Assembly: GCF_947568905.1 (NCBI RefSeq) | Contig: NC_079171.1 | Span: forward strand, 10,230,001-10,294,000 | DNA length: 64,000 nucleotides | Origin: Ostrea edulis | Taxonomy: Eukaryota | Direction: 5' to 3' | Shown: piece by piece, positions 1 through 64,000 of the stretch | Position numbering within the stretch: position 1 is the first letter of the stretch | Layout: each line of letters starts with the position of its first letter | Notes under the pieces: generated by a model | What the model was told of the DNA's origin: nothing | Database searches by the model: none | What the model saw: only the letters and a program-made list of their open reading frames with translations | Program-made: the position numbers and the translations under genes

Positions 1-1575
1 TTACGGAAATATTTGAACTATATCATGTCAAAGACGTCTGGTCAGATTGTATAGGTAATCAAATGACTGATAAACGTTTCAATGAATCTATGAACATAAT
101 AACCCCATACCATATTGATTTAAACATACATCATGACTCAATAATAACCCGTTAAAGCTCTTCAATCTAGGTAAACATACAACGGATGTCTATTTCATAG
201 TGTTACACGTTTGTGAAACTTAAATCTGCTATTTGATCATGCGATGTTGAGAATCCCTGTTTTGTCTTCTTATCTGCAGAATGTTGAAATCTTTCAACAG
301 AGAATTTCCGAGCTTGTAGGTGATTTAAAGACATTTAATACAACACATAAGGTATCTAAACAGCTCGTCTGTGTTCATGCACTCAAGATTAGAAAAGGCA
401 TGTGTGTTGTCGATATGGTATGACTTGTTTACTAACTATATACGTCAAAGTGCCACTAGCCCCCCCCCCCCCCCCCACCCGACACCCCTGCGCCTGAAAC
501 AGTCAATAATAACGAAAAATCAACTGTACCCGACTTTGTCAGAAGTAAACCGTACGGTATCTTTGTGGCGTTTGACGGATCTAAAGGTGGACTACGTAAA
601 ATGCCACCCCCTTCTGTATTGAATATTTCTTATCGAAATGATCATTTATAGCCATTTTTCGGGTCTTCAACACTTTTAGAAAATGGGATGAAGGACGGAA
701 AACATACAACGTTTAATCCGGGTTAGATTTGATCCTCAGTACCCCTGTTTTTTCGTTAGAGACGACTAAACCCATGTTGACCTTTTTGGAACAGTCACTG
801 CATAATGCTAGCCTTTGTCGTCATTTAGGACAATGATTCTACCACAATAATGGCTATACCAGTGGGTACACAACATTGACAGCAACAGCGAGTACACAAC
901 AATGCTTGTATCAGTGGGTACAAAACAATATTTGAACTCTAAAAGCGGTTACACAACAATGACTCTAACAGCGAGTACACAACAAAGACTGTACCAGCGA
1001 GTACACAATAATGACCATCAGCGAGTAAACAATAATGTTATCAAGAAACCCCAGTTGCATACTTTACAGCATCCCATGGTTAAATTTTAATGTGATATAT
1101 TGAAATCTATCCTCCAGTTTGATGTATTGGTTTACATTGTTAGTATCTGACAGACTGAATCCAGGACAACGAAGAAGTAAAAGTTGTGGATCTTTCTCTC
1201 AGAACAGGATATGCTTATTCCTTCTAGGCACCCAACCCCACGTCTGGTATATCCACGGGTCGGTGTTTGTCCAACTATCTATTTTATGTTGCTTATAGGA
1301 GTTATGAGATTGATCCATGTTCGCCATCTTCACTGCGCAATCGTCCATTCTTTAAATCAAAACGTAGCGACATGCATTCTAAAGCTCGCATGACAATAGT
1401 TTTATCTGTGTATAACTTCCTTGTCTTTTCTGTAAAGTTTCTTGCACAAATAACATATGAAAATATACTGATGTACTTGATTTAATTAGATTTAGTCGGC
1501 CAAAATGTAGTACTGATCTCTGATTGCATACTTTTATGAATGATTCAGTAGTATATGGTATCTCTGTGTTTGTAT

Positions 1576-1835
1576 CACGTGGGGATCCGGGTAAGAATAA
1601 GTCCTCAGTATAACGTCGCTTGTCGTAAGAGGAGATTACATGGGGCAGTTGAGAATGCAAACACCAAGGTCCCCTGTCACTGCAGGTGTAGTACGATAAA
1701 AAATCACCTCTTGCTCAATGGACATAAGCGCCTAGCATAGGCCTAAGTTTTGCAGACCTTCGTTGGCAGTGGTAACGACTCTATATGAGTGAAATATTCT
1801 CTAGAGGGACGTTAAAGAATATTAATTCAATGAAT
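1576..1835 (+). mobile_element. Older copy of the structured-head SINE; head-only fragment at about 716-770 and 3' fragment at 6825-6950 (-)
   Basis: Collinear with 48053-48310 over its full length. Confidence 0.7.
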
Positions 1836-3782
1836 TTGTTTGTATTTCATATAAACGGTATACAATACTTTGGTATGTGTTCGCTCTCTATATAGACACT
1901 ATTGCATAATCAACATATAGAGCTCGCGGTGTCCGTGGTTGCCCAACTCTCTGTTACGTATTGCTCATAGGGTTTTGAGATTGATCCCTATGCATTATCT
2001 TCACCTCTCATATAAAACAGTATGTATTTGGTTTTCGTATATCAGCACTATATAAAACATTGACATTTATTTTGTATGTAAGCACAATATAAAACATCAG
2101 TATGTTTTTTGTATGTACGCACTATATAATCCATTGGTATGGAAGATATGAAATATAAAGACAACGAACATTGATCAATTTCATAACTACTATACGCAAT
2201 GTAAAATAGATAGTTGAGCAAAAAATGGGCCCCTATACACACCAGGAGTGGGATCAGATGCCTAGGAGGGGTAAACATATTTTTGGTTTGTATATAAGCA
2301 CTATATGTAACATTGGTATTTGTTTTGTATATAAGCATTATATGATGTATTGGTATATTTTTATATATCCAAACACTATACAATAAATTGGTATGTATAT
2401 TTTTCTATAGGTACTTCCCATTCCAAAATTTGCATACACATGCAGACGTTCCTCGCCAACTTTTAATGATGTGCTTTAAATAGTGATTTATACATAGTGT
2501 TTACAGTCGTAGCAATGCAAGTTTCTTATCTTACCAACATCTACTGTGGTAGTTTACTTGAGGCTTAAAGTGCAGTTTTATGTTCACACAGCATGATGAC
2601 ACTCACGTGAGATGTCATTGTACAATTTCAGGTAAATAATAAATCGTTTTATTTTCTTTCCATTCAGCACAATTATTATCAAAAGACTACTTAACATCGT
2701 GGTCCTATATGAAACATATTCAAAGACAAATATGTGAGATAATAGAAAAATGGAAAACAAAATATAAAGTAAAAACATAAAAGATACCCACGATATCAAT
2801 GGGCAACATGTGCTGAAAATATTACATGTTAAATTCCATATCATATGTCTAATCAGCAGGAATGGCCCGATATCAGCCCGATGACCGATTGCCCAATGGT
2901 TGACATGGTACCCGAGGACTGATCTAACATATGTTATGGATTTTGACATGTAATATTATATTGATCATACGCTGCACTTTCTCATGATTTAATATTTCAT
3001 ATGAACGGGGTAGTATTTGGATGTCCAAACTTGAGTTAATGAAATAGCATTCTGGTTATCATATGCAAGTTACAATTTTGCATTTTAAAGACATATCAAA
3101 GGGTATTTGATGTACCACTGTTCTGTGGTAAAAACCTCGATACAATGATTTACAATACTAAAAACTTTGGTATATTGAATCTACTTCATGGAAAATCTCT
3201 GATTTATTAATTAAACTATGGTACCGTAAGATGTACATGCAAACAAGTCATCTATCAATTATAGATTACTATGATACAACTCTCACACATTAATTTACTA
3301 CAGAAAAACATTGATACATTGAATTACAATTGTAAAACATTGATACAATGATTTTCACTAGTGAACATATAATTTCCAGCTGGTTATGAGATTGTTGCGT
3401 CTTGATTTTTATAGCGGGCTGCTCATCATAATCGTTGTCAAATATAATTCCATGATAGAAATACAGCTATCCTCCCAGTTTGTATGTGTCAGCTAGATGG
3501 TCATAACGATCGTAACACTAAGTCGTTATTTATACAATATGTGTAAAATTCATGATGTATTTATACAAACAGTGTTTAGGGTAAAAAAAAAATAGTACAA
3601 CGATTGATTGCAACCTACACATTTCTTATTTTTTCCCCTAAATTTATCCTTAAAAGTAAGTATTAGTTAAATATAATTTGACTCATGTCCATATCTATCA
3701 ATCATAACAACAAAACGTACGAATTTTAACATTGTAAAAGACCACTCCTCACGATAAATTAAAGATGTTACCTTTTGACATG

Positions 3783-4787
3783 AAACACATTTGCTTCTTC
3801 AACAAAAATGGAAACGAGATTTATTCATATTTAGTGTTAATTCATCCCAAAATGATACTTTGTTAACCCCACTCTGATTCCAAGCACAAGTACTCTGAAG
3901 ATGAATTAAAAATATGTTGGAGCTCCTCGTTGACAATATCTTCATGGTCGTTTGTGATGAGTTATTCCAACAGTCTTTTGAAAATCCCATGGGCACGAAT
4001 TGTGCTCCTTTGTTAGCTGACCTAACTTTATATTCTCATGAAGAAGAATCTATTCTAAAACTTCTACGTGAGAAGAAAAAAATCTTGCTGTGGTCTTCAA
4101 TTCGACATTTACATTTGTCGATGACGTATTATCTATTAAGCATAATAAATTTAAATCATGTGTCGATCTGATACACTCCAATGAACTTGGGAAAAAAGAC
4201 ACCAACAACTCGTACACTTCTGCTTCATACTTAACTATTTTATTGGAAATATATTTTAATGTTAAGCTAACAGCTCAACTTAATGAGAAACGGAATTATT
4301 TCAGCATCTCCATCGTCAAATTCCTATATTTATTTAGAAATAGTCCATTATCAACTGCATATGATATTTATATATTTCAACTGATTCAATATAAAGGATC
4401 TTGTTCCGCGTATGGTGAGATTTGAAACAGAAGCAGACTATGACAAATAAGTTGATGGTGCAGGGGTTTCAGTATTTTCGTTTATAGTCAGCATTTCGCA
4501 AAGTATATTGTTGTTGTATCGATATTGTTTGCCAATACAACCTATCAATGGGTTAAACGCTGTCTGACGTGTTTCATACGAATTGTTTTGCCGTCTTGGC
4601 ACATTGATTTTGACAACGGATAACTCCGTTTACCTGATCAAGGTCAACAGTCGAAAAGAGATGCATATCCCTAGGTACTTGATCCCACTTCTGATATGTT
4701 CAAGGTTTCGTGTTTGTCCAGCTCTCTATTTTATATTGCTTATAGGAATTATGAGATAGATCACTGTTCCTTATCTTCACCTGTCAT
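3783..4787 (+). mobile_element. Penelope-like RT 3' half plus tail (decayed)
   Basis: PMGTNCAPLLADL and FVDDVLSI in ORFs 3914 and 4090; tail ends TTATCTTCACCTGTCAT. Confidence 0.8.
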
Positions 4788-6299
4788 ACAGGTATCCTCA
4801 TTAACAAATTACGCCAAAATCTCTTTTTATTACCATAACTTTGACAATTTTTCTGGACAAATCAATATAGAAGACCTATTTTACAATGCATATTGTCCTC
4901 ATTCCGGAGCGGTTTCAGAGTAGTCGTAGTCATCTAAATATTGATAAAATACTTTTAGACACATATATTTGACAACTGTATAAATTTTACTTCTATACTT
5001 GGAAAAGGATGTCCAAAACTTTGTTCCTATTCTAGATGGGTTTAGTCACCAGCTTAAAGTTGAATGATTGTTATTTTAATTTATACGTGGTGCTTACAGT
5101 CGTTAGCAATGGTGATTCTCTTTATCACGCCGTCCCATATCGTGACACAAGACTAGCGTTTTAAAGGTCCCGTTTTTGTGCAAACAGTGTGGGAACATTC
5201 TCGTAACATGTCATAAATAAGGACGGTATACAGGGTTAATCTTTTGCTTTGATGAAATGACGAATACAACAGTGATCAATATAACGATACAGAGTATGGC
5301 AAAAACTTCACTTTCTCCAGATCACCAAACTTTACAATCACCATCTTACAAAAAGTCACTCGCGATGGATAGGGGTGTAGTTCTTGAATAGATGCATATA
5401 AATTCACAAATATCAAAGTACGTAGGTAAATGTTAACTTTTCTGCGACAGTTTCAGATTCATTAGAAATCCTTACATATAATCAAATGAAGTTATTTTTA
5501 TAATATATTTTCCCTAATCTACTTACGAAGAAAAGGAAAACAATGTAACAATGGAATGACCAGAGGTAGGACCAGGTGCCCGCCATGAACCCCACATCTT
5601 GAATAGGTAACCAGAGAAATTGTAGTCAAGATCAATATCTAAAGAACGACTTATCAATTGGTATGAAGCGCGTCAGATAGAATCGACCCATCGACCGGTG
5701 GTGATAATAAATAAGGTATATACCATAATCATAAAATTTATAAAACGAGGTTAATAAAACACCTGTTTATTTGTCAGTGGTGGGATTCAGGTTGAATGTA
5801 CGTAATATGTGCATTCAGTACCTAGGATTATTCTGAAGTATGCATGGCCCAATATCGCACATGTATTGATTGTTGTGTCGGTTTTGGGTACATATGGTTA
5901 ACTCTCACTTAAAAAAGAGGCGGTTACGTCTTATACTGACGTTATTCACTCTAGATCTCCGAATACATTATACCTGCCAAACTACGCAGACATGTAGTTC
6001 TGTATTAACTATTCTCCAGAGGAATATAGTGGATGAATGAATAACAATACCTTCGAAGCGATTGGAGTGGACAAGTTTCAGGTAAATTTTTTTTTTCAAC
6101 AAAGTAGACAATGTGACAAGTAACCAAACTACAAGACTGTTTGCGATAATCAATTGTCAAATATATATGTGTAGATAATGACATAACAATGCGGGTGTTT
6201 AATAAATCAAAAGTAATAAACGAATTCAAGAGGTTTACATGAGAAATTTATTTGGGTTCCAGCTGAAAAAGCTTAGTTGGTAATTGGAATTACGCTCCA

Positions 6300-6415
6300 A
6301 CTGTCCTTTCAAAAGATGAAATTCCTCAAAACAATACGTAAGTTTTAGACACATTTAGTATTCCAGTCTATGGACTGAATGGATATGAGTTACCGTACCT
6401 AAACTATATTCATAG
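6300..6415 (+). mobile_element. Small Penelope-like fragment from upstream of the RT core
   Basis: gatgaaattcctcaaaac...ggatatgagttaccgtacct is an inverted match to 8130-8240 (EILQNH...YELPYL). Confidence 0.6.
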
Positions 6416-7040
6416 CAAAAGCCCTTCCTAAGATGCCATAATGGATCCCGTAAATAAATCATCCACAATATAGACTATGACGTCGCCATTTTTAGTAGCT
6501 GCATTGCTTGCAATTTCAGCGATTGGATTTAACAGAATACCGTCTCGCAAAAAGTCCCCAGTGTATTATCTTTCACATTGTCGTCGAAAGCTAGAGATAA
6601 GGTCCATTTATGGGCTATGATTAAGCTTTATATAACTTCTACTGATTCTGAAATAGTAAAATGTGGCAACGGGATGATGGTAATTGATATCAATATGCAA
6701 ATAGGTTATAAAATGAGGCCAAAACTCATATTAAAAATATTTTAAACATAGATGTTGCATACTCTAATAACAACATATACATATTTCAAACGGTTATACT
6801 AACGTAGATGTTACAAACTCTTTTGATTGATTGATTGAGTATTGTTTAACATCCATCTAGAGGCTATTTCATTCATATAGAGACGTCACCATTGACGGTG
6901 AAAGACTGCAATCTAGGCCTATGCTACGGCGCTTATGGCATTTGAGCAGGGATGCGTTTTATACTATAATAGAGGTTACACTTTATAATGATAACCTAGA
7001 GGTTACAAACTCTAATAATAACTTAGAACTTACAGACTCT

Positions 7041-9070
7041 GAGTTATCCGCAGTCAAAATCAGTGTACCAAAAATGGACTATCAATCGGTATAAAACACG
7101 TCAGATAGCATTTGACCCAATGGTAGGTGATATTGACGAACTAGATCGTGATAACGACCATAGAATTTGCAAAATGATGACTCAATCGAGACTATGCCAT
7201 CAACTTGTTTGTCTGTTGCTTGCCTCGATTTAAAAACTGACTATACGCAGAACAAGTTATTGCGTATCGAATCAGTTGAGATATATAAATACCATATGCA
7301 GGTGATAATGGAATATTCCTACATAATTATGGGAAGTTGATGATGGAGAAGCTGAAATCATACCGTTTGTCATACAGTTGAGTTGTCAGTTTGCCGTTAA
7401 TGTCTACTTTCAATAAAATATCTAAGTATGAACAAGAAGTGGGCGATTATATAGTGTCTTTTATTTCGAGCTCACAGAGATATATCGAATCGACAAATGT
7501 GTGAAAGTTAGTATTGCTAATAGACAAAACGTCGTCGATATATCTAAATGCCGAATTGAATGCCACAGCAAGATATTTGTTCGTCTCGCGTAGACGTTTT
7601 TGAATGAATTCTGCTTCAAATGAATATAGGAACAGGTCAGCTAGCAAAGGAGACAATCAGTGCCCATGGAAATTCCAACACTAAAGACTGCGAGAAACGG
7701 TTACATTTTTTTTTAATTTTAACTTCAGAGTACTTGTGCATGGAATCAGAGTGGTGTTGAACAGGTTAAGTTTTGGAATGACTGATCAATAGATATGAAT
7801 TATTTCCCATTTCTATTATTATTGAAGAAGCAACTGTCTATGATGTCAAAACGTCTAGTCTTTAATTTATCGAGAGGAATGGTCTTGTATAGTATTGAAC
7901 AGTGATAGGTTTTAGTATTATTGATTTGGGAAAAGTTTTTGCAATTTCAGTTGTTATATTCCACATTTGATTAGCACCACTTCGGGCAAATGTAGTCGCA
8001 CAGTAAATTTGAAGTTTCTCTTTCACAGCTGTTCATATTCCCATCAGAAGCAAATGTTGGGGCTTGGTAGCGCACTTACTGGATCCAGCAATATATCTTT
8101 TTAAGGGTTTTTATGTAGTTTAGGAATCCAGTATAGGTATGGTAACTCATATCCATTCGACCCATTGACTGGGATATCAAATGTGTCTAAAACTGAAGCA
8201 TGGTTTTGAAGAATTTCATCGTTTGAAAGGATAGTTGGAGTATAAGTATGATTATCAAAAGTGGAATTAATGCCAAGTTCGTTTAAAATACAGTTGTAAT
8301 AATTAGCCTTACAAACAAAGACAATGTTGTTACTAGCTTTGTCAGCTGGAACCAAATGATATTCCTCATGTAACCTATCTAATTATTTTATCACTTCTGG
8401 TTTAGTGAACAAAGAATGATAGATGGCACGTACTTTTGTTTTAATACCTCTAATGCGGGGTTTTAATATTCCTTTCATGCTTTTAACCCATTCTGACAAG
8501 GTATCAAGTTCTTCATTTTCATATTTAGCCATGGTGTGGCATACTTTCCGATATAATTCCTTATAGATATGATGTTCTGTCGTCAATAAAAAGACCGAGG
8601 TTCTCTGTATTTAGGACCCTTTAGAAAAAGTGATTCAATGTCCCCATTTTCAAATATATTAACATCACCAGTAATGACATGTCCAGATGAACTATAGTTG
8701 AAAGAAGATGAAGAACGATAACACGTTACTGGATTACATATAAGATGGTCTATATCTAGGCATTGCAAAGTTTGTTTATAATTAGAAAGTGTGGATGTAA
8801 TAGTAGAAGTATAGCTGTAGGAAATACAGGGTGTAGACTTGAACTTGAAATAACTGAACCTTTTTTCATGACGAATGATGTTGCTTATGTTGACGGTATC
8901 CATTCCTTTGTAAATTGAGCTTAAGGAACTGGCGGCATGATTTAAAAGGAATATAATCTATGACTTTGGTTCAAAGAGCCTGTGATTGGCAACATCGATA
9001 ATCATATAGTTCAGTCTATATTCAGGTGTTGAATAATCCAAGTATTGACAACCTGTACTTCTTCAAAACT
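7041..9070 (-). mobile_element. Decayed Penelope-like (Naiad-like) retroelement, longest copy in the window
   Basis: Consecutive ORF fragments GHVITGD..LFLKGPKYREP, VPADKASNNIVFVCK, ELPYLYWIPKLHKNP and PLLADLFLYSFE..FRYIDDVLS. Many frameshifts and an internal deletion near 7680. Confidence 0.82.
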
Positions 9071-9360
9071 CTCAATGGAACAGAGTACAATTTTGTACCA
9101 ATATGATGTGGATCATAAATTATGATATATTTGTTCAAACGGTGCCAAGGGAGAACAAAGTACAAATATTAATTACAACTCACCTATTTTTTTAAAAAAG
9201 TATTCCTAAATCCTTCCCTAAAAGCAAAATTTACATAAGTATGAATTTACTTATGTCCATATATGTTAATATGTGTCCATAAGAACATCAAATCGTATGA
9301 CTTTTCAACATTGTTCACGACCATTCCACACGGTAATTAAAGACTAGACTTATGACGTAA

Positions 9361-10418
9361 TAGACAATTGCTTCTTCAACAAAAAATGGAAAAAAGGATA
9401 TATTCATATCTAGTGATAAATCATCCCAAAAAGATACTTTGTTTAACATCACTCTGATTCCAACCACAATAACTCTGAAGTTGAAATAAAAGTTATGCTG
9501 GAGTTTCTCACTGACAAGGTATTCATGGACTTTTGTGATCAGGTCTTCCAACATTATCTTGGAATTTCCATGGACACAACTTGTGTTCTTTTGTTAGCTG
9601 ACCTGACTTTATATTCTTATGAAGCAGAATTTATACTAAGACTTCTTTGTGAGAAGAAAAACAAATAGCTTCCTGTGGCCTTCAGTTCCACATGTAAAGA
9701 TATTGACGACGTTTTATACATAAACAATAATGATTCTAATGATTAACTTATGAATTGATTGCTTTTCAATTAATTAAAGGGATACTTTTCCGTGATTTTG
9801 AAATAAAAGACACCACAGAGTATTCAACTTCTGCTTCATACTTCGATATTTTATTAGAAATAAATATCAACGGCAAAGTAAAAGCTTAACTTTATCAAAA
9901 AACGGATGGTTTCATCTTCTCCATCGTCAACTTCCTATATCTATGTAGCAATGTTTCACTTTCATCTGCATATGGTGTTCATATCTCTCAATGGATTTGA
10001 TATGCAAGAACTTGTTCTCTGTGTGGTTTGTTCTTAAATAGAGGCAGGCTATTGATAAAAAAGTTGATTGTACAGGAGTTTCAGCTGTCTCGTTTAAAGT
10101 CAGCATTTCGCAAATTGTATGGTCCTTATAAAGATTTAGTTTGCCAATGCAAACTATAATTGTGGCAATGCTGTCTGAAGTGTTTCATACCAATTGTTTG
10201 GTCATATTGGCTAAGTGGATTTGACTATTCATAACTTTGTTTATCTCATCGATATATGCGGCTCACGGCGGTTGTGGTCAGTCGACAGGGGGGTGCTTAA
10301 TCCGCCTAGACACCTGATCCCACTTCTGTTATACCCAGGGTTCCGTGTTTTCCCAACTACCTATTTTGTATTGCTTATAGGAGCTATGAGATCAGCGTTC
10401 GTTATCTTTATCTTTCAT
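9361..10418 (+). mobile_element. Penelope-like RT 3' half plus tail (decayed)
   Basis: Collinear nucleotide similarity to 3783-4787 and to the reverse complement of 46452-47460; tail present at 10255-10418. Confidence 0.8.
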
Positions 10419-12000
10419 ATAAAACCTATTTTATAATGCAAATTTGAACTGTCTTCATTACGAAGCAGGTCCAGAGTAGTGATTTAGATATCGATAAAGT
10501 ACTTTCAGACACATATATTTGACAACTGTATAACTTTTACTTCTGTACTTGGAGTGGGATTTCCAAATTCAGCCTTGCTGCAAATGGTTTAGTCGCCAGC
10601 TGTAAGTTGAATGGTTGAAATATCGATTTATACGTGGTGTTTACAATGAAATTTCATGAGTATATAAGAAATCACATATATATACGTGGTGCTTACAGTT
10701 GTTAGCAATGATGATTCTCTTTGTCATGCCGTCCCTCATTATGAAACCAGTTTTAGAGGTTCCGTTTCGTGCAAACAGTATGAGAACATTCGCGTGACAT
10801 GTCATAAATAGGGACGGTATACAGGGTTGATCTTACGTCTTAATTAAATGACGAAGATAAAATGATTCTGTTAGGGTTAAGGTTAGCGCTATAAAGATAA
10901 ATGGTATGGTGCTACTTCACTTTCTCTGGATCACCAAACTTCAGAGTTACCATCTTACAACAAGTCGCCCGCATTGATAGGGGTGTAGTTCGTGAATAGA
11001 TGCATGCATAATTTAAGAAATATCAAAGTGGGCAGATAAATATGAACTTTTCCTTGATTCATTAGAAATCCTTACATATAATCAAATGGAGGTATCTTTA
11101 AAATCTATATCTCCTAATCTACTTAAGAAGGAAAGGAAAATGATGTGACAGTGGAATCACCAGAGGTAGGATCAGGTGCTCATCGTGACCCTGACATCTT
11201 GATCAGATAATCCGAGATATTCGTAGCCAAAATAAATATCGAAAGAACTTCTTATCAATTGATCTGACGCACGTCAGATAAAATTAGACCCACTGACTGG
11301 TGGTGATAATTAATGAGATATTGACGACAATAATAAAACTTGTGATACGAGAGTAATAAAATACCCATTTATTTATCAATGGTCTGATTCGGTCTGAATC
11401 TACGTAATCTGTTCAAACAGTACCAAGGATTATTCTGAATTATATATGGCCCGATATCGCACATTTATTGATTTTTTGTGCCGGGTTTTGCGTACACACA
11501 GACTCACGTGAACTGTCAAAACTGAAAGGATAGATAGAGAAGTGGTTAAGTATTATGTTGATGTCGTTCACTCTAGATCTCCAGATTCCACGATCTTACA
11601 TTAAACAGCCAAACTACGCAGAAATGTAGTTGTGCATTAACTAATCTCCGCAGGAATATGTTTCTTAAATAAATACCAATACCTTTGCAGGGATTAGAGT
11701 GGACAGGGTTCGTGTAAATTTTATTTTTTTTACAACAAAGTTGGTTATCTTAGACACTCTGAGAATTCAACAAACTATAAGAATACTCACGATAATCAGC
11801 TTTCAAAGTATGTGTACAGAGAACAGGCTAACAATGTGTGTGCTTCTTAAATCAAAAGTGATAATATTATTAAATATGTTGCAGGGGGAATTTGTTTTGA
11901 AATAGTGTATACGTTATACTCTAATAACATAGATGTTACACTCTAATAATAACATAGATGCTACAGACTTTTATAATAAGATCGAGATTATATACTTTAA

Positions 12001-12600
12001 CTAGAAAACTGACACGGTCAGCAAGGGCCTCGCCGAGGGTTATTAGACGAAAGTGACATCTGTATTTGATATAGCAATGTTTGGGGCTGGTATATATGTT
12101 AGAAATAATAATATATAAAGATACATTGGAATGTCAATTTGTGAAAAAGGAATCATGAAGCATATTTATGAGAGACTTATGCAATTTAAATTACTTCTGT
12201 TTGACACACACTCATGACATCCACTCAAACACAACAGAGCGCAACAAAATCCCATTGTAATAGGGGATTCAACATGGATAACTGGTACAAAATATGGTAC
12301 ATACTATTCGAAAATATGGATTATGAATTTGATATATTGATGTCTTGGAAAATGAAATTCTGACATCGGGGCTCTAAGTGTTTTCGAACACATTGTCATT
12401 TGATAAAAATGTTCTACATTTTAAAAATAGAGATTAATATGTCTTTACATACATAGGTGAGAACGTTTCCATTATTCCTAGCCGAGACATACCACGTATG
12501 CGTAAAATATTCCTAAGCAAATATCAAAATACTCACGTAGACAATGTGGACCTTATACGTCAACAAGCGAAGCGAAACACGCCATTTCGAGATTTTCGCC
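12001..12600 (-). mobile_element. Helitron-like 3' end on the minus strand; 5' boundary uncertain
   Basis: The reverse complement ends CTAG|T at 12001 with hairpin CTGAC-ACG-GTCAG just inside. Confidence 0.35.
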
Positions 12601-12604
12601 GAAA

Positions 12605-12965
12605 TGATGATGATGATGATGATTGGTTCTATATAGCGCCTTTTCCAGCGTATGCTGCTCAAACCGTTTTACAGTAATCAATGTACATTATTATCCCCGG
12701 TAGACCTTATATCAATCTAGAACTTTCTCAGCCTCCTAGGAAGCATACAGTGCAAGCTGCCATTACAAGCGCTAGAGCACTAACATTTTAACAATATCTT
12801 TCACTGTCTATAGCCAGATACTCCTTTTACACTTGGTTGGAGTGAGGACATTCATGTAAAGTGCCTTTCCCAAGGGCACAATGTCAGCCCTGCCGCGGCC
12901 AGGACTCGAACCCACGACCTTTCGGTCGAGAGTCTGACGGCCTAACCACTCGGCCACCGACGCCA
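12605..12965 (-). mobile_element. tRNA-derived SINE with CORE/MIR-like central motif and (ATC)n tail
   Basis: The rc head has A box TGGCCGAGTGG and B box GGTTCGAGTCC, then GTGCCCTTGGGAAAGGCACTTTAC. Tail (GAT)n at 12605-12623. Confidence 0.8.
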
Positions 12966-12974
12966 CAACATCTG

Positions 12975-13340
12975 TTTAATATTAAAGACTCAAATAATAA
13001 CATAAATGTTATACTCTAATTATAACTTAAAGGTTGCGTACTCTAATAATAACATCGAGATTAGAGACCTAAGGAATTGCATAAATGTTACATACTCTTA
13101 TAATGTTATAGAGGTTAAGACTCTAATAATAGCATGAATGTTACAACCTTCAGTAATAACGTAAAAGTTACACACTCTGATAATAGCATAGATATTACAC
13201 TCCAATTGTGACATAGAGACTATATAATCTAATAATAACATAATGATTATAGACTCCAATAATGATAAAAAACTTTACAGACCAATAGTAACATATATTA
13301 CATACTCTAATGATAACATACAGGTTACAGACTCTGATAA
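12975..13340 (+). repeat. ~27-bp minisatellite (GTTACACTCTAATAATAACATAGAT); further pieces at 6750-7040 and 11890-12000
   Basis: Recurrent ACTCTAATAAT motif. Confidence 0.7.
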
Positions 13341-13812
13341 TAAAACAGAGGTTTGTTAAAATCATGGCCCCCGGGTGTAGGATAAAGCCACAATAGGGAA
13401 TCAAAGCTTCGCATACAAATATATAGGAAACACTTTAAAATTCTTCTAAAGAACCACCGGACCAGAAAGGTTTACAGTTACAATTAAGCTTCCAGACGTA
13501 GCGCAAATTTAAGTTTCTTCAAAACATATCCCCATGGGTAGGATAGGACTAAACTAGGGCATCCAAGGTTTATATACACATACATAGGGGGATTCTTTAA
13601 AAAATTGTCTTCTGAAATTTCGCTGGGCCAGAAGGTTTACATGCACATGAAAGCTTCCGGGCATACTGCAAATTCAAATTCGTTAAAAGCATACCCCCAA
13701 GGGTGAGATGGGACCACAATAAAAGATAAGAATTTTGCATGCGAATATATAAGGAAAAACTTTAGATATTGACCAATGCAACTCAGGTGAGCGATGTGGC
13801 CAATACTCCACT
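13340..13812 (+). mobile_element. 5'-truncated HINE-type element
   Basis: About 3 satellite units (aaccaccggaccagaaagg, gggaccacaat) and the end actcaggtgagcgatgtggcc. Confidence 0.65.
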
Positions 13813-13944
13813 TTTTGTATCATATAACACCAATGGCATTGATCACATCAATATTGAACCTCTCTTCCATCTTCTCCTCAGTGTATAAGGTGCAGTTCAT
13901 AATGTTTATAAGAAGTAGATTCGATGAAATCTCTATATTGATAT

Positions 13945-14185
13945 GCAGGAATAAGAACGGAACAGTTTAAATTAGCAGTAGATCAGAAAACTTTTGCAGA
14001 TTATTATGTCAGAACAAGAACGGGGCAGTTTAAATTAGCAGTCGACAAGATAAATTCTCTACATTGTTATGTCAGAACAAGAACGGGACAGATTACAATA
14101 GCATCAATAAGATAAATTAACTATATTGTTATATCAGAGAGACAGTGTTAATTAGCAGTCGATAAGACGAATAGTCTACAGTTAA
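13945..14185 (+). repeat. ~63-bp degenerate tandem repeat
   Basis: aattagcagtcgataagataaatt..ttgttatgtcagaacaagaacggg recurs about 4 times. Confidence 0.7.
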
Positions 14186-15764
14186 CTCTGAAATTATCTT
14201 CACTAAATTCATCGCAATTATCGCTTAAACGTCGCATTTTTCTACGAACATTTTCCTATAGATTAAACTTGTTGTTAAAATTCACTATTTGCCATTGTGT
14301 CATCGATAAGATAAATTATCTATATTGTTACATGTTTCATCGACACCAAGCGTACACCTGTGCAGAAGGATACCAGTAATTGCTATATTAGATAAATAAA
14401 ATAACTACTTGATATCAACTGTATTTTTGTTGTTTTTACGTCATAAAAAAATCAGTTTAGCTCTGGCTTCAACACGAACGATGTTTCTTAATTTGGTACA
14501 TTTCAAAGAAAATAAGTATATTATAACATATCACGGAAACCATCTGAAATATACACAACAGAAAAAAAAATTCTGTTTTGGGGAAAAGTACATAAAAAGG
14601 AGGACAATGGGTGATGATTTAGCTGCTATGGATGGAATTATTGTCGACCCTGGTGCAGTTCATAATGCTTCGACTGCAATGGAAATGGCAATGTAATGCA
14701 CTAATTACAGACACTCAGCAATGTTTTTAAATAACTTGGAACATACTGTGTGTATGTCTTGCATGTGTATTTTTTAAAAATGAAGCCTACTTATTGATAA
14801 AACAATGCACATAATGTTAGACAATTTGACAAAAGGAGATGTTTTTACATTATCACAATAACATAAGTTTTGGTAGCGTAGAGAGGCCATATTAAAAAAA
14901 AAAAAAAAAAAAAAAACATTCGTTCTAACAAATTAGCGATTTAGGGCACACGGGGATAAGAAGGGCTTTTTCCACAAATCAGTTTTTAAAATCTTCCCTT
15001 ATTTTGTACATGATATAATTCTTTTTGATCCAGCGGTCCCTCCTTTCTTTTTTGGCTGGTCCCCAGCTCCCCCTTTCCAAAACGATTGATTTTAGTCTTA
15101 TTGTAAAATAATCAAAATAACACAACTTTACAGTAAAACACAATTCTTAAAAAATACATATCATATTGTTTTAAATGTTGATTTCCACGTTGATTTTTTC
15201 ACATTTGTTTTTATTTTGGCCCAATCATACACCCGCCCCTACGTTTTGAAGTGTATCCGAATCTAATTAAAATCAGATCTTACTGGAGTGTAACAGGTAG
15301 AGAAGATCTGATTTCCATGACATTGGATTGACTCGCACTTTCACACTACTAAATGCACATGTATGTGACAATACATGCAAAAGAAAATACATGTAATGGA
15401 ATGGGTTAAAGCTTTAGGTAAAAAAAAAAATTTGCTTGAGCTCCATTCCTCATGCAAACATATGTCTTAACCGTATTCATGTGACGGGGGGGGGGGGGGG
15501 GGGGGTTCTAGCCTAGTTCCAACTTCAAGATTGATCCCGCTGCAGGGATTCCCACTATTATTTCATCTTATTATTTCAGGCGTAGGGATGGGGTTATTCT
15601 ATGGTTTATCGTAATTACCGTCTTCATGTTGATTTAAAATGTTTTGGAACATTTTTGGTATTGACTCTCATTTCAACGTGTGCCCCAATTGAAGTTTAGT
15701 GCTCCCCTACCACCACTTTAGATTCTTGACTACGCCATTGGCGTTACCTTACAGCTAATAACAA

Positions 15765-16045
15765 ATTCCTCCTAACAAATTGGTAACTCGTCCGAAAACA
15801 AATACTAATTTTACTTATTCGTTCGATTGAATTAGTATTTCACCCAAACAACTTCGTCCCAACAATTTTCTAGTTTATCTGAACGAATTAGTAATTGATC
15901 CGAACAATTTACCAATTCGTCCGAAGGAATTGTTAATTCGTCCGAACAAATTTATATTTCGTCCGAACGAATCTTTATTTCATTCGAACGAATTTTGATT
16001 TCGTCTGAAGAAATTGTTAAATCGTCGGAACGAATAGTATCCTTT
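15765..16045 (+). repeat. ~22-bp tandem repeat (TTCGTCCGAACGAATT core), probably the interior of a MITE
   Basis: About 12 degenerate units ending before ctacgccgtcata. Confidence 0.65.
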
Positions 16046-16604
16046 TTAGTTGGCATTTCTACGCCGTCATAATAAGTATTGTAAGTAAAGAAAACATAAC
16101 ACTTAAGTCTAGAAGAATAGTAACTCTTTCTCTCAAGGGTAGCGGTAGTTCAATTAATCGCTAAATTCGTTATAACGCCATACATTCAAAAGGTGGTAGT
16201 TTATCGGGAGTTGACTGCATATTGTTTTGTCAGAACCATGAGAATGGGGCAAATTCAAAGTAGAAGTGCATAAGATGAATTATCTATATAATTTCTTGTT
16301 TTTTATACAGGTGACAATTAATCATATATATCATTTCTTGCTTTTTGTACAGGTGACAATGAATTCTCTCATTTTTTGTTTTTGTTTTACTACAGGTGAC
16401 AATGAATTCTCTCATTTCTTGTTTTTTTCTACAGGTGACAATGCACTCTCTATATAGTTTCTTATTTTTATTTCTGTTTTATTGTTTATCTACAGGTGGC
16501 AATACTTGGATGCAGTGGCATCATAAAATGGGGAAGAAATTATTCATATGTGGTAGTATAAACATTTGTATCTTTAATTCTTAGATATCATGATTTTAGA
16601 ACAA

Positions 16605-17172
16605 TTTTGAAATCACCAGAACTGATAACTCAAGTGAATTTCAGTTACATTTGGTAACAATGATCCTTGGGTGAGGGCTTCCTGACATAGGATACCTTCA
16701 AATTTTTACAAATCATGCCATATCATGGTAGAGTGAGGTAAGTTTAGGGAATCAACGTTTTACATAAGCAAATATAACAAACATCTTTAGACTTAAAATC
16801 TTCTCAAGAATAACAGGGTTTTGAGTAGCAATGTTAATATGATAATACAAGGCTCCCCAGGTAGTGTAGATTCAAGTTTGTTGAAATCCATAACCCCGTG
16901 AATAATGTGGGATACATATAAGAAATGTTTTCTCAAGAACAGAGTCATTATTATATACCATGGCAGAACCTTACATTTCATCCCATGATCGTTGACCTTT
17001 TAACCTTGCATCGCATTTAGGTTGCGACCTTTGGAGGTGGGTTGGGGCCATAATATGGGGTTACAATTTTAAATGGGAAGAACGATTTTGAAAACTCTTT
17101 AAAACAATACCTAAACAACAGCAAGATCAAGGTGACTCAGGTGAGCAACTGTGGCCCAAAGGCCTCTTGTGT
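16605..17172 (+). mobile_element. Partial HINE-type element
   Basis: 166-bp-type units and the 3' terminus ggtgactcaggtgagcaactgtggcccaaaggcctcttgt. Confidence 0.65.
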
Positions 17173-17499
17173 TTTTCCTGGTCAACCATTGCAGTCTTTA
17201 CAAAATTATTTTTTTCAATTTCAGGCAGGTGTATTCATCTACTGTATGAATCAATTGCATCGAACAAAAATAAAAACATCACCAAAAATATAATGATTGT
17301 AATTTTCTGCTTGGACTTGTGAATTATAAACAAGTTTCGTTTATAATTCTTTATAAACTTTACAAGTTCCTGGACATCAGACTCCTGAGACTTTTCAAAG
17401 ATTGCTCTTAAATTGTAACTCTTTCTGCTGAATATGTTTCAATACAGTAACCGCATCACATACTAGTATATGATGAACTGTGCATTTTTATTTCCACAG

Positions 17500-17566
17500 G
17501 TGATAACAGCTAGATATATCAGCATCACAAAGACAGAAGAACAGAAAACGGGTGCTGGTAACAGTT
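17500..17566 (+). other. Probable 67-nt exon
   Basis: tgcattttta tttccacag|GTGATAAC...AACAGTT|gtaagt has strong acceptor and donor sites. One frame is open (VITARYISITKTEEQKTGAGNS). Confidence 0.5.
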
Positions 17567-17690
17567 GTAAGTAACATTGATATCAAAATATTTTGATCTC
17601 AAAACAGGTTTAATCTGCTTAAACTCACAGCTGAGTTTTTTTTTTTGTGATCTCAGAACAGGTTAAATATGTTTAAACTCACAACTGAGT

Positions 17691-19137
17691 TTTTATACGC
17701 CCTTCATTAGACGGGACATATTATGTTATGGCGCTGTCAATGGATCTGTCTGACTGACTGTCCATCCGTCCGAGGTCATGTTGTCTTGACTTTTTCCCGT
17801 AATGAATGCATGTACAAATTTCAAATTTGGTTCGCATTTCAGCTGGATTGGTCCATCCTTGACCAACTTTAGGGCTATAAGTAGATCAAATAGTTTTCCA
17901 GACTTTTTTCACTACGGATATAGATATTACCCTGATCTTTAGTTTAAGGCTTCCTCTAGGAGGAATACAAGTGTAGTTTGTATTTCAGCTAGATTGGTTC
18001 ATCCTTGATCTACTTTTGAGCAAAATTAGGTCGAATGGTTTTCTAAACCTGTTTTGCATTACGGATACAGATATTGTCCTGATATTTAGTCAAAAGATTC
18101 CTCTTGGAGGAAGACAAGTGCAGTTAACATTTTAGCAGGACTGGTCCATCCTTAACCCACTTTTTTGTGAGGATAAAATAGGTCAAACAGTTTTCCGATC
18201 TGTTTTTATTCATTACAAATACAAATATTGAAATGAAATTTAGTCATAGGCTTTCTCTGGGAGAAATACAAGTTGAGTTTGTATTTCAGCTGGATTGGTC
18301 CATCCTTGACCTACTTTTGGGCAAAAGTAGGTCAAACAGTTTTCCAAACGTGTTTGTCATTACAAAAACAGCTATTGCCCTGATATTTAGTCAAAAGCTT
18401 CCTTTCCAAGGAAGACAAGTGTAGTTAACATTTCAGGTTGATTGGTCCATCCTTGACCTACTGTTGGGGGGGATAGGTCAACATTTTTCTGATCTTTTTT
18501 GTTCATTACAAATACAGATATTGCAATGCAATTTAGTAATAGGCTTACCCTGGGGGAAATACAAGCTCAGTTTGCATTTCAGCTGGATTGGTCCATCCTT
18601 GACTTACTTTGGGCAAAATTAGTCATGCAGCTTTCCAAACTTGTTTTTCATTACGGATACAGATATTGCCCTGATATTTAGTCTAAAGCTTCCTCTCGGA
18701 GGAAGACAAGTGCAGTTAACATTTCAGCTGAATTAGTCCATCCTAGACCTACATTTTTTAGGGGTTTGACATGACCACATATATTGCTTTCCAATTTAGT
18801 AACAACCTCCCTCTCAAAGAAATACATAATCAATTCACATTTCACTATTTTTTACTAAATTGGTGCACCATGACCTATTTTAGGGCTAAAGGTAGATCAA
18901 ATGGTTTCCAGGACTTTTTTACCATCATAGATAGATATTGCACCGATATTTTGTCACAACCTCACTCTAAGAGAAATACATAATCGGTTCAAATGTTAAA
19001 TGGATCGGAACACCATGACTCACTTTAAGGCTTTTCTATTCAGAATGTTTGTTGTATCAATCCAGAATGCACAATATGCTTCCAGGTTCAATTTCACTGT
19101 CCGATGGGCGTAAATAGTACCGATTGCAGTGCCCTTT
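17691..19137 (+). mobile_element. Second HINE-like family with ~147-bp satellite array (7 units)
   Basis: ttttatacgccc..gacgggacatattatg head, (GACT/GTCC) microsatellite, and a CAGCTGGATTGGTCCATCCTTGACC motif recurring at 17840, 17986, 18133, 18287, 18434, 18580 and 18725. Confidence 0.75.
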
Positions 19138-20508
19138 TTATGATTTCAGTAAAGGTTGGAGCTTATAGCTGAGTTTTTCGGATCAAAGTATGTCATACTT
19201 GTCTTCTATCAACTATTCACATTTTTACTAATCACCAGACTAATGTCAATTAGAAATTCTAAATGATCTTTTTTCAATATTGTCACACATTTGGAATATT
19301 CATATAAGGTGATTCATGAGATGGCACTAAAACAATCAGAGGAGGTGATCACTGTTTACCAAGCAAATCGTTCCCTAAGATCTGAAAATTCACTGACATT
19401 AGTTAGACCTAGATGTTGAGCCTCCACATATGTGAACAGGCTCTTGGATGTGGCAGCAGCTTATAACTTCCGTCGTTGTAAGACTTCTTAAAAACATTAA
19501 AAAACACATCTTTTTAGACTTGCATATTAATATTATGACAGGTGGTTAAATCTTTATGGTTTCTTTATTATAATTTTAACATTACTTTTTTTTCAAGTGT
19601 ATACGTTTATATTTATTTTAAGTATTGTATTTCATATAATTTATTTGTACGGCGTGTAACATTCTTCATGCACACCATGTTTTAGATTTTAGTAATTTTA
19701 CTTCACATTATTGATGTTTTGCGAGCATTGTTTCGATATCATCTGTCTTAATGTTATTATAATTTCCTTTTACTACTTTTATAGCAGTTTGTATCATTTT
19801 AGTGTGTGCAGCACTTTAGAGTGGTTATGTATAGGCATGTATGGCGCTACATCAATCATTATTATTATCATCATCATTATTGGTGAAAGAAACTAACTCT
19901 AATAAACGTTAAACCTCACTCCACATTGACTTAAACTCTGACAAACATTCACATCACTCCACATTGACTCAAACCCAAACAAACATTACCTCAAACTCTT
20001 ACATCGTACATCACTCCACATTGACTAAAACTGTAACACACATTGTACATCATTTCACATTAACTCGAACTCCAACACACATTTAACATGACTCCTTATT
20101 GACTCAAACCCAAACAAACATTGCCTCAAACTCTAACATTGTACATCACTCCACATTGACTAAAACTGTAACACACATTGTACATCATTCCACATTAACT
20201 GAAACGCTAACAAACATTTAGCATCACTCCCATTGAAACTCATTCCACATTGAATCAAACTCTAACAAACATTATACATCACTCAACATTGAATCAAACA
20301 CTAATAAACATGGTACATCACACCACAATTACTTTAACTTGAATAGAAAACAAAATGTACATCACTACATATTAATTACAACTCTGACAAACATTATTCA
20401 TCACTCAACATTGACACAAACTCTAAGAAACATTTTACATCACTTCATACTGACACAAACTCCGACAAACATTGTACATCGCTCCATATTGCCTCAAACA
20501 CTAATATA

Positions 20509-22009
20509 TACTAGCAAAAAAAAAAAAAAAAAAAAGAAACTGTGCATTATCTAATATATGAAATAAAATAAAAAAAATAACAATAAACATTTTTTTTTTG
20601 TAATACTTTATCAAATGTATTCGTTACAACATTTCATAATCCATTAATGTTAACGTCGAATACCGTTAATTTCAGCATACTCGAAAGACACTGGTATTCG
20701 AACTTGAATTAACAAAGTTAATAACGAGTGTGACCACCATTTGCATTCACTAATGATTGACAACAGCGCCTCATTGATGCCACTAAAGTGTTCAGAAATG
20801 CTTGAGGGATGTTGTTCCAGATGTTGGTTAAAGCCTGGCATAAATCAGCCGATTTGGTAAACGGCGTAGACGTCGTTCCATTTCATCCCAGACGTGTTCA
20901 ATCGGCAATAAATCGGGGAAATCAGCTGGTCAAGGCAAGACATCGATATTATGTTGAACAAAAAAGTTCCTGATTACACGTGCAACATGTGGCCTTGCGT
21001 TGTCTTGCTGCAGAGTGATGTAATTTTGCTGTCTCTCTATGAAGAGTATCACATGGCGCTGAATAATTTCGTCTCCATAACGTACGCCGGTGAGATTTCC
21101 ATTGGGAATTTGTAGAGGGGCCCTTCCACGTGCTGTTATTTCACCCCACACTACCTCCACCGAACTGTCGACGTTGCATAACACAAGCATCCTGGTACCG
21201 CTCCCCAACGCGGCGATACATTCTATAACGGCCGTCACTGCTATTCAAATGAAATCTGGATTCATCAGTGAACAGACTATTGGCCCAGTCTTGTATTCTG
21301 AATCGCATATGTCGTCTGCACCACGTTAGTCTAGTGATACGATGACGTTGAAGCGGTATTGGGCCCATCGCGGGACGTCTTGGTATGATGTTGTGCTCGC
21401 GCAGACGATTACGCACAGTTCTTGGACTGATTGGTCGAAGTCCAGGAATGCCACGAGCAGTCAAACTTGCTGTCTGGAAACGATTTCTCAGGTACACAAG
21501 TGTAATGTGGTTGTCCTGTCGACGCGAAGTCACACGAGGACGTCCAGAACGTGGTCGATCCCGAGTGTTACCAGATTGTTGGAAACGTCTCCATAACGAA
21601 TGGATGGTGTTCCGATGAACTCCAAAGTGTCTTGCTACGATATATGTGCAATTCAAGCTTGAAGCATTCCAACAGCACGATTACGTTGGTTTTCCCTAAG
21701 TCGTTGCATGACAGACGAGTACATTTTGTCATTTTTAAAGTGCTTTCCTTAACGAATAGTGTCCAAATAAACCCTTTACACTTCTTACTCCAAACAGTAT
21801 TGGCCGGTAAAAATCGTGCGTACGAACACTTCTATAAACAACATGTGCTCACTAACCATGAAAAAGTCCGTGCATCTGAGTCGGGTACTATCCGATATTG
21901 TTAAAAACATCACCTTTATTGATTGTTTAGATTTTATAAATATAAACAGTAAGTATAGAAAAAGGTTATACTATATTTTATATGCACAGTTTCTTTTTTT
22001 CCGCTATTA
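20509..22009 (-). mobile_element. Tc1-family DNA transposon, non-functional, TA target duplication
   Basis: Terminal inverted repeats TA|TACTAGCAAAA..GAAACTGTGCAT and ATGCACAGTTTCTTTTTTTCCGCTATTA|TA. The minisatellite phase rejoins across the insertion. Confidence 0.9.
20700..21709 (-). pseudogene. Tc1 transposase pseudogene (DD34E)
   Basis: HTH region VARHFGVHRNTI..RPRSGRPRVTS, then LFTDESRFHL and QQDNARPH...P*PADFPDLLPIEHVWD with 34 residues between D and E. At least two frameshifts and in-frame stops. Confidence 0.9.
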
Positions 22010-24229
22010 TACATTATACATCACTCCACATTGAATCAAACTCTAACAACAATTGTTAATCACTCCACATTTACTTTAACTTTAACAAACATTGTACATC
22101 ACTCCACATTGACTTCAAGTCTAACAAACGTTGAACCTCACTCCACATTGACCCAAACTCTCAAAATTATATTGCATCACTTAACATTGACTTAAACCCA
22201 AACAAACATTACCCGAAACTCTAACATTGTGCATTACTCCACGTTAACTCAAACTGTTAAAACATTGTACATCACTCTACATTGACCCAAACTTTTGCAA
22301 CCATTATATAACACTCCATATTGACTCAAACACTAACAAACATTGCACATCACTACACATTGACGCAAACTATGACAAATATTGTATATCACTCCATAAT
22401 GACTCAAACTTTAAACATTGTCCAGCATACCTCATTGATCCAAACTATAACACACATTGTTTATTATTCAATATTGACCCAAACTCTAACATACACTATA
22501 CATTACTCAACATTGACTTAAACTCTGACAAACATTATACATCACTCCACATTGACTCAAACCAAAATAGACATTTCCTCAAACTCTAACATTGTACATC
22601 ACTATACATTGACTTAAACTCTGACAAACATTGTACATAACTCCACATTGAATCAAACTCTAACAAACAATGTTTATCATTCCACATTGACTAAAACTGT
22701 GACAAATATTGTATATCACTCCACATTGACTCAAACCCAAACAAACATAATCGCAAACTCTAACATTGTATATCAGTTCACATTGACTCAAACTGTAACA
22801 AACATAGTACATCATTCGATATTAACTCAAACTCTAACAAACATTCTGCATCCTTCCATATCGACTCAAACACTTTCATACATTATACAACACTCCATAC
22901 AGGATCAAACTCTAATTACCATTGTACATTAATCCCCATTTATTTCAACTCTAACAAACATTGTAAAAGAACTCCACATTGATTTAAATTACAAACATTG
23001 CACATCATTCCACATTAACTCAAACGCTAAGAAACATTTTACATCACTCCACATTGACTTAAAGCCAAATAAACATTACCTCAAACTCTAGCATTGTTCA
23101 TCACTCTAGCTCTGACATTGCAAAACACTCCATATTGACTCAAACTCTTTAAAAAAACATCGTTCATCAATCCACATTGATTCAAACTAAACAAAACAAT
23201 ACACATCACTCTATATTGGATCAAACCCTAACAGCCACTGCACGTCACTCCGCATTGACAAAAACTCTTAACAGAGTACCCCTTCCATATTGGCTCAAAC
23301 GCTAATAAACACTGAACGTCACTCCACTTTGACAAAGAGTCTTAACAATGTACATCATTCCACATTAACTCAAATAAACATTGTATTTATGTTGAGAGTT
23401 GAGAACACATTAACAAGGGATGCTTACTCCTCCTAGGCACCTGATCCCACCTCTGGTGTGTCCAGGGGTCCGTGTTTGCCGAACTATCTATTGTGTATTG
23501 CTTATAGGATTTATCAGATTGATCACTGTTCGTTATCTTCACCTTGCATTATAGAATTATGAAATTACTATCAATTTCTATAACTTTAGACAAAACCCCC
23601 AGGACATTTGTGTGAAAGAGAAACAGAAGACAAAAGCGGAGTGGTATTATAAAAGTTTCTTCATTACATGTATATTTGACCAGTATTTACGAACTCGATA
23701 TTAATGACATGGATCGTTTAAAGAATATCAATATCTTATCACAACTTAATTTGTTAATTTTAGTTTACCTGATTCACTCTGATGACCTATTGCTATTGTT
23801 TTCCGTATATTGTCGTGTGTCATATGCTACAAATAAAAAAATGTATGAAGCATTCTTGGGACAAATGGGGAAAAAGTTGCACTATTTCATTTTAAATCAT
23901 TCTTTTTACTCCTAACCGTCAATCACACTTGTCAGATAGTGATACTGTTTTGATTTCTTTATTTGTTCCATGTCTCTTTTAAAAAAATTGCCATTCATGC
24001 TGAGACATTAGCAACTGCAAATGAAGTACCACAAACTTAGTACTATGATAAGTGCTCAGTACTGTGGCGGTGGGTTTTTTTTAACATACCGATGCATGTT
24101 GCAACACAGAATATCATGCTTTTAAGTTCATATCTGAAAATGGGAATAACTCTTACTTCTCAAGTGTGTTTAACAAAAGAGCAATCACTACTTATTTTTG
24201 CACTTTCAGTTTATAATGGTTATGGCACA

Positions 24230-24320
24230 GGTGTACGAGCGAGACTCAAACTCACGACCTCCCTGTCACGCTCTGGTCTCCCGGTCACAAAGCGACCACT
24301 GAGCTACCGTGACTGTTGAT
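24230..24320 (-). repeat. Isolated degenerate tRNA-like SINE head
   Basis: rc GGTAGCTCAGTGG ... GGTCGTGAGTTTGAGTCTC (A box and B box), with an insertion between them. Confidence 0.45.
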
Positions 24321-25540
24321 ATTGAGGAGTGAATCTTCCACCATTCATACTCTTGGGTCAGGGACTTGGGTATTAGGGCAGGACTTCATCGCTTGTATAT
24401 TAAATATGCAGTGTTACTTCAATGTTATTGTTGACATAATGCCTCAGGCAACAAACAACGTAGTATAAAAAATACTTATAAATTTTAAAATCGTGTTTTA
24501 CCTTTCAAACTAAACATTGAGCATACAAAATGAAGTTCAGAGCATTGACCCCTGCAGATTAGGTTTAGATGGTATATAAATACCACCGTGTCTGTCTACA
24601 CATCTATCTTATGTCCGTCCCTCCCACTTTGTATCAAGTGGACAACTTTGTAATAAGAAAAAACAATATAAAATCATACTTATGACAAACATGGCTTTTG
24701 AACAGATATCTAATAATTGTTAACTAATTCTGAAGTTCATCTGGTTCTTCGTGTTTAAAAGAATCCCTCATCAACAGACAACACGTACCTATATACATGT
24801 ATGATAATCAGGTTGCTGTTAATGCCTATGCGCCTCTTCTTAATTTGAAGTTTGAATTTCAATGCAGTTCTTGATTGCCAAGTGAGCATGGTCAGGGATT
24901 TTTTTCTAAAAAATGTTTCATTTAGATCAAAGTGAATTTATCACCATAGTGATATTGAAATAAATGTGACTCCTTGATGTTTTCAGGTTCACACAGGACT
25001 CCCATGAGGTCCTGCATTACTGAGAAAAGATAGTTATATTAAAAAAGCTAATGGTTTCTTTATACACACCCACACAGAATTGTGTCTGGATTTGGATGTC
25101 AATTAAACTAACTGTTTTTGGTCTGACTGTTCGCAAGTCACTTTAACCTTTAAATAATGAAATACGAGGGTTGTCCCAAAAAAGTCATACACAATGTTAA
25201 TAACCCGTTTATTTGTTATTAGCTAATTTGTTAGTTGTAGCTTCTACAAATAACGTATGTAACACTCTCAATGAAACATAGTACAGTTTTGTACGAATAT
25301 GATGTGGATCATAAATTATGATATATTTGTACAAAGGTGCCAAGGGCAAACAAAGTACAAATATTGATCACAACCCACCCATTTCTTAAAATTATTGCTA
25401 GATTGATCCCTAAAAACAAGCCTTAACTATGTATAAATTTACTTATGTCAATATATGTCGATAAGAACACCGAAACGTAAGACTTTTTAACATTTTTCAC
25501 GAACATTCCACACCATGAATTAAAGACTACACTTTTGACA

Positions 25541-25805
25541 TAATAGACAGTTGCTTCTTCAACAAAAATGTGAAAAAAGGATATATTCATATCTAGTGGT
25601 AAATTATCGCAAAAAGATACTTTGTTTAACATCACTCTGATTCCAACCACAAGTACTCTGAAGTTGAAATAAAAGATATGCTGGAGTTTCTCACTGACAA
25701 TGTATTCATGGATTTTTGTGATCAGGTCTTCCAACAGTCTCTTGGAATTTCCATGGACACAAATTGTGCTCTTTTGTTAGATGACCTGGTTTTATATTCT
25801 TATGA
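25541..25805 (+). mobile_element. Short Penelope-like RT fragment with the same 5' breakpoint and upstream flank as the 9361 copy
   Basis: gacagttgcttcttcaacaaaaatg...ttatattcttatgaa aligns with 9361-9622. Confidence 0.75.
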
Positions 25806-26561
25806 ATCTTTAATTTAAAAGCATAATTTTGGAGTTTTGTTTACAAAGTTTCATCATAATATCTTTTTTATAATGACGTAGAACGCAAATAAAAAAAATG
25901 ATCAAAACTGTCGACGCACAAACTTCATCTTCATTCATTACATGACGTTATTTACTTTCAGGATTTTGCGGTTATTATTTTCTTTTTGATGGCCTTCCCA
26001 TTTTCGGTTCTTATGTCATTCCCTTCACAAATATCCTGTGTCATTCAAACAATAATGTCCCGCTAACATTTTGTTGATCGGATGTGCTTTCCATCTCGTG
26101 TTTCTTTTAGTTGGGGGTGAAACAATGGCATACATAATATTTTCTCGTGCGCAAAGAATGGCGTTGACGTCGTCATATGGCGCAAATTTCATTACAGGTA
26201 CCTTTATAAATGGCATCATTTCTCTGCCGTTTATGACGCCCTGTGGTTATCAAACCAGTATAATACGAAAGATAACTGATTCCATATAAATTTGAATGCG
26301 ATCAATTTAATATGAAAATAGTTGCTTTCATCTAAATTAGTGGTACAAAGAAAATGGCTACTTATTTTTGTACGTGCGACAACAATGCAGATGTATATCT
26401 TTTTAGAGTAAGTAAAAGTTTTCTCATGTAAAAACAATTTTTTGGATTTGATGCTTATTTTTTTAAAATTATTAACATTTTCTACGACATTTTGGGGCAA
26501 CACTCGTATGTATTAGATTACATCATGTTCACTTTGAGAAATAATTGAATAAGAGAACTTG

Positions 26562-29100
26562 TTTTAGCTCACCTGAGCTGAAAGCTCAAATTGGCTAATA
26601 TGATCACCTTTAGTCTGTCGTCCGTCCGTCTATCTGTCCATAAACTTTTTTCATTTTCTTCTTTTTCTCCAGAACCCCTTTGGATAATTTCAATGAAACA
26701 TGACACAAATCATCCATGTGTGAAGGGGATTTAAGTTTTTCAAATGAAGGACCACGTCCACTTCAAAAGAGATATAATGAAAACGATGCAAAAATAGGGT
26801 GGGGTCATTTAAATTTTTTCTCAAGAACCACTAAGCTTGGAAAGTTCAAATTTGCATGAAAGATTTCCGCTGTTACCTATTTAAATTTGTTGAAAACATG
26901 GACCTTGGGTGTAGAATAGGGCCACCATAGGGAATTACAGTTTTACATACAAATATATTGGGAAGATCTTTTTAAAAAAAAATCATCTAAAGAACTACTA
27001 GGCAAGGGAACTTCAAATCTAAATGGCAGCTTTCTGACATAATGCAGATTCAAGGTTTTTTTTTAAATCATTGCCCCGGGGTCTTGTGGGGCAACACAAG
27101 TGTATCAAAGTTTTATGCAGGAATTTAAAAGGAAAATTGTTAAGAATCTTCTCAAGAACAACTTGGCCAGGAACGTTCAAATTTACATAGCACCATTCTA
27201 ACATAGTGCGAATTCAAGTATGTTAAATTTAACTTCCCTGGGTTTAAGGTGGGAGCCACCATAGGGTATCAAATTTTAAACGTGTCTGGATAACACAGAG
27301 GTAGCGCTCTCGCTTCTCACCGCTGCGACCCAAGTTCAGTCCCCATGGTCGGCAGAGGTTTATGTGAGAGGGTATGGCGGTCGCCGCTTTGACACTTGGG
27401 TTTCCTCCGGGTACTCCGGTTTCCTCCCAACCTAACTGATCCCCTAGTGCAAACATCCGTGCATCAAATGACCCCATTGGATATAAGCTTTCCACCTTTT
27501 ATGGATTTTCCTCGGTATTTATGTATCTATGGATGTTGGTATGTATGTATATACTGAATAAATGTGTTTTTTTCTTTACATACAGATATATAGGTGAAAT
27601 CTTTAAAAAATATTCTTCTCAAGAACGAATGTGCCAGTAACGTTTACTTTGAATGAAAGCTTCCTGATATAGTGCATATTCAAGTTTGTTAGAATAATGG
27701 GCCACCAGGGGTAGCTTGGGGCCACAATAGGGGATCAAAGTTTTACATAGGAATACATAGGGATAATCTTTAAATATTTTCTTCTGAAGAATAACAGGGC
27801 CAGACAGGTTCAAATTTATATGAAAGTATTCGGACATAGTGCAGATTCAATTCTGTTAAAAGCATGGCCTCTGAGGGTAGGGTGGGGCGACATTTGAGGA
27901 TTAAAGTTTTACATACAAATATATAGGAAAAATCTTCTCAAAAATCACAAGTTTCGGAAGTTCAAATTTACATGAAAAATTCCTGATCAAGATATAGGAT
28001 TCACGTTTTATATTGCAAATTCAAGTTTCTAAAAATAATGGTGTTCAAGTTGTGGTGGGGCCACAATAGGGGATGAAATATTTACATACGGGTATATAGG
28101 AAACATCTTTAACAGTCTTCTTTTCAAAAACCACAAGGCCAGAAAAGTGTCAATTTACATGAAAGCTGCCTTACATGGAGTAGTTCCAAGCCTGTGCAAT
28201 TCATAGTCCCCTGAGTAGATGGGGCCGCAATAGGGGATCAAAGTGTCATATGCTAATATATAGGAAAAACATCTGTAAAGATATTTCTTGAACTATTTGA
28301 GCTAGTGCTTCATATTTAGAATGTGATTCTTTATGGGAAGACCTTATTTTTTAATGAAGTTTCAACTTGTGATCTTGAAATTGGACCCACTTTATAAATA
28401 TCTGACCTATACATTATTTCCTAAACTATTTAAGGTAAACCTTTCACAGTTTTCTTTCTTATTATTTCACATTATAAACTTTGACCTTGTGACCTTTGAA
28501 TTGGACCTGCTTTGAAGAAACGTAACCTGTTAAATATCCTAAGAACTCTTCCAGCTAGGGCTTTCATATTTTGTATACAGATTCATGTTGACAAGATATT
28601 ATGATAAAATTGTATTTGATCTTGTGACCTTGACTAACTTTCACAGAAATCTGACCTAACCAATGTATCCTGAATTATTTAGTTAAAGCGTCCATGTTTT
28701 GTGTAAATTCTTTATGGCAAGACCTTGTTATAATTTGTATTTGACATGGTGACCCTGATCTGGAAGTCTGACCTTTTGATAGAAATATTATCTAATCAAT
28801 ATCTCCTGAACTATTTGATATCGAGCTTTCACATTATGCATATAGCCCAGCAATTTCCTATAGTACAGAATCATACCATGCCCTTGATCTTCTCCAGAAC
28901 AGCAAGATCATGTTAGTCATATTGACTTCTGTATTAAGTGGATGTTCAGTTATGTTGTTATCCTTTTGGGCAAAAATATGGGATCAGCATTCCTCATGGG
29001 CATAAAGATTGATAAGATATATTTTAATAATCACAACAGCTGAACAAAGGTAGAGCCAATGTGACTCAGGTGAGCGATGTGACCCAAGGGTATCTTGTTT
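26562..29100 (+). mobile_element. Non-autonomous Helentron-like element (HINE type) with ~166-bp central satellite array
   Basis: Starts ttttagctcacctgagctgaaagctc, followed by a (GTCC/GTCT) microsatellite and about 7 units marked by GGCCACAATAGGGGATCAAAG at 163-173 bp spacing. Ends gtgactcaggtgagcgatgtgacccaagggtatcttgttt. Confidence 0.8.
27281..27575 (+). mobile_element. tRNA-derived SINE with V-SINE-like central motif, inserted in the HINE array
   Basis: Degenerate tRNA head, GGGTTTCCTCCGGGTACTCCGGTTTCCTCCCA at about 27397-27429, and AATAAA tail. The host satellite phase resumes afterwards. Confidence 0.75.
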
Positions 29101-29695
29101 TTCCAATAAGATGGTCAGGCATCTAAAAAAAAATCGTACAACAATACGAATGTTAAATAATTTGCATGATTAAGGTCAAACTCATTAATGAAGATTACAG
29201 TCAAATTTACAAATAATGAAAGTAACCACACTGGAACATAAAGTTTCAGAAACACGTTTAACTCGTTCTTCTTTTGAAGAAAAAATAATGTTGTGTTTAG
29301 GTTCACGGTGTTTCGACTTCTTGAGTTGAAAATTGACGTGAGCATATGTATTCAAAGTTTATCTTTTTGCCATCCATTGTAACTTTTTCATATTTCCTCC
29401 TTCAGCATCAGTTTGACAACACAGAGTAGCCTTAAGTAGAGGAGATTCAACGTTAATCAAACTCTCATTTACTGTTTTAACCATGTTTAGGGCCATAAAC
29501 GAGTTACTGCATAGGTTTGTATATTATGTCGTACATGTAAATTTCTTAACAGTTAAAAGAATTTACAATTATACATTTATTGACTGGATCTGAGAACAAC
29601 ATGTTTTGTTTGATTTAAAATTGAATGTGCCGTCTAAAGCTGTAGACAACATATTGTTCAAAGATCAAACTAAACTGCTGTTGTACAAAGAACAT

Positions 29696-30303
29696 TTTAA
29701 AGTCACCTGAGTCACTCAGGTGACCTATTATTGAAAATCTGCGTCCATCGTCGTGTGTTAGCAATTGAGTATTTTTAACGTATGGATAATTTCCTAGCCA
29801 ATTCTTTTTAAATATGATATGAAGCATCTTTTGGACACGGAGTGGTGGATCATTGTATATTACATGATTCTAGCACCCCTCGGGCGTACAGGGAGGGATG
29901 GGCCAAAAGGATTGAAATTGACCAATTTTCTCAAATGTTCCCCTCTTCAACAACAGATCTGTAATGAAGTATAAATGCATAGTCATGTAGAGTAGGAATG
30001 CCTCTAGCCAAATTGTAAATTTCTTGAGTAAATGTCTTATTCCAGGGTGAGACTCAACTTGGCATCTAGTGTTTACGTGTAAAACACAATGTAATTTTCA
30101 ATAACATATTTTAATGCTACCGATACTTCATTGAAATTAAATAAGTATTTAACAGGAACCCTTTACCAAAGGTGTAAAGGCATTTAATGTATACAATTGA
30201 CTAGGGACATGTTTTCGATCATTTTTGTCCCACTATCAGTGTTCTAAGCTTATCAGGCACATCTCTGTATCAGCAAGTGACTCAGGTGAGCGTTGTGGAC
30301 CAC
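29696..30303 (+). mobile_element. HINE-type element about 300 bp upstream of the TRIM exon
   Basis: 5' hairpin gtcacctgagtcactcaggtgac and 3' gtgactcaggtgagcgttgtggac. Confidence 0.7.
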
Positions 30304-30630
30304 AAACAATATTGTTTATTTCCTACGAACCGACCCTAATTTTGACTTGAATACAAGTTGAAGCAGAACAATTTCAGTCTTTGGTCTTAGCATTCAAGAA
30401 ATGCACTTGTCAAAACAGGTCAATTGAAATCCGTCAGAAAATGTAAATTTTGTAGATCACTTGAATGCATCGAATAAATGTTAAAATGTTTATATTCTAA
30501 ATGATATGAAGCTTGAAATATAACGAAATATAATTAATTTTAATGCATGTAACATTCTATATGATTTAACATAATACTGTATGTTTAATTTCTGTAGACT
30601 GTTCTCCTAAAGACCTACACACTCCATATC

Positions 30631-32244
30631 ATGGAAACACTAGGAATCAGCACTAAAGTAAAAGTACGACAATGTTCTCAATGTCAGGGGGACACTGAGT
30701 GTTACTGTAATACATGTAAACGTGATCTGTGTTTACAGTGTAAAGAGAAACATGTCATTGATCTACATACCAAACACCATGATGTTGTGATTTACCGTGA
30801 GAAGTTTGACTACATCCCCAGACAAGAGATATGTGTCAGACATCCAGATCGGTTCTGTGAAATGTTTTGTCAGTCGTGTGAACTCTCTGTCTATTTCCGA
30901 TATTTAGAGCACCGACAACACCAAATACAGGATTTTAGAACAGTATATCAAATAAAGCGACAACAACACAGAGGAATAATTGACAACATCAGAAGTGAGA
31001 CTCTCTATAACTGTGGTGTTCTCCTGGCAAGAATCCAAACTGATATCAAAACTTGTCCCCCACAAATATGTCACCGTCAGTCACTGCTGATGTCAACAAA
31101 AGCCCAGAAACTGAAGAATGTGATTAATACTGTGGTGTGTGATGTTAAAAGATACCGAGGTTTATTGATTGATAGAATACAACACCAGAAGAGAAAAATG
31201 AGCAGACACCTCACCCACATACAGAACTATGAAGACAGATATGAGCAATCAGCAAACAGAGCGGTACAATTCCTCCTGTTTATAAAGACCAGTCGTGTCC
31301 CCCAGATGAAGGACACCCCTAATCTTCCCCAGTTATTGCGGGGAATCCCAGAAATCCAAATGACAACAGCAAAACGACACGTAGAAATAGATGAGTGTGT
31401 GAAACTGACGTCCACACCTGTATCACACACTTCTGTCTATGTGAAAGATGTTAGTGAGGTGTCACACATATCCTGTGTGATGTCAGACCGGGTCTGGGTC
31501 TCTGATATAGACAGACTTATCCTGATAGGCACATCAGGAGGCACTATACACCGTGTGACAAATAGAACAAGACTGTGTGAAATGGGACTACACACAGTGA
31601 ACAATTCTGGTGAACTGATTTATATAGACAGGAAACGTAACATAAAAAAGCTGTCTGCGGACAATGAAACAGTCAGCACACTGTTAAGGATGAAATCGAG
31701 ATGGATACCACTGTGTGTATACTGCTCCCCGTCCACTGGAGAATTGATGGTCGGGATGTCAAAGACTATTACATATACATCCAAGGTAGCTCGGTACAAC
31801 AGTAGTGGTCAACGGATCCTGACCATACAACACGACAACACAGGTCACATGCTGTATAGTCATCCTCATTATATCACAGAGAATAAAAACGGTGATATCG
31901 TTGTGTCTGACGAGGAACGTGTAGTGGTGACAAAGCGCGGGGGGAGACATCGATTCTCCTACACAGGACCTCAATCAGGATCATCACTATCACCACAAGG
32001 AATATGCACAGACGCGCGGTTGCACATCCTGGTGTGTGATGAGGACACCGACACAGTACAGATGATAGACAAGGACGGTCACTTCCTGTCTCTGTTACTG
32101 ACACCAGAACACGGGATAAACGAACCACGCAGCCTGAACTATGATGATAAAACGCATCTTCTCTGGGTCGGATCATCGGACACCAACAGAGTGTTTGTAT
32201 ATAGAAATACACAGAGGAGGTACTCTCTGACTGGTAAGTACTAG
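30631..32244 (+). CDS. TRIM-like protein without RING: B-box 1, degenerate B-box 2, coiled coil, NHL/beta-propeller repeats. Large coding exon, probably spliced at 32233.
   Basis: 537-aa ORF. CSQC..C.C.TC...LC..C...H......HH (B-box), CVRHP...CEMFCQSC (second B-box), helical middle, and C-terminal P.GIC.D....ILVCD / P..L.YD repeats. Acceptor ttaatttctgtag ends at 30597; G|GTAAGT donor at 32233/32234. Confidence 0.88.
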   Translation: METLGISTKVKVRQCSQCQGDTECYCNTCKRDLCLQCKEKHVIDLHTKHHDVVIYREKFDYIPRQEICVRHPDRFCEMFCQSCELSVYFRYLEHRQHQIQDFRTVYQIKRQQHRGIIDNIRSETLYNCGVLLARIQTDIKTCPPQICHRQSLLMSTKAQKLKNVINTVVCDVKRYRGLLIDRIQHQKRKMSRHLTHIQNYEDRYEQSANRAVQFLLFIKTSRVPQMKDTPNLPQLLRGIPEIQMTTAKRHVEIDECVKLTSTPVSHTSVYVKDVSEVSHISCVMSDRVWVSDIDRLILIGTSGGTIHRVTNRTRLCEMGLHTVNNSGELIYIDRKRNIKKLSADNETVSTLLRMKSRWIPLCVYCSPSTGELMVGMSKTITYTSKVARYNSSGQRILTIQHDNTGHMLYSHPHYITENKNGDIVVSDEERVVVTKRGGRHRFSYTGPQSGSSLSPQGICTDARLHILVCDEDTDTVQMIDKDGHFLSLLLTPEHGINEPRSLNYDDKTHLLWVGSSDTNRVFVYRNTQRRYSLTGKY

Positions 32245-33355
32245 TAGTACTGTAGTTAATTGCACTATACCAGATATATACATAGGAGGTACTCTCTGAC
32301 TGGTAAGTACTAGCAGTACTGTAGTTTACTCTACAATATCAGATATACCATATATCAGGTTTTATCCGCGTGTATCCAATTTCCGCTCTGTTCGCGACGA
32401 TTTCCGAATCGCGGAACATAAATCCGCGAAAATTTGATACAAAGTAAGCTTTTATCATAAAGTTATACGGCCGATCTACCGCAAATCTCAAAGTCTGTCG
32501 AAATTCACAACTATGAATGCAATGAATTTTGATTCCCCGATTCTTGATTTAATTAAATAAACAACAACTCATGTTTTGTTAATTAACCTCATCCGACCCT
32601 GTGTTGATTATACGTTAACCAGTTGATGGCTAGGGTATTATGATTGAGTTAGTTTGTCGACTAAACAAGATGACAGCCGAACTATTATTCGTGCATTTCA
32701 AAAGTGTTAGGGACGATAATTCCCAGATTAGTCATGCTCGACTGAAATAAGGTAAAATTTCGTAAAATCACACGAAATGTTATAAAAATCACGATTGTTG
32801 GTCGCTTTAGACAGGTGGTTGTTTTATACAGGTACAAAAGATAGGGTAACGCCTTGGGGTGGACTATTACGGTCACATACAGCAGAGAGTCGCGTATTTA
32901 CTTGAATATAAACAAAGGTGCAACATCGATGTGTGACCAGTAACTCAGAAATCGTGTAAATCGTTTCACTGACTAAATTTTTTGCATTAACAATTAAGAG
33001 TTATACTTTCACAAGCTGACTTTTTTATATAAGTTTAAATAATTATATTTTCACGATGACTTTGAAATAGTGAAATTTTGATTCGTGTAAATTTGATAAA
33101 CTATTTTAGGTTCTGATTCGCGGAAAAGAGATGGCGAGCCTTGTTTACATAACAAAGAATTCCGGGTGTAACTCAAAAACAGATATCCAAATTTTGGTTG
33201 ACCATTAGAAAACCTTTAATTAAACATTGCGAACAATGACAATGGAAAAGTAAAATTTGAAACTGTCAGCTCAAATCGTGTCCATGCCCTATTATCAATA
33301 AAATATTAATGAAGTTTAAATAAGTCATGAATTAACTATTTCAAAACTATTGTGT

Positions 33356-33946
33356 TTTTAGCTCAGGTAAGCTTTTCTGATCGCCTGTTGTCCGTCGTTT
33401 GTCTGTAAAGGTTTTACATTTTCGACTTCTTCTCCAGAACCATTTCAACCAAACTTGTCAAAAGGCAGCCTTTGGTGAAGGGTTTTCAACTTCGTTCAAA
33501 TGAAGGGCCATGCCCCCTTCAAAGGGGAGCTAATCATAAAAATGTAAAAATAGGGAAGGGCAATTTAAAAATCTCAAGAACCACTGGGCCAGAAGAGCTG
33601 ACATTTACATGAAGGCTTTCTGGCATAGTGCATATTCGAGTTTGTCAAATCATACTCCCACTCCACTCGAGGAGTACAATGGGGCCACAATATGGGATTA
33701 TTTTTTTAAATACTTATCTATAGAAAAAATCTTTAAAAATCCCATCAAGAACCATTGGGCCAAAGAAATTTCATGTACATGAAAGCTTCCTGACATTGTG
33801 CAGATTCAACTTTTTATAATCATGGACAAATGGGGTAGGCAGGAGCCACAAGAGGGATCAAAGTTTTATGTGTGGATTTTAGGGAAAATCTTTAAATATG
33901 TGCCAAGATGACTCAGGTGATCGATGTGGCACGTGGGTCTCTTGCT
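33356..33946 (+). mobile_element. Short HINE-type element of the same family
   Basis: tttttagctcagg..ctgatcgcctgttgtccgtc start, about 2 satellite units, and gatgactcaggtgatcgatgtggc..cttgc end. Confidence 0.75.
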
Positions 33947-35371
33947 TTTCTTTTTTTTTTTATACTCCTGTCATTAGATTAAAGGAGTTATGAGATTGAT
34001 CACTGTTCGTTATTTTCACCTTGCATTGGACGTATTATGTTATTGCGCTGTCCATGCGTCAGTCCAACTGACTGGTCGTCCGTCCGTCCATCCCGGATCA
34101 TGTTTCCGGACTTTTTTTCCTCAACGGATGCATTTACAACTTTGAAATTCGGTCACAATATCTCCCTCAACAATTGTAAGATCGAATTTGCATTTCAGCT
34201 GGATTGGTTTATCCTTGACCGTCTTTAGGGATATAAGTAGGTCAAACAGTTTTCCGTGCTTTTTTCCGTTACAGATACAGATATTGCCCTGGAATTTACA
34301 CATAAGCTTCCTTTCATAGGAATACGAGTTCAGATTGCATTTCAGCTGGATAGGTTCGTGCATCCGTGACCTAAATTAGGACTAAAAGGAGGTAAAATAG
34401 TTTTCCGGGCTGCTTTTATTATATACACAGATATCGCTCTGATATTTAGTCAAAGGCTTCCTCTCGGAGGAATACAAGTTCAGTTTGCATTGCAGCTGGA
34501 TTGCTCCATCCTTCACCTACTTTTAAGCTAAAAGGAGGTCAAACAGTTTCCCGGGCTTCTTTTTCATTACATATACCGATATTCCCCTGGTATTTAGTCA
34601 AAGGTTTCCTTTCTGAGGAATAAAAGTTCAGTTTGCATTACAGCTGGATTGGCCCATCCTTGACCAACTTTTTGGAATTAATAGGTCAAACAGTTTTCTG
34701 AGCTTTTTGCTTTGCAAATACAGATATTGCCCTGATAGTTAGTCAAATACTTCCTCTCAGATGAATACAAGGTCGGTTTGCATTTCAGCAGGATTGGTCC
34801 ATCCTTTACCTACACTTGAGCTAAAAATAAGTCAAACAGTTTTCCGGGTATTATTTTCATTAGAGATAGAGGTATTGCCCTGATATTTAGTCAAAGGCTT
34901 CTTCTCTGAGGAATACAAAGTCAGTCTGTCAGAGGCTTCCTCTCAGAGGAATACAAGGTCAGTTTGCATTTCAGTTGGACTGGTCCATCCCTGACGTACT
35001 ATTTGGAAAAAAATAGGTCAAAACAGTTTTCCGGGCTTTTTTCATTACGGATACATATATTGCCCTGATATTTTGTCAAAGGCTTCCTCTCGGAGGAATA
35101 CAAGTTCAGTTTGCATTCCAGCTGGATTGGTCTATCCCTGACGTACTATTTGGAAAAAAATAGGTCAAAACAGTTTTCCGGGCTTTTTTGTTTTCATTAC
35201 TGATACATATATTGGCATGGTATTTAAGCAAAGGCTTCCTCTCAGATGAATACAAGTTCAGAATGTATTTCAGCTGGTTTGGTACTTCCTTGACCTACTT
35301 TTTGGAAACAAATAGGTCAAACTGTTTTCAAGGCTTTTAAATCGAGTTCCGTAGTAGATCTCGGCTTTTAA

Positions 35372-36861
35372 CGTAGGTCACGGGTTTAGAGACCTTTTTT
35401 TCTCACTCGAAAACCCCATCTGAAAATTTGACCGATGTATCTTGATAATGTATATATTAATTATTTTTCATTCAACAGCACGGTTTTTTTAGTAATTACG
35501 TCTTAAATACACCATTGTTTCACGGTAGCGACACTGTTTACCATTGAATTATATAGAAAATAATTGTGATTTACTTTATTCATTGCATAATTCAACTTAA
35601 AATAGACAGACTATGGTGCTGTTCATCTTGATAAAATTAATATCAAAGCGAAACAAAAATAATTTGAAAAATATTTATGAAAAAAAATATGGGGTATTCG
35701 AGTTCGTTTTTTTTTTTTTTAAGAAAAAGATGTCAAAGTTTGATAAAAACCATCAAAGCAACAGTTTTTAACAAATAGTGTTACAAATATTCGCGACGTC
35801 ATTCAACAACGTTATTCATTTACTTTCCATGCATCACTTCAAAAAGAACTCAAAACAACGTTATTGACTCCTGGACTCCTAGTTTTGAAGGGGAAATCAA
35901 ATATGTATGGACAAAATGATCAATTATTTACAAAATGTCAATCGCAAAATTTCTTAATATATATAAATGTGTATATACATTGAGCTATATATCTAAATTG
36001 TGTTGTGCGGCTAATCATTGAAATTCTTTTATTCTTTTGCGACCGCATGCTCGCATTAACAGTGACTAAACTAATATAGCCTATATGTAATAGTGTAATT
36101 TTATTTTTGAATCCCATTAAGGTTAAATGTTTAATTTCATATACATGCAGTTTAATCATGTCTTAATATTCTAACCAGAAATACAACTAAATTTCTTTCT
36201 ATTTTTGCAATAGATTTATGTTTATTAAAAAAAAAACTCACAAACACATACAAATGCTCACTTTCCCAAACCAAATAACTCTTTGAAAACATGAATGCAG
36301 TTTAAAATTATAAGTATTTTTAACTTGTATTGCAGATTCACTTAAAACGTCAGCTATTTGTTTTTCTACTTTTCGACTAAATATTTACGCATTGTTTGAA
36401 ATAACCGTGAGTCCGACCGCCCGAGACACACGGGCGAATATATTTTTTGGTATAGTTGCCCGATCGGACGTGATAAAATTTCTGCTAAAGAAAATTTAGA
36501 TGACTCAACTTTATTATTGTACCTGTAACTAAATGGACAGACCTCGTCAATTTAGTACATTTTAATGCATATCTTACCGTATATAAAATTTCAATACAAT
36601 ATAATGTACTAGAAACGAATTAGGTCCATTGTATTTCATTAGAAGATAGATACATGTAAAAGTAATTTTAAAATATCCAGGCAAGTAGGTCTTTGGCAGG
36701 GCTAACATTTTTTACAAGCAGTCAGCCCTACATGTCTAGCTAATTTTACAGCGAGTTTCAAACACTACTTGAGGTGGGTAGTTGAAAGGATCAACTTTGC
36801 TAGAATACATGTATTGTTAGTTTGCTGTTCTCCAATACCGGCATTCTTTTGTAAATATGAT

Positions 36862-36920
<59 letters not shown>

Positions 36921-37538
36921 TTTATAGGCAACCCCTGCTCAAATTTTCGCAGGGGTTTTGGAAATGTTTTCAGAGACATTTGCAGCAGGACACATTGAAA
37001 CATTTCTTTATAGGCTATCCCTGCCCAACGCTTTTAATTATTCAATGTTGTCCGATCTTCACGTATGATGGGGTAGGAATAAAATTATGAACTCGTCATT
37101 TTCAAATGTCCGCCATAAAAGCGTCAAATCTCTGAATAAAACTTTCATTAACTGGGAAACTCCCGTCCGATTTTTCTCGGGTTCTAAAAACGCTTATAAA
37201 AGCATACCCAACATATCCAGTCGTCTCACCTCCCCAAGTTGTCCGCTGCTAAACTTTATACAGTTACAATATAAAACATATTACTAGCCGAAATTTTGCA
37301 CCATAAATGAAAGACTTAACAAAATCAAACGAAGTATGTTCTACTTTGATAACACTTGTTGGTAATATATAATTTTGTGATATCGGTAAAGTATTACGTT
37401 CTTTATATACATTCAATAACCCATGTGTACGGTATTCAGACAACTGTTACGTCACAATTGAATGTGTACGTAAAAAGACGTCGAGTCGTGGGATTTGCGA
37501 ACCTGAGAACGATGACGTAAGCAAACCCGCGACCTACG
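35372..37538. mobile_element. 2.17-kb non-coding TIR element flanked by TTAA
   Basis: TTAA|CGTAGGTCACGGGTTT ... AAACCCGCGACCTACG|TTAA: 16-bp TIR with one mismatch. Confidence 0.75.
36866..36915 (+). repeat. (TC)25 microsatellite
   Basis: Direct reading; source of the RERERE and SLSLSL ORFs. Confidence 0.95.
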
Positions 37539-40500
37539 TTAAATTGGCGAAGGATGGGTGTGCAGTCGGACGGGCACGTGGGTGAGCAAGCGGGCGACGT
37601 CCACACTTAGCTTGTCCGGTCTGTAACTTTGATACTTTTTGATGCATCTTTGTGAGACTTACATAACATGATGACATCCAAGCGAGGTAGGCTCCTACTT
37701 ATTTTAAGGTCAAAAGGTAAAAGCTCAAGGTCACTTTGTCACTAAATGCCATATATTTGAGCTTGTCTTGTCTCTAATTTTCATACTACTTGGTGTGTCT
37801 TCGTCAGACTTGCATATTTTGATCATATCCAAAAGAGGAAGGTTCCTATTTATTTTGAGGTCAAAAGGTCAAAGGTCAAGGTATCTTTTTCTCTATATAC
37901 TGTAGATTTGAGCTTGCCTCTAACCTTTACACATGTACTTGCTGGTGAATATTTAACATACTTCAAATCCTGATGGTATTCAAGATTAATGTTGCTTTTG
38001 GAATCCAAAGGTCAAGGTCATTATCACATTAGATACCTATTGCGGCCATTCGGAGCTTCAAATTTATAAACTATATTAAATAAGTAGATGTTTTTACTTC
38101 GTGAATGCAAGCGTGCATAATTTTCCAAAATGCAACTCGGCCATACGCATCAGTGATTCGTTTTAGCTATTTTTTTCTCTCCATTAATTACGGATATAGA
38201 TATTACCCTGATATTTAGTCAAAGGCTTCCCCCAAGAGAAATATCAGTTCAGTTTGCAGTGCAGCTGGATTGATCCATCCTTGACGTACTTTTGAAACTA
38301 AAAATAGATCAAACAGTTTCCCGGGCTTTTTTTCATTACGGAGACATTTAGTCATTGGCTTCCCTTTTGAGGAGAATAAGTTCAGTTTGCATTTCAGCAG
38401 GATTGGTCCATCCTTGATCTACTTTTGGACATAAAATAGGTCAAACAGTTTCCAGGTTTTTTTTTCCAAACGGATATGAATATTGCCCTGATAGCTAGTC
38501 AAAGGCTTCCTTCCAGCGGAATACAGTTTCAGTTTGCTTTTCAGCTTGATTGGTCCATCATTGACCTACTTTTGGACTAATAATAGGTCAGACAGTTTTC
38601 CAGGCTTTTTTATAATGGATACAGATATTTTCCTGATATTTGTTCATCAAACATTTCGACTTAAATGGCCTACTTAAGGGCTAAATGTAGATCAAATGGT
38701 TTCCTGTACTTTTTATTATCATAGATATTGTACCAACATTTTGTTCCAACCTCACCCCGGGGGAAGTACATAATCAGTTCACATGTCAGATGGATTGGTG
38801 CACAATGACCCACTTTAAGGTTTTTCTATTCAGAATGTGTATTGTATCAATTCAGAGTGCACACTATGCTTTCAGGTTCAATTTCACCGTACGACAGGAG
38901 TATATTGTACCGTTTGCGGTACCCTTGTCCACATTAAAAATGGGTGACAATAGTAACTTCAATGATTATTCTGTAAGATAGTTAATGAATATTCTGTGTT
39001 TTGTGGGAAGAATTCGAGATAAACTCAAAAATCAGTTACAAGGTTGGGGCCTTTTTCTCAGGAAGTAGTGAAAAAAAGCTGTTTTATGGTCAAAGGAGTG
39101 TCGCCCTAGAAAACACCTGATACTGAGATTGCCATATTTGTTCTACGTATGTTCTCTCTGTCATAAATATTGCAGAATGCAAACTCATTTTTTGGTTCGG
39201 GAATAACTGTTACTGCTACGATTTTTATACGCGTGTCAAAGGCAATACATACTTAAACAATAAAATGCTTTCTTTGTTGTTTCATCGTGTGATAAAGGTA
39301 CATGTACCTAGCATTGCAGGAAAAAAAATCATAACCACAATGCATTATAGTATTGCTTAATAGAAAAATCATATAGACAGAATACAGACCAAATCATTTG
39401 GACTTGGTCCATCAAACTTGGTATACATACTCCTGATGCCAATTGGAGGACACATTTTATTGTTCAAGGTCAATCTCTTAGTATCACCTAATATGAAAAC
39501 CTTGTAGGCAGCATACAGACCGAACCGATGCCACTAGACCGTTAGACTTGGTTATATGTCAAGTGGAGAATATATTCTAATTGTCAAGGTCAAAGCGCAA
39601 GGTTGTAATATCACTTAGTAGAAAAACCTTGTTTGCGTTTTCCGATTTCCCCCCGTTATGAATACAGGTCGTTCCTAAAATTCCGATGGACCTCCCTCTC
39701 AGAAAAATACATAATCATTTCACCTTACTAGTAATGTCACGCGTATTTAGATCTAATGTTGGTATATGTGGTAAACTGGGTCTAGCGAAATGGGTCTCTT
39801 GTAACGTCTTTCAAATCACATAATGCATGACATTTTATGATTTACAATTAATAACACAATCATTAGAACTCAGGCGCACTTCTAAAGAATTGTATGCTGC
39901 ACAACTGGTTCAAACTTCTACATGCAGTAGACAAAAAATTTCATTGTCCATATTAAAATTTCTTTCGGTGTAGGATCTATAATCGATTGATCACTTTCCT
40001 TATTCCATGAAAACTTCAGATAATCCAGACAGAGATGCGGATATCACAAAAGCTTCAAGTTATGAGTAGGTTCAGGAATCTGGCACATAGCTGGAAATCA
40101 GTGAAGTGTCCGAAACTGAAGAAGACAGCGGGGAACTGAAGTCTAAGGTTAGCAGTGAGGAATTTGATCCTGATGACGAGGACACTGCTGAAGCAGGAAC
40201 CACTGAAGATAATGGTGTAGAGGAAAACGGCGATGATCAAAATTTAGAGGAGACCAGTGAGAATAAAGATGGATAAGGTGTTTGGGTAATTACAGTGAAA
40301 TAATACAGATGTGTTTTATGAAAAGAACTAGGTCCAATAAGTGTCATTTCTGGTCCTGCAATCAAAGTATAGTTAATGTCACCTGAGTGTATTTCTCCTT
40401 TAGAATTTCACATAATGAAGTTCGTGACTTTTTGTGGTTGGAGTGGATGGGGTAGGGTGGAAATGCTATTTTGTTAAATAAAAACACACATGTGATAGTT

Positions 40501-41297
40501 TGACCATGTTTTGAACATGTCAGCATTAGAAGCATGAATAAAGGAATTAGCTGTGACTTTAATTTTAACTTGTTGAGATAATGTTTGTTTTCGGTGATGT
40601 GTAACACTTTTTTCAATGTGTTTTAGGGGAAGTGTTGTTTCTTGAATAAAAAAAGACGTGTGGTAGTTTTTCCATGTTTTTTAAATGTCAATATTACTAT
40701 CATCAACAAGGAGATTGTTGTGACATTGATGTTAACCATTCACCGACAACTTCTCACCACATCACCTTCCACTCTCCACCTGTGTTTCCAGACAAAATTT
40801 CTGATGAACTATCAAAGAAAATGATCTCCTATCATCAACTAAAATGGCAAAAGCGTTGGACTTTAACATTGCTATATATTACGGACAAGGAGACTATTTC
40901 TGTTTGAAATTTAATTCTAAGTTGAGTGAATCCTTTTGGGGGCGTGAATCAGATTCCACAAACGTAATTGTCTCTGGTGTATGTTGATAAGAACAAGCTA
41001 AATATCGACTCCACTGTGCAACAATGGTGTTGTGAAAAGAATATTATTTTGTACCAGAATTTGTATAGACATTACGTTTAATTGACTTGGTTGAAGACCT
41101 AAACCTAATTATAAATTTGCCTTTTTCCCTGGTCTAGTGTCTACTCGAATAGTAGTTGATTTCAAACCTTTCCAATCCTGGTTCCCAAATTTTCCTTTTT
41201 ACCATAATCTACATAATGAATTTTGAATATTGTTGTAGCACAGTAATTTTTGCAACCGTGTTTGAGGGCGAAGCACAACATGGCATTAGTATCTAGA

Positions 41298-41766
41298 TCG
41301 ATAACAGGACAAAAAATATCCCGAAATATTAGCACCTAACGTGTGAGGACAGAGCTCAATCAAAGTATTCTGACTTTAGACATTTTGATCCGCCTATTCA
41401 TTAGACGCGGGAAACGCTATACAACTGATGTGAACAGTGCATTGTGACGTCATATTCAGCGTCGGTGTTTAGCAAATACACAAACATACATCTGAAAATA
41501 AGATCTACATGCTTTTACGGATTTCATGTAACATCTTAGTACGACGTAAACTTCGGTACACAAGATTCAAAATGGAAAAATACATGTCCACACGATAGTA
41601 TTGGAATCGACGCCATTGGGACCAAAATTTTCAAGTTCCATAAGTATGGTTGAATTTTTCATTAGTTTTCTATATTTTCCTTTTAAACATGTATATACGT
41701 GTTACCTATAGGTAGAGCTCCACTCTCACGGCCCTACGGGCCGTGAGAGGGCTTCTAGAATGCTAG
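41298..41766 (+). mobile_element. Putative small non-autonomous Helitron
   Basis: A|TC start and a perfect 12-bp GC hairpin CTCTCACGGCCC-TAC-GGGCCGTGAGAG (41723-41749), with CTAG|T 13 nt downstream. Confidence 0.5.
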
Positions 41767-42380
41767 TTTATATTACTACATTAAGTTTGATGATTGTATC
41801 GAAGTTTTGTATAGTACCGCATTTAGTTTGATGATTGTATCAGACATTTTTATAGTACTACATTTAGTTTGATGTTTTTATCAGAAGTTTTGATACACTT
41901 AGATCTCCGGTTTCTTGTAAAGCTGTTATTTAACATTGCATTGTTCAACGAATGTTATGCTAGAATATAATATTATCACATAAAAATGAATCTTATTTGA
42001 ATTTATTTTGTCACTGTTGGCAGAAAAGCAATGCGTCTCTGCTGTCTAACAAACGATTTATTCTCCTAAAGAGTCTTTAGCAAATACTTTAACTGTTAGA
42101 TGCGGTTGTTAATGTGTAAAGCCCTCTTAACCGGAAAGTATCATTAACGCAGCAATACTTTCCCGTTAAGAATACTTTATGATAACGATCTTAAAATCTT
42201 TCATTTAAATATATTGTTCTACACTCTTTATAGATAGCTATACAACATATTAAAAATGATACGGTGTGTGGTAAAGAATTCAAATGTTGATTTTACGTAA
42301 GGCCAAAACCCATTATATTAAGTAGTTTTTTCGGGCCAAACTTTTCCAATGTTGATGAGGCAAGCAGGTATTTTATTTTT

Positions 42381-43200
42381 TATTGGGTCACCTGAGTTTA
42401 CTCAGATGACCTATTGGAATTGGTTGCCATCTGTCGTTTTGCGATATGCGTCGTGCGTTAACAATTGAACACTTTTAACTTTTTCCATAGCAACTAATCC
42501 AATTCTTTTCAAATTTGGGACAAGTGGGACATAGCTTGTAAATTTCAGAACTCCATCACCCCTGGGACCGTAGGGGTTAGGCAAAAACCGCCCAAAACTG
42601 ACCAATTTTCAAATATCTTATAAAGAACAACAAACATGTCAGAAAAACTAAATGCATAGTGATGCAGAGCAGGAAGCTCTGTTGTAAATTGTAAATTTCA
42701 TGATCCCAGGAGTAAGGCTCTAACCCCAGGTTGGGGGCAGACCTGTTATATATTGTTTATGTGCAAAACACTTAATATACCTATTTTTGTGTGTGTGTGT
42801 TAATGATAGGAAATTGAAGCAAAATGGATATTTAGAAAGAATAGGTTGTCATTTACTAGATTTGTAAATTTGTTGATCCCAGGGGTAGGGGTTTTGGTAT
42901 CAGGGTGGGACCAAACAGGTAAGTTATTAAATATGTGAAGAATAGAGATTTCAGCTCACCTGAGTCGAAGGCTTAAGTGAGCTTTTCTGAATAAATTTTG
43001 TCCGTTGTCTGTCATCGTCATTGTAAACTTTTCACAACTTCATATTCTCCTCCAGAACCACAGGGCAAATTTCAACCAACCTTGGTACAAAGGAACCTTG
43101 GGTGAAGGGCTTTCAAGTTTATTCAAAGGAAGGCCCTATTCAAAGTGGAAATACTCACAAAAATGCAAAAACTGAGGTAGTTCATACCAATTGTTAGACT
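42381..43200 (+). mobile_element. Two adjacent truncated HINE-type 5' portions
   Basis: gggtcacctgagtttactcagatgacc at about 42386 and ttcagctcacctgagtcgaaggcttaagtgagc at about 42950. Confidence 0.6.
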
Positions 43201-43268
43201 AGTATTTACACTACGGGTTACAAAGTTTACCTGATTAAGATATAGGGATTACGATTTGTGTGGTTGAT

Positions 43269-44558
43269 GGGTACCTGTACAGTGCGAAACGAAATCGAAA
43301 CGAAGCGAAATCTACCAAAACGAAATCCACCGAAACGAAACGAAACCCAACGAAACAAAACAGATTGTATAACCGGACTATTCTAATCATAATGATCGAA
43401 AATGGTATCTCAAACATCTTTGAAAGTTGCTGCATATAGATAAAATTCGCTTCTCTGATTTAGGCTTTCGGCTTGAATGATACAAATGGTTTTAAAAGTT
43501 GGAAAGGGGTGAGTGAGTAAGCACGAAATACATCTCCTAAGTTTATGAAATACCATGTGCAATTAGTTTCGCTTCCACTCTCAGATATCTGGGGAAACAC
43601 ACTAAACAGAGGTGGGGCGCTGGCGTTGAATCCGCCTTTGGGCATAAAGACATTGTTTGAAGAAGCTGTTGTCTGAGAAGGAGCTCTCAACCTCTCAATT
43701 TATATATAATGGTGAGGTGCGAGTACTTTCAAAACTGGAAAAAAATCAATAATATACCACATTGCATTAATGCAATTCGGCAAGATACATATAGGGCTCA
43801 TGGCGGATGTGACCGGTCAACAGGGGATACTTACTCCTACAAGGCCCCTGATTCCACTACTGGTGTGTCCAGGGGTCCGTGTTTGCCCAACTATCTATTT
43901 TGTATTGCTTATAGGAGTTATGAGATTGATCACTGTTCGTTATCTTCACCTTGCATACATGCGTTATCAAAACTTATTATTGATATGTACTAAGTCTATA
44001 TATAATTCTATGTCAGCATTTTGTAAAATCAAAAGGCTCATGAACAAGGGAAGCAGAAATTACAAGAAGAACGGGAAGACATACTCAGAATCCACCGATT
44101 TGATATACTACATACAAATACACAATATCCACATGTATACATAGATTTGCCTTTAGAGCAAAACTACTGAACATGTATTTATGCCCTAAGGCGGATCCTA
44201 CGCTTGTATAATGTGTTTCCCCAGACCTCTGAGCCTGTAATCCTTCGTTCTGAAATTCGTGGATCCCAAACTAATTGTCCATGGTTATTAATCAACACCT
44301 GATATGTGCTTTGTGCTTACTAACCACCCCACCACACCCCCTTTCCAACGGTTAAAACTTTGTATCAGTCAAGCTGAAAGCCTACATGAAATGGGAGGCG
44401 AATTATATTTATATGCGGTGACTTTCACAGATACCATTTTTAATTATTATAATTAAATACAATATGGTTCGTTTCGTTTCGGTAGGTTTCGTTTCGGTGG
44501 GTTTCGTTCCGTTTCGGTAGATTTCGTTTCGATTTCGTTTTGCACTTTACAGGTACCC
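43269..44558. mobile_element. Non-autonomous long-TIR element with 9-bp TSD (Mutator-like)
   Basis: ~90-bp TIRs GGGTACCTGTA(C/A)AGTGC plus (GAAAC)n. Flanks are GTGGTTGAT and GTGGCTGAT. Confidence 0.8.
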
Positions 44559-44780
44559 GTGGCTGATGCATCTTCCCCGTTCTAATTCTAGTGTTATTTA
44601 TAAAACGGGAATTTCCACACAAACATTGTAAACGAAATACATTCGTTTGATGTTACCAAGATAAACACAACCAATGATATGAATAAAACACAAATCAATT
44701 AAAATAAACATCACACATAAGGCTAGTGATGAGGTGGCAGATTGGGCAACTCGATGACGTAGTACACTGACTGGTAGAAA

Positions 44781-44949
44781 TAGACATAGGGCTCACGGCG
44801 GGTGTGACCGGTCAACAGGGGATGCTTGCTCCTCCTAGGCACCTGATCCCACCTCTGGTGTGTCCAGGGGTCCGTGTTTGCCCAAGTATCTATTTGTATT
44901 GGTTGTGGAAGTTCTGAGATTGATCACTGTTCCTTATCTTCACCTTGCA
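44781..44949 (+). repeat. Solo 3' tail of the Penelope-like element (best-preserved copy)
   Basis: cacggcgggtgtgaccggtcaacaggggatgctt...cttcaccttgcat matches the tail at 46452-46620 (rc). Other copies lie near 1195-1335, 1908-2011, 2146-2279(-), 23413-23549, 33980-34027, 43783-43955, 45529-45616(-) and 49015-49070. Confidence 0.85.
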
Positions 44950-46139
44950 TTATAAGCACGAGTCCCCGGCAACATAACGGGGCAAGCAGCGACTTTTGAT
45001 CTGCTACATATTAATGGAATTGAACTGCGTTAGATGGGGCTCAATCAACGAGGGGATTTAGGTGATTTTACTTGATGTTGAAATGGAGCCGAATCGCATT
45101 CTACCTTTCCTACGACACAACCAGTGTTCAACGTCTCCTCGAACGCAATGCAGCATACATCTAGTCACAACTTCTTCTCTTCCGCCATATCCAATTCAGC
45201 TTTGAACAATTGCACTTTTCATTGGGCGTATAATCCATTCCACAGTAACTTTTTTCATGAATGCACTACGCGTATTTATGAAATGTTCCGTCCAATGTCT
45301 CATTTGATACATGCATCAAATAAAGAACTATAAGTTTCATTTCTTAAATCCTGGCTCCATATCTAAGCTTATTTAGAGTTTGTGATTTTATTTCTCACAA
45401 TGGCTGGTAGTAAAAGTGAAAGTCACAATTCATTCCAATAGGCACTCGATAACTGTGAATATGTCCTCCGTATGATCAATTTTCAAAATGAGACAGGGTA
45501 CTAAATGATGCTAATGTTACAGTGGTTTCAAAAGTGAAAGGCGAAGATAACGAACAGAGATCAATATCATAACTGCTATAAGCAATACCAAATAGATAGT
45601 TGGGCAAACATGGACCAATAGGTCATATCTCTGTTGTCAATCTGTCAATGTAAAAATAACCTGATTTTAGGTGATATAAAGACATTTAATACAACACACA
45701 TATGTCAATCCCTCGACTGTATTCATCCACTCCAGAATATGACACGGTTTAGTTAATAAGTATATAAGTTGAAGTCCCTCCCCCAGGCCCCGACTTCTCG
45801 GGTCCATATTAATGAACAATCACGTGTACCTGTCCCCGTCAAAGGTAGACCTCTTAATATTAGTCTTACGGTATTTTTGTGGCGTTTGGTATCATATCAA
45901 TGGCGGGTCTAAAGGGGGGGTTACGAGGAGGAACAACCCTTCTCCTCCGTTGAAAATTCTTAACAAAATCGTCATTTTTAACCATTTTGGGATCTTCAAC
46001 ATCACTCACCCCCTTCTTTTTTAGGAAAGGGGAGGAAGGGCGGAGAGAGCAATATCCTTGATTGTAAAATCCCTTTTGCATTCTTTAGAACCGTCACTAC
46101 AGAATGATAGTCTATGTAGACATGTAGTATAATGGTCCT

Positions 46140-46425
46140 ACCGCAACAATGACTGTACCCGCGAGACACAATAATGGCTGTATACACAACAATGACTGTA
46201 CCAGTGAGTACACAACAATGGGTGTACCAGCACGTGTACACTAAAGGATGCACCAGTACGTGCACAACAATGGCTGTACCAACGCGTACATAGCAATAGA
46301 TGTACCAGCGCGTACACAACAATGACAACACCAGCGCGTGCACAACAATGGCTCTACCAGCGAATATACGACAATGACTGTACCAGCGAGTACACAAAAA
46401 TATGACTGTACCAGCGAGTACAAAA
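46140..46425 (+). repeat. 26-bp minisatellite (GTACACAACAATGACTGTACCAGCGA); paralogous array at about 855-1030
   Basis: About 10 visible units; source of the low-complexity ORF 46002-46397. Confidence 0.85.
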
Positions 46426-46451
46426 CAACGGAATCAAGACACAGCAGTTGT

Positions 46452-47725
46452 ATGAAAGGTGAAGATAACGAACAGTGATCAATCTTATAACTCCTACAAG
46501 TAAAACGAAAAATATAGTTGGGCAAACACGGACCCCTGGACACACCAGAGGTGGGTTCAAGTGCCTAGGAGGAGTAAGCATCCCATGTCGACCGGTCGCA
46601 CCCGCCGTGAGCCCTATATCCTGTTCAGGTAAACGGAGTTATCCGCAGTCAAAATCAGTGTGCCAAGAACGGCTTCACAATCGGTATGAAACACGTCAGA
46701 CAGCATTTGACCCAATGATAGGTTCTATTGACGAACTATATCGTTATAACGACCATATAATTTGCGAAATGCTGACTTCAATCGAGACTGTTGAAACCTC
46801 TGTACCATCCACCTGTTTGTCAGTAGCTTACCTCGATTTAAAAACTGACTGTACGCAGAAGAAGCCCTTGTATATCGAATCAGTTGAGACATTTAAACAA
46901 TATATGCAGGTGATAATGGGATATTGCTACATAAATATGTGAAGTTGACGATGGAGAAGCTGAAATCACCCCGTTTGTAATACAGTTGAGTTGTCAATTT
47001 GCCGTTAATGTCTATTTTCAATGAAATATCTAAGTATGAAGACGAAGTGGGCGACTCAGTGGTGTCCTTTATTTCGAGCTCACAGGGATATATCAAATCG
47101 ACATTTGAATGATAGTTATTATTGTTAATAGACAAAACGTCATCGATATATCGAAATGTCGAATTGAAGGCCACAGCGAGAGATTTATTCTTCTCACGTA
47201 GAAGTTTTTGAATAAAGTCTCCTTCATATGAATATAGAAACAGGTCAGCTAATAAAGGAGCACAATTCGTGCCCATGGGAATTCCAACAGACTGTTGGAA
47301 GACCTGATCACAAAAGACAACGAAGATACTGTCAATGAGGAACTCTAGCATATATTTTATTTCAACATCGGAGCATGTGTGCATGGAATCAGAGTGGTAT
47401 TTAATAAAGTAAGTTTTTGAATGACTGATCACTAGATATGAATATTTCCGTTTTCCATTTTTGTTGAAGAAGCAACTGTCTATGATATCAACAAGTTTAG
47501 TCTTTAATTTATCATGAGGAATGGTCGTGTATAGTGTTGAAAAGTGATATGTTTTGATGTTATTGATTTGGGAAAAATTCTGCGATTTCAAGTTTACTAA
47601 AGTTCGTCAGAAGTTTTTAGAATCCAAATTTGATTAAAGCCACTTCGGGCATATATAGTCGCACAGTAAGTTTGAAATTTCTCCTTCACAGCTGTTAATA
47701 TTTTCGTGAGGAGCAAAGATATGGG
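46452..47725 (-). mobile_element. 5'-truncated Penelope-like retroelement (Naiad-like, RT at C-terminus) with complete 3' tail
   Basis: ORF 46893-47591 has QQSVGIPMGTNCAPLLADLFLYSYE and FRYIDDVLS. The frame continues past a stop as SQLIRY...FRKLYGRY...VFHTDC, followed by the ~170-nt tail ending TTATCTTCACCTTTCAT. Confidence 0.85.
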
Positions 47726-48052
47726 ATATATGTATACATCCCGTACCGATCCGAATCAGGTGTCATACGCATCATATTGAATTTTGTTAAATCTTTGCGC
47801 AATACGACAATGATACACTTGGATTTATAAAAGTAGTATCAGATATGATAAGCACACCTTTCTTGAAAAACACAACAAACTATATTTTTCTGATTATCAA
47901 AGTGGATAATCCCACTCACGTAATTTATATCATAAAATTGGGACAGTAAATATAATACTCATTGCATCTAAATTTACTTCTTGAAATTAATATCTAAAAT
48001 GTATGCTGTAGTTCATTCAACATTAGCATATATAAACATTACTATTCCAGAG

Positions 48053-48310
48053 TCCCGTGAGTATCCTGGTTAGAATATATCCTCAGTATCCCCCTGGTTG
48101 TCGTAAGAGGCGACTAAATGAGGCAGTCCTTCGGATGAGACCGCAAAAACCGAGATCCCGTGTCACAGCAGGTGTAGGAAGATATAGATCCCTTCCTGCT
48201 CAATGGGCATAAACGCCGAGAATAGGCCTAAAGTTTGCAACTCTTCACCGGTAGTGGTGAGTGAAATATTCTCGAGAGAGACGTTAAACAATATTCAATC
48301 AATCAATCAA
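48053..48310 (+). mobile_element. SINE-like element with a non-tRNA structured head and the same 3' body/(CAAT)n tail as the 55006 SINE
   Basis: Head ...TCCTCAGTATCCCC...GTCGTAAGAGGCGACTAAATG; body CCCGTGTCACAGCAGGTGT...CTGCTCAATGG...TAGGCCT...GACGTT. Confidence 0.75.
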
Positions 48311-51300
48311 CTATTCCAAACATTCCAAGCTCGCCAACAAATATTGCAAGGAATATTGTCTAAGTATACAATGTCACGATATGTCACATACACCCGTTCA
48401 CTAATACCCACCCCCCCCCCCCCCAGAAATGTGTCTAGAACCACTAAAATATGCACATCCGATTCAGACCTTAGACCCCCTTAGACACACAGGCATTACT
48501 GCCACTCCTTCATATACACATCCGCTAATACCACCGCATCCTGCTCAGAACTGTGTGTATCCACCACGTCTACGTCTAGAAGCACGGCGTTTAGAGAACG
48601 GCACACAACATGAAGTAACACAATGCCAATTGGTCAGGAAGATCCAGACGAAGTCTCGATATCAGTGGTGATGTATTTAATTATTATTATTATTTTATTC
48701 ATTTATAAAGCGCAAAATTTCATATATTTTATATGCGCTGTACAATGTTTGTGCTACTGGTTGACTTTAACTTGACAAGATACAATTGGTGTACAGGTAT
48801 TCGTATGCTGAATCGAAATTCAGTTTACAAGAGCTTGCACATGAAATCCTTGCTATTGCACTGAATTTTGCATTCACATGGCATATTCACGATTGAACAT
48901 TTCTGAATATTCATTTCTTAATCTAATTAAAATCAGACGTATTAGATCTGTACCACATACACTGCGGAAGAAGCCGATCTATGAAATATTATTTTACTCT
49001 GTAATTAGATCTCAACTCTGGTATGTCTAGTGGTCCGTGTTTGCCACCTCTTTATTTTGTATTTCTTATTCAAATGATGAGAAAAATGAAAACAGACATG
49101 GCTCCGTTCTGTCTGAAGCGATTAACTCTAAAATCGAGTCTCTTTCATGCTTGCACGATTTTAAATATCAGCCTGCAGTGGCCAAATCCTTGTAAAAAAT
49201 GGATGTGTGTATAACCTCCCAATTTGTATCGTTATCCTGCTGGATAAAAATGTTGAGGGATAATTTTCACCATAAAATGATTTGTTCTGAAGTCTTAGCT
49301 CAGTAAAGCACTTTGCCAGCAGAACCGCAATTTTAATATGGAATGTTTCATCCTTAAATTGAATCAAAAATCCTGGAAAATTATTTATTCAATTCGTATT
49401 TCCATAAGACCATTCAAATAACGCAAATCACATTGACGATATGTACTTTGAACATTCAAATGACAAAACTAAAATAAACATTAAATGTTTGAAAAGAACA
49501 CCTTACTCTTCACGGATGGTTTCCGATTATATAGATTAAACAAAACACAACACAAAACGCACTACACTAGAGAGGGATGATATAAGTCACGCCTTTTGAG
49601 AACCATTATTGTTAATTCAAACGTCTCCATTGTAAGGCGGGTATCATTTTCTTCTTCTGATCATATCATGATATTTAAATCTGATCAACAATTCTATAAA
49701 CGATAGGTTTGATTTGGCAAAAACAATGGCGAAACTGGTGTGTCGTTCTAGACTGGATACATGTAACCAGTCTTTGACTTAATTATCTTCATTGTGGGGT
49801 ATTAAGTGATGTCTTTATTTTCAGATTATACAAACTATTACTAGAACACATCTGGAACGAGTATGTATCCGATAAAACTGATGTGTGAATGTTTATGAAC
49901 TAGATATAACTCACTACATGGAATAGAACAGTCTTGCTTTACTTAAACTATTTTCAAGGCATGACCTTTTTTTGATGAACTCGATATAAGATGTACTTTG
50001 ATACAAATTACATGAACACATTTAGAAACTGGAGCAAGGTCTGTGACTTATTAAAGTAAGTTAATGGTGTTCAAACTCCATCATTCACAAAATACATGTA
50101 TAGTACGATTATTAACAGTTTGAGGTCAATATGATTTGTTAACTACCTCAGCGATAGAGACAACTCAGCCATTTACGTTGTAAATATAAAACGATGTTGA
50201 AATTGCTTATAATATGTAAATGTAAAACGGTGTTGCGATTGCTTATGCTATTGAAACATAAATCTTATAATACTGAAACATAATATGGTGTCCCGATTGC
50301 GTATGGCATTCAACTAATTGACCGTGCACATAGGAGGAAACAAATCTAATTAGAAAAGTTCAGCATGTGCTTGACTCTTTAGAGAAAAATATAAATGGTA
50401 TAATTCCAGTAATTATTTTCACTACATACTACCATATTGCAAGTCAATTTGGTAAATAGATGCCGAATAAAGCATTCAGAAAAATGTTCTATGTCACATG
50501 TCTTGCCTGTCGACATCTGAAAACAACAACACTTAACACGGTATTTTCTATTTTTTTTACCAGCAAATAATACTACCTTGGAGTAGAGAAAAAGAGGGCG
50601 CCCAGTAACAACATGGCGAAGGACTTTAAACACAGAGTTCAGGTCGATTCAGATGTCATGGGGAGAAACCAAACAAGCTGCACATGACCGAGACAGATGG
50701 AAAACTATTGTTGAGTCCCTATGCCCCCTCAGGGGCCAAAAGGAATAAGTCAAGTAAGTCAAGGAGTAGTGTTTTACATTTTAAAAAGAAAGTATACTCT
50801 GTTTTATTCTTTCTTTTTTATTTTCAATGTGGGATGAACATTTTAACAGTGTGAGCGATTTACTTTTCTGTACCCATTTCTGCCTGAATCTCTCTTCCCC
50901 ATGTTACATAGCACTTTCTGTAACATCCGTTTTCTTACAAAATGCGTTCGTATAAATTTGCTTTAAAGAGCTTCTTCGCATTCAACATTTGCACTGCAAC
51001 GGCAGTTACTATAGAACATTTCGTCCAAACAACTTTTCTCTAGAACTATAAATCACAATGAAAATCATATTTAATTTTTATTGCACATTTTAGATGATAT
51101 AAAATTTATCGAAGAGGGAAGAGGCTTTTTTAAACATTCAAACAATGTAACAAAATGAAATCAATGAATGAAACACGTTTTCTTATATTATAACCTATGT
51201 TTTGTGGTGTATATATCAAATGGAATATACTTTCGTGCAAGAGATTTATTTTGCACTGTAGGGGGATTACTCTTTGTATGTGTCATTCACGGACATTTCC

Positions 51301-53399
51301 AAATACATATACTAAACAAATCACAATAGGAATCACACTACAGCCCAGGAAGTTAGCATCATTCCATATACCATCTTAGCGTGCCTGTGGAACATCATTA
51401 CTGTTAATTGAAAGATCCCCATTGTGAGATATCCATCGATCATTTCTCAGATGAAATCATTGTGTTTAAAGTTCATTTCAAAACTTCAAAAAAGTCGCAC
51501 GATAATTGCTCTAGTTTTAATTAAGTAAAATACTGCGACAGCACTTTTAATAAAAATGCCAATGACAATTATTAGAATATATATTATAATTGACACCTCC
51601 ATAAAAACTTTTTCAAATGAGACAAAACATATTGAAATGTGAAAAAGCTTATTAAACATTCAAATAAAAAAAATGTAACACGATACTCTATTTTACAACC
51701 TATTTTCTGTTGTGTATATATCAAATGAATACATTATAGTGTAAGTCATTCATTTTGCATAGTAAGTGCGTTATTCCTTTTATTTGTCATTCGCGGACGA
51801 GTCCCAGATACATAGACTAAACAAATCACACCAGGAACCACACTACAGCCTACAAAGATAGCATCATTCCATATAACATCTTAGCGCGCCAGAGGAGCAT
51901 CATTGCTATTAATTTAAACATCTCCATTGTAAGGTGTACATTTGCTCGGTGTTCTGATCATATCACGGTATTTAAACTTTATTTCAAATTTTTAATACAA
52001 GAAAGGTTTAATTCGGTAGAAATGATGCTGACCTTTAAAAACCTGATTTGTCACTGTATATTAATTACAAAGACCAATTTTGACTTGATCATCTTCAATG
52101 TGATATATCAAATGTAGTATTTCTTGAGTTATCATTATTTAAAAGCTTCTCAAAACGATCGGTTCATTTGAAACAAGGATGAATCTGAGAAGACTGAATT
52201 GAGACTGCTTATTGAATAAATATAACTGTATAGCCAAGATAAAAGCGTTGTTTCATTCAAATTATATCAAAGGACAATCATTTTTTGATGAAATCGGAAC
52301 GAAATATATTTTTCATACAATGACATTGAACCACAACCGCACTGGAAGAAGGTGTACAGTAATTATGGTAAGTTATTGTTCAAACGTCATCATTCCAGTA
52401 ATGATATACAGTTGTACAATTATTGACTGAAGTCAAAACGATGAAATAGCAACCTCAACAATCATAGTAACTTGGTCATTTCCGTCACATGTACCTGGAA
52501 TGGTCTTCCAATTACTTATGGTATTCAAACATAAAACAGTGTTCTGATTGATTGTAATATTCAAACATATAGTGCTGTTCCGATTGTTTATAATATTTAC
52601 ACTTAAGACGGTGTTTTGATTGCTTATGACATTCGAATATAATTAACCGTGCACATAGGAGAAACGAAAAGCTCATTATCAAAGTCCAGAATGTGTTTGC
52701 CGCTTTAGGAAACAATATAAATTGTATCATTCCTGTAATTATTGTCACTATATATTAAGATAGATGAAAATCATTATAATCAGCTAGGTAAATTGATACC
52801 AGATAAAGCAGTCAAAAATGTTCTATGTTACAGTTCTCCTTTGTCGACACCCAAAAAACTAACACTCTATATGGCATTTTCTCATTTTGTTGACTAGCAA
52901 ATACTACATGTACCACCCTCAAATAATGTGTTATCATGTGTGTAAACAACCTGGGTGCATCCCAGAACGTACCTTAAGTTAAAAACATGCAATGACTCCC
53001 ATCTAAACAATTGATCGTGTTTACAAATTCCAGACAATATCCTAATCAGAGGTACAACCATTAAGATACCAGAAATAAGGAAAATGAGAAAAACAGCCCA
53101 TATCTTTTTTAATTCATTGGTATACGACTGATGAAGATCATTTTGATTGAACATTTACCGGAATTATCTTTTAAAGCTCGTGGGTTACGATAATGGAACT
53201 ATTCTACGTAGTATTGTAATATCATGTGCATTTTCGATTCTTGTATTTCCTTCCTTTAAGGACTTTGACACTTGTGTTCATTTAAAGTTTTTAATCTTTT
53301 AAAATGTCCCGAATTCTTCGGCTTTTATTCTTTCTGTTTTATGTTTAATGTGGGATGCACATTTTTACAACATGCGATATTTACTTTTCTGTGCCCACC

Positions 53400-53945
53400 A
53401 TTGCCTGCATCTCTCTTCACCGTGTTACATAGCACTTTCTGTAACATCCGTTTTCTTAGAAAATGCGTTCGTATTAATTACTCTCAAGAGCTTCGTCGCA
53501 TTGACATTTGTACTGCAACGGCAGTTACTATAAGGTTTTTCATCCTAACGACTTTTCTATAGGATATATATATATTTTATTTCCATAGCACCTTTTAAAT
53601 GAGAACAAAAAATGCTGAAGAGTGACGGAGCTTTTTTAAGCATTCAAATGATATAACAAAATAAAAACAACACATACAACGAGCGATCTTATATTATAAC
53701 GAATGTGTTGTTGTGTATATTTCAAATGAGATATTTTAAGTGTAAGATATTCATTTTGCAATAAAGGGATATTATACTGTTTATATATAATTCACAGACG
53801 ATTCCTAAATATATAAATTAAACATAGCACAATAGGAATCACACTACAGCCCAGAAAGATAATATCATTCTGACCACCAGCTTGGCGTGCCTGGGGATCA
53901 TCATTACTGCTAATTTAAACATCGCCATTGTAAGGTATCCATCAA
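53400..53945 (-). pseudogene. Decayed coding segment for an unidentified hydrophobic (membrane-like) protein; paralogues at about 50860-51440, 51600-51945 and 56760-57300
   Basis: Manual translation gives PYNGDV*ISSNDDPQARQAGGQNDIIFLGCSVIPIVLCLIYIFRNRL*IIYK..LLQNEYLTLK...SLVVCVVFILLYHLN. Differences between copies are often third-position or conservative in this frame. Confidence 0.5.
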
Positions 53946-55005
53946 TTCGTTCTTCTGATCCTATCATGGTATTTAAACTTTATTTCAAAACTTCAATAAA
54001 CACTAGGTTTAATTTGGTAGAAGTGGTGATGCACTTTTTAAATAAAATCTAACTGATTTGTCACTTTGTATTGATTACAAAGACCAGCTTTTTGACTTAA
54101 TCATTTTCAGTGTGAGATATTAAATGTAGTATTCTCTGAGGATGGTAATCATTATTCAAAATCCTCTCAAACTATCGGTTCATTTGAAAAAAGGCTGAAT
54201 CTGAGAATACTGATTTGAGACTGCCTATTGACTAGAAACAATTGTATAAGCAGGATAAAGTGGTGTTTCATTCAAATTAGTTCAAAGGAAAATCATTTTT
54301 TCTGAAATTGGAACGAGACATTCTTTTATACAATGACATTGAAACACTAGGGAACTGGAGCACGGCGTACAACTAATAAATGTAAGTTGTTGTTCAACCT
54401 TTATCATTCTAGTAATGATATACACTTGTACAATCATTGACTGAGGTCAATACGATGAAATAGCAACCTTAGTAATTGAGGCAACTCCGTCATTTCCGTC
54501 ACATGTACCTGGAACGGTGTTCCGATTACTTATGATATTCAAACATAAAATGAGGTTAGGATTACTTATGACATTCAAATATAAAACGGTGTTCCGATTC
54601 CAAATAATATTCAAATATAAAACGGCGTTCTGATTGCTTGTATATTGAAACAAAACGCTGTTCGATTCCTTATAATATTTAAGTATAAAACGGTGTTCTT
54701 ATTCCTTATGACATTCAAATATAATTACTCGTGCACATAGGAAAAACGCAAATCTCATTAGCAAAGTCCAGAATGTGTTTATCGTTTAGGAAATAATATA
54801 AATGATATAATACCCGTAATTATTTTCACTATGTATTGAGATAAATGAAAACCATTATAATCAGTTTTGTAATGGATGCCAGATAAAGCAGTAAAAAATG
54901 TCCTCTGTTACCTGTCACCCCTGTCTACACCCAAAAAACAAACACTTTATGGGGCATTTTCTGATTTTGCTAAGTAGTAAATACTACCACCCTCAAATAG
55001 TGTTT

Positions 55006-55352
55006 CACCGCCGCGGTGACCGAGAAGTTAGAGCGTTCACCCCGCATGCGGAAGGTCAAGGTCCGAATCCAGACCGCGACAGACTTAAGTCGTTAAAACA
55101 GGTAGTGACCGTTCCATCGCCAAACGCTCGGCATCAGATGTGAATTTCACGGGTCTTCGGAGATGACCTTAAAAACGGATGACCCGTGTCACAGTAGATG
55201 TGGCACGCTAAAGAACCCTCACTGCTCAATGGCCGTAAGCGCCGAGTATAGGCCTGAATTTGAAGCCTTTCGTCGGTCTTGGTGACGTCTCCATATGAGT
55301 GAAAAAATATCGAGCGAGACGTTAAGCAAGATACAATCAATCAATCAATCAA
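55006..55352 (+). mobile_element. tRNA-headed SINE with (CAAT)n tail and TSD
   Basis: A/B-box-like head, body CCCGTGTCACAGTAGATGTGGCACG..CTGCTCAATGG, and TSD CAA(A/C)TAGTGTTTC. Confidence 0.85.
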
Positions 55353-58269
55353 CTAGTGTTTCTACATGTATGTAAACAGCCTGAGTGCACCCCAGAACGT
55401 ACCTTAAGTTCACAACATGCAATAGTTCCCATCTAAACAATTGATCGTGTAAACAAATTGCGGACAATTTCCTAAGCAGTGTTACAACAATTAAAAGAAA
55501 AGAAATAAGCGAAATGAGAGAAAAACCTCCGCAGTTGTGTTAAGTAGGACCATAGAAATATGCCAGAGGAAAAACGCATGATAAAGAGATCAATTTTTGA
55601 CAAATTCTGTACACACAGCGCTTATATACCAAAAAAAATATGTATAAATAATTAAGTGCATATTGACCTCCCATACATTTTTCACCAGACCGACAGTCTC
55701 TACATCAGCTGTATATCACGTGATCAAATATCAAGATAAAATCGCACCGTGTATGTATAAATCGCTCCATTGCCACGATATCCAGATATCAATGCAAGTT
55801 GAAGTTAAAATAACTTCAAAATGTATTAAGTTCTTAATTTGAAAAGAGATGAGAGCAAGTTCATCGTGATTTGTAACATGTCGAATGTTTGCGTTGAATA
55901 TGCAAGATGCGGCGATTTTTGCATATACGAAGTTGAATCTAGCCTGAAAAACATGTTTTCTGTTGAAGCCACAACTTGTTCCCCTAACTTTCATTTTGCA
56001 CTGAAGTTCACATGTAACATAAATCAAACATATTTCACTCAAAAACCTCGGGGTGTTGTGTCAATGATGAAATTTGTATGTACGGAAACCCTTTTTATGC
56101 AAATGAGTTCATTGTGAAAGTCACTATATACGTGCAGATTAGGGGCGATATCAAGATCACAATATAATATGAATATTACTTTAGCATGTATGTTATATAA
56201 AGAAGAAATTGAAAATATTTCAATATCAAAGAGAATTGATATAACCCATTTGACAGAAACTTTTACAGAATTGCAGCTTATTTTTTGACAGCGGTGGTAG
56301 ATAACGAAAAACTATTTTGACATTTCCAACCGCAAAAGGAATGTAGATATGTACGTCATGACCTTCATCATGACGTATTTTTCATTGTGACGTCATGTAA
56401 TGTGCCAGTATGGTAAAGTGCATTTTTTACAGCACTGATATTTATAAGGAAAGCCTTAATTCAGCCTCGTCATATCTTATTTTTTAAGTCATGGGTATAC
56501 GACTGATGAAGATCATTCTGATTGAACCTTTACAGGGGTGAACTTTTAAAGATCGTCTGTAACGATAATGGAAGCATTCTACATAATATTGTAATACCAT
56601 GTGGATTTTCCATTCTTGTATTTCCTTCCTTTAAGGATTTTGACAATTTAATTGATTTAAAGTTTGTAATCTTTTAAAATGTCCCGAATTCTTCCGGTTT
56701 TATTCTTTCTTTATTTATTTTCAATGTGGGATGTACGTTTTAACAGTACCCATCTCTGCCTGAATCTGTCTTCTCCATGTTACATAGCACTTTCTGTAAC
56801 ATCCGTTTTCTTATAAAATGCGTTCCTATAAATCTCCCTCAACAGCTTCTGTGCATTCAACATTTGCACTGCAGCGGCAGTTACTATAGGGTTTTTCATC
56901 CTAACGACGTTTCTATAGAATACATATATTTAATTGTCATGGCACCTTTTGAATGAGAAAAATATTGTTGAAGATTGACGGGGCTTTTTTAAACATTCAA
57001 ATGATGTAACAAAATAAAAACAATGGATGGAATACACAATCTTATATTATAACAAATGTGTTATCGTGCATACTTCAAAGGAAATATATTTTAGTGTAAG
57101 AGATTGATTTTGCAATGTAGGGATATTTTTCTCTTTATGTATAATTCACGGACGGTTCATAGATAAATAAATTAAACATAACACAATAGGAGTCACACTA
57201 CAGCCCAGAAAGATAATATCATTCACATACCATCTTAATGCGCCTGGGGAGCAACATTGCTGTTAATGTAAACATCGTCATTGTAAGTTATCCACCGATT
57301 CTTTCTACTGATCATATCATGGTATTTAAACTTTATTTCAAAACTTCAATAAACGATAGGTTTAATTTGGTAGAACTGGTGATGCACTTTTTTAAAAAAT
57401 CAAACAGATTTGTTACTATATGTTGATTACAAAGATCGGCTTTTTGACTTAATCCTTTTCAGTGTGAGATATTAAATGTAGTATTTTCTGAGAATGGTAA
57501 TCATTATTTGAAATCCTCTCAAACGATCGGTTCATTTGAAAAAAGGCTGAATCTGAGAATACTGATTAGAGACTGCCTATTGACTAGAAACAATGGTATA
57601 AGCAGGATAAAAGTGGTGTTTCATTCAAATTAGTTCAAAGGGCAATCTTTTTTTTTCTGAAATCGAAACGAGGCATTTTTTTTTCTACAATGACATTGAA
57701 ACACTAGGGAACTGGAGCACGGCGTACAACTAATAAAGGTAAGTTATTGTTCAAACTTTATCATTCTAGTAATGATATACAGTTGTACAATCATTGACTG
57801 GGGTCGATACGATGAATTAGCAACCTGAGTAATTGAGGCAACTCCGTCATTTCCGTCACATGTACCCGGAACGGTGTTCCGATTACTTATGATATTCAAA
57901 CATAAAACGAAGTTAGGATTACTTATGACATTCAAATATAAAACGGTATTCCGATACAAATAATATTCAAATATAAAACGGCGTTCTGATTGCTTGTATA
58001 TTGAAACAAAGCGGTGTCCGACTGCTTATAATGTTTAAGTATAACACGGTGTTCTTATTCCTTTTGACATTCAAATATAATTGCCCGTGCATATAGGAGA
58101 AACTCAAATCTCATTAGCAAAGTCCAGAATGTGTTTATCGTTTAGGAATATAATATAATACCCGTAATTATTTTCACTATGTATTGAGATAAATGAAAAC
58201 CATTATAATCAGTGTTGTAATGGATGCCAGATAAAGCTGTAAAAAAAATGTTCTACGCCTGTGACTTAA

Positions 58270-61200
58270 GGTCATGTTTAAGAATTATGCAGAAAAATGA
58301 AGCTTCATAACCTATTGTTTTGGGTGTAGTGCATTTATTAATATTACAAAACTAATGACACTTCTCAAGTACCACAACATATATACGCCTCCTGCACTTT
58401 CACTTCGCATGTTTACTTAAGATGTCAAAGGTCATATGACCTCATTTGACCAGATTATACAATACGTAAATAGATGCTCATAAATCGACACGCACGGCGC
58501 ACAGCCATCTGTACATAAATCAATAAAAACATGACATGATAGAAATGTATAAGTTTCACAGAATCGAGTATTCACTCTCCAAATTGCATCATCCGCTTGC
58601 AAGTGAGTTAAAAATCGCCCACAAGATGAAAATCTACCCCTGCACGTTGTTTATTTGTGTTTTTTCTCGAGTTCAGTGTATTGTTCACGAATATTTCAAG
58701 ATTTGGACAGTGATTTCTAAATAAATCCTTGTTCAAAGCTTTTAAATAATATCATGGTATCACAATACATTTATTTTCCTCTTACCGCCGTCCAGTTTTA
58801 TCTTCGATATGCATGTAAACACGCTATCTAATTAATATTCAAACGCAGCACTGATGTAGAATATTGATCCAAAATTAGATACTGGAAAGGGAAGTAACAC
58901 GGCGGGAAAATTACAATTTATTATGTAAATGTATTCATGATACATGTACACAGGACAACAAATGTATTTTAACCAAGAAACATTTACNNNNNNNNNNNNN
59001 NNNNNNNNNNNNNNNNNNNNNNNNNNNNNNNNNNNNNNNNNNNNNNNNNNNNNNNNNNNNNNNNNNNNNNNNNNNNNNNNNNNNNNNNNNNNNNNNNNNN
59101 NNNNNNNNNNNNNNNNTCAATGTTCCTTGGTAAAGGGGGAGGGGGCATGTACAGCAATGAAAAACAACAACCAATCAATCAGAATTACCAACACTACGCT
59201 ATCAGATTTCACACTTCTGCACTACACATATCTATAATTATATATGAAATACTGATTGCAGACAAGATCTAAATTAACAACATGATATATACAATAAAAT
59301 AACCCAACTGCCTCACACATCAGTTTCTGAGACAGCGGATAAGTGTGTTGTGTGAATACATATAAAATTGTAATTAAATCAGTATAATTATAGTTTAGTA
59401 AGTACAGTATGCAAGTATAAAACATACGTGCATGCAGGATCCAGATGTTTCTGAATGTTTTATGCTAATGCAGAGAGGTTAGAATATAATTATTATATAA
59501 ATGAAAACAATTAATTATATTAAGTGTTAGTAAACAAGGTATGAATTGTTGACTTGATTATAGGGGGCACCACGTGACAGTGCCTGTTAACAGCCTGGTA
59601 GTAAATTTATTGGACCGTACTGTTGGTCTTGTACTCCCAATAACCAAGACAGTTATATTTAACAACTAATTTCAGGAACATTTTAAACTCTAGTTTGTAT
59701 TCAAACACTGTAAGTTTGTAACGACATAATAATAACGGAGCGGATCAAAGATCTGTTTACAATCAGATTGTTTAAATTCCAATCTTAAACCTCATGAATG
59801 AATGGCAGTCTGATTACCTCTCCCCCTTTTCCCCCTTATCGTCGCCAGGGATCATTAGAAGGGAGCTGATTTTAATCAGACTACACACATAAATATACAT
59901 GCACTATCTACCTTCGATCTAGGCCTAAAACGAAATAATTCCTTCAATGTGAATGTGTTAAACAAACAAATGTGTAATATATTACATATATTCAAAAAAT
60001 ATTTCTTCGCTTTGGTATGAATACAACACACCAGTATCTATATATTTTTTTGAAAATTTAATCTGATGCAAAGAAATATGTATTTAATTTCACAGAGATC
60101 GGTGCGATGTTGAATTCTCTGCACTACCTCGAACACATCATACGTGATAGCCATTAGTACAGCAAGTTCTTATATTTTTGAGCTTAATAACAGATCGAAC
60201 TCAGTGCGTAATTTGTAACTGACGATTCGTGTTGCAAATTATGCGCTGATCCAGAATTATAGTCTCGGGTGTCAATCCTTGCATGGGGGGGGGGTGTTGT
60301 CTAAACAGGGTTACAAACATGCAGTATCTACTAAATATATGTAGAATATATACAAAAATATGATACACTACATGTATGTTTTCATGAAACACTGTTGAAG
60401 GATGGTTGTCTATATCTGGACCCATGCTGCTCTTGCAATGAAACACGGTTTAGGGAAGGGCATAACTTAATTTGATAGTTTGAAAAACGATAAAAATGTC
60501 ATGGAGTTATTACTTTTCAAATTGAGTGGGTTTTGTTAGGAGTTTGGACCCATGCAGCATCTGCTCTTGCAATGAAACATATGTAATGAGGGGGGGGGGG
60601 GTGTATATGTATCTTGTTCTACAATGAATATTTGTATTATATCAAAGTATATATATAAAAAAAAATCCGTGGGAATACTTAACGACTCGTGTTGGAATTC
60701 TTTTAGAAATAGTTTAAGGTGACAACTTGAAAATCAAAATAGCTTTCAACAAAATATGTATTTATAATACAGCCATTATACAAGCTACCGAAAAAACCAG
60801 AAGTGACACATACTCCTCCACTGCTTGGGGAGGGGGAATATTTTTCCATTTTTAAGAAATATTCTTAATTTATCATTGAAAATAAAGATAAGTGGCTGCA
60901 GAGTGTAACATATCTAGTTCACCAAATGAGTGTCAATCTTTTTACTTCATATGACCCCCACCCCCATCCCTTCACCCTCAAATACTTTTTATCACTTGAC
61001 CATGAAAATGTAGAACAATTAAAATTTGAAGTACTCAGTCAATGCAAAGTAATTCAAAGTGATTTTCAATTTATTTTCAATAAAACGATTTCTCATTTTG
61101 TTTTGTGTTTAATTGAAAACATTCATAGAACACAATAGTAGATGCTTTTTCAGCAGCCACTTCCTTCATATTAAAATTTGACAGTCTACTAAAGTTCATA

Positions 61201-63154
61201 AGCACAAATGTAGATGACAATTCACATCACTGAATGCAATTAGTGGATATCCTGGTTTGACCACTATGTACAGTGTAGTAACCAGCTGATGGAGGTAAAT
61301 ATTATCCACTCGAGTCAATATGGCTGTCATCTGTGGGTACTAAATGGAAAAAAGAAGAAAGTTGCCAGTCAAAAATATCTAAAACACAGTATGTAGGTCT
61401 AAGTGTTCAAGTTTATATGTGCATTATAACATAAAAAAACATTCAAATTTCATATCATACAGCAATATCAAAACATGCTTCATACGAATTTTCTTTTAAT
61501 TTATCATTTTTATAGAAATTAATATTGACTAGATGTAAATAATGCCTATATTTATGTATATCAAGTGCCTGATTGGATTACTTAAAGTTTGTAAAAATTA
61601 CCTTGTATGTACATTTGTGGTCACTGCTCTAGGTGAAAAATTGAAAACATCATGCTCTTTGAAAAGTTCACATTCTTGTTGGTATCATGCACATCTGTAA
61701 ATAGCATTATCTCATATCATAAATACATATGTTGCAGAAATTCAATGTATTAAAAAGGGGTCTCAAATACACATAAAAATGTGGGCAATCAGTATGTATT
61801 CAGAGTCTTTTATTTTTCTTCCATTTATTCAAACCGTAATGTAAGCGAAGATATCCCAAGTTTTTTTTCTAATATGTTACTTGATAAAATTATATGTGAC
61901 TGTAAATTTAGAGCACCAAATTAATGTAGTTACACGTGCATTTGTACAAGATCATACCACATGTACCCTACCCCCCCCTTTTTTGAAAATATTTTTTGCA
62001 GCGATAAATCTGAAATGTGTTGATTCCCTGTCTAACTCATTTCTCTTTCGATTTAAGTACTGCAGTCGTTTCAATTTTTTTATAAGATTTGGAGATTGGC
62101 CTTGTACAGGTACACAACAGTGAACACAAATTTTGTAATAAACCATAGGCTGCTAATGTTATACATGCAATACTAAATCATATATACAGTTTGACGTCTT
62201 GTGTACATGCCAAATATATATAAAAACGTTTTTACAAATATGCATATGAACTGTTAGTATTTAGTTTGTCATCATTATACATATCTCATATTGTGTAACA
62301 TGATTGTATGCCAACATGCTTGGTGAATCAATAAATACATTAAAGCATACAGGTAGAAGCTTACAAAAAGCATGAAAGGATTACATGAATCGAAAGAAGG
62401 ATGATATATGCAGGGAATCTACTTATTTCAGAGAAATTATAGAAAGAAAAAAAATCATAAGAAAGATGGGGGGGGGGGGGGGGTTACATGTAATATCTAT
62501 ACTTTAGATGCCTGTGGATTTTACTGCCTAGAATACCCGCCTTTTCTCATGTAAATCATGTTTATATAAACAAACAACAACTGATACCATTTGAGCATCA
62601 GTTCTCTAACATATAGGCCTATTTTGCGTGTGTGCACCTAATATGCTACACATAAGCTACGTGTGACGTGTGCAGTATGTAAACAAAGAACATCGAACTA
62701 TGTATATACTGCCTCTAAAGTATTGATCAATGTAAAAAACGCAGTAAATGTTGTCTACTTTCATTGTTGACAACCTTTGTTTCAGGTATTCATACATCAT
62801 TATTTCAATTACAAGAATTTACCTTTTTTTCGATTTCAAAGTTGTACAGCTGGCATCTTCTGAACGTCGTCTTTGCCATGTGCCTAGTAAGCGCATTTTA
62901 GACGCTGATTCCAACCATACGACACACTTCAGCGGGGTGTTTCTCATCAGAATGCCTTGTGATGTGTTGTCAAATCAGGGAAATTTGACTTATTTTAAGC
63001 GTAGAATAAAGGCAATATTTCCATATATTTTTATATGATCCTAAGAATAGAGTTTGTGTATGTGTATCCAAATATTGATTGATCAAGGCGTGGCAACTGT
63101 CATGACGTAACAGCTCATTATGATATCATTATCATACCGAGTTCATTCGTTACC
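58270..63154. mobile_element. ~4.9-kb insertion with TTAA|GGT...ACC|TTAA termini that splits a tandem-duplication unit
   Basis: The host sequence aaaatgttcTA (58255) resumes as TAtgttacctgtcacc (63169), matching uninterrupted paralogues at 52817 and 54897. The element contains the N gap. Confidence 0.55.
58988..59116. other. Assembly gap (129 N)
   Basis: Run of N. Confidence 1.
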
Positions 63155-63242
63155 TTAATTGTCCTCCGTATGTTACCTGTCACCCCTGTCTACACCCGAA
63201 AAACAAACACTTTATAGCAAATACTACCACCCTCAAATAGTG

Positions 63243-63583
63243 TGGCCTAGAAGTTAGATCGTTCCCCCCGCATGCGGAAGGTCAGGGTTCGAATCCCGGC
63301 CGCGACAGACCTAAGTCGTTAAAACAGGTAGTGACCGTTCCATCGCCAAACGCTCGGCATCAGGTGTGAATGCCACAGGTCCTCAGAGATGACCTTAAAA
63401 ACGGATGACCCGTGCCATAGTAGGTGTGGCACGCGAAAGAACCCTCACTGCTCAATGGTCGTAAGCGCCGAGTATAGGCCTAAATTTGAAGCCCTTCACC
63501 GGTCTTGGTGACGTCTCCATATGAGTGAAAAAATCTCGAACGAGACGTTACGCAAGATACAATCAATCAATCAATCAATAAAT
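63243..63583 (+). mobile_element. Duplicate of the 55006 SINE at the orthologous site of the next tandem unit
   Basis: B box GGTTCGAATCC, same body and tail, and same flanks (cctcaaatagtg / tagtgttt.tacatgtatgtaaac). Confidence 0.85.
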
Positions 63584-64000
63584 CAAATAGTGTTTATACA
63601 TGTATGTAAACAGCATGAGTGCACTCCAGAACGTATCTTAAGTTTACAGCATGCAATAGTTCCAATCTAAACAATTGATCGTGTAAACAAATTGCGGACA
63701 ATTTGCTAAGCAGGGGTACAACAATTGAAAGAAAAGAAATAAGCGAAATTAGAGAAACACCTCCGCAGTTGTGTTAAGTAGGACCATAGAAATATGCCAG
63801 AGGAAAAACGTATTATGAAGAGATCAAATTTTGACAAATTACGTACACCCAACCCTTATATATAAAAAACATGCATAAATAATTAAGTGCATATTGACCT
63901 CCCATACATTTTTTCACCAGACCGACAGTCTCTACATCAGCTATATATCACGTGATCAAATATCAAAATAAAATCATACCGTGTATGTATAAATCTCTCC

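What the first reader, a model, noticed from the sequence alone, without database searches (positions are those of the whole stretch)
1576..1835. SINE family with a non-tRNA, pseudoknot-like 5' head (possible self-cleaving RNA)
Copies at 1576 and 48053, plus a head-only fragment at about 716-770, share their 3' body and (CAAT)n tail with the tRNA-headed SINE at 55006/63243 but have no A/B boxes. The majority head, CCCGTGGGGATCCGGGTTAGAATARRTCCTCAGTACCCC..GCTTGTCGTAAGAGGCGACTAAATGGGGC, folds by eye into an outer helix (CCCGU/AUGGG) and a hairpin GGGGAU/RUCCUC whose loop GGGU can pair with downstream ACCC (pseudoknot). A GUCG/CGAC hairpin follows, then CUAA before the closing strand. That last arrangement recalls the J4/2 strand of HDV-like ribozymes, which are established at the 5' ends of R2/RTE retroelements, but I could not fit the canonical HDV topology. 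A Pol III-independent SINE whose 5' end is released by an RNA structure would be unusual. The catalytic role is inference.
Basis: partly seen in the sequence, partly recalled or inferred. Interest (0 to 1): 0.7.

Follow-up and report, generated by a model that had tools for sequence, protein, structure and literature searches.

The report
Known oyster LP-SINE, knotted RNA head
This is a copy of an abundant oyster jumping element published in 2016 as an "LP-SINE"; its non-tRNA front end is a conserved, doubly knotted RNA module also found in other invertebrate retroposons and in two RNA-virus 3' untranslated regions, and nothing computed here shows that it cuts itself.

Summary
Window 1575-1836 and 48053-48309 are TSD-flanked copies of one SINE, and 716-770 is a truncated head. 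The first 25 bases of the element occur 2,541 times in the genome. Body and (CAAT)n tail are shared with the tRNA-headed SINE at 55006 and 63243.

The family fits the "LP-SINE" of Ostrea and Saccostrea (Matetovici et al. 2016, PMC4758252). This scan had already reached that reading on other windows of this genome (s1-271465, s1-271475, s1-279220, s1-306981, s1-292112).

I compared 13-14 independent relatives: other invertebrate retroposon families, a tetravirus-like capsid RNA and a tombus-like RdRp RNA.
- The hairpin after CCCGU covaries strongly: 89% paired against 64.5% in shuffles, with 6 of 7 pairs compensated.
- The 5' CCCG pairs with the loop CGGG, giving an H-type pseudoknot with an invariant AGAAUA loop.
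- The final GGGG pairs with the internal C-run, not with the 5' end.
- A 19-base hairpin block is invariant, but it was the search bait.

The module has no Rfam match and does not fit the HDV topology. It sits in sense orientation inside viral 3' UTRs, which argues against self-cleavage. It most likely works as RNA; the exact role is untested.

The parts
1575..1836 (+). LP-SINE copy 1, a decayed whole element. TSD TGTTTGTA at 1567-1574 and 1837-1844.
1575..1648 (+). Head of copy 1. It is mutated: S1 reads CACG and the 19-mer block (1622-1640) carries three changes.
48053..48309 (+). LP-SINE copy 2, whole element. TSD ACTATTCCA at 48041-48049 and 48310-48318, with 3 extra bases (GAG, 48050-48052) before T1.
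48054..48084 (+). Pseudoknot 1 of the head. S1 5' strand CCCG 48054-48057; S2 5' strand 48059-48065; S1 3' strand 48066-48069 (CTGG here, CGGG in the family); loop TTAGAATA 48070-48077; S2 3' strand 48078-48084.
48085..48123 (+). Second domain of the head. Short helix Q around the C-run (48085-48099); invariant block GTCGTAAGAGGCGACTAAA 48100-48118; G-run 48120-48123 (GAGG here) that pairs with the C-run (helix P).
716..770 (+). Head fragment truncated at both ends (head positions 11-65), inside a stretch that recurs at 98% identity about 15.8 kb upstream.
48124..48309 (+). Body and (CAAT)n tail shared with the tRNA-headed family. Family copies carry one internal TTTT in the body; this copy is mutated at that site.
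55006..55352 (+). tRNA-headed sister SINE with the same body and tail. It has TTT where the LP family has TTTT.
63243..63585 (+). Second copy of the tRNA-headed sister SINE, 5'-truncated. It is a duplicate of the 55006 insertion within a tandem duplication.

Best explanation
The stretch is a copy of the already described oyster LP-SINE. This is a LINE-mobilised short retroposon in which a module of about 72 nt, said to come from LINE 5' ends, replaces the tRNA head. It keeps the body and the (CAAT)n tail of a tRNA-headed sister family.

Shown here: the head is a self-contained structured RNA with two parts.
1. An H-type pseudoknot at the very 5' end. The 5' CCCG pairs with CGGG in the loop of the following 7-bp hairpin, and an invariant A-rich AGAAUA strand closes it.
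2. A second knot. A short helix presents a C-rich loop that pairs with the G-run after an invariant GUCG-UAAGAGG-CGAC-UAAA hairpin block.

The helices covary across unrelated invertebrate retroposon families and two positive-strand RNA-virus 3' UTRs, so the selected function is carried by the RNA.

Inferred: the element is transcribed by Pol II or as read-through RNA rather than by Pol III. The knot protects, marks or recruits a host factor to the 5' end, for example by stalling a 5'-3' exonuclease, which would also fix the 5' end at the foot of the knot. It is not a self-cleaving ribozyme of any known class, and probably not one at all.
For: Identity with the LP-SINE:
- TSDs, a fixed TCCCGTG start and a (CAAT)n tail.
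- Thousands of copies.
- Body and tail shared with a tRNA-headed family.
- This matches the description of Ostrea and Saccostrea LP-SINEs in PMC4758252.

Structure:
- The exact 18-mer of the head occurs in 3 short viral contigs. In L097/L098 it begins about 10 nt after the stop codon of a Peptidase_A21 (tetravirus-type) capsid ORF. In L099 it begins about 75 nt after an RdRP_3 ORF. Both are in sense orientation.
- A metagenome scan gave 120 loci falling into 31 sequence clusters at 80% identity, on contigs that carry eukaryotic genes.
- On a MAFFT alignment of 13 representatives, the hairpin is 89.0% paired against 64.5 +/- 3.3% in shuffles (0/500). Six of 7 pairs have changes on both sides. 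The covariation score is 0.782 against 0.262, and slid partners pair only 25-52%.
- On a hand-segmented set of 14: S1 is 93% paired against 81 +/- 4% (6/2000), S2 89% against 63% (0/2000), and P 95% against 57 +/- 7% (0/2000).
- The 5' strand is the best partner of the loop G-run.
- RNAalifold finds helix Q with 3 covarying pairs.
- In three retroposon families the shared sequence starts 0-1 nt before S1.

Against Pol III: the LP body has TTTT in 28/28 copies, where the tRNA-type body has TTT in 4/4.

Against known ribozymes or small-RNA heads: nothing in Rfam 15 for the oyster, viral or other versions of the module.
Against:
- Every relative was fished with an exact 18- to 20-base bait, so the invariant hairpin block is untested and the sample is biased.
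- The S1, P and Q counts rest on my own segmentation, which favours pairing.
- S1 is G/C-rich and conserved, so its signal is weak.
- The single-sequence fold is no more stable than shuffles (z = 0.21).
- The 64 oyster copies show no compensatory change. This is expected for neutrally decaying copies, so it does not bear on the structure.
- I could not verify the claimed homology to LINE 5' UTRs.
- The viral contigs are metagenomic assemblies.
- The protective or end-defining role is pure inference. A DNA-level promoter role could coexist with it, as in L1Tc Pr77.
Confidence: 0.6

Rival explanations
1. The head is a new class of self-cleaving ribozyme that releases the SINE's 5' end from read-through transcripts.
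For: - The retroposon 5' end coincides with the foot of a compact conserved pseudoknot in three independent families.
- Very strong primary-sequence conservation (the AGAAUA loop and the 19-mer block), as catalytic cores show.
- There is precedent in HDV-like ribozymes at LINE 5' ends (cited in PMC5786205, and PMC4758252).
Against: - No match to any Rfam ribozyme model at E<=10.
- The strand order S1a-S2a-S1b-S2b, then Q/P, is not the HDV nested double knot. HDV's P1 3' strand and P2 3' strand have no counterparts within the 72 nt.
- The module sits in sense orientation in viral 3' UTRs, upstream of the terminal 20-65 nt, where cleavage would detach the replication end.
- 20 of 28 copies with strict TSDs carry 1-4 extra bases before T1. 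This does not look like a single fixed cut, although reverse transcriptase can add bases.
Confidence: 0.1
2. The head works only as DNA: an internal RNA polymerase II promoter borrowed from a LINE 5' UTR (the published 'LINE promoter' hypothesis). The RNA fold would then be incidental.
For: - It lies at the extreme 5' end, and copies start at a fixed base.
- The internal TTTT argues against Pol III.
- Poly(A)-signal-like hexamers lie before the tail, AATATA in older copies (PMC4758252).
Against: - Compensatory base changes that keep three or four helices across families are not expected for a transcription-factor platform.
- The module is also present in RNA viruses, which have no DNA stage.
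- A dual promoter-plus-RNA role is not excluded.
Confidence: 0.2
3. The head is a badly decayed tRNA, 5S or other small-RNA gene fragment with a residual Pol III promoter. GGTTAGAAT resembles a B box.
For: GGTTAGAAT is 8/9 identical to the B-box core GGTTCGAAT, and the module is tRNA-sized.
Against: - No A box at a usable distance.
- ARAGORN and the Rfam tRNA, 5S, 7SL and snRNA models give nothing.
- The AGAAUA stretch is a pseudoknot loop that is conserved in RNA viruses as well.
- The consensus body holds TTTT.
Confidence: 0.03

Closest known systems
LP-SINEs ('LINE promoter' SINEs) of Ostrea, Saccostrea, Haliotis and Littorina (Matetovici et al. 2016, Genome Biol Evol 8:253, PMC4758252)
   Same: TSD-flanked short retroposon; non-tRNA head of about 70 nt; 3' tandem repeats; in Saccostrea the same body and tail as tRNA-headed sisters; oyster host.
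   Different: Nothing essential. The paper treated the head as a putative DNA promoter and did not describe its RNA fold or its occurrence in RNA viruses.
HDV-like ribozymes at the 5' ends of R2, RTE and L1Tc retrotransposons
   Same: Compact pseudoknotted RNA at the exact 5' end of a non-LTR retroelement.
   Different: Different topology: an H-type knot plus a second domain, not a nested double pseudoknot. No Rfam hit, no cleavage shown, and it also sits inside viral 3' UTRs.
Exoribonuclease-resistant RNAs of RNA-virus 3' UTRs (flaviviral xrRNA; the coremin motif, PMC10520033)
   Same: Small knotted modules in viral 3' UTRs, with a short hairpin followed by a conserved A-rich spacer. They would define a 5' end by stalling Xrn1.
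   Different: The loop UAAGAGG does not fit the YGAD or YGNNAD rule of coremin. There is no sequence or model match, and resistance is untested.
SINEU, SINE28 and other SINEs with non-canonical heads (PMC4494074)
   Same: SINEs whose heads are not tRNA, 5S or 7SL.
   Different: Those heads derive from cellular snRNA or rRNA genes. This head is shared with LINEs (per the literature) and with RNA viruses.

Membership tests
LP-SINE (Matetovici et al. 2016) | Short, TSD-flanked, LINE-mobilised retroposon ending in tandem repeats | tested here: met
   Variable TSDs, fixed 5' start, (CAAT)n tail; thousands of copies.
LP-SINE (Matetovici et al. 2016) | Head of about 70 nt that is not derived from tRNA, 5S or 7SL | tested here: met
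   ARAGORN finds none; no Rfam family at E<=10.
LP-SINE (Matetovici et al. 2016) | Head homologous to the first ~68 nt of the LINE 5' UTRs Nimb-17_LMi, I-3_DR and RTE-9_CPB | not testable with these tools
   The Repbase and figure sequences are not held and the paper has no supplements held as text. No LINE ORF followed the module in any fetched locus.
LP-SINE (Matetovici et al. 2016) | In oysters, body and tail shared with tRNA-headed SINE families | tested here: met
   Window 48124-48309 against 55140-55352 and 63370-63585.
HDV-like self-cleaving ribozyme | Nested double pseudoknot in the order P1-P2-P3-P1-P4-P2, starting at the cleavage site | tested here: not met
   The conserved strand order is S1a-S2a-S1b-S2b, then Qa-Pa-Qb-hairpin-Pb. 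No HDV or CPEB3 model hit.
HDV-like self-cleaving ribozyme | Site-specific self-cleavage leaving a 5'-OH | not testable with these tools
   Needs a bench assay. RNA-seq was not available.
Other Rfam self-cleaving ribozymes (hammerhead, twister, twister-sister, pistol, hatchet, hairpin, VS) | Match to the family covariance model | tested here: not met
   No hit at E<=10 on the oyster head, nor at E<=1 on the five contigs that carry the viral and other versions.
tRNA-derived (SINE2) head | Cloverleaf with A and B boxes at tRNA spacing | tested here: not met
   Only a B-box-like GGTTAGAAT, which is a pseudoknot loop.
coremin-type xrRNA | hp1 with a YGAD or YGNNAD loop, a conserved spacer, then hp2 (PMC10520033) | tested here: not met
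   The hairpin loop is UAAGAGG, whose second base is A, not G.

The most novel reading that the evidence does not exclude
The ~72-nt head is an undescribed class of mobile RNA module, a double pseudoknot with an invariant AGAAUA loop and a 19-nt hairpin block. It has been exchanged between positive-strand RNA viruses and non-LTR retroelements of several invertebrate phyla. It creates or protects RNA 5' ends without a cap or a Pol III promoter, either as an Xrn1-type exonuclease roadblock or as a new self-processing RNA.
Probability: 0.3. Interest if true: 0.8.

Novelty: already known. Interest (0 to 1): 0.45.

Why it matters
The element itself is ordinary and published.

What is still open is how a SINE, and the LINEs said to share its head, obtain a precise 5' end and a usable transcript without a tRNA-type promoter. 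The module keeps its helices by compensatory change, and it recurs in RNA-virus 3' UTRs. That turns the question into a testable RNA-structure problem: exonuclease resistance, factor binding, or cleavage.

It also points to exchange of RNA modules between viruses and retroelements. The motif is not in Rfam 15, and I found no paper on its fold.

Tried and rejected
- **Rfam.** At gathering thresholds on the whole window: nothing. At E<=10 on the head and E<=1 on five relatives: only chance hits elsewhere.
- **Thermodynamic signal.** z = 0.21, so none.
- **Covariation among 64 oyster copies.** Zero compensated pairs (one search used a mis-numbered hairpin and was redone). This is uninformative, because the copies decay neutrally.
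- **A LINE carrying the head in this genome.** All 30 unbiased head hits were the SINE itself or interrupted copies. nhmmer on all held DNA found no diverged head family.
- **Viral scans on the loop motif**: nothing or chance hits in phage genes.
- **The search for related loci with the two viral proteins:** only the same viruses came back.
- **ORFs downstream of the module in metagenome loci:** host genes (C2H2 zinc fingers, a desaturase), no reverse transcriptase.
- **RNAalifold on the full-length MAFFT alignment.** It missed S2 and P because of misalignment, but it revealed helix Q.
- **Literature searches** for the motif letters and for follow-up work on LP heads: nothing.
- **The extra bases at the 5' junction** do not discriminate between the mechanisms.

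Full report
**Observation**

- Copy 1 spans 1575-1836, flanked by an 8-nt target-site duplication.
- Copy 2 spans 48053-48309, flanked by a 9-nt duplication, with three extra bases before its first base.
- The piece at 716-770 covers only head positions 11-65. It lies in a stretch that recurs at 98% identity about 15.8 kb upstream.
- A 21-base head pattern hits the window three times, against none expected.

The window comes from an 895-Mb genome. In that genome the whole element has 6,991 first-look candidates. Its first 25 bases occur exactly 2,541 times and a 26-mer of the body 5,134 times. The reversed control patterns occur 0 times.

Copies begin at TCCCGTG, end in (CAAT)n, and carry target-site duplications of variable sequence. 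Body and tail are shared with the tRNA-headed element at 55006 and 63243.

**What it is**

Matetovici et al. 2016 (PMC4758252) described exactly this arrangement as "LP-SINEs".
- They are TSD-flanked SINEs of Ostrea, Saccostrea, Haliotis and Littorina.
- Their head of about 70 nt is homologous to the first 68 nt of the LINE 5' UTRs Nimb-17_LMi, I-3_DR and RTE-9_CPB.
- In Saccostrea the LP-SINE shares body and tail with two tRNA-headed families.
- The authors proposed a Pol II promoter and mentioned the L1Tc promoter/ribozyme as an analogy.

I could not align to their sequences, because they exist only in figures and no supplements are held. Every other defining feature is met. Earlier follow-ups in this scan, on other windows of the same genome, reached the same identification.

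- The head folds no better than shuffled sequence (z = 0.21).
There is not one compensated pair, and the score does not exceed the shuffles.
- This is what neutrally decaying copies give. It says nothing for or against the structure.
- Rfam 15 has no match to the head on either strand at E<=10: no tRNA, 5S or snRNA, and no HDV, hammerhead, twister, pistol or hatchet.

**Relatives elsewhere**

Following that lead, I tested it independently.

The exact 18-mer TCGTAAGAGGCGACTAAA occurs in three short IMG/VR contigs.
- L097 and L098 encode a 589-aa protein of Pfam Peptidase_A21, the tetravirus-type capsid. The module begins about 10 nt after the stop codon, and about 65 nt follow it.
- L099 encodes a 510-aa RdRP_3 polymerase. 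The module begins about 75 nt after the stop codon and ends about 20 nt from the contig end.
- In both viruses the module is in sense orientation.

- They fall into 31 sequence clusters at 80% identity.
- The contigs carry eukaryotic genes such as C2H2 zinc fingers, so they are host DNA of other invertebrates.
- One family carries the module in front of a tRNA-like part, like the pectinid MESC SINEs in the paper.

**The conserved fold**

Thirteen or fourteen representatives were compared.

1. *Hairpin after CCCGU (S2).* This was counted by the counting tool on a MAFFT alignment (A3).
   - 89.0% of cells are paired, against 64.5 +/- 3.3% in shuffles (0/500).
   - Six of seven pairs have changes on both sides.
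   - 21 cells are compensated, against 5.8 +/- 2.0 in shuffles.
   - The covariation score is 0.782 against 0.262.
   - Slid partners pair only 25-52%.
   - Examples: GGGGAUC/GGUCCUC (oyster), GUAGCAC/GUGCUAC (RdRp virus), GGAUUGG/CCAGUCU (capsid virus), GUGACCU/GGGUCAC, GCAGGUU/GUCCUGC.

2. *5' strand with the loop G-run (S1).*
   - The 5'-terminal C-rich strand pairs with the G-run that directly follows the 5' strand of that hairpin.
   - Examples: CCCG/CGGG, CGCCC/GGGCG, GCCC/GGGC, CCCCG/CGGGG, CCCC/GGGG.
   - 93% of cells are paired, against 81 +/- 4% with swapped partners (6/2000).
   - This partner gives at least 4 Watson-Crick pairs in 12 of 14 sequences.
   - Together with a 1-nt first loop and an invariant AGAAUA last loop, this is a classical H-type pseudoknot.

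3. *G-run with the internal C-run (P).*
   - The G-run after CUAAA pairs with the C-rich strand a few bases before the invariant hairpin, not with the 5' end.
   - Examples: CCUGG/CCAGG, CCUCCU/AGGAGG, CCCAU/AUGGG, UCCAU/AUGGA, CCCC/GGGG.
   - 95% of cells are paired, against 57 +/- 7% (0/2000).
   - One further family not in the counted set, F3, shows the swapped CCAGG/CCUGG.

4. *Short helix Q.*
   - Q closes around that C-rich strand. RNAalifold found it on the raw alignment, with three covarying pairs.
   - The length of the best contiguous helix averages 3.5 bp for a sequence's own partner, against 2.7 bp for partners from other families.

5. *The 19-mer block.* GUCG-UAAGAGG-CGAC-UAAA is invariant, but it was the bait.

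The S1, P and Q figures come from my own segmentation, which leans towards pairing. The S2 figure does not.

**Where the retroposons start**

In three independent families (oyster, F1 and F2) the shared sequence begins 0-1 nt before the first base of S1.

**Which polymerase**

The LP-type body carries TTTT in 28 of 28 copies. The homologous site of the tRNA-type body has TTT in 4 of 4, and the two tRNA-headed copies in the window contain no run of four T. This fits Pol III transcription for the sister family and not for the LP family. The step is an inference.

**Ribozyme?**

- The strand order (S1a, S2a, S1b, S2b, then Qa, Pa, Qb, hairpin, Pb) is not the nested double pseudoknot of HDV-like ribozymes.
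- None of the versions hits an Rfam ribozyme model.
- A module that cut at its own 5' edge would detach the 3' end of the two viral RNAs, where it sits in sense orientation. This step is an inference.
- Twenty of 28 copies with strictly defined TSDs have 1-4 extra bases before T1. That is compatible with several mechanisms and decides nothing.
- Self-cleavage is therefore unsupported, but it is not excluded without a bench assay.

**Most likely mechanism**

- Shown: the head is a conserved, doubly knotted RNA, under selection as RNA, and shared by retroposons and RNA viruses.
- Inferred: the knot protects, marks or recruits a factor to the 5' end of a Pol II or read-through transcript.
- An exonuclease roadblock would explain both the viral 3' UTR location and the fixed retroposon 5' end.
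- The hairpin loop does not obey the coremin rule (PMC10520033), and nothing was tested.
- A DNA-level promoter function may coexist.

**Not done**

- No more genome letters could be fetched.

Noticed in passing
window 48270-48300; also the tails at 55310-55335 and 63535-63560: The shared SINE tail holds GACGTTAAAC after a small hairpin. These 10 bases are identical to part of the 20-nt coremin Xrn1-resistance motif GUCCGAAGACGUUAAACUAC (PMC10520033). The hairpin loop (GAGA or GAAC) does not fit the YGAD rule, so this may be chance.
   Followed up: partly
window 1200-1320 and 1920-2000; also inside L035: Another interspersed repeat (...CCAACT.TCT.T...GAGATTGATCC...TCTTCAC) flanks SINE copy 1 on both sides. 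It also interrupts a SINE copy in L035, in reverse orientation. The family was not identified.
   Followed up: no
window 840-1030: Tandem array of units of about 30 nt (CAGCGAGTACACAACAATG...), directly downstream of the truncated head fragment.
   Followed up: no
window 700-800 versus G000:C8:10214924-10215024 (L032): This 101-base stretch recurs at 98% identity about 15.8 kb upstream, suggesting a local segmental duplication that carries the head fragment.
   Followed up: partly
window 54950-55380 versus 63190-63620: The two tRNA-headed SINE copies share their flanks on both sides. They are therefore one insertion copied by a tandem duplication with a period of about 8.2 kb; the second copy has lost the first ~20 nt of the tRNA part. 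This fits the other note on this window (s1-281947).
   Followed up: partly
L137:2723-2819, L129, L126, L161, L168 (metagenome family F4): A retroposon family in which the same knotted module is followed directly by a tRNA-like sequence (TAGTCTAGTGGTAA...). This is an LP-plus-tRNA composite head, like the pectinid MESC SINEs described in PMC4758252.
   Followed up: partly
L144, L106, L123 and about 20 others (metagenome family F3): A repeat family that keeps only the second domain of the module (helices Q and P plus the 19-mer), downstream of a (GTAA)n run. Its P helix is swapped to CCAGG/CCUGG.
   Followed up: partly
L060:1500-1720: An oyster SINE copy lacking about 36 nt, namely the Q/P/19-mer domain. 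The head goes straight from the C-run into the body hairpin. It could be a deletion variant or a subfamily.
   Followed up: no
window 48054-48060 and about 48160-48166: The 7-mer TCCCGTG that starts the head recurs inside the shared body (GGTCCCGTGTCAC). The body stretch GAGGTCCC is complementary to the head's GGGGATC, which gives alternative long-range folds in RNAfold.
   Followed up: no
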